Below, piece after piece: positions 1 to 64,000 of a stretch of 64,000 nt of DNA; within the stretch, counting starts at the first letter, position 1, and each line of letters opens with the position of its first letter. This DNA comes from Ramazzottius varieornatus. Taxonomy: Eukaryota > Animalia > Tardigrada. A model generated the notes under the pieces. It did not search any database, had not been told where the DNA came from, and worked only from the letters and a program-made list of their open reading frames with translations. Position numbers and translations under genes: made by a program. Location of the stretch: assembly GCA_001949185.1 (NCBI GenBank), contig BDGG01000010.1:753773-817772 (forward strand). The letters run 5' to 3'.

Positions 1-438
1 TCGCTGAACGGGACGACAGTCAAGGGCGAACTGAAGCTTGTGGACACCAAGAGGGAGAACTCGACTGGCTTGCTGATGGTGAACTTTGAGCTCGCGGAGG
101 TTGCCGAATGGTCGTTTGTGCTGGAGAACGATCTGGGCGAGCAGGTTGTTGTGGGCTATGAAGCGTCGAGCAGGCAATTGTACGTCGATCGGTCTTCTTC
201 GGGAAAACTGGACTTTGAAATCCAATTTGCTGATAAAATGAAAGCGCCGCGAATTTCTCAAGATGGCAGTATGGATGTCACGTTGCTGATCGACGTTGAA
301 TCTATTGAGATGTTTGCCCACGGTGGACTTACCTGCATGTTAGCCATATTTTTTGCTCAAAAACCTCTAAATTGCTTTAGTCTGAAAAGTAGCAATGTGG
401 GAACTTTACTGTTCGACAGCATCATATATCAAGCTTGA
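1..438 (+). CDS. 3' end of a glycoside hydrolase family 32 (levanase/beta-fructofuranosidase) gene, C-terminal beta-sandwich; truncated by window start
   Basis: Frame open from base 1 to TGA at 438 with no intron. YVDRSSSGKLDF...APR...LLIDVESIEMFAHGGLTCMLAIFF matches the GH32 C-terminal 'DRxxSG...D.SxVE.F..dG...mT..fFP' pattern. Confidence 0.8.
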   Translation, partial: SLNGTTVKGELKLVDTKRENSTGLLMVNFELAEVAEWSFVLENDLGEQVVVGYEASSRQLYVDRSSSGKLDFEIQFADKMKAPRISQDGSMDVTLLIDVESIEMFAHGGLTCMLAIFFAQKPLNCFSLKSSNVGTLLFDSIIYQA

Positions 439-1294
439 ATTCTGTTTGCCAAAGCTGAGGAATCCGGTAATTTAAATAATCTGTGATAAAAATACAAGTG
501 CGAATTTTTTGAGAGATCACAGATAAACTACTGTAGGTTGGTGAATGACAGTAAATTAAGAACCACCGATTACGAATTTGGACCGGACACATAGGAATCT
601 GGTCCATACGCCGCCTACAGTTCCACGGAGGAAACGGTGGGAACTGCTAAAGACTTAGCATCAAGATGCTTCTCCAGACCTGGAGGGCGTACGTAGCTGC
701 GGCGACCTACGGTAGGTATAGCGGAATGGAGAAAAGTGTCAGGTTGCGTACACACGTCGTTAAGTTAATCGTCGATACGGGCGCATGTCAAATCTGGAGC
801 CGTGGCGGCCAATGCAATCGACAGGCCGGTGCGAAAGAAAGTGATCCCCTCCCAAGAAGATCGATCATTCTTGTATACAAAGTGGCCGCTTGCATAGCCT
901 CTAATGCATCTTTGCTTTTTCCCTTCCCGCTGGCATCTTAGCCAGGCACCGGTAAGTTCTCGTTCCTAATGGATGCCGGCCGAGTAACAAAACCGTACAA
1001 GCTCGCTGCAAGTTCCCTCCGTGACTTTCGATGGAAACGGGGCGTACTCCTTTCGTGCTTAATTCGCACCGCCTTTTGACAACGAACTTGCAAGCTTTCC
1101 TTGCCCGTCAAGAGCCATTAAACTCCCTTCGGTTACTTCGTGATGGTGCTCGTTCTGACTAATTAGTCAATTACTGCTGGAGCTTGGACAGATCGCCTAT
1201 TTCGGGTGGATATGCACACTTCATCGGTCCCAATGGCGCTTTGTTTGACCACCGGCACCTAGTCGGATAAATAGTCTACTACCTAGGAATCAAA

Positions 1295-4200
1295 ATGGTG
1301 TACCTTACCAAAACAGCCATTGGGTCTCCGGTGGAAGCCAATGGACCCAGGGATCTCACACAGCCGATTCGAGGAGAGGACGATGGTCAGTTTCAACAAT
1401 GTTCACGTTGGGCAAAACCTCTGTTGACATGCTTTTGTCGTTCTTCGAACTGTACAATACTCCTTGTTTCAGAATCGGAGAATGCGGTCACATTGATGGT
1501 TCCCCAAATAAACTATGCATCTGGTTCACTACTGACCGTCCCCGTGACGGTGGATCCTGCGAGGCGCGTCAGTCGGATCACGTTGGAAGACCGTGTAACA
1601 TGGGATAAAAAGATTGACTTCCTCCTCAGGTGACTTCCGCCCTTGCAACCTGTGGTTTTCACTGGGATAACCCTTACTTTTTGCTGACATTATGCCTGTA
1701 ATTTAGTGTCATCGGATTCTCTGTGGATTTATCTAATGTCTGGCGATTTCCCTACCTGTGCTACAAGAACGGCGGAGGTAAGTAAAAAACTGTCCTTGTG
1801 ACCTTTCGAAGTCTGTACTTCGTTCAAAAATAACGGAATTTCCCGCGGTTCTTTCTTTATCGCATCCTGAGACATCTTTGGCGTCTGTATCGTACACATA
1901 CTTACGTCGGTGATCATCCAGGTCTTTTTTTAGCTTTATCAAATTTCTAAATTTGCTTAGCTGCTGTAGAGCAGGTAACGGCAGGGCCACGCATGGTGGT
2001 CTCGGATTTCGATCTTTCGTCACCACACCGTGATACCAAGCATGCTCATGGAAAGTCTTTGTGTTTTTAGGCGCTTTCCTGGTGCCTTACATGATCTTTT
2101 TCATTCTGGGTACGTTGGACGCAATCCTTTTATCATGGTACTTCCGGCTGAAATGGGAAAAAACTTGAGACATCTGCATGTGTACAGGTGGTGTTCCGCT
2201 GTTTTATTTGGAGCTTGCTCTTGGGCAGTACAATCGCAAAGGAGCAGTAACATGCTGGGGACGCCTCGTACCTCTCTTTAAAGGTCAGCTCTGTTTCCAG
2301 TTTTTCCAATCAAACTGTCTCCCCTGGAACTTTACAGTAACAATGACTGTACATTTGTACCGTCTCCATGTTTCTTTTTTTTACATTTTCAGGTGTCGGA
2401 CTAGCAGTGGTGCTTGTGTCATTTTTCGTGGGTAAGCTTTCGATGATGAAACCATTCTTCCGCTGCTTTGTGTTTTGGGTAGTAATTTATGATACCCGTT
2501 TTACTCTGCAGATCTGTTTTACAATCAGATCTTAAGTTGGGCATTATACTTTTTCTTCGCATCGTTTGCACAAATCCTTCCATGGGCCACGTGCGGCAAC
2601 GAGTGGAACACGGACAGTTGTGTCGGGGCTTACGACGAGATTACCGACACTCAAGAACTGAGCCAGATACTGCACTGCAAATCCTCCCCCAGTTCATCTC
2701 AAAACTATGTAATTTCCAACGTCACCATCGAGACTGTTCAACAGATCTCCACGTGCTTACGGAATGCCGTGGGATTCTCGAACGCAACAAATGTGACCGT
2801 AACCATCGCGGACGTCGCATCCGCCTGCGCGACCTTGGACCAAAACGTTACGACAGCCCATTGCAAGTCATCTGCCGAAGAGTACTTCTAGTAAGTCTTT
2901 CCTGCACTCTCGCAAGGTCTAACTTAATGGCAATTATCCGTAACATCGGACTCGCTTGTTTGCAGTCGGTCCGTTCTACAATTACACAAAAGCCCAGGGT
3001 TAGAGGACCTCGGCGAAATTCTATGGCCCAATACCCTTTGCTTGTTGGCCATCTACATCATTTGCTACTTCAGCCTGTGGAAAGGCGTACTATCCTCCGG
3101 AAAGGTAGGAAAATGAAATTTACAACATATATCTGATGTCGATATTCAGAAAAAAACTTTCGTAAGTTTAGCCGGAAGCAATCGCTCTGCAGGACGTTTT
3201 AGCGATTCAGGTGCCTAGGAATACCATATCGCACACGAGAATGGACTAAAACATCGAATGGATTCGACATTAAACTGTTAGGTTGTGGAAACGATTAACA
3301 GAAACTACGGTCATTCATAATAGTTCAACTTTTTCTACAGTCAAGGACGTCCGGTTTTCCAGTACGAGTAGAGTTTTGGCTGTGGAATTACGTGAGGAGC
3401 GATTATTGCTGTAGATGGAGCGGAAGGCCCATGCGTCAAGCATATGGCGTAATCGCTGGTCGTGATTGACACCTAGGACTGTAATTTGGGTGCTCTACAT
3501 CAAAAAGCCATCCAAAGTGAAAAGAGTCCTCAGCAGTAGGTTCCCGATAATAGCCAGATCATGATGCGTGTCTGGATAGGTGAAAGTTGTAAGTGAACGC
3601 CCCACTTATTCAGCCTCAAAAAACCCAGCTTGATCACTCTCACTTCCTTCCAACATCTTGCCGGTTACAAGACGTTCCGTGCGAGCCCAAAAAAGAAAAA
3701 CTTTCGGATATGGTCGATGCAGTAAAGCACATGTTTGCTTTGTGCTCGTTGTGATTGGGCGTGCATCCATCGATCGGCTTCCGATATCGCTTTTGAACCT
3801 GTAAAAATAATACTGAACTAACAAAAGAGTTGTCTAATTGATTAAATGAGTAAACAGAATATGTCTTACCATCAAGTGCGTCTTCCATTTTAGGTCGTCT
3901 GGTTTACCGCCATATTTCCCTACATCGGTCTGCTGGCCCTCCTGATCCGCGGCGTGACACTTCCTGGTTCGTCGGATGGCATCGCGTACTACCTTACGCC
4001 TGACTTCAGCAAACTATCGAGCTCACAGGTACATCGCAGACTTAGGCCACCTGGACCCTTGATACCCAGAAAGGCGGACTTTTTTTAGGTATGGATCGAT
4101 GCAGCAACACAGGTGTTCTTCTCTTTGGGACCCGGATTTGGGGTATGTTGTCAGCCAGAACGTTTTGCGTAACTTGGTGTCGAAAATCGTAGCACAATCG

Positions 4201-5642
4201 TAGAGATGTGACCAAAGCGGATTCTGCACATTTGCTTTGTTTCAAGGTGCTTCTGGCATTTGCATCCTACAACAAATTCAACAACAATGTCTACTAGTAA
4301 GAACAATACACAATGTTTTTCGTTCTCGGTCCGCGGTACAATCTAACGACGCCTTGTTTTAGTGACGCGCTTCTCACGAGTTCGATCAACCTTCTCACAT
4401 CGTTCCTTTCCGGACTGGTCATATTCAGCGTCCTAGGGTAGAAAAGACTGCGATGACCCATGGAATCAAGTTGCATGTAGTTGCATATATCTCTGCTGTG
4501 CAGGTACATGGCTTGGAAGGTGAAAAAGAACGTGGCCGATGTTGCTCGCGAAGGTCCCGGCTTGGTCTTCGTGGTCTATCCGGAAGCCCTGGCCACCATG
4601 CCGGGATCCACCTTCTGGTCCATCTTCTTCTTCCTCATGCTACTTACAATTGGCCTGGACAGCTCGTTTGCTGGATCCGAAGCGGTTATCACGGGAGTCA
4701 GTGATGAGGTACCGCTCTTCGAGAAGCACCGGGAGATTTTCGTCGGCTGCCTCTTCTCGTTTTACTTCTTCGCGGCCGGGCTGGTGACCTGTACTCAGGT
4801 AAGAGCCGTCAGTTGTCCCGTCTTGCTTCTGGTTTGAACTAGCGGTTCATTTCCAGGGTGGGTTCTATATTGTGCAATTGCTGGACACATACGCCGCTAG
4901 TTACTCATTGATGCTGGCGGTGTTTCTCGAATGCATCGCCGTTTCCTGGATCTATGGTGAATTTGCAACAACCAGATACACCAGCCTCTCCACAGAAAGA
5001 TTTTCACAGTGGCATGCCCATCAACCCAGTGATTGTTGTAGGTCAGAAACGAATTTGCCAGGATATTCAGGAGATGCTGGGCTTCATTCCAGGTCTCTTC
5101 TGGAGAGTATGCTGGCGTTGGGTATCGCCGGCGGCAGTCCTTGTGAGTCTGATGTCTAGATATCTTTGTGAAAAAGCCGATACTTTGTCGTTGGAACATT
5201 AGCTTCGATATTGAAGCTTGCTTCTTTCTTGGGAAGAAATATGGAGGTTGAACCGTACTGCAAGCCTGGGTAACCTTTGTGTTCTTCTTTTTGCAGTTCA
5301 TCATAGTCTACGGACTGGCGACCTATTCTCCTCTGGAAGTCAACGAGTATCAGTATCCCACATGGGCTAATGCAATTGGATGGAGCATTGCCGCTTCTTC
5401 CATGTTGTGCATGCCGCTCACTGCCATTTACAAGATTATCCGAACTCCTGGAACCTTTCTTCAGGTAAGACAAGTTGAGAATCCAACCTATGTCAATCAT
5501 TTCGACTAATCATTTCGGCTTGTTCACGCAGCGCATCAAGATTCTGACCACGCCCTATCGGGATACCAAAGCCGAGAAGAGGAGACAAGAGCTTTTGCTG
5601 GAAGAATCACAAAAGATGAACCGCAACGGAATTCACACCTGA
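1295..5642 (+). CDS. DAT: Sodium-dependent dopamine (monoamine) transporter, SLC6 family, multi-exon
   Basis: Spliced exons give [37 protein letters not shown] (TM1 Asp of monoamine transporters), [33 protein letters not shown] (very like invertebrate DAT), [45 protein letters not shown]. Stop at 5640-5642; start codon less certain. Confidence 0.9.
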
Positions 5643-6473
5643 TAGTCAATAGCCCCGTCACTGTACACGTGGTTCCCGAATTGTGTAATATTGTAAGGTC
5701 GGTGATGTTCTGTACATATCTAACGTGTACCCGAAGAGTTTTATGGACATACTTACAATTATAATCTCAGTTTCCAGAGCCATTAATTTCAATTCTATCA
5801 CGTATTACCGGCTGAGTATTCTATCATATCCGATATTTAGCGGAACCGGTTCTCGCAAGCCTTACGGGTTTCCGGCGTCCCCTCGGGCTTGGTTTAATAT
5901 CTCTTGTGAAACACAGTCTAGTAAATGCGTCACAGTGCAGTGCCGGATAGAAAAAAACGCGATGACTTTATCATAATCAGGAAGGTTCACAACAGTTATA
6001 CACGCGTACTGGTAAATATTGTTTTGCGTGTACATGCATTGCGTCGAGTTAGTCCAAGACCTTAGTCGAGTTATTCAACTACTAACTTAGGTTATGCTCC
6101 GGGTACTATACCATGAAACCTCGATAGTTATCATTGTTGACACAACCGATTCACTTTTGGGTTGACAATTGAGTGTCATCTTTAAGCTCTGGTGTCATCT
6201 TCATGTTCACATCAAAGCTTTCAGGCTTACTGTTTTCATTTCCTGGTATTAGAGCATCTCGAGTTTCGTTGACTTCACCCATGTTATACGTCGTTTGAAA
6301 TCACACCATAAACATTCACTAGAATTCACGGATCGCATACTGCTGTGGGCTGTTGACCATTTTTGAGTCCGAACGTTAGATTTCGCCGTCAGCGACTGCT
6401 CTTCTGGAACATCGGAGAACAGCAGTTCCCTAAGTGGGAATCTTGCGTCTTTGTACCGCAAGAGATCAGCGAG

Positions 6474-7134
6474 ATGGCTGTGAGTTACTGGTTTATATTC
6501 TCAGCGACCTTGTGTCTCTGCCTTTCCTTTCCCTTTGGTACCAGATCTGCTCCCGCTGCTCCAGCACCTCTTCCGGCTGCGTCGAACAGCTCAAACGCGG
6601 ATGTGACGATAAATCCGCCTTCGGTACCGGTTCAGCCAAACAGCGGAACCACTGTGTCACCTGAAACCTTTGAACGCATCACAAGTAACATGGCAGGAGG
6701 AGTGGATACTATTCGGGTACATAAATGCTAAAAGGTGTAGGCATAATGCAGATGCAGATGCGAGAATTGAATATTGTATTAATATCACTAATACCCGCGA
6801 AATACTTCCTGCTCTGTATGAGGCTGCGTATGTCTGAATGATTTGGCAATTGGTCGGTTTTCTGCAAAGCTTCTACTGTCTGCAGGATGCGATTATCGGG
6901 CTTGTAGCCTTCCTGATCGGCGGAGCCAAGTTCGCAGTCGACAAAGGAGTTCAGAATGTCGCGGACGTTGCCCAGCGCGTGGAGAACAAGACAATCGCGG
7001 TAAAGAACAACGTGCGCAACGCAGGAGGAGCACTTGCAAATACTTGGGGGAACGCTCTCCGGAAAACGGGAGCCATCACTGGACAACTCGTTGGCGGAAC
7101 CCTCCATACCGACCCGCAAAATAACCAACAATGA
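6474..7134 (+). CDS. Small secreted orphan protein (2 exons, about 163 aa)
   Basis: Signal-peptide-like N-terminus MAVSYWFIFSATLCLCLSFPFG, then a Pro/Ser/Asn-rich linker. Phase-0 GT-AG intron 6717-6885 joins in frame to DAIIGLVAFLIGGAKFAVDKGVQNVADVAQRVENK... Confidence 0.7.
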
Positions 7135-7422
7135 CTTTTATAATTGCCGGAAAACCGCGGACAACGTCGTCCCAGAAATTTGTGCATTTCAGTTTTCAAT
7201 GTGCTTTACATACTAGAATAATCTAAGTCCGAAGCCGATTGTCAGTCCAGCACGATGACAAGAATGCATCACAAAAATCTGAATGTTGTGATCATGTTGT
7301 AAGAATTAATGAAAATTAATTCGTAAAAGCTGCTTCGAAGGAAAACATGCGACAAATGTATGCATTACTATCTAAGGAACATAGCTATAAGTAAAGGAAC
7401 AGCATAACAGAGCTTCGCAGTA

Positions 7423-8819
7423 CTATCGAAGACGAAAGTCTTCCAGCTTTGTCTGTTTCGTTCCATCAGTGACCACCCCTTCTTTGATTCTTTCAAACAG
7501 CGGGTAACTCTCATCGTGTACATGGAAGTTGGTTCCTTCCCGACACTGTCCAATCATCTCCATGCCATAGTCATTCAGCCGAAAGAACCCTATATCGTTA
7601 AACTTCGGAGCTAACACAATGGCGATAGCTTCCGGTAACATGATCTGATAGCCGTGTTGCATATGCATATCCACGCTGGACAAGAAAGCGGTCTGAGATG
7701 GATGCGTATGTATCCACCCTAACTGAATCAGGTTTTCTGAAATTGCCAACTCGGCCGCGGCACCTTCGTCCAAGTCCTCACAGTAAGAATCTGTGCCTTT
7801 CTGTTTGGGTATGATAACGTGTGTGACTATGTAAGCGCCTTGGTCGCGAACGCCCCACAGGTTCCCGCAGGTTTCGATGTTCTTCTGACTGGTGTTCTCG
7901 CTGGCGGCTGCCCCGAACCGGTCGACCAAGTCGCTGGGTACACGGACTTCGCGTAAGGCATCGCTGGGGAGGCGGCTGCGAGGCTTGTTGCGACGATCGA
8001 CAAGCGGTAGAGCTTGAGGACCCAGGCCACCTGAAAAGGAGTTCGCGAAGGCCTCGTCTGGAGAGACTGGATCGCTCTGGACTTTCGGCCAAGAGACGCC
8101 AGGTGACTCAAAGTACGGTGCGGAAGGTCCGTTGTGCTCGTTCAAGGTATTGATTCGATGGAGCAAGTCATCCAGGTTGGCGGAACCAGAGGCATTCGAC
8201 CGCGGATCGTTCTGCAAAGAATACACAGGCATCACGTCCGGTTATAAATCAACAATCAATCGAGGTCCGAAGGACAGCTAGTTATTCGAGGTACAATGGT
8301 ACAGTAACGGTTACGTTCGGTACCACGAACACATAACGTCACAGCGTGCCTACAAAGCCGAACACTGCAGCCAGCATTTCAATCCGTGAAATGACGTCAC
8401 GCGCGAACAGTCTCTGAGACCACGATTTCGTTTGGCTCTCATACCTGGGCCAGTTCCGCTTCCTCTGCTCGGACGATTTGTTCGAACTCTTCCAGGACCT
8501 TTGGTTTCAGCTGTCCCCCGAGATCCAGTGCTTTCACCCACAGAGCTTTGGTTGGCTTTCTCAAATCCTCAGGAACATTGTCGTAGAAGGGATGCTTTGG
8601 TAGGCGCGTCACGTAGATGTCCAGGAATCGCATGATCAGCATGTAGGCTTTCTGTAAGTTCCCGTGAGCAGCTTCGTACTTCGCTGTCTCATACAGCTGC
8701 TTGCTGGATATAAAATAGCGTCGAAGATTTTCGTTCTTGTGGTCCACATGGATGGATTCTGCAACGTCCGTCAGATCTTTCAACCGTTCTTTCGCGGTCC
8801 GGACGTTTGTCCGGGCCAT
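7423..8819 (-). CDS. STAMBP: STAM-binding protein / AMSH-like K63 deubiquitinase
   Basis: N-terminal MIT/USP8-dimer-like segment (LRRYFISSKQLYETAKYE..GNLQKAYMLIMRF...LPKHP) and C-terminal JAMM motif (ETCG...GWIHTHPSQTAFLSSVD...QIMLPEAIAIV). Intron begins near 8442. Confidence 0.93.
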
Positions 8820-9121
8820 CCTTCGGCAGCGGCGAGCTGTCCCGTCTTTTTCCTGGTTTCCCAGTCTGCCTCCAAATTCCTGCACGGACAGAAGAGATTT
8901 AGGAGAGACAAAAGTTATAGTTTTGTCACTTTTGTGCTCATCGGATGACGCATTCCTGCTAAGTACTGTTAACGACGTGATTGTAGCTGTTTGCTTTGAT
9001 TGATATGGGAAGGCACATTGGTAATCATGCTGCAGCAATGTGCTGTCTGGCTTGTGGTGTGGAACAATCAAAGACAAATCAGGACTAGAGAGCCAGGCGA
9101 ACACAGTTGGCTCACATCTGA

Positions 9122-11175
9122 CGAGGGGATTTAGCCAATGCTCCAGTCTTATTTCACGAACTGAAACGACAGAGAAGTAGAGGAGAGTTTTCTCTATGGA
9201 CTGGGATAGACCAGGCCGGCAGGAAAAAAATCCTGGAAGACACAACAGGAAGCGGAAGTGACGTCAAAATCTGGGCGGAACATCGGCATCAGTCAAGTAA
9301 TTTGATTGTGTGCTGGTTGATTCGCTATTTGATTGGTCTATAACACTATATGGGTAGAAGAGCAGCTGATCACTACAGTTTTGATTGTTGTGTCAAACTT
9401 CGTTCTCTTTTCTCGTTTTCTCTCCTCCAGTTATCGCAGACATGGATTCTATTAACCCCTTGAACATCCTAAAGCTTTTGGAGATGGACTATGAACAGGA
9501 TTTTCAACCCAACGACTCTCCAAGTGACCATGACAAGTTGCTCAAGGCACTCATCAAAGGTATGGTAGGTTTGTTGATAAGGTATACACTTGAAGCCTAT
9601 CCGAATCTATCGTTCGCTTGCAGACTTCCTGGATATTCACATCAACCAAGCTGGAAGTCCGATCTTGGCCATCGAGGACGATCTTCAGTACGAGCTACAG
9701 ATCAGTATGCCGACGTTCGAAGAGTTGAAAAGTCTGTCGCAGAAAACAACCTGTTGACTGGACATCGCGAAGCTGATTTTGAGCCAACCCCAAACGATGG
9801 CCTTCGAGAACCTGTCTCAAGCGCAACTGAACCTTCTTCGCATGAGCTTTTTATGCAAGGAATTCCCAATCCAGAAGTGCCGTCGAGCCAAGCAGCTGAT
9901 CTCGACTACAAGAAACGCGTCGTACGATTCTGAAATAATGCCATCACAAAGAAGCGACGTAGTCTGTCAAGTGTTCAAGTCTTATTCAAGAAAGTTACCA
10001 GTGTGCATCAGCTCAATGAACTACGGTATCTGCGACCGCAAAATCACCAAGTTCGTGACAGAGAAGCATCTGCAGGAAGAACCAGATAGAAAGAAAAGTG
10101 CCGACGAATGCGTCGCTCTCGTCAGATCAAGGATTCAAGCATATAGACTGGACTGCCTCTGGAACGCTGATTGGTCTAGACTCGAATACGAGATGAGGCC
10201 AGGTCGGACTTTGGATTTGGTGGGCGCAAAGCACGTTCTTGCTCTCACTCGGTCTGAGAATTCCATGACTCACAGTTACACTGTGATGATGTGTGTCTCA
10301 CCAGGTGCTCGAAAGTATCTTTCCGTTCTTTTCATTACACTGCAGAAAGATAAAGGTGTCTTCGGGCCGATCGTGAAAAGAACGATGTTTAGATCGAGCA
10401 ACCTTCACGTTACCGCATCAACATCCGGCAAAATGACAAAAGAGCTTTTCGTCGAATGGTGCGAAAAGGTCTTCTTCCCACAAATGGACGGACATTGCTT
10501 GTTCCTGGAAGATTCTTGGCCGACGTTTGCCGATCAAGAAGCTGTAGAGGAAGTCAAGCCAGAGGAACTGGAGTACGAGATGATCATGATTCCTCCTAAA
10601 GTCACCGGCCAGATCCAGCCTCTAGATGTGGTGTGTTTTCGAATGTACAAAGGATACTTTCGAAAGGTGTCAAACTGGCTATTTCTGAACGATCAACCTG
10701 TACAGGTTCACCATCGGGACGTTATTCTCAAGCTGCATTCGCTGATCTATCAGCAGTTCATTTCTCGTAGGTTTGAAAATCTCATCGCACAAGCTTGGCA
10801 TTTGTCTGGATATATTGACAGGTCCTACAAGTACGTAAATCCTGCGGAATTTTGTTTCGATAGAGTAGTTGGTCCTTGTGAGCGTGTCCTTGTGAGCGTG
10901 TCGCTCGTTGCTGTTGAAGTGTGGCTGGTGTAAGGCTCCATTGTGCTTCCATCGTTTTTACGAGAGATATCATTTCTGTAAGACTTATGTTCCTTGATGG
11001 TCTCTATTTTTACCATGTTCCGCCCAGATTCTGACGTCACTTCCGCTTCCTGTTGTGTCTTCCAGGATTTTTTTCTGCCGGCCTGGTCTATCCCAGTCGA
11101 TAGAGAAAACTCTCCTCTACTTCTCTGTCGTTTCAGTTCGTGAAATAAGACTGGAGCATTGGCTAAATCCCCTCG
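9122..11175 (+). mobile_element. Tc4/Tc5-type DDD DNA transposon, defective copy, 2054 bp
   Basis: Near-identical ~160-bp terminal inverted repeats (9122-9283 and ~11015-11175) starting CGAGGGGATTTAGCC. Flanked by 3-bp TGA duplication (9119-9121, 11176-11178) that reconstitutes C-TGA-G. Internal transposase. Confidence 0.92.
9442..10933 (+). pseudogene. Tc5-like transposase with premature stop, frameshifts and probable internal deletion
   Basis: Catalytic core WNAD...THSYT...SGKMTK...EDSW-x-IPPKVTGQIQPLDV (37 residues between 2nd and 3rd Asp) in ORF 9779-10933. The N-terminal part (DYKKRVVRF*NN..KRRSLSSVQ..FKKVTS) is in another frame with TGA at 9931-9933. Confidence 0.8.
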
Positions 11176-11577
11176 TGAGTCACAGTCTGTCCCGTTAATC
11201 CCGTACCTCGCTGTCTGGTCGCGCTCGTGGTCACAGAAAAAGCCCGTAGAAATCATCCAGGGTCCAATTATGCTGCAGCCGATTCTTCAGCCTTTCAAAC
11301 TCAAAGGAACCCGTATCAAAGGTACCGAGGGAACAGATAAGCGGTCGGCCTCACTCCAGAGGGCTTTGCTCATCCATTTGAGCCAATTTTGGCATTCTAC
11401 TTCTGCAGTTCTGCCTCATTTTCGCTTTCGCAAGGGTTTGTTCCTTTACCCAGTTTCGCTCTTTCCAATTTCTTGATGGACTGCTCGATGAAAATCTGTG
11501 TTTGACATTCCCGCTTACAAATGGATCCTTTTCTTGCTGAGCCACAACGATAGGTGATTTTCTGCATCGACTTCAAA

Positions 11578-14500
11578 ATGGACGGTCAAAAGGAGAACGA
11601 GAGAATGAGATCAACAGGTGAGCCAAAATTACAGCTGACAACTGCATACTTGTTGATTTGATTGATTTTGACGGTTTCATGATGCAAACTCGATTAGCGG
11701 TAATGTGGTCATATGTACTGTGTAGATTCAAAACTGACCTGATTACTTGATTCAGCTATCATTTTTCAAGTCTGGTTTGTTTATCTTTCTTGAAGACGAT
11801 GATGTCGATGGTTATGCTGAGCAACTCTTGGATGAAGTCCTGTCCCAAAACTCTGGCCTCTCTTCATCGTTCCGTTCTTCTTCATCCTCGCAAGCAGATC
11901 TGAGAATGGGCGAAGAAGAAAGAGATTCAGCGCCGCGATGGATACGATGGAGTCGTTCGGTGGACAGCGTCATCGACGATCCCGTTGGCTTCGAGCTCTT
12001 TCGAAAATACCTGGAGGACAACGGCGTAGCGGATGTTCTGTGGTTCTACCTGGCTGTCAAAGGCATGCGGCGACAAGTGGAAGAGTGCATGCCAAATATG
12101 GAGCCTCGCAAACGCCAAATCCTGCTGAAGAAGTTGCTCTTGTCCATCTATAAGCGATTCGTCCAGAGTATCGCTCTACAGCTTCTCCCTCATACTCGGG
12201 AGTCCTTGGATCAGTATTTCAGTTCTGGCCAGTCGGGCGATTGTGACGTTACGGTCTTTGACGACGCTCAGAATGAAGCCATGCAGCTGATGCGCGACAA
12301 CCTCCATCAGAACTTCATCAACTCTGAACTCTACCTCGACTTTGTGAACGAACAAGTATGTTCCCATTCCTCTTATGTTCTCTCATTTATTTATGTAAAG
12401 TGTTAATCTCCTGAACAGCACTCGTCTCCGAAAGGATCCAAAATTAGATGAAAAAACAATCGCAGCCTAACCTTTGGATTGGTTATACCGTAAACATTCA
12501 TCCATGACGTCATGCGGGGATTAGCCAGGGTCTGGTACATTCTAAGCGGCTTCACCCCGAAAAAGTGGCGTGGTGTTTCTTTTGTTCAAAGTGGCCATTT
12601 TTTCGTGGGTTATTCAAGTCAATCCTGTGTCTTATTTTCAGGCCGAGTTGGCAGACGCAGCAGACTCCAGTAGTTCACCCGCAGAAAGTGCAGAAGGTTC
12701 GGCAGAGAAGCCAAACGAAAAACCCCCTGATTCAAGCGTCGCAGTGGCTTCTCCCTTGACTCCTTCGACCCAGAACGCTTTACCTTCCCAGAACAACGGA
12801 CCGTCTTCTCTCAACGGCGGTCTACCTTCCTTAGCCAACCACAGAAGTCCCTTCCAAACCCTACAGCGACCTCAGCCTCCTCCCTCCTTGCTAATCCCAT
12901 GGCCGAAACCACTCAACCCTATAGCGTCGAACGGGCTGCAGCCGGGACCTTTGTACACAAGCGGCAGACCACCGGCTGTCCCAACAAAACCCAACAACCT
13001 CAATTCGTCTTTCAACTACTCAGCTCCTTTCGGTCAAATTAACGCTCCTCTGACGTTAACAAGAGAAGTCTTAACGGCTTCGATGGCTGCGCGGAAAGCC
13101 GAAAACGACAAGAAGACCGAAACAATGGGGTAAGAATACAGAGAAGCCTTTTTGGCTTATATTGGATTGTAAAGATCAACATCCTTTTTCGGTGTTCTTC
13201 CAGAACGACCAGCGCCTACTACTCCAAATACGCGCCGTACCAACCTGTTTCGGCCAGGGAAAGCGAGGTTATGAGCCAGTTGACGGACAACACTCGACGA
13301 CGACTGAACGATCCTTCTCATCCGGAAAAAAACGACATCGTACCGTGGGCCGACGCCAGCATGATGGCGTTGAAGAACCGCGAACAACACGAGGCGTTCC
13401 TGAACATTCAACCTCAAACACGGAACGAGGTAAACCGTAACCTCCATATAGCACGTGGGTATAATACGGTTTGAACAGGAACATTTTTCTCAGTGGCGCA
13501 TATTTCCAGCCAATCACAATGGAAAAGTGCGCCACGTAACAAAACGTTCTGGTTCAACTCGTTAGTCCACGCCCATATCTCAAGTGTTTTCTGATAGAAG
13601 AACACCATAGAATATCTCTACTGTGCCGTCTTTAGGCGATGCATAACCATCTCGATCCGAAGAATTTCAATCCGCGGAACCAAGGCACCAACCCGGAGAA
13701 CTTTGCCAAAGCTCTCACCGAGAAGCTCACTTCTCTCACCACCAACGAACAGACGGCCAACGAGTCCGCTGCCCGCATGGTCCAGTTCCTCCAAAATAAA
13801 GCTCTTCTCTCCCAGTCTACCGAAGAATCCGTTGACGATGCCGAGAAAGCCCTCATGGATACGGTCTCCCGTATCAAAGATGACACACCAGACTCCAACA
13901 CTAGTCTGTGTGTCACACCTCAGCCGGGTCTTTCAGACATGGGCGGACAGCGCTTGTTCAGTGCACTTCCGACGAAACCTAGTCAGAGTAGCAGTATGAA
14001 CAGTAATGGTCATGGGCTGGGTAGCAGTGGTCTTGGTCACGGATTCCCTGTGCAGAGTTCGCAAGGACAGTATAGACCTCCACCGGTCTTCGGTCTGTCA
14101 CAGCCCTTTAGAACGGGATTGAATGGTAATGGAAACGGGCCGAGTATGGAGAGTCAGGGAAGCAAAGGGTATCAGAGCCACCAATTCGGAGGACAGCAAA
14201 GGCAGCCGTTGACCAGCAGCTCGGGGTACAATACGAACCAGTCTTCGTACTTTTCCAGCAACGAGGAATCTCGGTAAGACTTTCATACCGTTGAACCAGA
14301 GAAATTTAGTGACAAGCTTTTTAAGTGGCGCACGTTTCCAGTTGTATTGACTAACAGCGTGCGCCACTTGAGGGAGCATCTTGTCGAGGTCGTATTGGTC
14401 TCTGGATGATTCAACTAAGTTATCCTATAATGGTATCGATTCTTTTTCTCCAGGATGCCACATCGGTCTATGCAGCCACAGATACATCCTCAGCGTCACC

Positions 14501-15124
14501 ACGAGCTAACTCACCAAGAACCCCACGACCTACAGCAGCGCTACCGAACGACGAGTTCGTCCAACTCACTGCGCCACTCTACGCGTCATTCGACATCCTC
14601 TTCCCGAAACAACGCAGTGTCCGAACAGATACGACGCCCGAACAAGACCCTTACAACCGCAGCAGCAGATCGGTCCACCACCGTCCTCTATCGACGAGGC
14701 CAAACCGGCGAGTTCTTCATGTCCAAGCTGATTGGCGACAGTACGCTCAAGAACTTCAAGAAGCAGATCTTACCGGAAAACCTGAAGAAGGAAAACTCGC
14801 TCAAGTAAGTCTACCTACTTCTCCTACCGATTTTGCGAACTATTGCACTTTTTACAAACGTACCATCTCCGGAACCAGCATCGATTGAGTCAGAGAAAAG
14901 GCAGAAGAACGAACATACTGGAAATCTCTCACGCTCCTGCGTACGGGGCGTCCGTACTTTCATGGTTGGGTCGTGTATGCAGGGTTAATGCAAAGAGATC
15001 TCTTTGCAGGTTTTACTTCAAGAAAGAAGAACCGAACATCGGTGTGGTCTGGGACGAAATCAGCGATGATCATGCAAAGTTGCCGTTATTCGACAACCGA
15101 ATTACTGCCACAGTCGAAACCTAA
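11578..15124 (+). CDS. Axin: Axin (RGS domain, GSK3-binding helix, DIX domain), multi-exon
   Basis: RGS: RWSRSVDSVIDDPVGFELFRKYLE..LWFYLAVKG...LHQNFINSELYL. GSK3-site-like NPENFAKALTEKL. DIX: TLKNFKKQI / FYFKK...VWDEISDDHAKLPLFDNRITATVE*. Confidence 0.9.
13492..13535. repeat. Intronic palindromic element family C core (Axin intron)
   Basis: AGTGGCGCA...GTGCGCCAC. Confidence 0.75.
14322..14370. repeat. Family C core (Axin intron)
   Basis: AAGTGGCGCACG...CGTGCGCCACTT. Confidence 0.85.
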
Positions 15125-15437
15125 TTTTTGACTGGTGGCAGAAAAGAAACTTCGTGCTCTCGTTTTAGCTTGTTTTAATCAATAAATGTATATAACTTAT
15201 TCTTTTTAGCTGAGTAATTTTGAGTTACTGCAGACTTATTAAACACCAAAACCGACCAAACCAATGTGGGATTATTTCAGTGGGCTTTTTTATTTTTTTT
15301 TACATTGTTTGATGTTTTGAGAAGAAAAGGATGATGACTTCAACCGACCAAAGCCTTTTGTGCCTTGAATCACACTATTTGTTTGATGTTTTGTTCAAAT
15401 AAAACCCGAAATACGAACAAAAACAATACGAATTTCA

Positions 15438-17938
15438 TCAAACCAGAATTTCCGATTTCAATTTCTTTCCTCGTCGGTTTCGTCCTGCTTGCACCACTTC
15501 ACTCTTCGCTAACGCCGAAATCTCCTCATCCTCGACGAACCCTTCGCTTTTCTTCCTTTTTTGCCTCTTGAATACATTCTTGGCTTTCAGCGGCTCAATG
15601 ATGGCTCCCATCTTGGTCGTATACTTCGGCATGGTCAACTCATCGAAGGCCGCTTCCGTGTTCCACGTCTTACCTATCGGCGTCCTGATGGTGCTCTGCA
15701 ACTGCGCCACCGTCGTAAATGGGAACGGTAGTTCCTTTATCTGATGCGGGACAATCTTCTCATCGTGTCTCTCACTAATGATCACACCCGGAAGGAACTT
15801 ATCCTTCCTCGCTTTACTCTTCGGAGCCTTCACGGTGAACTTCTTTCTCTTGTTCTTCAAAGACTGCTTACTCGTCCCTGCACCTGTCCATTCGCCCCAC
15901 CCAGGCAATGACAAGTCTATATCTTTTGGTTTCTGGACTTCCGCCACTTCTTCCTTTTCTCTCTTGAATTCTTCAACCACGTTATCATCTGCAAAGGCCT
16001 CAGCTATCAAGTTTCTCTGTTCTTCATCACTATCTTCGTCCTGTCCATCGCCATCTATGCCTACTTGTCTGGCGTCTGTTCTATCGACTTTCTTGATAAC
16101 GTCTCGAGGGTCAATGTCTGTGTCGTGTACGGACTGCTTGGCATTCTTCTGATGGGGAGCTGAAACACCTTTCGGTGTGGCTGTTTGAGCGTTTGTCACG
16201 TTCCGAGTGTCTGCAATCATTTCACCGCCACTAACGAGCTCTGTTTCGCCCTCTGCGTCGGCGACCCAGTCAGAGTCGTCGTCAGACTCGGAGTGTCTTT
16301 GAGGCTTCTTCTGTGGACGCGAACGGTTTGCTAAAGGCTTCGGTTGCTTCTGTTCGGTCTTCTTCGGCTTCCTTGCTGCCTCCTACAAGAGACCAGAAGT
16401 GAAGCCCAATAAGTTGAAGGGTACAGAAGCCAATCCGACTATCTTCGTACATCGAACCATATGTTTTAACTTACTGCACGGACACGCATGTACGAGCAGG
16501 ATTCCTTACGGCTTCGTCTTCTTACGTCCATCTGCTCTTCTTCCGCTTCCAGCTTCTCGAAAGCTTCATCGATGTCTCCCAAGTCCCCCTTCCTCTCTTC
16601 GTCCAATTCTTCTGCACGAGCCATCATCCACGGGTTCGATTTCGCTTCATTGTTGATGGTGTCCTCAGCAGCTCGGACAACCTCATCCATGTCGTCCATA
16701 TCCTCTTCTTCATCTTCGTCCGTATCGTTGCTCTTCAACTTCTCGGTCAACTTCCGGCTGATTCTCAGCTGGTCCTGCAGCGCTTCCCTTGCGTTCTTAT
16801 CCGTCTTGGCCCTAGACGCCGTATGTCGCGCCCACTTGCCCATGTTGCGATGCTTCAGCGTGTGCCGTTCTTCCAGACGTTTCTGGTCCAGTCGTTCGAG
16901 TTGTTCCAACGCCGCATCGGGGTTAGTCTTTTGTAGTTCCTCAAAGTTCTTCTCTTCTTCCTTGCGCTTGCCACGACGTAAGTGTCGATGGTAGTTCTTG
17001 CTCTTGATCTTGGACTGCCACTTCTGCTTCTGTTCTTTGTAGGAGAGGAGAGCACGAGCTTTGGCCAGTTCTTGTCGCCGGAAGTCAGCTTCTTGGACAC
17101 TCATGGCTTGCAAAGCTTCTTTCTCAGCTTCAGTTAGGATGGTGGTTTTTGTAAGGTTACTCTTACTGGCGCCCACCAGAGCTTCGATCTGCTGCTCTAA
17201 TTCAGTCTTTGTCTGGTATCGTTTCACGTACTCGGAAGTTGTTTGAATGTGAAGCTTGGTTTGGTCCAGCGGAAAGGACATGCCTTCCGCCACACGATTC
17301 GACTTGACGATTGGATCCCATTTCTTCAAGTCTTTCGAAACCTGAAACCATTCGAACATGTGATACAAAGCGTGTCAAAGACCTACGAACTGGGAAGATG
17401 CTGTGGAACAGTAGCGACATGTTAGATGACATGGACACCACTTGACACAACACGCATAGCCGCATGAAGCGACGGCAACAAAAATGCTGAGCTGACACGG
17501 GACAGCAAGAAAGAACAATTCTAACGTTATGATACGTACTTCTTCATATGCGACAGCCCGTTGTGCCTTCCTCGCTTCCGTTTGCCTTAGTGGTTGAGCT
17601 AAAACTTTCGATCTCGTCCCAGCACCAATCTTTCGTTTGATGGCAGCATCGGAGGCTGAGGAATCCGACTTCCGGAGCAGAGCACCGACGGAAACGGGAC
17701 GCAGTCCGCCGGTAGACAGGGCTTGGTCGTCGATAATTTTGCCCGGTTCTGAGCGAGTGATCTTTTTCTGAGACAGCTTAGGTTCGTCTAGCCTGGCGAT
17801 GGATCGAATCAACCTGCCATGTTTGTCCGACTTTTTCTGGCGAGTTTCGCCTTCGTCATCGACGTGGTCTTTATACCCGTAAGACTCGTCCATCTCGTCG
17901 TCCAGCTTCACCGGAGCTAGCAGCGATGTCATCTTCAT
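15438..17938 (-). CDS. UTP14: U3 snoRNA-associated protein 14
   Basis: KIKSKNYHR, RLEERHTLKHRNMGKWA, AFADDNVVEEF..EK, LSLPGWGEWTGAG, LPFPFTT, PIGKTWNT motifs across exons. Confidence 0.95.
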
Positions 17939-18449
17939 GATTTTGTCTTACGAAGGCCGACCTGGAAAAATAATGGGCTCCTCGAAGTCCAGAGACCTTG
18001 AGACAAAAGAAAAAAGATCAGTCGACGTCCATTTCCGGAAGGAATTCCGCAAATCCACAAACCATCTGCTTTCTGCTCAATCAACAATCAAGCGGTTGCG
18101 CAGTGCCAGCGCAGTTCGGCTAACAAGTAAGGCCTAAGGGGGTTTTTGCCCGGCTTGGTCCATCCATCAAGCCGAACCGGAGCGTCCGTGCGCAGGGTGG
18201 GCCTAAAGTCGATATGATATTTTGACTGGCTGCTGGTATGTTTCTTGCCAATCATAAACTTGTCTTACTGTAGAAGCTGGTGCAATTGGCCGATGGCGTC
18301 GCCGGGCAACCCATAGCTGTGTCGTCACGCGTCTGATGCAGGAACTACTGTCTACAGAATGGCGAAGCCACTGTAGTACCCAGACGCAGCAGCTCGTTCT
18401 AATAAATCTTTATTGCACTACCCTCGTGTTTGTACATCCTTCCGTCAAA

Positions 18450-21931
<3,482 letters not shown>

Positions 21932-23401
21932 AGTGAAGGGATGCTGAAGTGAGTTGATGGCTACCTTGTTGTTTGACATCAGCTGTTGAGGGCCGATCGA
22001 GCAGTTTGCTGCTCAGCGAGCTTGTCAACCGTCGAGAGTGGCGTCCTTGGTCAGATCTTGTTCCTCTTGCTGTCGACGTTGATACCTTATTGTTATTACT
22101 TTTTCTTCTCGCTCCTCTGTCTACCTGGATTACTAGTAACAGAAGATTGGCTGGTGGTGTTCGCTAGCATCTGTACTGTGGAAAATGATGCGAGAAGTGA
22201 AGGCTGCTCTTTCATTTCATCTGTTACTTAGCCATGCGTTCTATTTTCCATTTTGCTGCTTACTGTCGATGGAAGCTTTCTTACCTGTTTACCTATTTAT
22301 CACCTTACAAATGAACCTTTTTCCCTCTACCAACAATAATCAAACTGAAGGCTGACCGTCTTCCAGACTTTGATTCGTGCAACTCGGGAAACCGCCCGGA
22401 AAATATTGCAGTGCGATTAACCGGGACGACATGAAGATTCGTTCTTCATACCCATAAAGCGCACAGAATGAAAGCACACTACTTGTGGCGTCATGCACGA
22501 CGTCGACCAGTAAACTGGCAGGTGGAAACTTAACACTGCGTACGACCGTCCTCTTTGTGTATACAATCACTCAGTTTTATTCACCTCCCGGTTTTAGCTT
22601 TTGGTCTTTCGGGTCTGGGTCTTTTTTTTTGCATGTACCTCGGTCTTCTCACCAAAGCAACACTAATGACCAGCGGTCAGCAAAACCCCAGCACGCGGGA
22701 AATTTTTTCTTTGTGAAAACGCTCAGAATTCATCGCTGATCTATCATTTTAAGACTGACATCGCAATCATCGTCAAGAATCAGAACAACGGAAAGCGGAA
22801 GTCCGCTGGCAGAAGATGGGTAAGAAACCTTTCTTGAGCACATCTCCCAAAGAATCCGTCATGGAATTGAATCCTCCGAGAATTCCGTGCCGTCACCGTC
22901 TGCAATGAGCTGAGCATTTCTGTTGGAACTCCAAACGGTGGAGTCCCAAATGTAAAGACGTCTGCAGGGGGAAGGAAGAAGGTCACACTATATTGGAAAT
23001 TGAAATTACCAAACGACGTCGTAATAATTCAAATAATTCGAATTGCTGTCGGAAGCTGAATTCCGATTAATCGTAATCTTCAGTCCGGTAACGACGAACT
23101 ACCGGCAGTTCGAATTACGGCTACGGGAAGAATTTCGGTTAATCGTAATTGTAATTCAAACTGCAAAAGTCGTATCGGAACAACACTGGTCAGAAGAAAA
23201 TCAAGACAACCAGCTCTCCCTTTTGAGATTTGGCGTTCATGGCCTGCCAATTATCCGAATTTTGAGATTTCGAAAATTACCTATTGGTTGGACCAGCCTC
23301 CGCAACACGGTATCAGCCAATAAAATTCCTGTATATACAAAGGACGGTAGTATTCTGCAAACATGAAAACGATCGTGATGAAAGTGTTAACGATTGACTT
23401 T

Positions 23402-23887
23402 CTACGGTTTCACTTCCGACAAGGAAACATTTTTCGACGTCACGTCCCTGTCTTCACAGCCAGCGGAAAACCGTTGCAGCAGCACGGTATCCAAAATGTT
23501 CTTCAGAACATTCTCAGCAGCTATGGTCATTAGAGAGATAGCTTCCGGTTGAACAGCGCACAACTGTATCTTGTTCGAAGGATTCTCCACTTCGTTGCTC
23601 CGGTTGGCCTTAAGGACAGCTTTCATGATACGCTTCATGAGAAGCCGCCTTTCTGGTGTCTCCTCCTTGTCCAGTTTGTAGAGTTCGAGGCACAAGTCTT
23701 GGTGGAAACGGAGAAGGGAAGGATCAGGTACTCCGCGATCTTGAACGAAGTGATGGAACTCTGCATGGTCAAATTTGCTAATCAGCCAGAAATGAAGCCC
23801 CAGTGCGTAATTCTTGCGGGCTCCTTCGTTCGACGCTGAAACAAACGATCGAGTTATTTCACCGTAAAGCTCTATTATGCGTTCCAT
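23402..23887 (-). CDS. Compact TADA1/Ada1-like (SAGA) protein, about 161 aa
   Basis: NYALGLHFWLISKFDHAEF...RFHQDLCLEL resembles the Tad1 N-terminal segment. VQPEAISLMTIAAENVLKNILDTVLLQR resembles the Ada1 histone-fold helix. Confidence 0.55.
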   Translation of the reverse strand: MERIIELYGEITRSFVSASNEGARKNYALGLHFWLISKFDHAEFHHFVQDRGVPDPSLLRFHQDLCLELYKLDKEETPERRLLMKRIMKAVLKANRSNEVENPSNKIQLCAVQPEAISLMTIAAENVLKNILDTVLLQRFSAGCEDRDVTSKNVSLSEVKP

Positions 23888-24535
23888 CGAAATGATCCAG
23901 TAGTGGAACAACCGAACAAGGCAGGAATGGCGAATGAGTGATAAAGTCCTAAAGAATTAAAGCTGAAGAAAAGACTGATAAGATGAGTGAAACGACTGAA
24001 ATCGCAAAAGGAGAACGGATGTCTGAGTTTAATCAATGTTTTAGCTGGTAGTCAATCAACCACAGGTGAATGAATACCTGTGACGTCATGGACCCACTAG
24101 CGCTTCCGTCCGTCGATACATAGCTTTGAAAAATCGAGCCCGTTTCTCGCTGGAAACAAAGTTCCGCCACTTGCCGGTCACGACCGGTGTATCTTACTGT
24201 TCCTTTCATGGTAAAAATAAGATACAATGCAGCAAAAACTATAGGAAGCAAATAAGGAGAACAATGCGGCAGAAACTATACGAAATGAGACGACATGATT
24301 TTCTCCAGTGCGACATCAACCATTGGTCCTTAAAACTTCAGCCAAGTTCCACGACAACAGTACAAAATAAAACAGAGTCAGCTTGATGAAAGTTGTAGAT
24401 CTTGGACGGCTACTTTTCCAGAAGGAACGTCTCTCAAATACTGAAGGAAAAACTTCGGAAAGAGCTTCAATTTTATGAGCAAGTGAATTGTGACAATAAA
24501 TGGTTTTAATTTCTTTCTTCCATGCTCACAAAGTC

Positions 24536-27500
24536 TTAAACGTAGGTTCGATCAGCTCGCGTGATGGTCTCTCGGCAGATTGGGCATGCAGTAACCTTCG
24601 GGGCGCAGTGAACGCAGGTGACCAAGTGTCCACAAGGCTCGAAGCGCATGGCGCGTGGGGCATCTTCGCAAATGACACATTCGGGCTGTTGTTGTGTCTC
24701 CGTTGGAACTGCAAAGAGACCAGAACTGAAATACCGAGAACCAGAAACGACAGTCTGTAACAGCTTACACAGGTTTTCGATGTCATCCAGACGGTTAGCT
24801 TTAACATAGGCGATGGACATTGCTATCTTCAGTGCGGGGTCCTTGACAGTCTTGGATGCCATTTCGTAGTAACCCGCTGCATGGTCCCAGTGTCCTGCGA
24901 AAGCGCATTTACCTGAGTCATTCTTCACCAGAGAACCGATCCAAAGAGGAGTCAAAGTCAGACACTGCGGCACTTACTTAAATCGCCCTTCTGCTTTATG
25001 GCAGCGATGACATTTCGGTAGTTATCAGGATGTTCAGCTTTCTCGTAGACGACAACGGCACCTTCGACGTCGCCGACTTGCATGTAAACGTCCCCAACAA
25101 AGATCAGATGTTCCTTCTCATCCGCATTATCGGTCACCCAATGCGCCAAGGAGAGCGCGTGGTCTTTTGTAACCTGTAAACACGGAACAAGCAAAGTCCA
25201 TGAGCTATGTAAACTTATAAAAAGCCCCGCTTAATAATGAACTGTAGAACAGGTAACACCGTAACAGGAATGGGAGCACCGGCAAACGGCTTTGGCCAGA
25301 TCGTTTTCTCAAGTGGCGCACGCTCTCAGCCAGTAACAGCGGAAACGTGCACTTTTAATGACGATCTGGGTGGAATCGTTTGCTGACGTTCTAAATATCC
25401 TTAGGTTCTTGAAACACGGGAGATGGCAACGAACGGAAGACTATACAAAGAACGTACCTCAAACGAGAATTGTCTCGTTACAGGATCGAAGTAGCTCTCG
25501 CGTATTTCTTTGATGATCAAGTTGCTGATTTTTCGGGACGAGGTGGTCAAGGCCGTGACGAGCACAGTCAGTGGATTGTAATGCGTGTAGTTTTGTAGAT
25601 ATGCAGAGAAAACATGCGTCTCAACGTCTGGAAGCTCACAGAGCATCTCGAGCATGTTTTCTTCCAGTGTCCTGAAACATACCTTCATCGTCGCTCCTGT
25701 ACGGAACGTCGGCAACAATTGACCCAGATCGTTATCTCAAGCGGCGCACATATTCATTGTGTTCGGCTGAACGTGTGCGCTACTCGGGAAAACAATCTGA
25801 TTTCATATGTGCCCGCGTCCAATCCGGCAACGGATAGATAAACAAGCTAAAACCTACCTGAAAACTTTCTCCTCGTTCTCGAACGTGGTTTTCGCAGCTA
25901 AGAATTTACCGATAAGATCGGTGGCGAAACCCGAAAATACCACTTTCAAGGTAGGGAAAATGGCGAGGAACACGGCACAGTCGTTCTTCAACAGCACCTC
26001 TGCATTGTCGAACTTTCCCATTTCTTGCGGAATTTGATTTCGTAGATGGGTCAGAACGGCTTTGCCCAAGGTGAGCCCTTTGGGCAGCATGTGAGGGTTC
26101 TTTATGACATTGAGCCACAAACTCACATCCTCGGACTTGGACAAGTAACCACTCAGTTTTTCAAGGCGAGCCGTATCGGCTTGAACCAACTAGAAAACAT
26201 ACAAAAACAGATTCGGTTGGAATGTTTCATCGCTGAATCAGTTTCAAAATCGCATACCTTGAACAGAGCTTCTGAACATTCTCCCTTTGCGTAGACAAGT
26301 AGCGCTAACTGAGGATGAGTCTTCTCTAGAGTATTCCCCAAACGTTCGCTCTGTTGTTTCGTCAACCTTCTAAAATCCACCAGTTATAACTGATCATTCG
26401 TAAAACTAAAGTCGGACTTAGGAACCGAAACGGTGTGTCTCTCTAGTTCTTACCCCAAATACTCCATAAGTTCTTCGTGCGCCGGTTCCTCGCCATAGGA
26501 AGCCAGCAACAACGATACTAAGCGTTCGTCCGAACTCTCCGCCACTAATTTCCACAACTGCTTCCTCACAATTTCCATCCTGTAATATCGAAACGCTATT
26601 ATGATCAAAGTTAAAAACTACGTTAGCAGAAAATTATGCAAACTTCCGCTTACTTTCTGTCTCCAGCAAAGATGTTCAGAAATTCCTGCGTGAAGTTAGC
26701 TGGCTTTAGCAGGTCGACGTAGGCTTCGAACAGAGCATCAGCGATGTCAGCTTCCTGAAGAGCTCGAAATATCCGAAAGATACTCCCGATTTGCTAAAAT
26801 CGAAGGTACTGTAACTTTGAATACTTCCATCAATGTATTTCCATGAATGAAAATTTTCCACACACCTTCTCGATTAGCTGCTTGATTTGAGGATACGCGC
26901 GTTGCTTTAGGTTATACTTGACCAGGTCTTCCACGAAGCCAAATTTCACGCAAAACCTCGGGTAGATGGCCGCAATCTCCGGAACCGTGTCCAGGGACTT
27001 GTGCAGCACCGTCTTCGCGGCAACAGGATCGGTAATTTTGAGAGTGAAAAAGGCGTGCTCGATGGCGTGGTACTGACCCAGAGTGATTGCCGCCTACAAA
27101 AATAGCAACACTGACAACAGAGTTCCTTCCTGCGCGGCCACAGCTATATTTTCACTGGATCAAGCAAAGAATGCGAAACAACGTACCTCCAAGTACTTCA
27201 CGAGTAAGCGAGAGTCAAGATTCGGTGTTCCCACTAGACTCAACAGAGCTGATACACCTTTCGCTCCACAGTACTTCTCCACGACGACCAGCGGCTCGTC
27301 GACTCCCGTCTTGTCTAGATACTTCTTGGCCAGCATGAGAATAAGAGACATCAGACTAACGTCGCTCTTCAAGAAGTAACCGTACAGCTGTAGTAGCTCT
27401 TCCCTCGTCAAGTACTCTGTTACCTCACAGGCACGTCTATAGCCTTCTGCGCTAGTGGTAACAAAATCCGGGAAGATGTCGTAGAAGTCTTTCTTCGGCT

Positions 27501-29313
27501 TGAAGAAAGACTGCTTCTCCTGGGAAGGTTCTGTTGTCTCTTTGTGAATTAACTCGCGCAGTGCAGTGATTTTCTCCACTATTTTCTGCGGAACTCCGGC
27601 CGGAAGTGGTGGGTATTTGCTTGGAGGCTGCGACAGCGCTTGGAAAACCTATCCAGCAAGACAATATTTCTGCCATTGCGTAGGCAATCACAGAAACCTC
27701 ACGTTCCACTTACCGTGCCGTTCGCATCGACCAGGATGATGCCCGACTTGTCCGAGCGTACAGTCGATGCTGTGATTCTGAAGCGAGAAATTCGGCTCGA
27801 ACCCACGTACTTTCCATTCTTTAGCAGACAAACATGGATGTAACTCAATTTGGTTACAATAAAGATAACCTCATGCTTCTCCACAACCTAAAAAACAGAA
27901 ACTATGCTGAAGCACAATGCCAGTCGATTATGGAAGGCTATCATGGTTGGAAGATAACATTACTGTAATGCTTCTTGAACTTCGCGAATTACGTAACAGT
28001 GAGCGTGTGCTGTATGCGTCATCATTCCGGTAAACCCTACGCGCACTGCGACGTTACTTCGCGAAGTTCATGAAGCATCACAGTGATTACGTGGCGCATA
28101 CATGAATGGCTATCGGAGTATCTGTCATGCCCATATCATGATCCCTTTCACACTGAAACTCTTCCTGGAACCTCAAGTAACTAGGAACTCCTTCATTTTC
28201 GTCCAGAGCGAAAAACGAGACCAGCGTCGAGAATTTATGCTCGCCTGCACGAGCAACGATGGCGTCGCTGCACGATTTTTTCGTGTAGATCGTGCCAGCA
28301 CTCGTGGTCAAATTCAGCTGTGGAAGTTCCAGGTCGTCCAGTTTCAGGAACACGATCTTCCGTAGGGAGCCCGACGCATCCTAGGACAGCGAATTCATAT
28401 ACCGGAACAAATAATTTTACAGAGTAAAGATTTCAGTACCTCTTCCAAATCGACTTTGTCTGGCAAAGCAGTACACACTGCCCATTGTTTGTCAGCTGTA
28501 GTTTCACATCTGTATGGGTTCTTCACGACAACTAGAGCGTAGACATGTCCTGTGATGTTCACTCGTCCATCCAGGCGAACATCGAGAGCTGCGATTCTCG
28601 TGTTGGTCAGTATCAGGATGCTTTCATGACCATTCCATACCACGAGGCGGATACGTTCAGGACCCAAGTTCATTTCGACTTTCTTCATTTCGCCCAGCTC
28701 GAACGGCTTTGTGGATTCCTTCGAGATCCAGACGTTCTCCAGATCTGCGAAAACCGAAGGAAAGTGAGTACCGAGCCAGAAGAAATAAACGACAACCCGA
28801 CTGTTTGCCTCTAACCCCACCAAACTCGCGCACAGCTCAAATAGTTCCCCAAACGCCGCTGGACACGCGCATGACGTCATGCATAGCGCATGTGTAATTA
28901 CATACAACGGCGCACCAGCACAGCTCTGCACCACAATGACGTTATAAACCAGCATACCGTAAATGATGCAATATTTGCCAGTTGGATCCACTGCGCATTT
29001 TGTGGCTTCTGCATACAGTCCATACGTATCCAGAAATACATCAAAGCGAGAAACCTTTACTGGTGACTCTGGTGTTCCCAGATCCACGATGCTGACGATG
29101 GATTTTGTCCATTCATCGGTGGAACGAGTGATAGTAAGGAAACGATCCGAAGTCAGGTTGACGTGCACTCTGCCGAGATAGCGACTTGCTCCCGGTACAT
29201 GCTTCTCCAGCTGTAACGCAAAAGTTAAGACGTGCGTTTTCAGCCAGCTTGAACGTACTTACTTCTAGTAGAGTTGAGAGTATAACAGGAGGAAAATTGC
29301 CAGAGGAGTTCAT
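24536..29313 (-). CDS. Divergent clathrin heavy chain-derived protein with C-terminal IAP-type RING finger, multi-exon
   Basis: Collinear clathrin-like segments: LTSDRFLTITR...VSIVDL (propeller start), PIAIHV/EKHEVIFIVTKLSYIHV...SRIS...GIILVDANGTV (propeller end), LEKTHPQLALLVYAKGEC, KLSGYLSKSEDVSLWLNV, YEKAEHPDNYRNVIAA, AYVKANRLDDIE. Ends in CVICEDAPRAMRFEPCGHLVTCVHCAPKVTACPICRETI. Confidence 0.85.
25309..25355. repeat. Family C core (clathrin-RING intron)
   Basis: CCAGATCGTTTTCTCAAGTGGCGCACG... with degenerate right arm and ACGATCTGG. Confidence 0.7.
25737..25787. repeat. Family C core (clathrin-RING intron)
   Basis: TCAAGCGGCGCACA...TGTGCGCTACTCGGGA. Confidence 0.7.
27963..28083. mobile_element. 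MITE family A, copy 1 (intronic in the clathrin-RING gene)
   Basis: TIRs CTGTAATGCTTCTTGAACTTCGCGAA ... TTCGCGAAGTTCATGAAGCATCACAG, flanked by TA and TG. Confidence 0.75.
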
Positions 29314-29567
29314 CGTGGTGGAAGCCAGTGAGGTTGTTGGTTGATGGAGTACTGGTAACCGACCTGGAAGTCTACCACGTCGCAGTTCCGGACGCTTCCT
29401 GGGGTACAGCTGAACAGATATATCCTGTGAACTTCATAGCTCGGGTTATACGAGAATTCTTCGACAGTACGCTCTGGAGTGAGATCGTTCCGCACAAAAA
29501 CAGCAAAATTGAGATACGAAATTTGACGAAAACTTTTGCGCGACTTGGAAAACAAGAGGCGGAACTA

Positions 29568-29710
29568 CTGTAAAGCTTCTTGAACTTCGCGAACTACGTC
29601 ATCGTACTCGCGAAACATCCCTTAAGGGGTTTGTAAGGCAGTGGTTTCGGAGCGCGGTTCAATTTGACGTGTATGATGATATACATCGTGAATTTCAGGA
29701 AGCATTACAG
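29568..29710. mobile_element. MITE family A, copy 2
   Basis: TA-CTGTAAAGCTTCTTGAACTTCGCGA ... TCGTGAATTTCAGGAAGCATTACAG-TA; same termini as 27963-28083, with TA duplication. Confidence 0.8.
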
Positions 29711-30069
29711 TACAATGCATCCGAAATAGATGGCGCCATATCCCTGCAAGCATCCCGATATTTCATTTCTGTCAGTTCTCGGTTATTTATCCGTTTTCGG
29801 CATACGGAACTTGTTGAGTTGTAAGGCTAAAATATCTGGGTCGGACGAGGTTGGACGCCAAATTTTGGCCCTTTACAAAACAGCAGACGTGGTACCACGG
29901 CACCACGGCACCACGCGCACAGTGCACGAGCTCTTCAATTGCGCGTAATTTTACGAGTACAGTTGAAAAAAGCCATATCAAATTACCGTCGGTCAGGGGA
30001 AAATCAGATGAGAACGCTATTAACCTGCTGCGGAAACGGATAATCAAAGCTCGTACAGACACTATGCGC

Positions 30070-31095
30070 TCAGCGATTCTGAGAAGCCTGCCCACCAGCG
30101 CCAGGGAACCCTGGCTGATATTTGGGATAAGCATTGCTGCTACCTGGAGGAGATATGAGACCCTTTCCCGTGGTCATCGCGAGAAGCAAAGCATTCGTGT
30201 CGTTAACATCATGTGTCAGTGGTATCTTGGATAGTCCGGCTGTGATAGCAAAACAATAAGCACGTGCAGGATGCAAGTTGTGGTGGTCACCGTTCCATAC
30301 CTGTTTTGCTTTCCCACGCTTCCTTCGCGGCGGACAAGCTTTCAACCAAGGCTGATACAACCTTGTTCAAGTTCTGTACTTGTTTGTCAGCTTTCTGCGA
30401 CAGTTCGGCATTGTTGGGAGGGACTTTGTAGTACGCTTCCTGAAAACGGTGCTCCACTTCCGGTTCCATTTTCGACCGGAAGTAGTCGGGAAATTTGTCG
30501 TGACTCATCACAGGTATCCGGCCTTCTGTCGTCTTCTGTAAAAATATCTGATATATATAAAGCGCCAGGTAATACTTCTGCAGCGAACACTCACTTCGAG
30601 GCCTGGATCAGTTTCCGCGCTAACGAGAAAAGGAATGACATCCATTCGTCGCATATCGGGAATTCTTTCGCTCTTCACGATTTTGCTTAGGTTGGCCAAC
30701 TGACTGGATATTGTACTGAAGCGATCCATTATGGTGGGCCTGAAAAACATTTCTTTATAGTCCGAAAGATCGGAGTAAGAACCAGATGAAAGCATACCAG
30801 GATAGGGAATCAGGCTGTGTTTCGATGTATTGGAGTAATCCACTGATAGCTGCTTTTATCTTCTGCAAGTTCTCCGCAACGGGATCGAGGCCATCCACTA
30901 AGGATGTCTGTGGCGCTCTTGAACCTGCTGTTGTACCCAGGCCACCTCCTGTGAGGTTCGGATGTAAGGAAACAGATCCTGCTCCTCCGTGTGGATGCTG
31001 AGGCCGCAGCTGCAGAACGAGAAAACAAAATGGTTCATGGGTCTCACAGTTAATTCTTGTTACTTCAGTCACCTCTCGCACTCCCCACATACCAT
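30070..31095 (-). CDS. MED8: Mediator subunit 8
   Basis: SW/PTIMDRFSTISSQLANLSKIVKSERIP, VIPFLVSAETDP, TEGRIPVMSHDKFPDYFRSKMEPEVE, DTNALLLAMTTGKGL. ATG directly followed by a GTATGT donor. Confidence 0.9.
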
Positions 31096-31302
31096 TGTGA
31101 AAGTAGATCGCGCCGAACGTTTCCAGCTTCCGCTCCAGACAGAATACGTCAAGGAGCAGTCTGGAGCTGGAGAGGACGAGGGAAGTCACCGAGACGCAGC
31201 GAAGAAACGTCAAACGTGGAAAACTGAAAAGTGAAAACGAGATCAGGTTGTTTTACACGATCAAGAGCTGCAGTCAACCTCAGAAAACACGACAGCACAG
31301 CC

Positions 31303-31466
31303 ACATTTGAGAGTTGAGATTGCGGAAACCTGTCAGGAACAAGGCGTCAGGATCAGGAAATCCATTCAAGAAAACGACAACATTGGCAGAGTATCAATGA
31401 ATCAGTGGATGGAATTCCTGATCCTGACGCCTCGTCGCTGTCAGGTTTCCGCAATTCCTCAAATGT
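31303..31466. repeat. Foldback/palindromic element (probable MITE) between MED8 and U2
   Basis: ATTGCGGAAACCTG..AGGCGTCAGGATCAGGAAATCCAT is mirrored by ATGGAATTCCTGATCCTGACGCCT..CAGGTTTCCGCAAT; outer arms ACATTTGAG / CTCAAATGT. Confidence 0.75.
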
Positions 31467-31754
31467 CTTGAAGCGTCAGTCATGCGACGATTGATGAAGT
31501 TCTTCAGAAGCTTGCTCTGCGTAGTGCTCCAAATCCACCGGAAAACTGAAAATCTCGCAGACACTTCGGAAAGTAACGTATTTGAATTTCAATCACCAGA
31601 AAACATTACAAACATAGTTTCAAAGGTATTTAGCAGTGTATTCTGTGAGAAGTTGGTTTCTAGATTCTTAAAATCTGCAATATACTGCCTGTATGATACA
31701 GATTTTGGTTATCTAAAGTGTGATATGAATACAGCGAAATGAGTACTAGCCGGT

Positions 31755-31942
31755 ATCGCTTCTCGGCCTTTTGGCTAAGATCAAAGTGTAGTATCTGTTC
31801 TCGGTAGTGTGACAACTACCGCGACCCCCATTGGGGGTCCGATTGTCACTGGAATTTTTGCAACGCGGTGGGGCTCTGGGGCTCGCTCCATCCTTGCCTG
31901 GGTTGGCTCGGTATTGCAGTATCTCCGGGATCGGCCCGTCCC
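31755..31942 (+). ncRNA. U2: U2 spliceosomal snRNA
   Basis: Canonical 5' ATCGCTTCTCGGCCTTTTGGCTAAGATCAAAGTGTAGTATCTGTTCT with branch-site recognition GTAGTA, stems IIa/IIb, Sm site AATTTTTG (31853-31860), stem IV loop TATTGCAGTA. 3' end approximate. Confidence 0.97.
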
Positions 31943-32117
31943 TTCGGGGACATTAACAATCAAAGAAAGATTAGTCCGCTGGAACTCGCGCGATATGATG
32001 GTACTTCGTGATGTAGTGGTGCGCCAGTTCAGCAGGGTGGCTATCCGACGTTTCGCGACTGGCGCTGATTTATTGTGCGACTTTATAGACATGCCCGTAG
32101 AGATCAAAACAGAAATT

Positions 32118-32928
32118 TCATTTTGCTTGGCGGTATTTTATGTACCAGAGAGCAACATTCCAAAAAAAGAAGCACGATGTTCACATATGCCATTCTGTAC
32201 TGTGGAGGAATGTAGAGAAAATTTATTTGGTGGCCGGCGGCCACACCAAACAGTCCAGGAGAAAAAACGAGGGGAATTTGACTTTGAACTCTGTCCAGAT
32301 ATTTCCTAGGGATCTGCCTTCCATCGTTCCCGTTGCTAAAACAAAAATATTTTAGCTGAACGTTTCTTCAAAATGTCGAAGCTGAAAACTTACACCAAAA
32401 TATAATCCACGCAGAAAGGAGTGTCAATCAGCAAGTCAATGCCGATCTTCTTCCTGACAGTGTTGCGGTCGATCCCTGGAAGTTTTGAGTCCAACATCTT
32501 GTACCACATATGCCCGTTGGATCCAATGAGTAGACCAGTTGCGAACATGCGACCTGGAAGCGGAAACGTTGTTTGCCGGATACGGCAGAATACAGTACCA
32601 TAGTGCCTCATGGTCTAGGCGAAGTAAGACATCATCAGTGTGCAACATCCCTTAGCCGGTTGTGTGGGTATAGTCTTCGGACCGGGGTGAAACTTCACGC
32701 GTATGATGATTCACTTCGCCAAATTTATGAAGCGTTACGGTAAAGGTGTTCAGTGCTCGTACCTGCACGCTTCCAGTCGTACTTCCTGGTTGACTTGAAC
32801 AACCGAATTTCGAGACTTTGCTCGATAAGGTCCCCAAGTCCTAACAGACCTCCTCCGAGAGCAGTATTTGTGACAAATAAATGTTTACCAAACAAAGCTA
32901 GCCTCAAACGAGCGAGTGATGTGGCCAT
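32118..32928 (-). pseudogene. Mpv17/PMP22 family (MPV17L2-like) gene with frameshifts; pseudogene or assembly indels
   Basis: LFGKHLFVTNT..GDLIEQ..YDWKRAGRMF..HMWYKMLD..DCLVWPPA then TAA. The conserved INFLYIPPQYR..YVN and WN..L.YIK segments continue in shifted frames. Confidence 0.75.
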
Positions 32929-33503
32929 ATTCCCGATCGCTAGTATACGAGTACCAATCGCAGTCGAGGAAACTGTGCAGTCTGCACTTTCTTTACCTGC
33001 GGGGGTCTTCCGATTATTGTTCTGTCCGGTAAGTAGATAGTAAGTCAAACGGCGGCTCTTAGATATCTCCGGGTGTTATCTCAGTCGCAAAGCTCAGAAT
33101 GGTGTGAAGTATAACGGAACAATCAAGGAATACTTCATAGCTGTATGGAATTCGCTGTCTACTCTATGACAAATTTCACTTTGACCATCTTCTAATAACA
33201 TTTTGACATATTTGGAGTATTTTTCCTATTGACCTCTATTCGAGACTGTGAGTTCGAATGGTTGACATCTGCTTTGGTTGGCAACTTCGCTATTCTGCTG
33301 CCGAGTTCGTGGTGAACCACGATAGAGCTCCAGGTTAGTGGACAAGGACGTTGGTGGATTTTTATTCGCCTGATGTCAGCTTGAGCATTATCTGTCGTTG
33401 AATTAGGAACAAGTATGCAAAATTCTAGCTAAAAAAGAATCTAAAAAACATTCGCTTTGTGATGAACGAACTGGAGCAGGAAGCTCGAGTTTCCTCGCAG
33501 ATC

Positions 33504-34155
33504 TCAGCCGTAATAACGTCCACCATATCCTCCATAGCGCATTCCACCTCCATATCCTCCACCGTACATAGATCCTCCGTATCCAGAGCCTCCATAGCTC
33601 GAGCCGTATCCGCCATAACTGCGACCATATCCTCCGTACGAAGATCCACCATAGGAAGATCCATACGATCGGCCACCTCCATAGTAGCTTCGCTTGGCCC
33701 GAGTGGGTGTTGGTGGGGAAGCGATGACGGGCGTGGCATTGAAAGGGGCAGACTCGAGAGGCCCAGCTAGAGATTAATTCATAACTATAAGCAGTGAAAA
33801 AGAGAGGAACGAAGTGAGATAGGTAATTACCGAAAGAAGTGCCGATCGGGGCGAAAGGAGCATCAGCTCGCGGCCCATCTCTCGGAATACTATCCTCAGC
33901 GACAGATCCAGAAGATCCCATGGTGTTCTTCAGAAATTCTCGAGATCGTCCGGCTCGCATGGCATCGATGGCTGCGCCGAGGTCTTGGGCAGTTCGGAAG
34001 ATCAGATCGGCCTTGTCGTCCAGAAGCTGGTACATCTGCAGGCGGTCGGGAGCGGGTTCGTCGTTGGTCATCACCTGGGCGCCGCCCAGTGCGACGATGC
34101 AGGAAACCGTGGCCAGGAGGGTAAACTGCGAAAGAAACGATGGCGCTTTAGTCAT
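33504..34155 (-). CDS. Secreted prepropeptide releasing a 61-aa Gly/Tyr-rich (YGG-repeat) peptide
   Basis: Signal peptide FTLLATVSCIVALGGAQ. Intron 33767-33830 joins in frame to ...PTRAKR/SYYGGGRSYGSSYGGSSYGGYGRSYGGYG...RYGGYGGRYYG*. Confidence 0.8.
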
Positions 34156-35019
34156 TCCTACGATTAATATACATATTATGAGTACCTTACCATTTTGAAG
34201 GAGGTTGTGAGGGTATGATATTTCCGAAGGATGGAAGATGCAAGAAAAGGCAAAACACAACTGATGAATATCCATTTTCAAATCTCGGCTTTAAATACCT
34301 CCATCATTCAACAGTCCAGCAATATTTCACGACCTACGTCAGGTTTCATCACCTGCAGACTAGTGCAGTTCTTAGTACCTTAAGTGGCATGTTTGCGGAA
34401 AGATTTGGCGCGAGAGCCGCTTTGTTTTGTAATCGAGTCAAACAACCACAAAACGGATGCTGTTGCTGCGTGGCCCTCCATCCAATACTTGCTGCTGTCG
34501 CATGCTCTATTCCCGGATGAACTTACGCACCGCGCAATTCAGTGCCTTTACACAAAGCGCGCGAGTTTGCGGAAGCACCTGAGCACACACACGAGAAAAC
34601 CAGAGCACGTGTGAGTGTCTGAGCTGGCTCAGCATTTCTGCCACAAGTTGGAGGATCATCTTCGCTGTTACATCTTCCTCAGTAAGCCGAATTATAGCAC
34701 CGTTTACCCTCAGCGACAAAACCTACTGGCACTTTGAGGCACTTGTCAGTTTCTCGCCTCACAGTGCCCACAAAAAACCACCACTACCTATGCAAATTTC
34801 CGTTGTTATGAAACGCGTGATTCTTATAAGATTCTTACCATTTCAAAAGCCAAGGCCTGAAAAATGTTCTCGCAGAAGAAACTTAACACATCGAATTCTT
34901 CTCGAAATGGCGACACTGATGAGGCGTGTTGAAGAACAGTTTATGTTAATGTGAATTTCATACCTAATTCCATAGGCTATATTGGAAACAAGAAAAAGAA
35001 AATTAGGAGAAAAATTAGC

Positions 35020-37517
35020 TTATGCAGTAGCGTAGTACTTGACACTCTTGTCCATACTAGCAGACACTAGGAAGGCGTCATCCGGTCCGAAGCGAGCTGC
35101 GGTGACATCAGCAGTATGGTCCCCGAAGACCTTGACTTCCGCCCAGTCCTCCGGCTTCTTCGGCGCGATGGAGTACAGTCTGAGATCGCTTCCGGAGATG
35201 GCTAGATAGTTCGAGTTACGATCCATCTTTACCTCATGAACCTGTAAGCAAAGTACAATCCATTCCTCTTGTTTTCAGCACAGTAAGCAAACTCAACAAG
35301 ATCGTCGTCTCAAGTGGCGCGCGTTTCAGTCTTCCTGGCTACACGTATGCGCCACTTGACAATTTTGAGTTGGTTTGGTGATTTAGTCTCATTTTATTTC
35401 GGTCGGAATAAAGCGGAAGAACTTTAAAGTAGAAACTAAAAGAGCCTTTAGTACCTTGTAGTCAGTCGGTAGGTTGAAGGTCTTGGTGATCTTTCCCTTG
35501 CCGATGTGCCAGCCATAGACGGTGTTGTCGCGAGCGGAAGTGACGAGAGTGTACCCGTTCTCCGAGAAGCACATGGAAGTCACGGCGTCGCTATGCTTCT
35601 CCTCAAAGGTAGCGATCGGGTCTGGACGGCGCAAATCGTAAAACCGAATCACACCATTGGCGTTACCGATGCCGAAAAAGTTTCCGTCGGGATGGAACTG
35701 AACGTTGGTCACAGCTACGAACACACAAAACCATCATTCAACCCATAGTTTTGTCAAACGAAAATTTGCCCTAAGTTGAAACAGAGTAGCGTGGGAACTT
35801 TCGATATGAAGATGAGCTTACCTAGTCCTTCTGGGTCGCCGCCTAAACGGTATGGTTGACCAGTTTCCAGGTCCGCAAAAGTCCACGTCTGCAAAACGAA
35901 AGGTTTGAGATTCAAAACAACTCATTGCCACATTAAAACGTCAGTAAAGAAATTCTCGAGTTTCCTTACCCCATCGACTGAACCGCTGAGCAGAATGTCG
36001 TTGGATGGATGAATGCTGAAGGTCTTGACAGGTCCACTGTGGAAGCTGAAAGTTCGCAACAGGCGTTTTGAATCCATCTTGGTACCCGACTGATCTGGTG
36101 AAATGTTCCATGTGCGAACTTTGTTGTCATCCGAAGCGCTGACCAAAACTTCCTGCAAGAAGCCACTTTCATAGTTAGTTCACCTAATATTCGCCCCGAT
36201 AATCTTGCTATGCTGAAAAAATATTTGAACATACTCTTGTGGGTACGAAAGCTACTTTGTTGACCGTTGCCTTCCTGCTGAGTTGGAACTCAGCTAGGAT
36301 ACGTTCTGGCTCTCTTTGATGGATGACAATAACACCATCGTTGCCACCTGTTGCTACTCGCTGGTTATCTCCCGAATGTAGATCCATGCACACGATTCCC
36401 GCGCCGGCTCGATGGAAACCCTATGGAAGAACGACTGTCCCTTCAACGCATAACATAAACCATAACTGTAACCTCGAACAAGAACACTACTTAGTACTTA
36501 CAACAGAATTATGAACGACGTGAAAGCTTCGAATATGGTCATTCTTGGCTTGCAAAGCTGCTCCCGCCGGAGGCTTCTCTCGGGTTTTCCGCTGGCTGGA
36601 CAGTTCTTTGTACAGAGCGTCAATCTAGAAAGAAGAGAAGACGCTAAGCATTGGGTAGATATGCAGGCACCGTATGATTCTGAGGTGAGTTAGAGATTAT
36701 TCACAGACCTTTTCCTCGACGGTTGGTGGAATCTCGACGACAGCTTCGCCGGCATCTGCCGGTCCATTCATCTCCGCGTCATGTCCGTCGACACCATTCT
36801 GGACTGCAGCAAGGGGCTTCAGCGTAGCCAGAGCTTCCCGAGCTCCAGCAAGCTCCTTCTGAAGACGAACGATCACGCGACAGGCTGCATCGTGCTGGTA
36901 AAGCGCATAGGACAGTTCTGTAAATCAATATCAGCAGTCAATCAACTAGAAAATACTCAGAATTACTACAGACGGTAGTGATCGTAGAATGATACTAGTA
37001 TCGATCACCTTGACGAGTAGTCTGAAGCTGCGTTTTCAGTGAGTGGTTATAAAGCATCACGGCATCCTGGGAGACAAGGAGAATTAAGAATAGACGGGAA
37101 TATCATTAGGACGAAAAGAAAAGTACCCATTCAGACTGAAGCGTGTTTAGTAGTCCAGGAATACCGGCCATCGGCGCTGTCTTGGGTTTAACGAATCTCG
37201 AAGCTGAAACAGAGAGAGTGTAGAGCATCTTGTCAGAACAGTGAATTTTCAAGATGTAGATAACTTACTCTGGATCGGGATAAGCTGCTCCTTGGCCAGC
37301 GGAAGGTCTTTCCGGACGGGATCGGTGCCATATTCCTCGATCCACTTTTCCACCAGCCTTCGTTCAAAGATCACACCGGATCCTGGCGCTACGACCGGTT
37401 CTTCTGGAACTTCGCCACTGACTGTAAGACAAGAGTAAGTATTAGCTGAGCAGCATCCCGTCGGATAACGAGTACGGGACTCCCTAGTCTTGACTTACGT
37501 CCACATATCAGCGACAT
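35020..37517 (-). CDS. PRPF19: Pre-mRNA processing factor 19 (U-box, coiled coil, WD40)
   Basis: [78 protein letters not shown]40 repeats FHPDG..., [20 protein letters not shown]. Confidence 0.95.
35310..35359. repeat. Family C core (PRP19 intron)
   Basis: TCAAGTGGCGC...GCGCCACTTGA. Confidence 0.85.
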
Positions 37518-38409
37518 CCTTCCCGAGCAGTGCAGACTTAGAGACGGAGTACTAGAGCGGTGGTTCCTGGATCAAGCTAGGGTGCGTGGCAGCTTCAGTT
37601 TCCTCAGCGATTAAGTAGCTTGAGCTCAAGGCTTCCTTCTTCTTCCGGTTGATAACATGGACAGAAGAATAAAATGGATGCTGGCAAAGTCCAATGACTC
37701 CATTCATTACAATCTTTCATTCTTTCCCGCAGCACCGATTCGCTATCGTAATTGCACCGCGCAGCGTGGCAAAACACACGGCTTCAGTCTGGTTGTGCAG
37801 AGTCGTTCGGAACAAATGTAAATGCCATTTGTTTACTAGCGTACTACGTCACGATGACAATACGGACACTTATTTGAATGGGAGCGGTGTCTGGCGGGTC
37901 CGTGGTGACGTAATTTACCCGGAAAGGATGAAAGAGAGGGGCGGAGACGCGGAGTACAGATTCGTGGATTTCATTCAGAACTCTAAGGGACGTCACGATG
38001 AATCACACTCATCACTAGTAGACAGCAGGGCCTGAACAAGACAAACACAGTTGAATTGAGTCCTCGTTTTCCACCCGAAGTTACCTTTCGAAGTTGATTG
38101 CTTTGTACATAGAAGGCTCGAAAACTTGAGAAGGGAATCTTTAATACCGAGCGGGATCGCTGGAAGAAGCAAACGGACTGCAAAGCCTGTAATTGATTCC
38201 TCGTGCCAAGACGAGAACCATCCACTGCGACTACTTGGACCACGTTTTAGCACGCGAGGACGACTTGATTGTTTGCTTTTTCCGGACTGAAAGGTGAGCA
38301 TTTCTGTTGGGATCCTATTCTTCCTCGATGATCTACTATGTCGCTACGGGCCTACGGCGCTTCGCATTTCTGTCATGCCTAACTTGTACGAATGTTCATA
38401 GATATCATA

Positions 38410-39338
38410 ATGGAGTTCCTGTTTGGTAAACGTAAGACTCCAGAGCAGTTGATGCGTGAGAATCAAAGGACGCTGAATAAAGCTATGCGGGACTTGGACC
38501 GTGAACGTGCACGAATGGAGCAACAGGAAAAGAAAACCATCATGGACATTAAGAAGATGGCCAAGGACAATCAGATGGTAGGTTAGACTAGACTGGCAGA
38601 AATTATTGTGTGGAACATTTTGTTCGCGTAAATTATTTTGTTTCGTGGGAAGTGATCGACTTTACATCCGATTCGTCTGTTTAACAGGACGCTGTCAAGG
38701 TGCTCGCAAAAGATCTCGTCCGTACAAGACGATACATCAAGAAGTTCATGATGATGCGCGCTAACATCCAGGCAGTATCTCTGAAAATCACGGGCCTGAA
38801 GTCGACTAACGCCATGGCGCAGGCGATGAAAGGCGTCGCCAAAGCAATGGGCCAAATGAACAAACAGGTATAAAGCGTGAATGACAAACATCCTTTTGAA
38901 ATTAGAATATTACATCGTAGATTATCATCACAAGTATTTTTTCTCGCAGATGAACCTTCCTCAAATCCAAAAGATTATGCAAGAGTTCGAGAAGCAGTCC
39001 GAAATAATGGACATGAAGGAGGAAATGATGAATGACGTGATGGATGACGCTATGGGTGACGATAACGACGAGGAAGAAACGTAAGCTTGAAGATAAACTG
39101 GTCAATTATTTATAAGGCTCTTCTGGAACTTCCTCTTTTGGTATTCAGCGACCTGATCGTCAGTAAGGTTCTGGACGAGTTGGGTCTACAGATCGCGGAC
39201 CAAGTCGGAGCTCTTCCCATTGGCCAAGGTACTGTCGCTCCAGCCGGCGCGGCGGTCAAGAAGCCTGCTGCCGCAGTAGGAGGAAGCGACCTGGACGCAG
39301 ACCTCGAAGCCAGGTTAGAGAACCTTCGTCGCGAGTAG
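38410..39338 (+). CDS. CHMP2A: Charged multivesicular body protein 2a (ESCRT-III, Vps2)
   Basis: MEFLFGKRKTPEQLMRENQRTLNKAMRDLDRER, MNLPQIQKIMQEFEKQSEIMDMKEEM, DADLEARLENLRRE*. Confidence 0.97.
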
Positions 39339-40537
39339 CCTGATGGACGTAGAGTTCTTGCAGAGGAGAGGTCCACGTTTTTATAGGTAGGATATCTGTG
39401 CAGTTCTTCTGCCGTTTTTTTCCCTGTTGCTCGAGCTTGCTAAACCTTTAAGTGATGTCCGGCCGCTCGATGAAAGCAGCAAAGATTCCGTTGCCTACTT
39501 TTCATTTAGGACAGACAGCTTTGTAGTTTCCTCTCATATGAAGAGGACTTCCGTTTGTAGTTACACACGATACTCAGATGCTGTACCGTGCGAATATCTC
39601 CAGACTTTTACAACAGCAAATCATTGGTTCTTTTCGTAAAAACAGTTGATTAGCATGATAAGAGCACAACTCTCGAAAATTGGATAACGGAAAATTGAGA
39701 GAAGAGAACGGCAGTCTGGCCCAATTTTGGCACACATAAAACTTGCGAATCTGGTTGAGCAGTAGAAGAACATACACGGTAGACTACACATTTACAATAA
39801 ATACAGACCTAGAAACTGTTGAATAAGTGTTGGTGGGATTATCGTTACTTGCAGCCAGAAGGGAGAAGTCAGGGAGTGACGGACCGAAGACCGTCCATGT
39901 TGTTCCGTAAAGACTCCTCGAACTCTCTCAGGTCTTTGTGTTGCTTCAAGGCCCTACACACATCTGCCAGACCACTTTCTGTTTGCAGCAGGGTCGCTAA
40001 AGTAAAGAAACAAATTTAGTACAAACTTGTACGAACAATCGTGGGAAAGAGGATTTTCAGGCCGAGTGAAGCAACGCCCTTTCAAGTCTGTCGAGATTTC
40101 AATGGACAGTACTGAAAAAAGACATCCCACTTGATCGGGCCGATTGAAAATTTTACTGGGGAACCGTACTGTGAGTCACAAGTTACGACTTGCGATGGCA
40201 GTACACGTAACTAGCATAATTATTGGCCTGTTTCAATTATTGGCCACCCAATTATTTCGGCGATCAGTGAGTGACTCGATTGAATCGACTGAAGATCATC
40301 CACATAGCTTATGAACATGAAAGGTCCACCAGACGAAGCCAAAACAGTCGGCTTCTAGACGGCTCCAAAGCGGGTGACCAATCATTGGGAACCAGCCAAC
40401 AATTATCCGAGGTACGTGTGCTGCACCCATTTTCGCGCCGAAACCGCACTGTCACCACACCAGCAGCAACCCTAATCAAAGTGCTCGCTCTACAATGGTT
40501 TGCCTTCTTTGCTCGGCCTTTCCACTGGTCAGAACCA

Positions 40538-41719
40538 CTAGCTAGTTACTGTACCAGAAGCTTTAGCATCTTCTTCGAGGAAGTCCACGAACGTTTGGTA
40601 TTCGGCGATCTGTTCGTCGAGCTTGGCGAGCACGAAGTCCAGTCCAGCGTTGATCGCTCTCTGCTCGGCCAGCTTTTTGTTCTGAGCAGCCGCTTCACCG
40701 AATTTCCCAAGCAGTTGTGCATGTTTCTCGTTGACTTTTCTCTGGATAGCCTCCGCATCCTCCATATCGATTTGGGGAATCTCAAAAACGCCGTAGATTT
40801 GTTCCTGCAGCGAAACAACACCAGCAAACATTTAATATGCACGAGAGGTGGCCGAGAAACGAGACGTTCAAGATCGTTGTTTCAAGTGGCGCACATTGTC
40901 AGCCAACAAGAACGAATACGTGCGCCAGTTGAAACACGATCTTGTATATTTCGTTTGGCAGCTCCCAGTTGTTCCGCACATCCTGCAGCTTACCCGAAAA
41001 TTACTGACGATATTCGCAAAGGCTGTTACATATCTTTTCTCAATAGTTCCATTCATCTCCAGAAATTCTTGAGGGGACGCGAGTGGAGGCGAGCGTTCCG
41101 TGCCGTTGCTATTCTTGGTTGCCTTGTCCAGCAGTTGTAAGCACAGACCCGTGATCCGTCCTGCCACTTTATCGTACATCTGTTCTTCTACTACAACATA
41201 CAATTTTGTGTCATAGTAAAAACATCTATTAGATGATGTAGTCTTACGTTTGCGACATATTTCCTCAACGGAGGTGCCAAAGGAGTTGACGATGACGTCG
41301 TTGATGCGATGCCATTCAGGTTGCATCTTCACACTGGGACGTTCAAATCTCCTGAAGTTGAACGGATCGTGTCTCACGGCGGTCTTCTTCTCGTCCAGCA
41401 TCTTATGGATCGTCTGGTCAGCACGGAATGGCCGAGATGTCTTGGTCGGCTGAACCGTGTTAGACGTTGTAAAACTTGCATTGTTTCCCATATTCTCCTT
41501 GTCGCTATCACTGTGCTGATGATTCTCGCTCGACGTCACCATCTGATTGAATTGCTCGGATAAGCGATCCGCTGGATTCTGCAGGGCCATGTCCGATTGA
41601 ACCTACACGTACAGTCAGATGACACTGATTAATGGAGAATTTTGGGAAGGTAGTCTTACTCTCTTGGCGAAGGGAGATCCAGATGGAGAAATGAAGGCAT
41701 CAGCATGATTACGACGCAT
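40538..41719 (-). CDS. Uncharacterised protein with C-terminal coiled coil (3 exons)
   Basis: MRRNHADAFISPSGSPFAKR joined via GT-AG introns to the ORFs at 40868-41590 and 40538-40831. No family recognised; 3' end uncertain. Confidence 0.6.
40869..40944. repeat. Family C with extended arms (orphan gene intron)
   Basis: CAAGATCGTTGTTTCAAGTGGCGCAC...GTGCGCCAGTTGAAACACGATCTTG. Confidence 0.85.
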
Positions 41720-43240
41720 TGTGAAGCGGTCGTTGACTGAGACTACAATCATTACACTTTGATTAACGTGATGGAACAGGGCGCAGAAAAAATTCCGATA
41801 AATTCGAGAATTTTATTCAACGGTTTCGTGACTTTCGTCGGTTTTGTTCTTTTCGCGGTGAAGTGGAACCGGATGGAAGACAGGAACCTTGGACTGCCCC
41901 AGCTGAAAGAAGATCAATGACGTCAGGGACGGAACAATTGTTGAGCACGGTAGTGCAGCTGAACCGCGCGTTCACCTGGGACCAACTTGCCATAGAATCC
42001 GCTTCATCGTGATACGGACCGTCCTTCAAGATAACGCGCCGACTTCCGCACAAGAGCGCTGGGTTCGATTCTACAAAGTTTGCTTTTTGGTTTTCCAACA
42101 AGCCATAATTGTCACTTCGTAATGCCTTCTAACCCAAAATGCACGTTCATCAAAGGTACACCCATCTAGCGTAATTATGGGGGGAAAAAATATTTGGCCA
42201 CAGGCCGGAAGCGGCAACGCTTCGATTGATCGTCAGTTAAGCCGGAAGATACCGCCTTCGGCCGGTGGCCAGACACTTGTTCGCCGCCAATAATTAGGTC
42301 AAGCGCGTGTACGAAGCTTGCCTGCAGACACACGAACGATGTCATTAAAATAGAAACGAAGTACGGATGGAAGCATAAAGAAGGACCGTCGGGACACATC
42401 TTGATGGCCCAACCGTATCCTCTTTGTTTGTCTGACCACCTGGCAACTGCATGTGCGTGCTTGAGGCAGCCGGTTTTGCTGGACTTATCATGTCACATAC
42501 AGTCTAGGTGTACGAAGAAGACAGTCTCGACGAAGGCAATTACTCTTCTAGGTCCAGTATCGGTGAAACATATGTTCAAAATCGGCCGCATAATTCCAAG
42601 ATAGGTTCACGCTTATTATGGATTTGAAGATAACAGGGCCTTATAACTCGAATTACACGATGATCTTCTATAATAATCCACGTTCCGACGTGTGCTAACG
42701 CGCTAGTACCATGTCCAGTTTTGATCACTTAATTCAACGTTGGAAGACACGATAATTCTGATTTTCCCGATCACGTGGAACTCAAATCGATACGAACAGA
42801 TGTACAGCTCTTCCAATATTAGTTCTGCACGGGTTAGGAGAGCCCCAACGCCCGAAAAGCGAAAGTGTTTTGTAACAAAAGAAGAGGATGCCGGAAGAAA
42901 TGAGCTCGAAAAATCGGCAGAAACGACAAAAGAACAGGCAACTAAAGTGATACCATCGATATCCGAGTGTTCCGCCAGCGTGAGTCATCTTAAATGAGAT
43001 CCGTTATCAAAGAGCAAGTCCGTATCAAATGTCAATTTCAATATTTCTGGTTCAAATTTCACACGAAATATCGCCTTGATCAGTCTTCTAATCATTTTGA
43101 ACGTGGTCCCCATTTTAACAGGCAGGAATGATTTCGGTATCAACGATCCAGGCAGAAATGTTTGGACAAATTTTAGCTGGGCAGCAGCCACACATGGGCA
43201 TCTCTACCCTGGTCGGTATGGCTGAGCAGTCTTTTCGGCG

Positions 43241-46160
43241 GTGACGAGTCCATTTATCTTCCGTCTCACCATCAGGATCGTTTTGCTTGCTACATCATGT
43301 ATCATCGAGATCACTGACGCACTACTGGATGATTTAGTCGCGTCACAGGCCAATAACTGGTTGGGTTTTAAGCGAGACTACATGGTCAGGAAGTGGGTTG
43401 GGTTCGCAACTGACGGTGCGTCGGCCCGAACCGGACTTAACGAAGTGGCTAACAGACTTGCGGAACAACTCCCACTCATAGTGTCCACTCACTGCGTTTC
43501 CCATCGTGTACAGCTCACTGTTGTCGACACGGTAAAAAAGACGAGCGATTTCCATCAAATTCGAGGATGCAGTCCGTGATATTTACTCCTACTGCTCCAG
43601 GTAAGAAAATTGGTAGCAAAAACTTTCTGGCTGCTTTTATGTAGAAGATTGATGAACACTGTTCACCGAACTGGCTCACGAACTTCGAAACAGGCACAAA
43701 AAACACGGCAGTGCCTTTGTCTTTTGAAATATGGTCCGACATGAGCCGCTAAGACCTGACCGTGTCAAACCCGTACTTACTTTGCATGCAAGACATGAAA
43801 GGACAGAAGCTACTCGACCAACCGCTATCGATAGTGTCATTTTCTTCCTGTGATTCACTAGTCGCTTGACCATTATACAGTGTATGTGGGCGATGCGCTG
43901 CCCGCTACGGTTGAATTCCCTAGTTCCCGAATTTACAACTAACTAAGGAGAGGCGCACAGTTCTATTACAGCCGGTGACTTATCTGCAGACGCGAAGGTG
44001 TGGGACCGATTACGCATACGACTTCTTCGCCCACTATGGAATTGCGTACCGCACAGTAGTTGACCGTAAATTTAGAGTTCGAGGAGTGAAACCCTAGCGG
44101 GCATCCCTGTGTGTTTGGCGTCCTTCGATAACGATGGCAGCGCCGCACTTCGCATAACACAACACATGCCTATGGTTTATTCAATGATGGAGGAATAGTC
44201 AAAGTCCGCCGTATTGTATCGCCATTTAGCTATGGAAACTAAAATCATACGGTGGCAGTAATGTAAACTATCGTTTGATGCCGATTCCATCTATTAGGGA
44301 ACGTACAAACATTCAGAGAAATCAGGAATGGACTGCCGAAGCAGTCCATGCCTGAAGGTGGAGACCGTTAACAGTGAATGCTGAAGAAGAGCTACGAGAA
44401 TATCGCTTCGATAGTGGTCTCTGTCGTGTAAATTCCAATTCTACATAATCACATAGGAAACACAATACGTATATCACTGTAGGTCTTTCTGGCATTCAGT
44501 CGTTGCCCATTTGTCCACGTTCTGTAATCACATGAAAGCATAGTTCAAGTTCTACCGATGGCTCCCCAGTCGTGGGTTATGGGTGTCACCTTGAAATAAT
44601 ACTCTCATCAAAAGTGCTCACTGTCCGTAACGAATCAGGAATTCTTTCAGGTGGCCTGGGAACAATCTTCCAACATTCGATAACTCATGAGTGTGTGCCG
44701 TATTACTTGAGGCCTAGCGCGACCATGATCTTCGCCCACATGCACCGCATAATTATTGAACGAGTCTGCACTATAAGAAAAAATGACACTTTGGTGACAC
44801 CATTGACGGTCAATGGAGCTCACAATGTGGGATATACCTGCTGACAATATTTCAACGTTTCGCTTGTGATTGTGCATCTGATGAGCTACTGTTCTGCAGG
44901 TCCCCAAAAGCCACAAATAGACTTAAAGCGTAATGGATCTTATGGACCAAGATTTCTTGCAGCCCAAAAAGCTTCTACAGATCCGGTGGGTAGCGTCAAA
45001 GCAGGCCGCGATACGAGCGATTATTCGTGACTACAACAGACTTGTCTTAAACATTGGTGAGGCCGTGACCTTGGCGGCTGAAGGTGGTCTCCTGGAAGCT
45101 CGGTTGACCAACCTCTACAACATTATCACATCAACTCAGTTCCTCCTAACTCTTCACTTTCTTCAAGATCTCCTCGCTGAGCTATCCAAATTATAGGCGA
45201 GGTTTCAGAGAGAAGATTACCGGGTTTTCGACTTACATGACACCCTGGAAGAGTTCGTCAAGGTTCTGAACAATTGGGAGCGTAACGGGTCATTGTCTAT
45301 CACGGAGCTGAAAGACAGAATCAAGTTACAACATGACCTAGTCTTCTTTCAGGAGCGTCCAGAAACAATCGGTACACCAGTTAACGGTAAGAAACAATCG
45401 TGCCGATAACATTAAGCATAGGCAAAGCTTTTTCTCCTTTTATTCACTGCAGACTGAAACGGCAACTCTTTTACGGCTTTCCGCAAGGAGTCCGTGGACT
45501 TACTGCAAAATGCTCTCATATTCTTCAACTTGTGTTTCCCCGAAACGAAAGCGACGAGACATTTCCGGGTGTTCAGTTGAACAAATTTACTAGCGAGTAC
45601 TGACGCTGTGGCATGTACACATACAAGTGCTGGCCCGATACTTTAGGTTCAACCCGTTTACCGTCCTAGCACAGTGGATCAAGTTCAAAGCAGAGTTTAC
45701 GACAGATTTTGAGCCGGTCTACTGGACAAAGGAAAACGCCATTCTCATGCACAACATTCTGCGTGAAAGACACATCGTCTTCGAAGACGAGCACTCGGAG
45801 CTGGAACAGCTGTTTGTTGTCGCGTCTGTACTTCCGGTCAGTACGGCAATTTGCGAACGAGGTTTCTCCATCCAGGATGTAATTAAAACTATACGTCGAA
45901 CTCGACTGAACGAACGAAGCTTGGACGCGCTAATGCGGATAGCCATAAACGGGCCGCCACCAGGAGAGATGGACTTCCTGAATATCATCATGTCATGGGT
46001 ACGGACTGGTAATTTTCCTTCTGAGTGGAATCCACCCCAAGCAAGCGCCGCAAATAGTGAGGATCTCGAAAAATCAGACTGGCAGCAGACATTGACGCGA
46101 TCTCCAGACTGCGTGTTTAAGTCTAACATTATACGCGGGAAATGGCCGGAGACGAGGTAA
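43241..46160 (+). pseudogene. Decayed intron-containing hAT (ZNF862-like) transposase
   Basis: GFATDGAS...THCVSHRVQL; IYSYCSR/SPK across GT-AG intron 43601-44900; IRWVASK; LPVSTAICERGFS..IKT.RRTRL...LMRIAINGPP (hAT dimerisation domain). Frameshifts near 43555 and 44932, in-frame TAG at 45194-45196. Confidence 0.85.
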
Positions 46161-47033
46161 GAGTTTTCTGGCCGTATTTATTCATCTAAAGACAACTGAC
46201 AGTCTGTCAGACATTATGCCTTTCTTTGTAGAAAGAAGCAGGATCGGAGCGTCACCTGAATCTAGCGAGGACCACTACGATGTACAAAACACATCACTGT
46301 ACAGTCTCCCCCTGGAATATTTCCTGTACTTTTCACTTGGGATTACTGTCATATTCCGGATTCTCGATGTGTTTTGTAAACCGCACAGGACGAGTCTTCA
46401 CTCCAACATTCGCGCCGTCCTTTGTCTAAGTTCTCCACGTACATAACTTACCTCTGCTAAATATTTGGTTCATGTAATGCACCAGTGTCACATAATTTTC
46501 ATCAATAACCATTATACTTCGGACTGTTGTAATTGTCCAAGTTTACTTTATTTTCGCATTAAGGTACCTCTCAAAATTATCAGTCACCGTTGTGAGGTTT
46601 CACGCTCGAAGCATATGTTTGGCGGCAGTCCATATGCACAAATCAAAAAGTACTCCTGTGGCCTGCAAACCTTAGCTTGTCGTGGTCCAGGGTGCATCTT
46701 TACCGATACCGTTAGGTAACTCGCTCTTTCTATAAATTTTAGTTTTACAAAATTTTTGCTGCATTTTCTCCGAAAATGTTCGCTCTCGTTGTCCTTATCC
46801 TTGTGGTGATGCCCAGCATAACCGTAAGTTTGCCTCTAAAAGAAGGTTCTACTTGTACTCCACTTTACAGATGGTCGTAATCTAACGTGGTTAGATCAAT
46901 CGTGACTTCAACCAATTCACACATGTTGCCTAAGCTTGATTGTTGAATGATCAAAAATCGTGGATGGTATAGCTGCGTCAGCCTACAACCATCGGTGAAG
47001 CTTCCTATACCCTTAAACATGTCTTGTTTCAGG

Positions 47034-47547
47034 CGGTAAGAACCGTATCCAGCCTACTACGGTAGCTGGCAATACGACTGCCCTACCGGAAGTGAAGCTG
47101 GAGGAAAGTGTCCGCCAATGTCCCGCTGCACCTCCATGCCCACCTTCTCCTCCATGCCCGGCTCTACCTCCCTGCCCAACATACAACCGGACGGAGCACG
47201 ACCTGGAACATCGAAACGATCGTGGCGCCAAGCACGAGGACACTGGTGATGGAAAGTGCCCCCCTCCGTCCGTGAAGACTTACTCGAAGGTTGGCGGCAT
47301 GGAATTCGGTGCAGAAACATCCTGCAACGGAACGTCGCCGGAATTCTTCCTTACCCTAGGGCTGGGTTCGACAGGCATGCTGTGCTTCACGGCCATCGCC
47401 CTAGGCTACTTGCAGTATCTCGGCAAGAAATACCGATCAGCTCCAGCTGATTCGGCGGACATGGCGGAGAAGGGATGGAAGGCCAAAAAGACACTGAACG
47501 TCGTCAAACAGAAGCTGCGCCATCGCCACCGAAACAGCTGGAGCTGA
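47034..47547 (+). CDS. Possible terminal exon of a single-pass membrane protein with Cys/Pro-rich ectodomain; upstream exons unresolved
   Basis: CPAAPPCPPSPPCPALPPCP, hydrophobic FFLTLGLGSTGMLCFTAIALGYL, basic tail, acceptor TTTCAG near 47032. A signal-peptide-like MFALVVLILVVMPSIT at 46776 could not be joined in frame. Confidence 0.4.
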
Positions 47548-48027
47548 TCGGTACGTGGAGTCAGGATACTCGTTTTACTGTTTCATTTGAATTTTCTTTT
47601 ATTTCTTGACGTTTACCTTGTTGTTTTCCATATCTGGACGGAGTCTTTCATTTTTGCGTGATACCGCGTTCGATGCTAGATGTTCTATTGTTCTCTTCCC
47701 CTGATTGGACTTTTGTCCGCTTTGTACAGTTTTAACTTGTAAATGGTCACCCGACTTGTTGCCGTTCCCACTTCCGCTGCAGACGTAAGCAATCAAGAGC
47801 CTGATCATGCGTTTCGCTCTCCAGCAACGCGCGGTTCAGCAGCACATCGGCGTTGTTGAGTGCCTGATTGATGTAAATAAATTACTAATTAAATAAGTGA
47901 AACTGAATAGTTTTCGGAAAAACAACCGATCTCTTCGCAGAATCGCAGGTTCTTCTCCTCTCTGTGACTTCTGTACCTTTTCTTCGGTTGATCTCGTTAT
48001 TCAGTGTCCACCAGTGAGGAAGAAGTC

Positions 48028-49831
48028 ATGGTGGAGACCACTACGAAAGCGAAACATGGATTAGAATTCGACATTGGGAATTTGCTCGTTTCGGATCCAC
48101 GTCCGCTTGTCGCCGAGAACAAGTAAGACCGCAATTAACAAGTGAGTCTATCGCTAGCCTTCTTGACATACTCTCACTTTTCGGGTATAGTCAGTCCATG
48201 GATGATCTTGTCCTGAAGGAGATGACGGAGCTGACCCAGTTGCTGCTGGGCCAAGTATGGGCGCTTCCGCTTGAACGCACCGAAGATGTGATAGTCGCCG
48301 CGGTAAGATCGTACCGATTCTTCCAATCTTGCTCAGCCTAAAAACTTGATAGATCTTCAAAACATTATCACTGTTATGTTCTAGCTACCCAAACCGACGA
48401 CGTTTCTTCCTAGAGAAAAGCCTGTAAGTTCCGGCTATTCGTCTGGTTCATAAACTGAGTTATGCTTGATTCTTGATTTGATCGACGAAGCGGCGACTAG
48501 CTGATTGCGCAACACGCAAAACCGAAAATTATTCACTACTGTAGCTCTACCAAATTATCGCGCACTGAACCACGTGATGGGTCATCGCTGCCCAGCGTGA
48601 TAAGATGTTATCAGTTTGGCCTCGCTGACTCTCACCCGGGCATCGTTTACTGTTCACGTGGTTGAGTGCGCGATAATTTGGTAGCACTACAGTACGTAAA
48701 TTTGAGTTTATTTTCGGATCCGGAAGTTTGTGGACTCGCGGTCCTGGACTCCTGCAATCTACGCTCTTCAGTCCACGGAGGATATATTTTGAGTTTCTGA
48801 CTGATTATGAGATTCTTTTTTTGCAGATACCGAAGCCGAAAGCACTGACGAAGTGGGAGAGATATGCGAAAGAAAAGGGTATCACAAAGCAAAAGAAATC
48901 CAGGATGGTGTACGACCCAACCACGAAAGAATACAAACCTCGATGGGGATATCAGAAGCCTTCGACAGATGATGATGACTGGGTTCGAGAGGTTAATAAT
49001 CCCATAGACGGTAAGTCACTTGTTATCTTGTTTCACGCCTAGCAGACGAAAGTCTTTACCTTGCGGTTTGCGAACCATAATTGCAGAGCAAGAAGACGTT
49101 TTCGAGCAGAAGACCAAAGCCAAGAAGGAGCGAGTAGCCAAGAATGAGCTCCAGCGGTTACGGAACATTGCAAGAGCGTACAAAACGAAAGGTTTGTCGA
49201 ATTATTTCGCACGGTTGCAGGTACACTCGTAGACCTCGGTTATAATTTATTTCGTCTCCATTTAGTCCCAGCGAGAGGAATTCTGCCTGTTGCTGGCAAT
49301 AAAACGCCCTCAAAATCCCAGATTAGTCAATCAGCAGCGTTCGCGAAGACCGCTGATGCTTCGGTTGGGAAGTTTACCGAAACGCTCAAATCCGAGAAGC
49401 CGGTAAAAAACATGGGAAAGAAACGGAAGGTGAGTGCTGCCGCGAAACCGTTCGACGGATATAATTTCGATCCTGTACTTTGCTTTACAGTTCGAGAGCA
49501 ACGAGGGCGACTTGCAATCAGAGAAGATGCGTACAATGGGTGTTTTGAATAGTGTGTTCAGTAAAAAGCCCAAGGTCGATACGGAAAGAGCCCTTGGACG
49601 AGTGAAGAGACGTTCAGAGTAAGAACTTCCGGTCGCACTACAATACTTGCTGTGGTCTGACCAAGAATTTTTTACAGCAGACCCAAGAAGCCACAGCGGT
49701 CTGAAGACCAGAAGGAACGCAAAGGGGGTCTCGGAAATAAATTCGGACCGCAAGGCAAAGCCGGTAAAGGCCGGAAAGGACCGGCAAACAACAAGATGAA
49801 GAAGCCAGCAAAATCTCCTCGACGATTTTGA
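48028..49831 (+). CDS. RRS1: Ribosome biogenesis regulatory protein RRS1
   Basis: LEFDIGNLL..D, LPKPTTFLPREKP/IPKPKALTKWERYAKEKGITKQKKSRMVYD..TKEYKPRWGY, KKERVAKNELQRLRNI, ASVGKF. Confidence 0.95.
48539..48692. mobile_element. MITE family B in an RRS1 intron
   Basis: TA-CTGTAGCTCTACCAAATTATCGCGCACTGAACCACGTGA ... TCACGTGGTTGAGTGCGCGATAATTTGGTAGCACTACAG-TA; ~39-bp TIRs with TA duplication. Confidence 0.85.
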
Positions 49832-50119
49832 TCGCTCAGTGCTAGTCAGCTTTCCTGAGCTTCGATAACGGACGGATTAGAGAACTTTACTATGAGTAGT
49901 CCGTTCATTTGATATTAGTTTGAGTTTTAGAGTTGAATTAACGATAAATCGATGGTTGCTCTTAAGCTTCCGGACCACTTCCGGTCCGCAGAATTTTTTA
50001 TCCACCGAGATAACCTTCTTAGGCTGATAGGTTATAAACTCTGAAGTAATATAGTGAGACGGAAAACAAACTGGAACATGGAAAGACTTTACAAGTATCT
50101 AGATTCAATGCCCGAATGT

Positions 50120-50961
50120 TTATGAAGTTGCGTCGGAATTGAAACTAGCAGAAAATAACGTGGGGAACCAGTAAACGATATCGCTATTGCCAACACCAGC
50201 TTGCAGGTCCACCCAAGCAAACCCGCTAGAGACCATGTCCTGCAGGACCTTCTTGCTCCTTTCTTCCTGCCATTTTAGTTTCACTTTGAGGTCCAGTACA
50301 GTGATGCAAGCTGTTTCTTGCGCGACTTGTATAACTTGATTCTGATCCAGACTGAGTTCGCCGGGAACGGACTGCACTAAAATGCGCCCACGATCGAGCT
50401 TGATCAATGTAAATCCGTTCCCGAGGATCTTCAGCTTGTCAATCGCTCGTAGGATGTCATCTGTGCTGAGCTGTTGACCGCTGGTCTTTCTTCTGCTCCG
50501 GACTACTCGCTGGAACAGCTCCTCCAATGGCATAATTCCTAAAGGAGAAACGAAAACCATTATGGTACACCCACTGCGAAAGATAAATCGATCGATATTC
50601 GAATGCAAACCGTACCTCCATTCTTGTGGTTCGTAGCCATACAGACTTCGACAATCTGGACACCGAGTTCATAGTAGAAGTCTCCCACGCCCAGCATTTC
50701 GCTCCAAAAACCTTTGCTGGAAGCTAACGGGTCTACTCCGATACTGGCGCACATCTCTTGGAACTGCCGACGGAACTCCAGATTTTTGCGAATTTCATTC
50801 TTGTGCTTCTCCGCGAACTCCTCGACTTTGCTCTTGAGGGTGCCGAGTTGAGATGAAAGCTGGCGCAGTTGGTCAGCTGCTAATTCTTCTCCGCGATCCC
50901 TGAAGCGTGCTTCCGTCAGCTTCTTCTTGTCGATGGCTCCGATTCCGACACGACGATTCAT
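50120..50961 (-). CDS. SNF8: ESCRT-II subunit SNF8/Vps22 (2 coding exons)
   Basis: [89 protein letters not shown]. Confidence 0.97.
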
Positions 50962-51516
50962 CGCTAAACGACGAGATGCTTCCCACGAGATGTGGGCTCG
51001 GCTGCCTCAACTGCGCGATCCGTCTGAGATTCCGACTGCCACCTGAAAACACACGTGGGAAGACTGAAGAAAAAAATCTGGGAAAAAGATAAGTTAGAAC
51101 CGGAAAGTCCGGAATTCAATGACTACACATTAGGCTGTTTGCGAATCTCGTTTCGTCCGGTCCTTAGGCGGGTACAAGCTTCTATGATATTTGTCAGGAT
51201 CAACGGTACGATTATTTTGGTTGGTTAGCTCCTGCAGCCGCAGGTTTGCCCCCATGTGATTTATCGTAAACCTCTTTTTACGCAACGTCTGAATGTTTAC
51301 GTTTTCCACGTTGCAATAAAGCTGCTTGGATGGTTATTTCTGGTTGCTGAAACACTTTGCTCCGCGTCGTGCCTTTCGCTGTTTTACCCTTTTGTTGCAG
51401 GTATTCGATGTGGAAGGGGATGCGAACAGTCAGGTTCAGTCTCCGTGTAAGAGCTGTAGAGTCCGTCGCGGTGAAACGGCCTTTGATAAGGATGGACTGA
51501 CTGTTCAGCTTCCGCA

Positions 51517-54500
51517 ATGTTCAAACTGGAATCGATCGTGACACCTCTCCTGGCCAACTACCTTAACAAATACATCAAGGACTTACGTGCCGATGATCTG
51601 CAGTTATCTTTATGGAAAGGCGAGGTTGTGCTGAACAACTTGGACTTACGACTGGACGCGATTGAGCACGACTTGGGACTTCCGTTCACGTTCGTGAGTG
51701 GGAACATTCAAGAGCTTCGCATAAAAGTACCATGGACGCGGCTGACGGCGGAACCTGTGGTTATCAAGGTGAACACGATGGAGTGTGTCATGCAGCTAGG
51801 TACCCCTTCGCGCAACGAGACACCGTTCGACTGGGACATGTTCGGCAGGACCAAGTCTGAAGCTCCACCGACGTCGCCACCTCCTGCCACCACAGCGCAT
51901 CCTCCACCGCCGGGCTACATGGAATTGCTTTCTACCCGCGTCATCAATAACGTGAAGATCCAAATTACGAATTTGATCATTCGATACGTGGAGGACGACT
52001 TCGCCCTGAACGTTCTGGTGAGTAAGCTTATAGTATATCTCGATCGAGCGCGAAAATTAGGAATATGAAGACAGCTGGCCATGACGTCATGCGTAGTCCA
52101 GTACAATGATCAGGGGCACGGCCTGGTGTTCAAGATTTTGCGTTGACGCCGTGCGTAGATTTGAATGGTGAAGCCGGGAAATTGAAATTATTGACTACAG
52201 TAATTCTTCCGATCTGAAACGTGCAGTACTTTGTGCAGGTGAAGAGTGCGACTTACTTTACGGTGAACGATAAATGGGAAAAGTCTTTTGTGGAAGTGGC
52301 CGCGCCAGATTTGAGCCTCCGCAGAGTGCTGGAGTTCCACGACCTCCACGTCGGGCTGGAGAAACGTCCAGCGGATGGGCAGGAAGTCGAACGCGCAAAG
52401 GATGCCACACCGCTGATCGAACGGACTTTCATATCCTGTAGATCCCTAACCAAGTTCGACAACGCGGATTGTCGGGTGATACTTGCAACTGTGATGAATA
52501 TTTTGTGTGATGAAGTGCATGTGCGTGTGACGGACACAAAGATTCCGATGGTTCGCCGTTTGGTGGACCTCGCGATTGCCTTTCACGCCGGTGTACTCAA
52601 GAATAAATATTCCATAGCAGACGAACATTTTGCAGGTTGGAATTATTACTTCTCGTGACTTTTCCATATCTTTACCGTATTTTCCCTTTCGTAGGCGGTG
52701 CGGAAACGGAGATGGATGGTAGCCTTACTCCAGAACTCGTTCCATCGCAGTTTTTACAGTCTACTGCGCCTACACCCGCACCCAAGAACTCTAGCTGGAC
52801 TTCTTGGGCGCTATCCTTGATTCCAACGGTTTCAGTTGTCGACGATAACGATGGGTTGTCTGAACACCCAGAAAGTTCTAACAGAAATTTTGACGTCACG
52901 AGAGCGAACACATTCGGCGTCTATGCCCGAAAGCTTTACCTGACATTCACGGTAACTTAGATTTTTTTGACGCTACCTTTATAGATTTTAATTGTTCTTT
53001 ATTTGTGGATTGCAGATGAAGGACACGCACTCGAAGACGAAAGGACCCACCATTCATCCAATTCTCCAGCTGGAAGCCGAGAATGCGTTCCTTTTTGCAA
53101 AGTCGCGGGAAGCCAAATTGCAGACATTCAGAGCAGCTGTGGGGTTCTGTCAGTTGGTCACATTGAAGGAGTGCCCTTGTGGTGAAGCTGGGTCTGATTT
53201 GATCGAGCTGACAAGAGTGAGTCCGAATTATTTTGACAAATTCCAACATGATTTGGTGTGGCTGTTGTCGATGTCATTTTAGCCGATACTGTCCTTCACC
53301 GAGTACGAAAATCCATTGACAGAGCGGTCGACACTTCTTAATGGGACGCTGTTCGGTTCGCAAGACGACGAGAAGGAAGTCATTGACACGAAAGCGCCCT
53401 ACGACACGCTTGAAGGATATCTACAGTGCAATGGCGACAGCTTACTGCTGAGTTCGCACGGTCCAGTGGTTGTTGATTCTTGCATGTCTATCGAGCCGCC
53501 AGAAGATTTCACCGGAAGTAAGTCCAGAGCACAGATTCAGCATAAGATTCAAAAAGAGAAACAAGTTCCAGTAAAACAGGGAAAATTCTTATACATTGTA
53601 GTCAGCATCAGCAGCATCGACGACAGAATTACGTTTGTTTACTTATCTGCAGATCTGGCAACGATGACGGGGAAAGAACTAGAAAGAAGCAATTTCAAAC
53701 AGGGAGCATCACTTCGTGTGATAGTGTCCCCGCTGATGGTCTCACTGGATAGTGCTGCCATGCACCGAGTTCAGTATCTTATGGAATGTTTTAATGCATA
53801 TCCGTACGCACCGTATGAGGACCTCATGGGTAAATACTTTTCTCACCAGCAAAATTTCGTAGTACAAACGACACTTTTGTTTTACGACAGGATCGATCGG
53901 AGTTGCGCACTCGAGAAGTCCTTCTCCGACCCTCCAAAAGCAGCCGCTGCCTGGGCCGATCCAAATTCCCATGAGGGAGCTACACATCGTCCTCCTGCGT
54001 CCTACACTCATGCTGGCTCCACCCACGCATCCCTCTCTGCAGCCCGGCGTCCAGAGGAAAAAGGTATGCGAACTTGTTGTCTGTTTCTGTTACTTTTTAC
54101 GTCCCAGAAGTCGATCTTGTTAGCTTCCGGCAATGATTCACTGTAGAGCTTGGTCTGCAGAATAAAGCGTCCACAAAGACGGAAGGACTACCAGCTTTGC
54201 TTTTCCAAGCCGAACGTCTGGCATTTCATCGGGCTATCCCTATTTACGAAGAAAAGGCGATAGAGTTAGCGGAGACAATACCGGAAGCTCACAGCAACGA
54301 GGAAGTTCGACAAGGATGCCTCCTCCACATAACTGTCGAAGTGAAGAGCTGTTCCTGTCTTTCCAGAGTTCCGCATACGCTACCTAAGTATAATTTTCTG
54401 GTTTCTTGCAGGTTGTCTCTGCCGAAGTTTCGCTGGCCATCATGACGTCGGGCGAGCCTCCACTTCGGGAAATCCGGACTCTAGCAACGCCACTGAACGT

Positions 54501-57500
54501 TGAGTACAACTGTGCTCGACCACTGGACAAAGAGCGTTACGCGAGACAGTGGGGCCAGCAAAGCCTGTATGGTGCCTTGACCATTCCCGGGCTCCAGCTG
54601 AACGCTTCGGTTCCCGAACTGCTACTGGTACACTTTTGTGTCTCGGGACTTGTGCAAGACATTGGCCCCTTCGCGTTTCATCGAACCTTCAAAGCTGTGA
54701 CCGAAAGCGCCTTTGAGAAAATCAAGCCTGATGGTACGACCGAAACTATTCACCCGCTTTCGAATCATACGAATTACACGAATCACGCTTTCACATTGCT
54801 TGCAGAGAATCTGGTCCGAATAGAAGTAAGAATTGGGAAACTATACGGAAAACATTCAGACGCCGAAGTGGCCACTCTTGTGGAATGTAGAGTGGAAACC
54901 GTAGAGCTTTCCCTATTGGTTGGAGGTACTCACATTCAAAATTATTTCGGCTACGAATGAGAAGTAAAGTAGAAAGTTTATGCAACTTAGAGCCATTCTT
55001 CGCAGAAACTTCCGCGACTTTACTATCTTCCGTGCTGAAGAACCCACAGGTAACGCAGGCGGCTGATGCGCCACTGACTAACACCACTAACCATACGGTA
55101 TGGCTGAACTTTACGTCTGACTGAGCACGGGAGTCGTTTCTGGGAATAATCCATTATCATCTTCTCATTACTAACAGTTGGCGAGCATGCGGATAACAAC
55201 ATACGGCTCATGCTTGAAAATCAGTACGGACTCTGAAACAAAAGGTTGGTTATCTAACATTGGTTTCCGCTCCACTATTTCATGGTATTACACGTACCTA
55301 AAAGACTGGCGTCAGAATAAAGTATAATCGTTCTACAGAAGTGGAATGCGCTTTACACTGCCCGACCCCGACGAAACTAACAATCTACCCCGACTTCATC
55401 TCCCACTTCATCGAGAACCTCGGAGTTTCGTACCAGTATCTTCGCGACTGGAGCCATGCGTCGCTCTACCGAGAAATGGTGGTGCCTTCTTCCCCAGCGC
55501 CCGTTGCCGTCGTTGTTCAGAACCCTGTCCAGAAAGTGTACAGTATTCACCACGAGAAGCTTTCGCTGAATATCTTGGATCCAGAGTTCGAATACCTAGA
55601 TGCCAGCATTCACTCTGGAAGGTTCTCCGTCAGCAGTCAGCACCCGAACTTGGCGGCGTATGGTTACGAGATGAAGGCGCTGATGGTCAACGTCGGTCGC
55701 TCCAGCCGAGATCCTTTCCTAGGCCCTGTGTCCGCTTCATTTCAGTTCGACTCGTTTGGCATCAACAACTCGGTAGCAAGCTTTGTCAACGGGCAAGTCA
55801 GCTTGGTACCTTTACGAATTGGACCAGTCATAGTCACCAAGGTGGCAAAAGTTGTACAGGAAGTACGGAAAGTTCTCGAGGTTCGTTTGGAATTTGAACG
55901 ATTTGAAAATTTTAAGCTTGTCAAATTGAGTGGTAAAATACTAGATTTTAAGTTCGTTTTTCTTTTCAGCTGCTGAAAACTAGCTTCGCGGAGCCTCATA
56001 TCGGGCTGGTGCCATTGAGGAAACTTCGTCCACCGGAACTCAAGGTCACCGTGAGCTACGATGACTTGCGGTCTCAAGCGTGGGATTATCAGCAGGTTTC
56101 TCCTCAAAACAAAAGCATCGGTAAGCTTACCTACTAAGTCATAAAACAGACGTAAGAAACCACTTAGCTTCTCATCGAGTTTGAAGCTTGAAATGCCATT
56201 GAATGCGTAAGACATCCATTTGATTTTCTGTACGAGTACGATTATGTAGGTGATGTTAGCGCGATACGACGCCTTGCCTTGTGGCTACTAAATTTATCAA
56301 GGCAAAAGCGGAGTCCGCTTCGCAGCATGACTCATTCAGCACAATGAAGCAACTTAGTGTTCCCGCACATCGCACCTGTTTCTCACCATAAAATTGGAAA
56401 TCGTACTGAAAACTAGAGTCAGTACGTTTTGGGATCTTCTTGACAACAATATGTGGGCAACAGTGGGGAAAATTGATCTGTTCAGTTAAAATTGCGTTCC
56501 CATCACGGAATGAGTGAAAATCTGGGTTTCGCTCAGAGTCTGAGTGGAGCGTCACAATACCCGGACGGCCAGATAAGTTGCTGCGTGAGGCAAGCAAACG
56601 TTAGCCTTGTGCACGGGCAGTACATCTCCAATGATGCCTAGCAGACGGAGATGTTATTGCTAATTGAAAACTGATACCAATTTCCCGCACGGTGGTGGTG
56701 AAATACCCACTGCCGATGCAATTTTTGGATGCCCGCAAGGGCAGCAATCAATCAAAGGAAGGGTGAGTGATGTGTGGACCGTTAGGGATTCTGCATGCTG
56801 AATGCGGGTCCCTGTTGTGTGGTCCCTGTCTCAAACGGAACAAGAGACCTGAAGTGTTCACTCACAGCTTTAATGGACAGTGTCAACATTTCATGAAGCT
56901 AAGCACACCGCGAATTGGGATTACAGATGGAATACCGAACGTCAACCAAGTGCGCTTCTGTGAGAGCGAGGCGACACAGACGATGACATGGAGATATCCA
57001 GAGCTGCGGACCATAACATCAGTGGCCATTATTCCTATCCCGTTCCAAGTGGACGCAGACGGGTCGGATGGCGTTCAAGAGGTGAAACACACAGTTTCAT
57101 CTTGCAGACTACTCAGCTGCAGTAACATGGTACTTCTTCGCCTCTTTAGATTGTATGCAGTCTGCAATATCTGAAGCGACCTGCCAACACCTTCATCGAC
57201 CTCCGCAGTTTCACACTGATGGAGAGCAAGGAATGCATGTTCCGCTTCCCGGAAGTAACGCCGCAAGACTTTGATCGTCTTCCCATCTCGGATGTCTGGC
57301 GGGTTCGTGTGTCCTACTCCATCCAAGACGATAGGTAAGGAAATACTTTCACTTGCGATCACACACCCACCTTTATCAATGGTTCACCGATATTGTTTTC
57401 TGGCAGTTCGGCCTGTCCGATCTCGGTACTTTCACTTGCGGGCTGCATGAAGATAAACTCGGGCATTATCATGGGCGTTGGCTCTTCGCTTCACGTGAGC

Positions 57501-60500
57501 TTTGACGTCGGGGTGGTCTCCGCTGGACTCATCCACCACGTCCCAGTTCTTCCAAAAACTCCAGGTGAACTATGGAAGCTTCGACCAGATCGTTTTCCCC
57601 CAAGTGACGCACGTTTCCATTGTTTATGACTGGCAGCGTGCGCCACTTGGCAACACGATCTTGGCAGGTCTGCAAACATGACAGACTCCTCCTTATTTGG
57701 GTTTGATCCTATATTAGGGCACAGTTTGATGAGTGGCTTTACGTACGACTCATCCTGTCCGTCTGACCAAGAGTTCTGTCGGGTGAAGCTCGACAAAGTC
57801 AGCTTCCAAGCTAGACTGGTGGGGGACGAGGAAAGCTCGAAGATCACGGTGGAGAGTGGCTTCTGGCTGGAGAGCGATTTCGTCAACTGCCGGTTCCTCA
57901 CTGTTCAGCCCTTGATGGAGCCCTGCTTCTTCAACTTCAACCTGTCGTACGTGATCGAAGATAAGATGTTCGTTCAGGCGAAAGTCGACTCGAAGACCCC
58001 GCTGGTTCTTCACTGCGGCCAGAACGTCCTCCATACGCTCAGCATGGCTTATTTGGCTTGGAACATGGTATATTAAATTCTGCGCAATTTCCCTGGTTAT
58101 CTGTCGAGCATTTTTGTTCATCGTTCCAGGCTCAAACTGGAATTTATTCGTCGCTGCCTATCATGAACCATATCGTCATATGCAACGACAGCTGTCATGT
58201 AGTCAGGATTCGACAGTATACCACAGATGAATGCATTTACATCAAGCCGAAAGAGATGCATCCGTATTCGTGGAGAAGCCAACGCGTGGACGAGGTGAGC
58301 TGGTTTGCTCACTTTTTCTAATCCTCTTATCGTAGACACATTTTCTTATTTTACAGAAGCTTCAGTTCAGTGTGGAAACTTACCCTAATTTATGGAGCGA
58401 AGCCTGTTCCATCATGGAGCTCGGCAGCAAGCTTTGTACTTTTCCCACGGCGGAAGACCTGAAGCTGGGCCTGGTTTGCAGCGTTCGTGCATTGAACAAT
58501 ATACAACGACAGGTATGAGACTATATGGACCACTCTCATGTGGATGGAGAAGGACGGCAGACAAGTATGTTGGAATTTTTTTCCAGGTTATTCTGGCCAC
58601 ACAGTTTATGGTGTCTAATCAGCTCGACTTCGACGTTGAACTTCAAATGTTCACGGAGCCAGATTACGTCTCGAATCCACTGGTGGAAGTAACCTACGAA
58701 AGTATTGTCTTTTCGTCGGGAACCACTTCTTCCACTCGATGTGTTCCTGTAGAGAAGATTCGCCGGTTTCGCGTGCGACGAACGGGTTCGCCATGGTCCG
58801 AAAGTGTAGTAATTTCAGCAAAGACCGAACATATCCTCATTCAAGTAAGCTACTTTCTCGAGCTGCGATATAATGTCTTTCTAACCAGTAGGAAGAACGC
58901 GAGAAATTTTCATTGTTGTTGTGCTGCAGATTCCGGCGTCTTCGGGTCTCACGATCGAGGCACGGTCCAGCCTGCTCTTCCCTCTCGCTCCAGCCGGTAG
59001 TCGACTGCTGGTCCTGTCGCCCGTAATGTCCACCAAGAACGAGACTCCTTACCACCTACGACTGGACGTTCGCTCAGCAGACGACATGCCGGTCCTCCAA
59101 GAGAGCATCCTACCGAACGATATTCGCACCCTTTCCACCTTGCGATATCGCAACGCGGACTACACAGTCCACATAACCAGAAGGCAAGTCTCTCCGAAAG
59201 CAAGTCAGTGCAATATGGGAGCTCGGCCAACAAACTCGACAAGAGCGTTAAATCCAGTGGCGCACTTTTGTATCAGCTGATAGCATGCGCCACTTATAAA
59301 ATCGATCGTCTCGAGTCTGCTTTGCCGGCATCCGGGTGCTGCTTTTTAACCAGTATATTTACAGTGAATCGAGTGGTGTTGCGGACAACTTCACCATCAA
59401 CCTAGAGAAAGTCCTCGAAGACCTCCCACCACGGCAAGTGATTACAAACTGTGCCGACCTGATCGGTGACACGACAGCAGCGGAAATCCTCGTCGAGAAC
59501 ATCCTGACACCACATCAGCGCAGACTCCACGAAGACGCCAACCGACCGGTTTCCTTCTCCACGGATAGCTTCGTTCTGCAACTCAAGCGTCAGTTCCCCT
59601 ACGCCGACACCATTCTTCTTCACATCAGGCCCAATGGCATCAAGGTCAAGAGCGAGTACGACAGGGACCTGGTGCTGTATGGTGAAGATGATGAATGTAT
59701 AGCGACCATTCCACGCAACGCTTCGACGACGATTCCGGTTTTCCTCAAAGGCCAGGTCCGACTGGGTGTGCAGAACGACGAAACCATCTACCTGTCGGAT
59801 TACTTCAACATTCGGCCGTTTCAAGAGCCACGCGAAGCTACTTTGACGGACTGTACACCGACTGGAGTTCTTACGTGTGATGGCTTTATAATAGTAACAT
59901 TCTGGGAGAAACTTAACAATCAATACTTCGTAAGCCCATTTTTCTTCTTGTCACTCAAACAGGTTGTGACTTTCGCCGATGCATTTCAGATTCATCATTT
60001 GACTTTACGGTTATTTGAAGAAAATTCCATCAAGTCCCTTCTGGTCACAAGTCGATACGTGGCGGTGGCAGCTTTAGAAACTTCATCCAACTTATTGCTG
60101 TCTTCTTTCGCCGTACCGAAGATTCACGCAAAGGTGAGTAAAAAAACCTGTCTACGGCCTTACTTCACTGCCCTTCTGACTTCAGACTGGTTGGTTTCCA
60201 AGATGAACTACGAAGAAGCAGTAAAGAGGACGCAGTACAGGAAAGTTGTCGCTGCTCCGGCCGTTCCATTGTCGCCTTTCCCCTACGTTGTTCCGGCCAA
60301 TCATCCGATCCAGTTGGACACCAGTCGCGCCACGGACCTCCTAACTTACGTTACCATGTCCTCTTCGACGTCCTTCGAACCACGATGGAGCTACCCGCGC
60401 ATGATCAGAGACTCGAAAAACAAGAAATCTAGTGTCATGACGCTGAACGTTCCTCTAACAACTTCCGCCAACCCGAACGACGTCAACGAATTTGGTGGAC

Positions 60501-63500
60501 TGTGCTGTAAGGTTTCGGTGGTCGAGGACCTCGGTATCTGTCATCTGTTAGTTGAAAGCACGACTTCGCCCAACTTGGTCTTTTACAACAACTGTCCGTA
60601 TCCGCTGACGCTGGGTGAAGGCTGTAGGAAAGGTCCTGGCATCTTCACGTTCGAAGAAAAGGAAGCTTTCTTACCGTTACCCATCGTCGAAGCAGGTGGT
60701 GTAGCCAGTTACAGTTACCCCAGTCGCGACGAAGAGTTCCCGGGTATCACTGGGACCGCACCCAACTACCAACTTCGAATTGGAAGAATTATCCAAACAA
60801 CCTCTTCGAATCAAACGGTGAGAAGTTATTTCTAAGCTTGTCAAACAAACTCGACTAGATCGCTTTCGCAAGTGGCGCACGCTTCCAGCCGCTGACACCG
60901 GAGAGGTGCGCCACAAGGGAGAAAAATCAAACCCGGCGAGATTGTTTATCCAAGTGGCACAGGTTTCCTGCCTTATTGGCTGCTATAATGCGCCACGTGG
61001 AAAAACGATCTGGACAAGTATGTCTGCCGAGATTCCACTTTTCTCTTTATTCGTGAAATCATCAAAAGCTGTAAGCTTTGTCTTTTCCCCCATTAGGTTG
61101 TCTGGAGTTCGACTACGGTGGATGCTTTCACAGCTACTAACGATCGCTTCGTTTCCATTCCTGGGATTTGCTACCTCAAGCTGACGTTCGTGCGTCATAA
61201 TCGAACTACCGTCAAGATCACCATCGACCCGTTAAGCCGCATTGGGACACCTGTCCAACCAGGAAGTGTTAATAGTCCAACCAACGAGAACGCTCTTTCA
61301 CCGGTGTTTCGATCAGCCGGTCCTTCACCGGAAGTGCTAGTTATACCGCTGAACATCGGCATCTCAGTCCTTCTGAAGAGTGTGGTGATTACGATTGACG
61401 ATGAAATCACCAGTCCATCAATGGTCGCCGAGGTCAGAATATTATCGCATAGAATGTCCGTAGACAACGCGCTAGAACAATGCCAACGAGCCAGTCCCAA
61501 TATTAATCGGAAGAATGCAGTTCCTAAATGTTCATTCTTTTGTCCTTCTTTTTTCAGGTCCTTCGATTGTCGGTTGACGACATCTCCTTGCAGTTTTACT
61601 GTGACGGTCAAACCAGCAAGACTTACGAGTGCGCCGTGAACGTTGGGGACCTTCAGCTGGATAACCAGCTGTACAGCGGTGGCTTCTACGATTTCCCTGT
61701 GATACTGGCCAAGGAGGACCCGACGAAGAATGTTCAAAGCGCGCTGAACATACTGTGCAAGCTCAATCCAAGCACACTGGCTCCAGAAAACGTCCACATT
61801 TCCCTAGCACCTATCGCCTGTTTCGTGGAAGACACGCTGGCTTTCCACCTGCTAAAACTGGTGGACACTTTCCTGGCACCGGCTTTGCTCGTCATACCCA
61901 CCACCACGAAAGATCAACCTCAAAGTACTTAAAGAACCAATACACGTAACATTACTCGAAATTAGCGTAGAAAATTATCATAAAAGTTGAGTGAGTGAAA
62001 GTTGTTACTGTTGTTACTGCCTTTCACTTACTTTGCTAATATGCAGCGAGCCTAAGAGAAGTACAAAACCCGAATCGATGCAACCACATGCACGATCAAA
62101 ACGAGACCCCGTTTTCTTCGTCTTTCCAGATGTGGCTGCGAGGTTGAAAAGGCTGGCCACGACGGTAGTTCTCGAGCGTATCCACATCGCCCCAGTGGAC
62201 GTTTACCTGTCCGTCCACGCCTCGCTCAAGATGTTCGTGGCATTGGACAAGACTTCGCTATCTTTCAATGAGATCGAACTGAACGATATCAACTCTACCG
62301 TAGCGGAAGTCTGGAACTTTGTGGCTATGCACTACATCAAAGGGACCCTTCTCCGTGCTGGCTGGGTTATTGGCTCCATGGACCTTCTGGGGAACCCCGC
62401 CAACCTACTTCGATCCCTCACTTTCGGTTGCAGCGCTCTGTTCGTCCGACCGTTCAGCTCACTGCATGCTGGCCCCGTATCCTTCCTCCAAGGTGAGTTT
62501 ACTCTTTGGGAGGTTAAAACGAAGCGTACATGATCGCTACCTCAAGTGGCGCAACTTATCGCTGTCACTGGCTGAAAGCGTGCGCCAATTGGGAAAACGG
62601 TCTTTTACGTCTCGTTTGCCGGCTTCTTCTTTGTGTCTCAGCAGTCTTACCCACGAGATGTACTTTCAGGTCTGGCTGAAGGAGCTTCGACATGTTTGAC
62701 CAAGATTTCCGCCGGGACCATTTCGTCCGTCACCAATTTGGCCGAGAGTGTCTCGCGGAACCTTGATAGGGTATCGTTGGACGATGAGCATGTGCAGAGA
62801 AGGATGGCTGCGATGTATAGACATCCAGAAGGTCTTGGAAGTGGTTTGAAGCAAGGTTGGTAAAACGGGGGGTTCACCACTCTGTGTATGGCGGGGCAGT
62901 TGTGACTAGCATGGTTTTTGTAGGTCTCAGTGTCTTCGGGATGGGATTGCTGGGTGCGGTGGCTGGTTTAGTGGACCAGCCCATGCAGGCAATGCTTCAG
63001 CCGTCTTTGACGCCCAGTCAGTACTTGACAGCCTTCATGTTGGGAGTGACGAAAGGAGTGGTGGGAGCCTTGTCCAAGCCGGTAGCTGGAGCTGCCAGCT
63101 TAGTTTCACAGACCGGCCAGGGTATGTATCCCAGACCTCCGGACTTTTCCGGACAGAAAAATAGAAAGTTGTTCAGGACGCAGTGGATAATTAGGTTTCC
63201 TGACGTTGGAAGATCATAGCTTTGAAATCATGATGAAGCTGCATTATTTTTTGACGCTGTAAACAACCGTAACCTTCGCCGATTTTTTCGACGTTCTACG
63301 TATGGTGTGGTGTTTTTGTTTATAAACTTCGAGCCTTTTCGCTGGTTGTGGAGATAACTTTTAATGAACCCGTCGACAGGGAACATACGCACTATCAATA
63401 ACGGTGCGCTATCTTTTCAGGAATATTGCGTGGTCATGGTCTACTAGACTTCCCTCCACGACGCTTCCTAACCGAGCCAAAGCTGGCGGCCGGTTTCCCA

Positions 63501-64000
63501 GAGTCCACGTTGAAGTACATTTGGTATGTGAAAATGTGCCTTAATATGCGGCAGCCCGGAATAACAGCTTCACTTACTTTGACAGGAAAGTCGCTCCGCT
63601 ATTGCCGAACACCGTTCGCACACTATGTGTCGTCCAAGCCGTCCCGATCGTTAGAGAGTTCGACCAAAGCTCTTCCGACACCGTCTGCCTGTTCCTCACT
63701 GACAGCGCTCTGTTCGTGATCAGCTCTACCGATGATGAATTCCGTCAAGCATATTCCCTGTCCAAACTGAGCATTCACCTGTCACGCCCTGTCAATCATC
63801 CTGGCGCAGACGATGTCATGCAAGTTACCTTGCTCGTCGAACCCGATCCCGGTGAGACCGTAACCACCGCCGAGGACTTTGATGGAGAGACCTGGCCGTG
63901 GAGTCAGAAACCAGAGAAGACTGTACCTTCCAGGCCGCATTCTTCAAAGTCTGGTTCAAGTCACATGAGTGGTAACTATTGTAAGGAAAGTTATTTCCTA
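51517..64000 (+). CDS. VPS13B: Vacuolar protein sorting 13B (bridge-like lipid transfer protein), many exons; probably continues past window end
   Basis: Chorein-N start MFKLESIVTPLLANYLNKYIKDL..DLQLSLWKGEVVLNNLDL..LPFTFVSGNIQELRIKVPWTRL typical of VPS13B. Also LQLDNQLYSGGFYDFPVIL, AGWVIGSMDLLGNPA, GLLGAVAGLVDQPMQ, KPVAGAASLVSQTGQG. Confidence 0.93.
57585..57664. repeat. Family C with extended arms (VPS13B intron)
   Basis: CCAGATCGTTTTCCCCCAAGTGACGCACG...CGTGCGCCACTTGGCAACACGATCTTGG. Confidence 0.85.
59256..59294. repeat. Family C core (VPS13B GC-AG intron)
   Basis: AGTGGCGCA...TGCGCCACT. Confidence 0.75.
60869..61000. repeat. Two tandem family C cores (VPS13B intron)
   Basis: CAAGTGGCGCAC...GTGCGCCAC (60869-60914) and CAAGTGGCAC...TGCGCCACGTGG (60951-61000). 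Confidence 0.8.
62542..62591. repeat. Family C core (VPS13B intron)
   Basis: TCAAGTGGCGCA...TGCGCCAATTG. Confidence 0.8.

Follow-up and report, generated by a model that had tools for sequence, protein, structure and literature searches.

How does a gene that resembles clathrin heavy chain (CHC) along most of its length come to end in a RING domain, and what could the resulting protein do? The question arises in a window of 64,000 nucleotides of the tardigrade Ramazzottius varieornatus (the whole stretch of DNA that was analyzed, whose coordinates are used throughout). Clathrin heavy chain is among the most conserved eukaryotic proteins and is nearly always encoded by a single full-length gene. 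A sequence-only reading of the window had proposed a fast-evolving clathrin duplicate turned into a RING E3 ligase. Our analysis suggests that this is probably what happened: a duplicated clathrin heavy chain would have been remade as a RING E3 with a diverged clathrin-like targeting module.

Gene structure and clathrin homology

The gene lies on the minus strand, as do all the features described below, and spans 29313-24536, from an ATG at 29313 to a TAA at 24538-24536. It is present in a single copy in the R. varieornatus genome. Its 3168 nt of coding sequence (1056 codons, for a protein of 1056 aa) are distributed over 15 exons without a stop or a frameshift, and the 14 introns, of 52 to 284 nt, are all GT-AG. 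These data describe what is predicted to be an intact protein-coding gene. The search for the same fusion in a related genome was successful: the Hypsibius exemplaris protein OQV24916.1 (A0A1W0XBP0) is a full-length orthologue of 1034 aa with the architecture of the window gene, matching both PF00637 and PF13920. The two are collinear exon by exon and share the deletion, the type of RING, and the point at which clathrin homology ends, but exon for exon they are only about 25-55% identical, about one-third overall. The domain combination is conserved across two tardigrade genera at least, and so far the gene is known from tardigrades alone. The sequence-only reading knew of no described protein with this architecture. 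We found no paper on a clathrin-RING architecture or on OQV24916.1 in the literature searched, but the orthologue was already in GenBank and UniProt, with only the automatic name “putative clathrin heavy chain.”

The resemblance to clathrin is clearest for OQV24916.1, which aligns collinearly with bovine CHC over residues 258-369 and 682-1192 (E = 4e-32). In the window gene it can be followed segment by segment, and the peptides quoted in the first reading were all found in the model. Exon 1 (29263-29313; 17 aa, MNSSGNFPPVILSTLLE; donor GTAAGT) corresponds to the N terminus of CHC. Exon 2 (28958-29210) covers propeller blade 1 and runs into blade 2; it matches the canonical clathrin of the same genome (z 7.8 in local alignment, BLASTP E = 1e-3) and OQV24916.1 23-99 (E = 1e-9). 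The middle of the N-terminal domain is much harder to recognize. Exon 3 (28440-28744; blades ~2-4) is very diverged and has OQV24916.1 104-155 as its sole match (E = 0.03), so that its placement comes from collinearity and a global profile alignment (hhalign 98%). Exon 4 (28102-28380; blades ~4-6) ends in TPIAIH, the equivalent of FPVAMQ in clathrin. Pairwise alignment of exons 3 and 4 to the canonical clathrin of the genome gave no similarity, and profile-profile comparison of the N-terminal domains with clathrin gave a probability of 98% (E = 4e-13, 347 columns). The best conserved clathrin segment is exon 5 (27714-27887), propeller blade 7, which contains EKHEVIFIVTKLSYIHV...SRIS...GIILVDANGT. 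It matches CHC 267-324 in the PDB (E = 3e-5), the canonical copy (BLASTP E = 3e-7, z 14.9 in local alignment), and OQV24916.1 299-356 (40% identity).

Exon 6 (27187-27648; 154 aa) opens with the beginning of the linker, continues into a family-specific stretch, and closes with residues equivalent to CHC ~682-733. It stands in place of canonical exons 6-10, and some 310 CHC residues are gone. The distal leg follows. Exon 7 (26866-27093) is a helical repeat equivalent to CHC ~734-810, with matches to the canonical clathrin (BLASTP E = 4e-3), to P0007 750-806 (E = 5e-5), and to OQV24916.1 500-577 (E = 3e-11). Exon 8 (26654-26793) is 38% identical to OQV24916.1 582-620, and exon 9 (26454-26579) is assigned to the distal leg from the splice model. 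Exon 10 (26258-26369) holds the CHCR segment LEKTHPQLALLVYAKGEC, equivalent to CHC 902-936, and matches CHC in the PDB (E = 0.01), the canonical copy (E = 9e-5), and, weakly, PF00637. Exon 11 (25858-26189) corresponds to CHC ~937-1030 with an insertion of ~21 aa; exon 12 (25458-25671), very diverged, is placed in the leg by the splice model. The knee region is found in exon 13 (24978-25173; YEKAEHPDNYRNV), equivalent to CHC ~1130-1150 and matching OQV24916.1 880-927 (E = 5e-9); in the orthologue, residues 870-974 align with CHC 1092-1192. Exon 14 (24769-24894), with AYVKANRLDDIE and ending in ...AYVKANRLDDIENL, is the last clathrin-derived segment (CHC ~1155-1192; E = 2e-4 with the canonical copy, 40% identity with OQV24916.1 930-971).

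Beyond this point the clathrin homology stops. CHC ~370-680 and everything past ~1192, including the trimerization hub, are absent from the paralogue. The leg of CHCR repeats, which in clathrin runs from the ankle through the distal leg and knee to the proximal leg, is incomplete, as judged by the alignment of OQV24916.1. The proximal leg with its light-chain-binding region and the C-terminal trimerization domain are missing, as the first reading had anticipated. The canonical gene has both. Instead, intron 14 (24709-24768; 60 nt, GTAAGC...TTGCAG, phase 1) leads to exon 15 (24536-24708), which encodes a short linker, a C3HC4 RING, and a C-terminal tail, ...CPICRETITRADRTYV, before the TAA. Splicing of this intron is predicted, and the frame is open with or without it, just as had been noted: a stop-free ORF at 24973-24539 runs through the last clathrin segment into the RING. 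The linker from NRL to the first Cys would be 16 aa if the intron is spliced and 36 aa if it is retained, and is 21 aa in OQV24916.1, to which the spliced length comes nearer. Between the end of clathrin homology and the RING there are 11-21 aa.

Such divergence could suggest a decaying duplicate, or a clathrin fragment and a separate RING gene wrongly merged into one. The identity of only about one-third to the Hypsibius orthologue would fit this, as would exons 3, 4, 9, and 12, in which similarity is undetectable. We regard it as quite improbable, given an open coding sequence over 15 exons with canonical splice sites throughout, a clathrin-to-RING junction that lies within a single ORF and recurs in H. 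exemplaris, and Med8, which is a separate gene upstream. Furthermore, exon 6 is conserved in other species. It was found in four environmental fragments (ENA, JGI metagenomes) differing by >10%, with 50-71% and 31% identity; 15 columns are invariant, among them FPDF and ELL. Judging from its intactness in two genera and the conservation of exon 6 in environmental sequences, the gene is maintained.

Shared introns and probable origin by duplication

A separate canonical clathrin gene, whose existence was to be checked, is located on contig C12 (~1040.4-1049.4 kb), and its product is ~80% identical to those of mammals. Ten introns of the window gene have the same position and phase as introns of this canonical gene, and an eleventh has the same phase and order. 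Intron 1 is in phase 0, 8 residues past a conserved Pro, exactly as in the canonical gene; the intron after exon 2 is in phase 1 in the same codon as canonical intron 2; and intron 4 is identical to canonical intron 4 in position and phase (0). In the leg, both borders of exon 7 are those of canonical introns 10 and 11, and the border of exon 8 is a phase-2 intron, in the codon before an L/M-K/E... motif, that matches canonical intron 12. Intron 9 (phase 2, 14 residues before the motif EK(T/R)(H/D)P) has the position of canonical intron 13, and intron 10 corresponds to canonical intron 14. Both borders of exon 11 match those of canonical exon 15, the 3' intron lying in phase 2 within an Arg codon in both genes. 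Intron 13, in phase 1 and two residues before a conserved Trp, is placed like canonical intron 16. Intron 12 lacks a canonical counterpart and falls inside canonical exon 16, and exon 14 ends 11 codons short of the border of canonical exon 17.

These common positions and phases point to a duplication of the clathrin heavy chain gene at the DNA level and give independent support to the splice model. Collinear similarity and common gene structure together speak for descent from this gene, and, on sequence grounds, we class the window gene as a fast-evolving CHC paralogue. Its resemblance to clathrin and to RINGs is far above chance (E = 3e-5 for CHC, 2e-13 for zf-C3HC4_3, and 4e-12 for cIAP2).

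One could also read the gene as a diverged subunit of HOPS or CORVET (Vps11, Vps18, Vps41, or Vps8), proteins likewise laid out as a propeller followed by a solenoid and a C-terminal RING; among ESM-atlas clusters, Vps11, Vps18, Vps39, Vps41, and Vps8 are indeed nearest. This was the refuting test set beforehand, and its outcome favors clathrin. OQV24916.1 has no Vps-specific Pfam match at E ≤ 1, including the HOPS/CORVET domains PF23341, PF05131, PF23411, PF23410, and related ones, and no Vps chain in the PDB matches at E ≤ 1, compared with 4e-32 for CHC. Introns are placed as in the clathrin gene, the true Vps11 and Vps18 are encoded elsewhere (contigs C4 and C5), and the RING is an IAP-type C3HC4 domain. 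Membership in the Vps11/18/41/8 group is effectively refuted, and we hold such an origin to be extremely improbable.

The RING, the propeller and the putative function

The RING exon matches PF13920 (zf-C3HC4_3), the family expected by the sequence-only reading, at profile positions 2-48 of 49, and the RING of cIAP2 (3eb5), with ~50% identity and an alignment that reaches the last residues. It is also ~50% identical to the RING of cIAP1, and XIAP is close (E = 1e-10). The earlier assignment to the IAP type, unlike the Vps type, was thus correct. All 8 zinc ligands are kept, with C3HC4 spacing. The Arg after the last Cys (CPICR) and an aromatic C-terminal tail (RTY) are kept as well, and published work on BIRC7 and cIAP gives these features a functional meaning in the activation of E2~Ub. 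The window gene has CPICR and ...RTYV, and OQV24916.1 has CPICR and ...RIYLA; both align with CPICR...RTF of cIAP1 and cIAP2. The Pro of CPIC and an aromatic residue two positions from the C terminus are present in both tardigrade orthologues. The nearest RING in the genome (52% identity) is part of a BIR-BIR-RING gene, whose RING exon is likewise preceded by a phase-1 intron. No BIR domain (PF00653) was matched in any exon of the window gene or in OQV24916.1. The BIR matches of the genome all lie outside the window and its vicinity, the nearest being ~1.05 Mb away on contig C10.

Structure prediction of the RING as a homodimer gave an ipSAE of 0.39, against 0.00 for the best control, although the model may be reproducing solved IAP dimers that it had learned. 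Among proteins solved as pairs of one chain, 21 of 30 reach this mark; none of 23 solved as single chains does, and on eukaryotes 17 of 29 do. The runs agreed in at least 88% of contacts, with pLDDT of at least 82, and the interface includes tail residues 52-56. From this model we infer that the RING homodimerizes through its C-terminal tail, and the sequence features would make it an active E3 ligase.

The propeller can be aligned with clathrin in blades 1 and 7 but not in blades 2-6, and AlphaFold with a two-row alignment did not fold it (pLDDT < 50 at residues 1-395). The canonical tardigrade copy is identical to clathrin at all of the clathrin-box residues (T87, Q89, F91, K96, and K98). 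A low-confidence hand alignment without gaps, anchored on NPASKVIAL/DPTGKYCII, gives as their equivalents N, W, S, K, and F in the window gene and A, W, V, D, and T in OQV24916.1. The clathrin-box residues thus appear to be changed in the paralogue. Hence, the proposal that the adaptor-binding propeller recruits ubiquitination substrates, at least through the clathrin-box site, is not supported, and no mode of substrate recognition can be named.

The following scenario may account for these observations. Of the original protein, the duplicate would retain the N-terminal beta-propeller, the first part of the linker, and, as far as the knee, the distal leg (CHC ~682-1192). It would have lost ~310 residues of the ankle and CHCR1 as well as the whole proximal leg, with its light-chain-binding and trimerization regions, and an IAP-type RING exon at the 3' end would have taken their place. 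Since the hub regions are lost, the protein should not form triskelia via the normal hub. Instead, the RING could homodimerize via its tail, as IAP RINGs do, giving a two-legged molecule, and recruit and activate UBE2D-type E2~ubiquitin. The protein would then be a RING E3 ligase targeted by its diverged, clathrin-like propeller and leg. We see a dimeric RING E3 built on a clathrin-derived scaffold as the most likely putative function. Our data show how the gene is built, its homology to clathrin, the fusion and its presence in a second genus, and that the hallmarks of RING catalysis are kept; that the protein dimerizes in vivo and acts as an E3, on which substrates, and where in the cell, is what we infer.

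Alternatively, the RING could serve mainly for assembly or dimerization, without being an active ligase, and the protein could be a structural variant of clathrin. The RINGs of the look-alikes Vps11, Vps18, and Vps8 have assembly roles, a language-model search places OQV24916.1 nearest to these three (0.90-0.92), the predicted contacts fall in the dimer interface, and the leg is clathrin-like over ~510 residues. However, both orthologues retain features of E2~Ub activation beyond the needs of folding (the Arg, the CPIC Pro, and the aromatic tail), and we consider a mainly structural role unlikely. Such a role might, for example, be to modulate coats as a two-legged molecule, to act as a decoy for partners of the propeller or leg, or to cap lattices. 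Returning to the ligase, one may speculate, with little confidence, on a “two-legged clathrin” of the tardigrade lineage, in which the RING is the point of oligomerization and the leg and propeller dock on coats or on the membrane-traffic machinery, ubiquitinating coat components or cargo. RNAi is established in H. exemplaris, so that function is directly testable there.

Comparison with known systems

The paralogue shares with clathrin heavy chain (CLTC) blades 1 and 7, the overall length of the N-terminal domain, and the distal leg (CHC 682-1192). It differs from CLTC in lacking CHC ~370-680 and 1193-1675 (the light-chain-binding region, the trimerization domain, and the region of the C-terminal Hsc70 motif), in carrying a RING, and in its clathrin-box residues, which appear not to be kept. 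It also evolves differently: the canonical tardigrade copy is ~80% identical to mammals (CHC 85-172), whereas the paralogue is only about one-third identical between two tardigrade genera. To our knowledge, CHC22 (CLTCL1) is the only well-known animal paralogue of clathrin heavy chain, and it has kept the full architecture. This vertebrate protein is ~85% identical to CHC17 and, like the tardigrade gene, is a lineage-restricted duplicate with diverged function; unlike it, CHC22 is full length, trimerizes, and has no added domain. The remodeling proposed here would be radical: the hub removed, the ankle deleted, the propeller surface rewritten, and an IAP-family RING added. It may represent a clean and datable case of exon shuffling that made a new putative E3 ligase scaffold, and a natural experiment on which parts of the clathrin leg can work outside the triskelion.

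With the IAP RINGs (cIAP2/BIRC3 3eb5, cIAP1, XIAP, and BIRC7 4auq), the paralogue shares the C3HC4 pattern, CPICR, the aromatic tail residue, and a predicted tail-mediated homodimer, the likeness to the cIAPs extending over the whole RING through the C-terminal tail. In contrast with IAP proteins, it has no BIR, UBA, or CARD, and its RING follows a propeller and solenoid of clathrin origin. Vps11, Vps18, Vps8, and Vps41 have the same overall layout, in which a beta-propeller is followed by an alpha-solenoid of CHCR-type repeats and then by a RING at the C terminus, and are the nearest by language-model features, but they differ in sequence membership and RING subtype, and the genuine Vps11 and Vps18 are separate genes. 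If the speculation on a two-legged, coat-docking ligase is true, a coat protein has been turned into a coat-targeted E3, and the propeller-solenoid-RING design of Vps11 and Vps18 has been re-created independently.

Gene model and intron positions

An ORF survey of the minus strand at 29313-24536 gave open segments in a chain, with short stop-containing stretches between them. When the junctions were located one by one on the DNA, this chain resolved into a predicted gene of 15 exons, whose introns are GT-AG in 14 of 14 cases and 52-284 nt long, and whose coding sequence of 3168 nt (1056 codons) is followed by TAA. The start and stop fall exactly where the sequence-only reading had placed them (29313 and 24536), every peptide it quoted is found in the gene, and the 60-nt intron at 24709-24768 is present, its retention keeping the frame as claimed. 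The locus is bounded, because its upstream neighbour, likewise on the minus strand, is Med8 (30290-30855; two ORF pieces matching PF10232, E 3e-17 and 1e-6). Past the stop codon, an ATTAAA hexamer about 25 nt away (24505-24510, minus) could be a polyadenylation signal. The gene is closely followed downstream by a 169-aa ORF (23402-23911, minus) that has no Pfam match.

The earlier reading had proposed looking for a separate canonical clathrin heavy chain (CHC) gene, and one is present in the same genome on another contig (C12:1039000-1048999), split into many short exons. We determined its exon borders from its DNA and set them against those of the clathrin-RING gene, hereafter the paralogue. 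Introns 1, 2, 4, and 5 of the paralogue correspond to the canonical introns of the same number, with flanks (paralogue, then canonical) of STLLE/LEKH and EHAQ/LQNV for intron 1 (phase 0), CIIY-D-LENVW and IALK-S-GRTLQ for intron 2 (phase 1), AIH/VVEKH and AMQ/TSQKY for intron 4 (phase 0), and NGT/VFQA and KGQ/VLSV for intron 5 (phase 0). Intron 3 agrees with canonical intron 3 in phase and order, its flanks being too diverged for alignment. Canonical introns 6-9 fall within a region missing from the paralogue, where exon 6 replaces canonical exons 6-10, and paralogue intron 6 (phase 0; KYLE/AAIT and KYIQ/AACK) corresponds to canonical intron 10. Introns 7 (phase 0), 8 (phase 2), 9 (phase 2), and 10 (phase 0) share their positions with canonical introns 11, 12, 13, and 14, respectively. 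Intron 11 (phase 2) pairs with canonical intron 15, an Arg codon being split in both genes, and intron 13 (phase 1) with canonical intron 16, where a conserved Trp lies two residues downstream. These common positions and phases mean that the paralogue arose when a clathrin gene with introns was duplicated at the DNA level, and they lend independent support to the splice model. Intron 12 (25174-25457), which at 284 nt is the longest of the gene, is found in the paralogue only; it could have been gained there or lost from the canonical gene.

Clathrin descent and divergence

The intron comparison is matched by similarity in the protein. Exon 5 alone matches mammalian CHC residues 267-324 (E 3e-5) and the canonical clathrin of its own genome (E 3e-7), and five segments of the window match that canonical gene collinearly. 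An HMMER search across the library, with exon 6 as the query, found P0005, a 1034-aa protein of Hypsibius exemplaris (OQV24916.1) that carries the automatic name “putative clathrin heavy chain” and the Pfam domains PF00637 and PF13920. The same search also returned P0004 (1230 aa), which we rejected as a low-complexity repeat match. The exons of the window gene match P0005 collinearly over residues 23 to 1033, at 25-55% identity, and this orthologue served as the stand-in for the clathrin-RING protein in full-length searches and folds. It matches bovine CHC with an E value of 4e-32, in two blocks (residues 291-405 to CHC 258-369, and 448-974 to CHC 682-1192), and profile-profile alignment of the N-terminal domain with that of clathrin gave 98% probability (E 4e-13, 347 columns). 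Exons 2-4 (as one ORF), 7, and 11 had no clathrin match in the PDB, in exon-level tests that are weak. Clathrin derivation, as the sequence-only reading proposed, is thus borne out by the exon 5 match, the collinear segments, and the similarity of P0005 to bovine CHC.

Membership of the Vps family is the alternative to be weighed for the N-terminal part. In a language-model atlas, the clusters nearest to P0005 are Vps11, Vps18, Vps39, Vps41, and Vps8, at 0.85-0.92. We attribute this nearness to a shared architecture (propeller, solenoid, and C-terminal zinc finger) rather than to kinship. Assignment of the N terminus to Vps11, Vps18, Vps41, or Vps8 had been named by the earlier reading as a refutation of its view; profile searches with P0005 gave none of these domains at E≤1, and Vps chains were absent from its PDB matches at the same threshold. 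Ordinary Vps11 and Vps18 genes sit elsewhere in the same genome (C4 and C5). Hence, we reject Vps membership and treat the protein as clathrin derived.

The paralogue has nevertheless lost much of clathrin. It is without CHC residues ~370-680 (the remaining linker, ankle, and CHCR1) and without all sequence past ~1192, which in CHC contains the proximal leg (where the light chain binds), the trimerisation domain, and an Hsc70 motif at the C terminus. In the canonical gene the C-terminal part is kept, and the alignment to reference clathrin reaches residue 1633 of 1720. In the paralogue's propeller only blades 1 and 7 can be aligned to clathrin (z 7.8 and 14.9), and exons 3 and 4 have no alignable clathrin similarity. 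The canonical tardigrade protein is ~80% identical to mammalian CHC over CHC 85-172 and retains T87, Q89, F91, K96, K98, Q152, and I154, i.e., all the terminal-domain binding-site residues tested. Clathrin-box positions appear changed in the paralogue, with Trp in place of Q89 in both orthologues, in an ungapped hand alignment of low confidence. The adaptor-binding role suggested for the propeller by the earlier reading is accordingly unsupported in its classical clathrin-box mode.

The gene is single-copy in its genome and intact in two genera; a neutral 3.2-kb frame would not have remained open at such divergence. Conservation of exon 6 extends to four sequences more than 10% different, from ENA and JGI metagenome assemblies (identities of 50-71% and 31%), with 15 invariant columns that include FPDF and ELL. 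In three of these fragments, similarity ends directly past ...VKYLE, which is the intron site in the window. In P0001, P0002, and P0006, metagenome fragments from different species, the conserved ...(K)YLE or FE is followed by “AC”, unlike the Val that read-through of a GT donor would encode. The donor in these species may be shifted or noncanonical (GC).

Fusion to the RING exon

How did a clathrin copy come to end in a RING? The RING and the final clathrin-derived segment share one stop-free ORF, and the fusion is also present in P0005, whose Pfam domains answer the earlier suggestion that related genomes be searched for the same join. We therefore reject the possibility of two separate genes, one for clathrin and one for the RING. 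Clathrin homology stops at the same residue in both orthologues, so the fusion was one event predating the split of the two genera. The paralogue's donor before the RING exon sits 11 codons upstream of the old exon-17 border.

The RING exon, exon 15, matches zf-C3HC4_3 (E 2e-13) and is closest to the RING of cIAP2 (~50% identity, E 4e-12), followed by those of cIAP1, XIAP, and BIRC7; the cIAP and BIRC7 alignments extend to within one residue of the C terminus. Elsewhere in the genome, the closest RING (C10:1835748-1835891, 52% identity) is the last exon of a BIR-BIR-...-RING (IAP) gene at C10:1834248-1837391, which lies ~1.06 Mb away on the window's own contig. A phase-1 intron precedes the RING exon in both genes. 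This likeness and the shared phase fit the capture of an IAP-like terminal exon by the clathrin duplicate, with the RING exon of the IAP gene as a candidate relative of the captured one.

Function and comparison with IAP RINGs

We regard the clathrin-RING architecture as established. The orthologue was already public under its automatic name, and our literature search found no paper mentioning it or an architecture of clathrin plus RING. The earlier statement that no such protein had been described thus holds for the literature found and must be qualified for the databases. Whole-protein, C-terminal-region, and alignment searches for the fusion outside tardigrades returned only P0005 and one canonical clathrin; because these searches are word-limited and of low sensitivity, this blank is weak evidence, the more so for the alignment search, in whose input MAFFT had scattered the short exon fragments. 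The junction ORF, used to scan metagenomes, also with low sensitivity, found nothing, and the ESM atlas held no large cluster joining clathrin with zf-C3HC4_3. An AlphaFold2 model of P0005 from a two-row alignment (mean pLDDT 48) has confident helical hairpins only in the leg at ~420-700. With this low-confidence model, Foldseek placed clathrin 1xi4 on top (E 3e-9), at very low TM scores and among many generic solenoids. These predictions add little.

We infer that the protein functions as a RING E3, probably dimeric, whose targeting part is the clathrin-derived propeller and distal leg. The main rival explanation gives the RING chiefly a role in assembly. For a pair of exon 15 copies, the predicted ipSAE was 0.39 (0.42, 0.39, and 0.32 across three runs), the best control being 0.00. 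Among proteins solved as one-chain pairs, 21 of 30 attain the benchmark mark for this score (17 of 29 pairs among eukaryotes), against 0 of 23 solved single chains. The runs have at least 88% of contacts in common, with pLDDT of at least 82, and the predicted interface takes in tail residues 52-56. We take the score as likeness to IAP dimers and not as proof, since a pass in a family with solved dimers may be the predictor's memory of them. Compared with IAP RINGs, exon 15 retains all eight zinc ligands, the CPICR Arg, and the tail aromatic (RTY versus RTF), all of which P0005 keeps as well. In BIRC7 and the cIAPs, such features let dimeric RINGs activate E2~ubiquitin.
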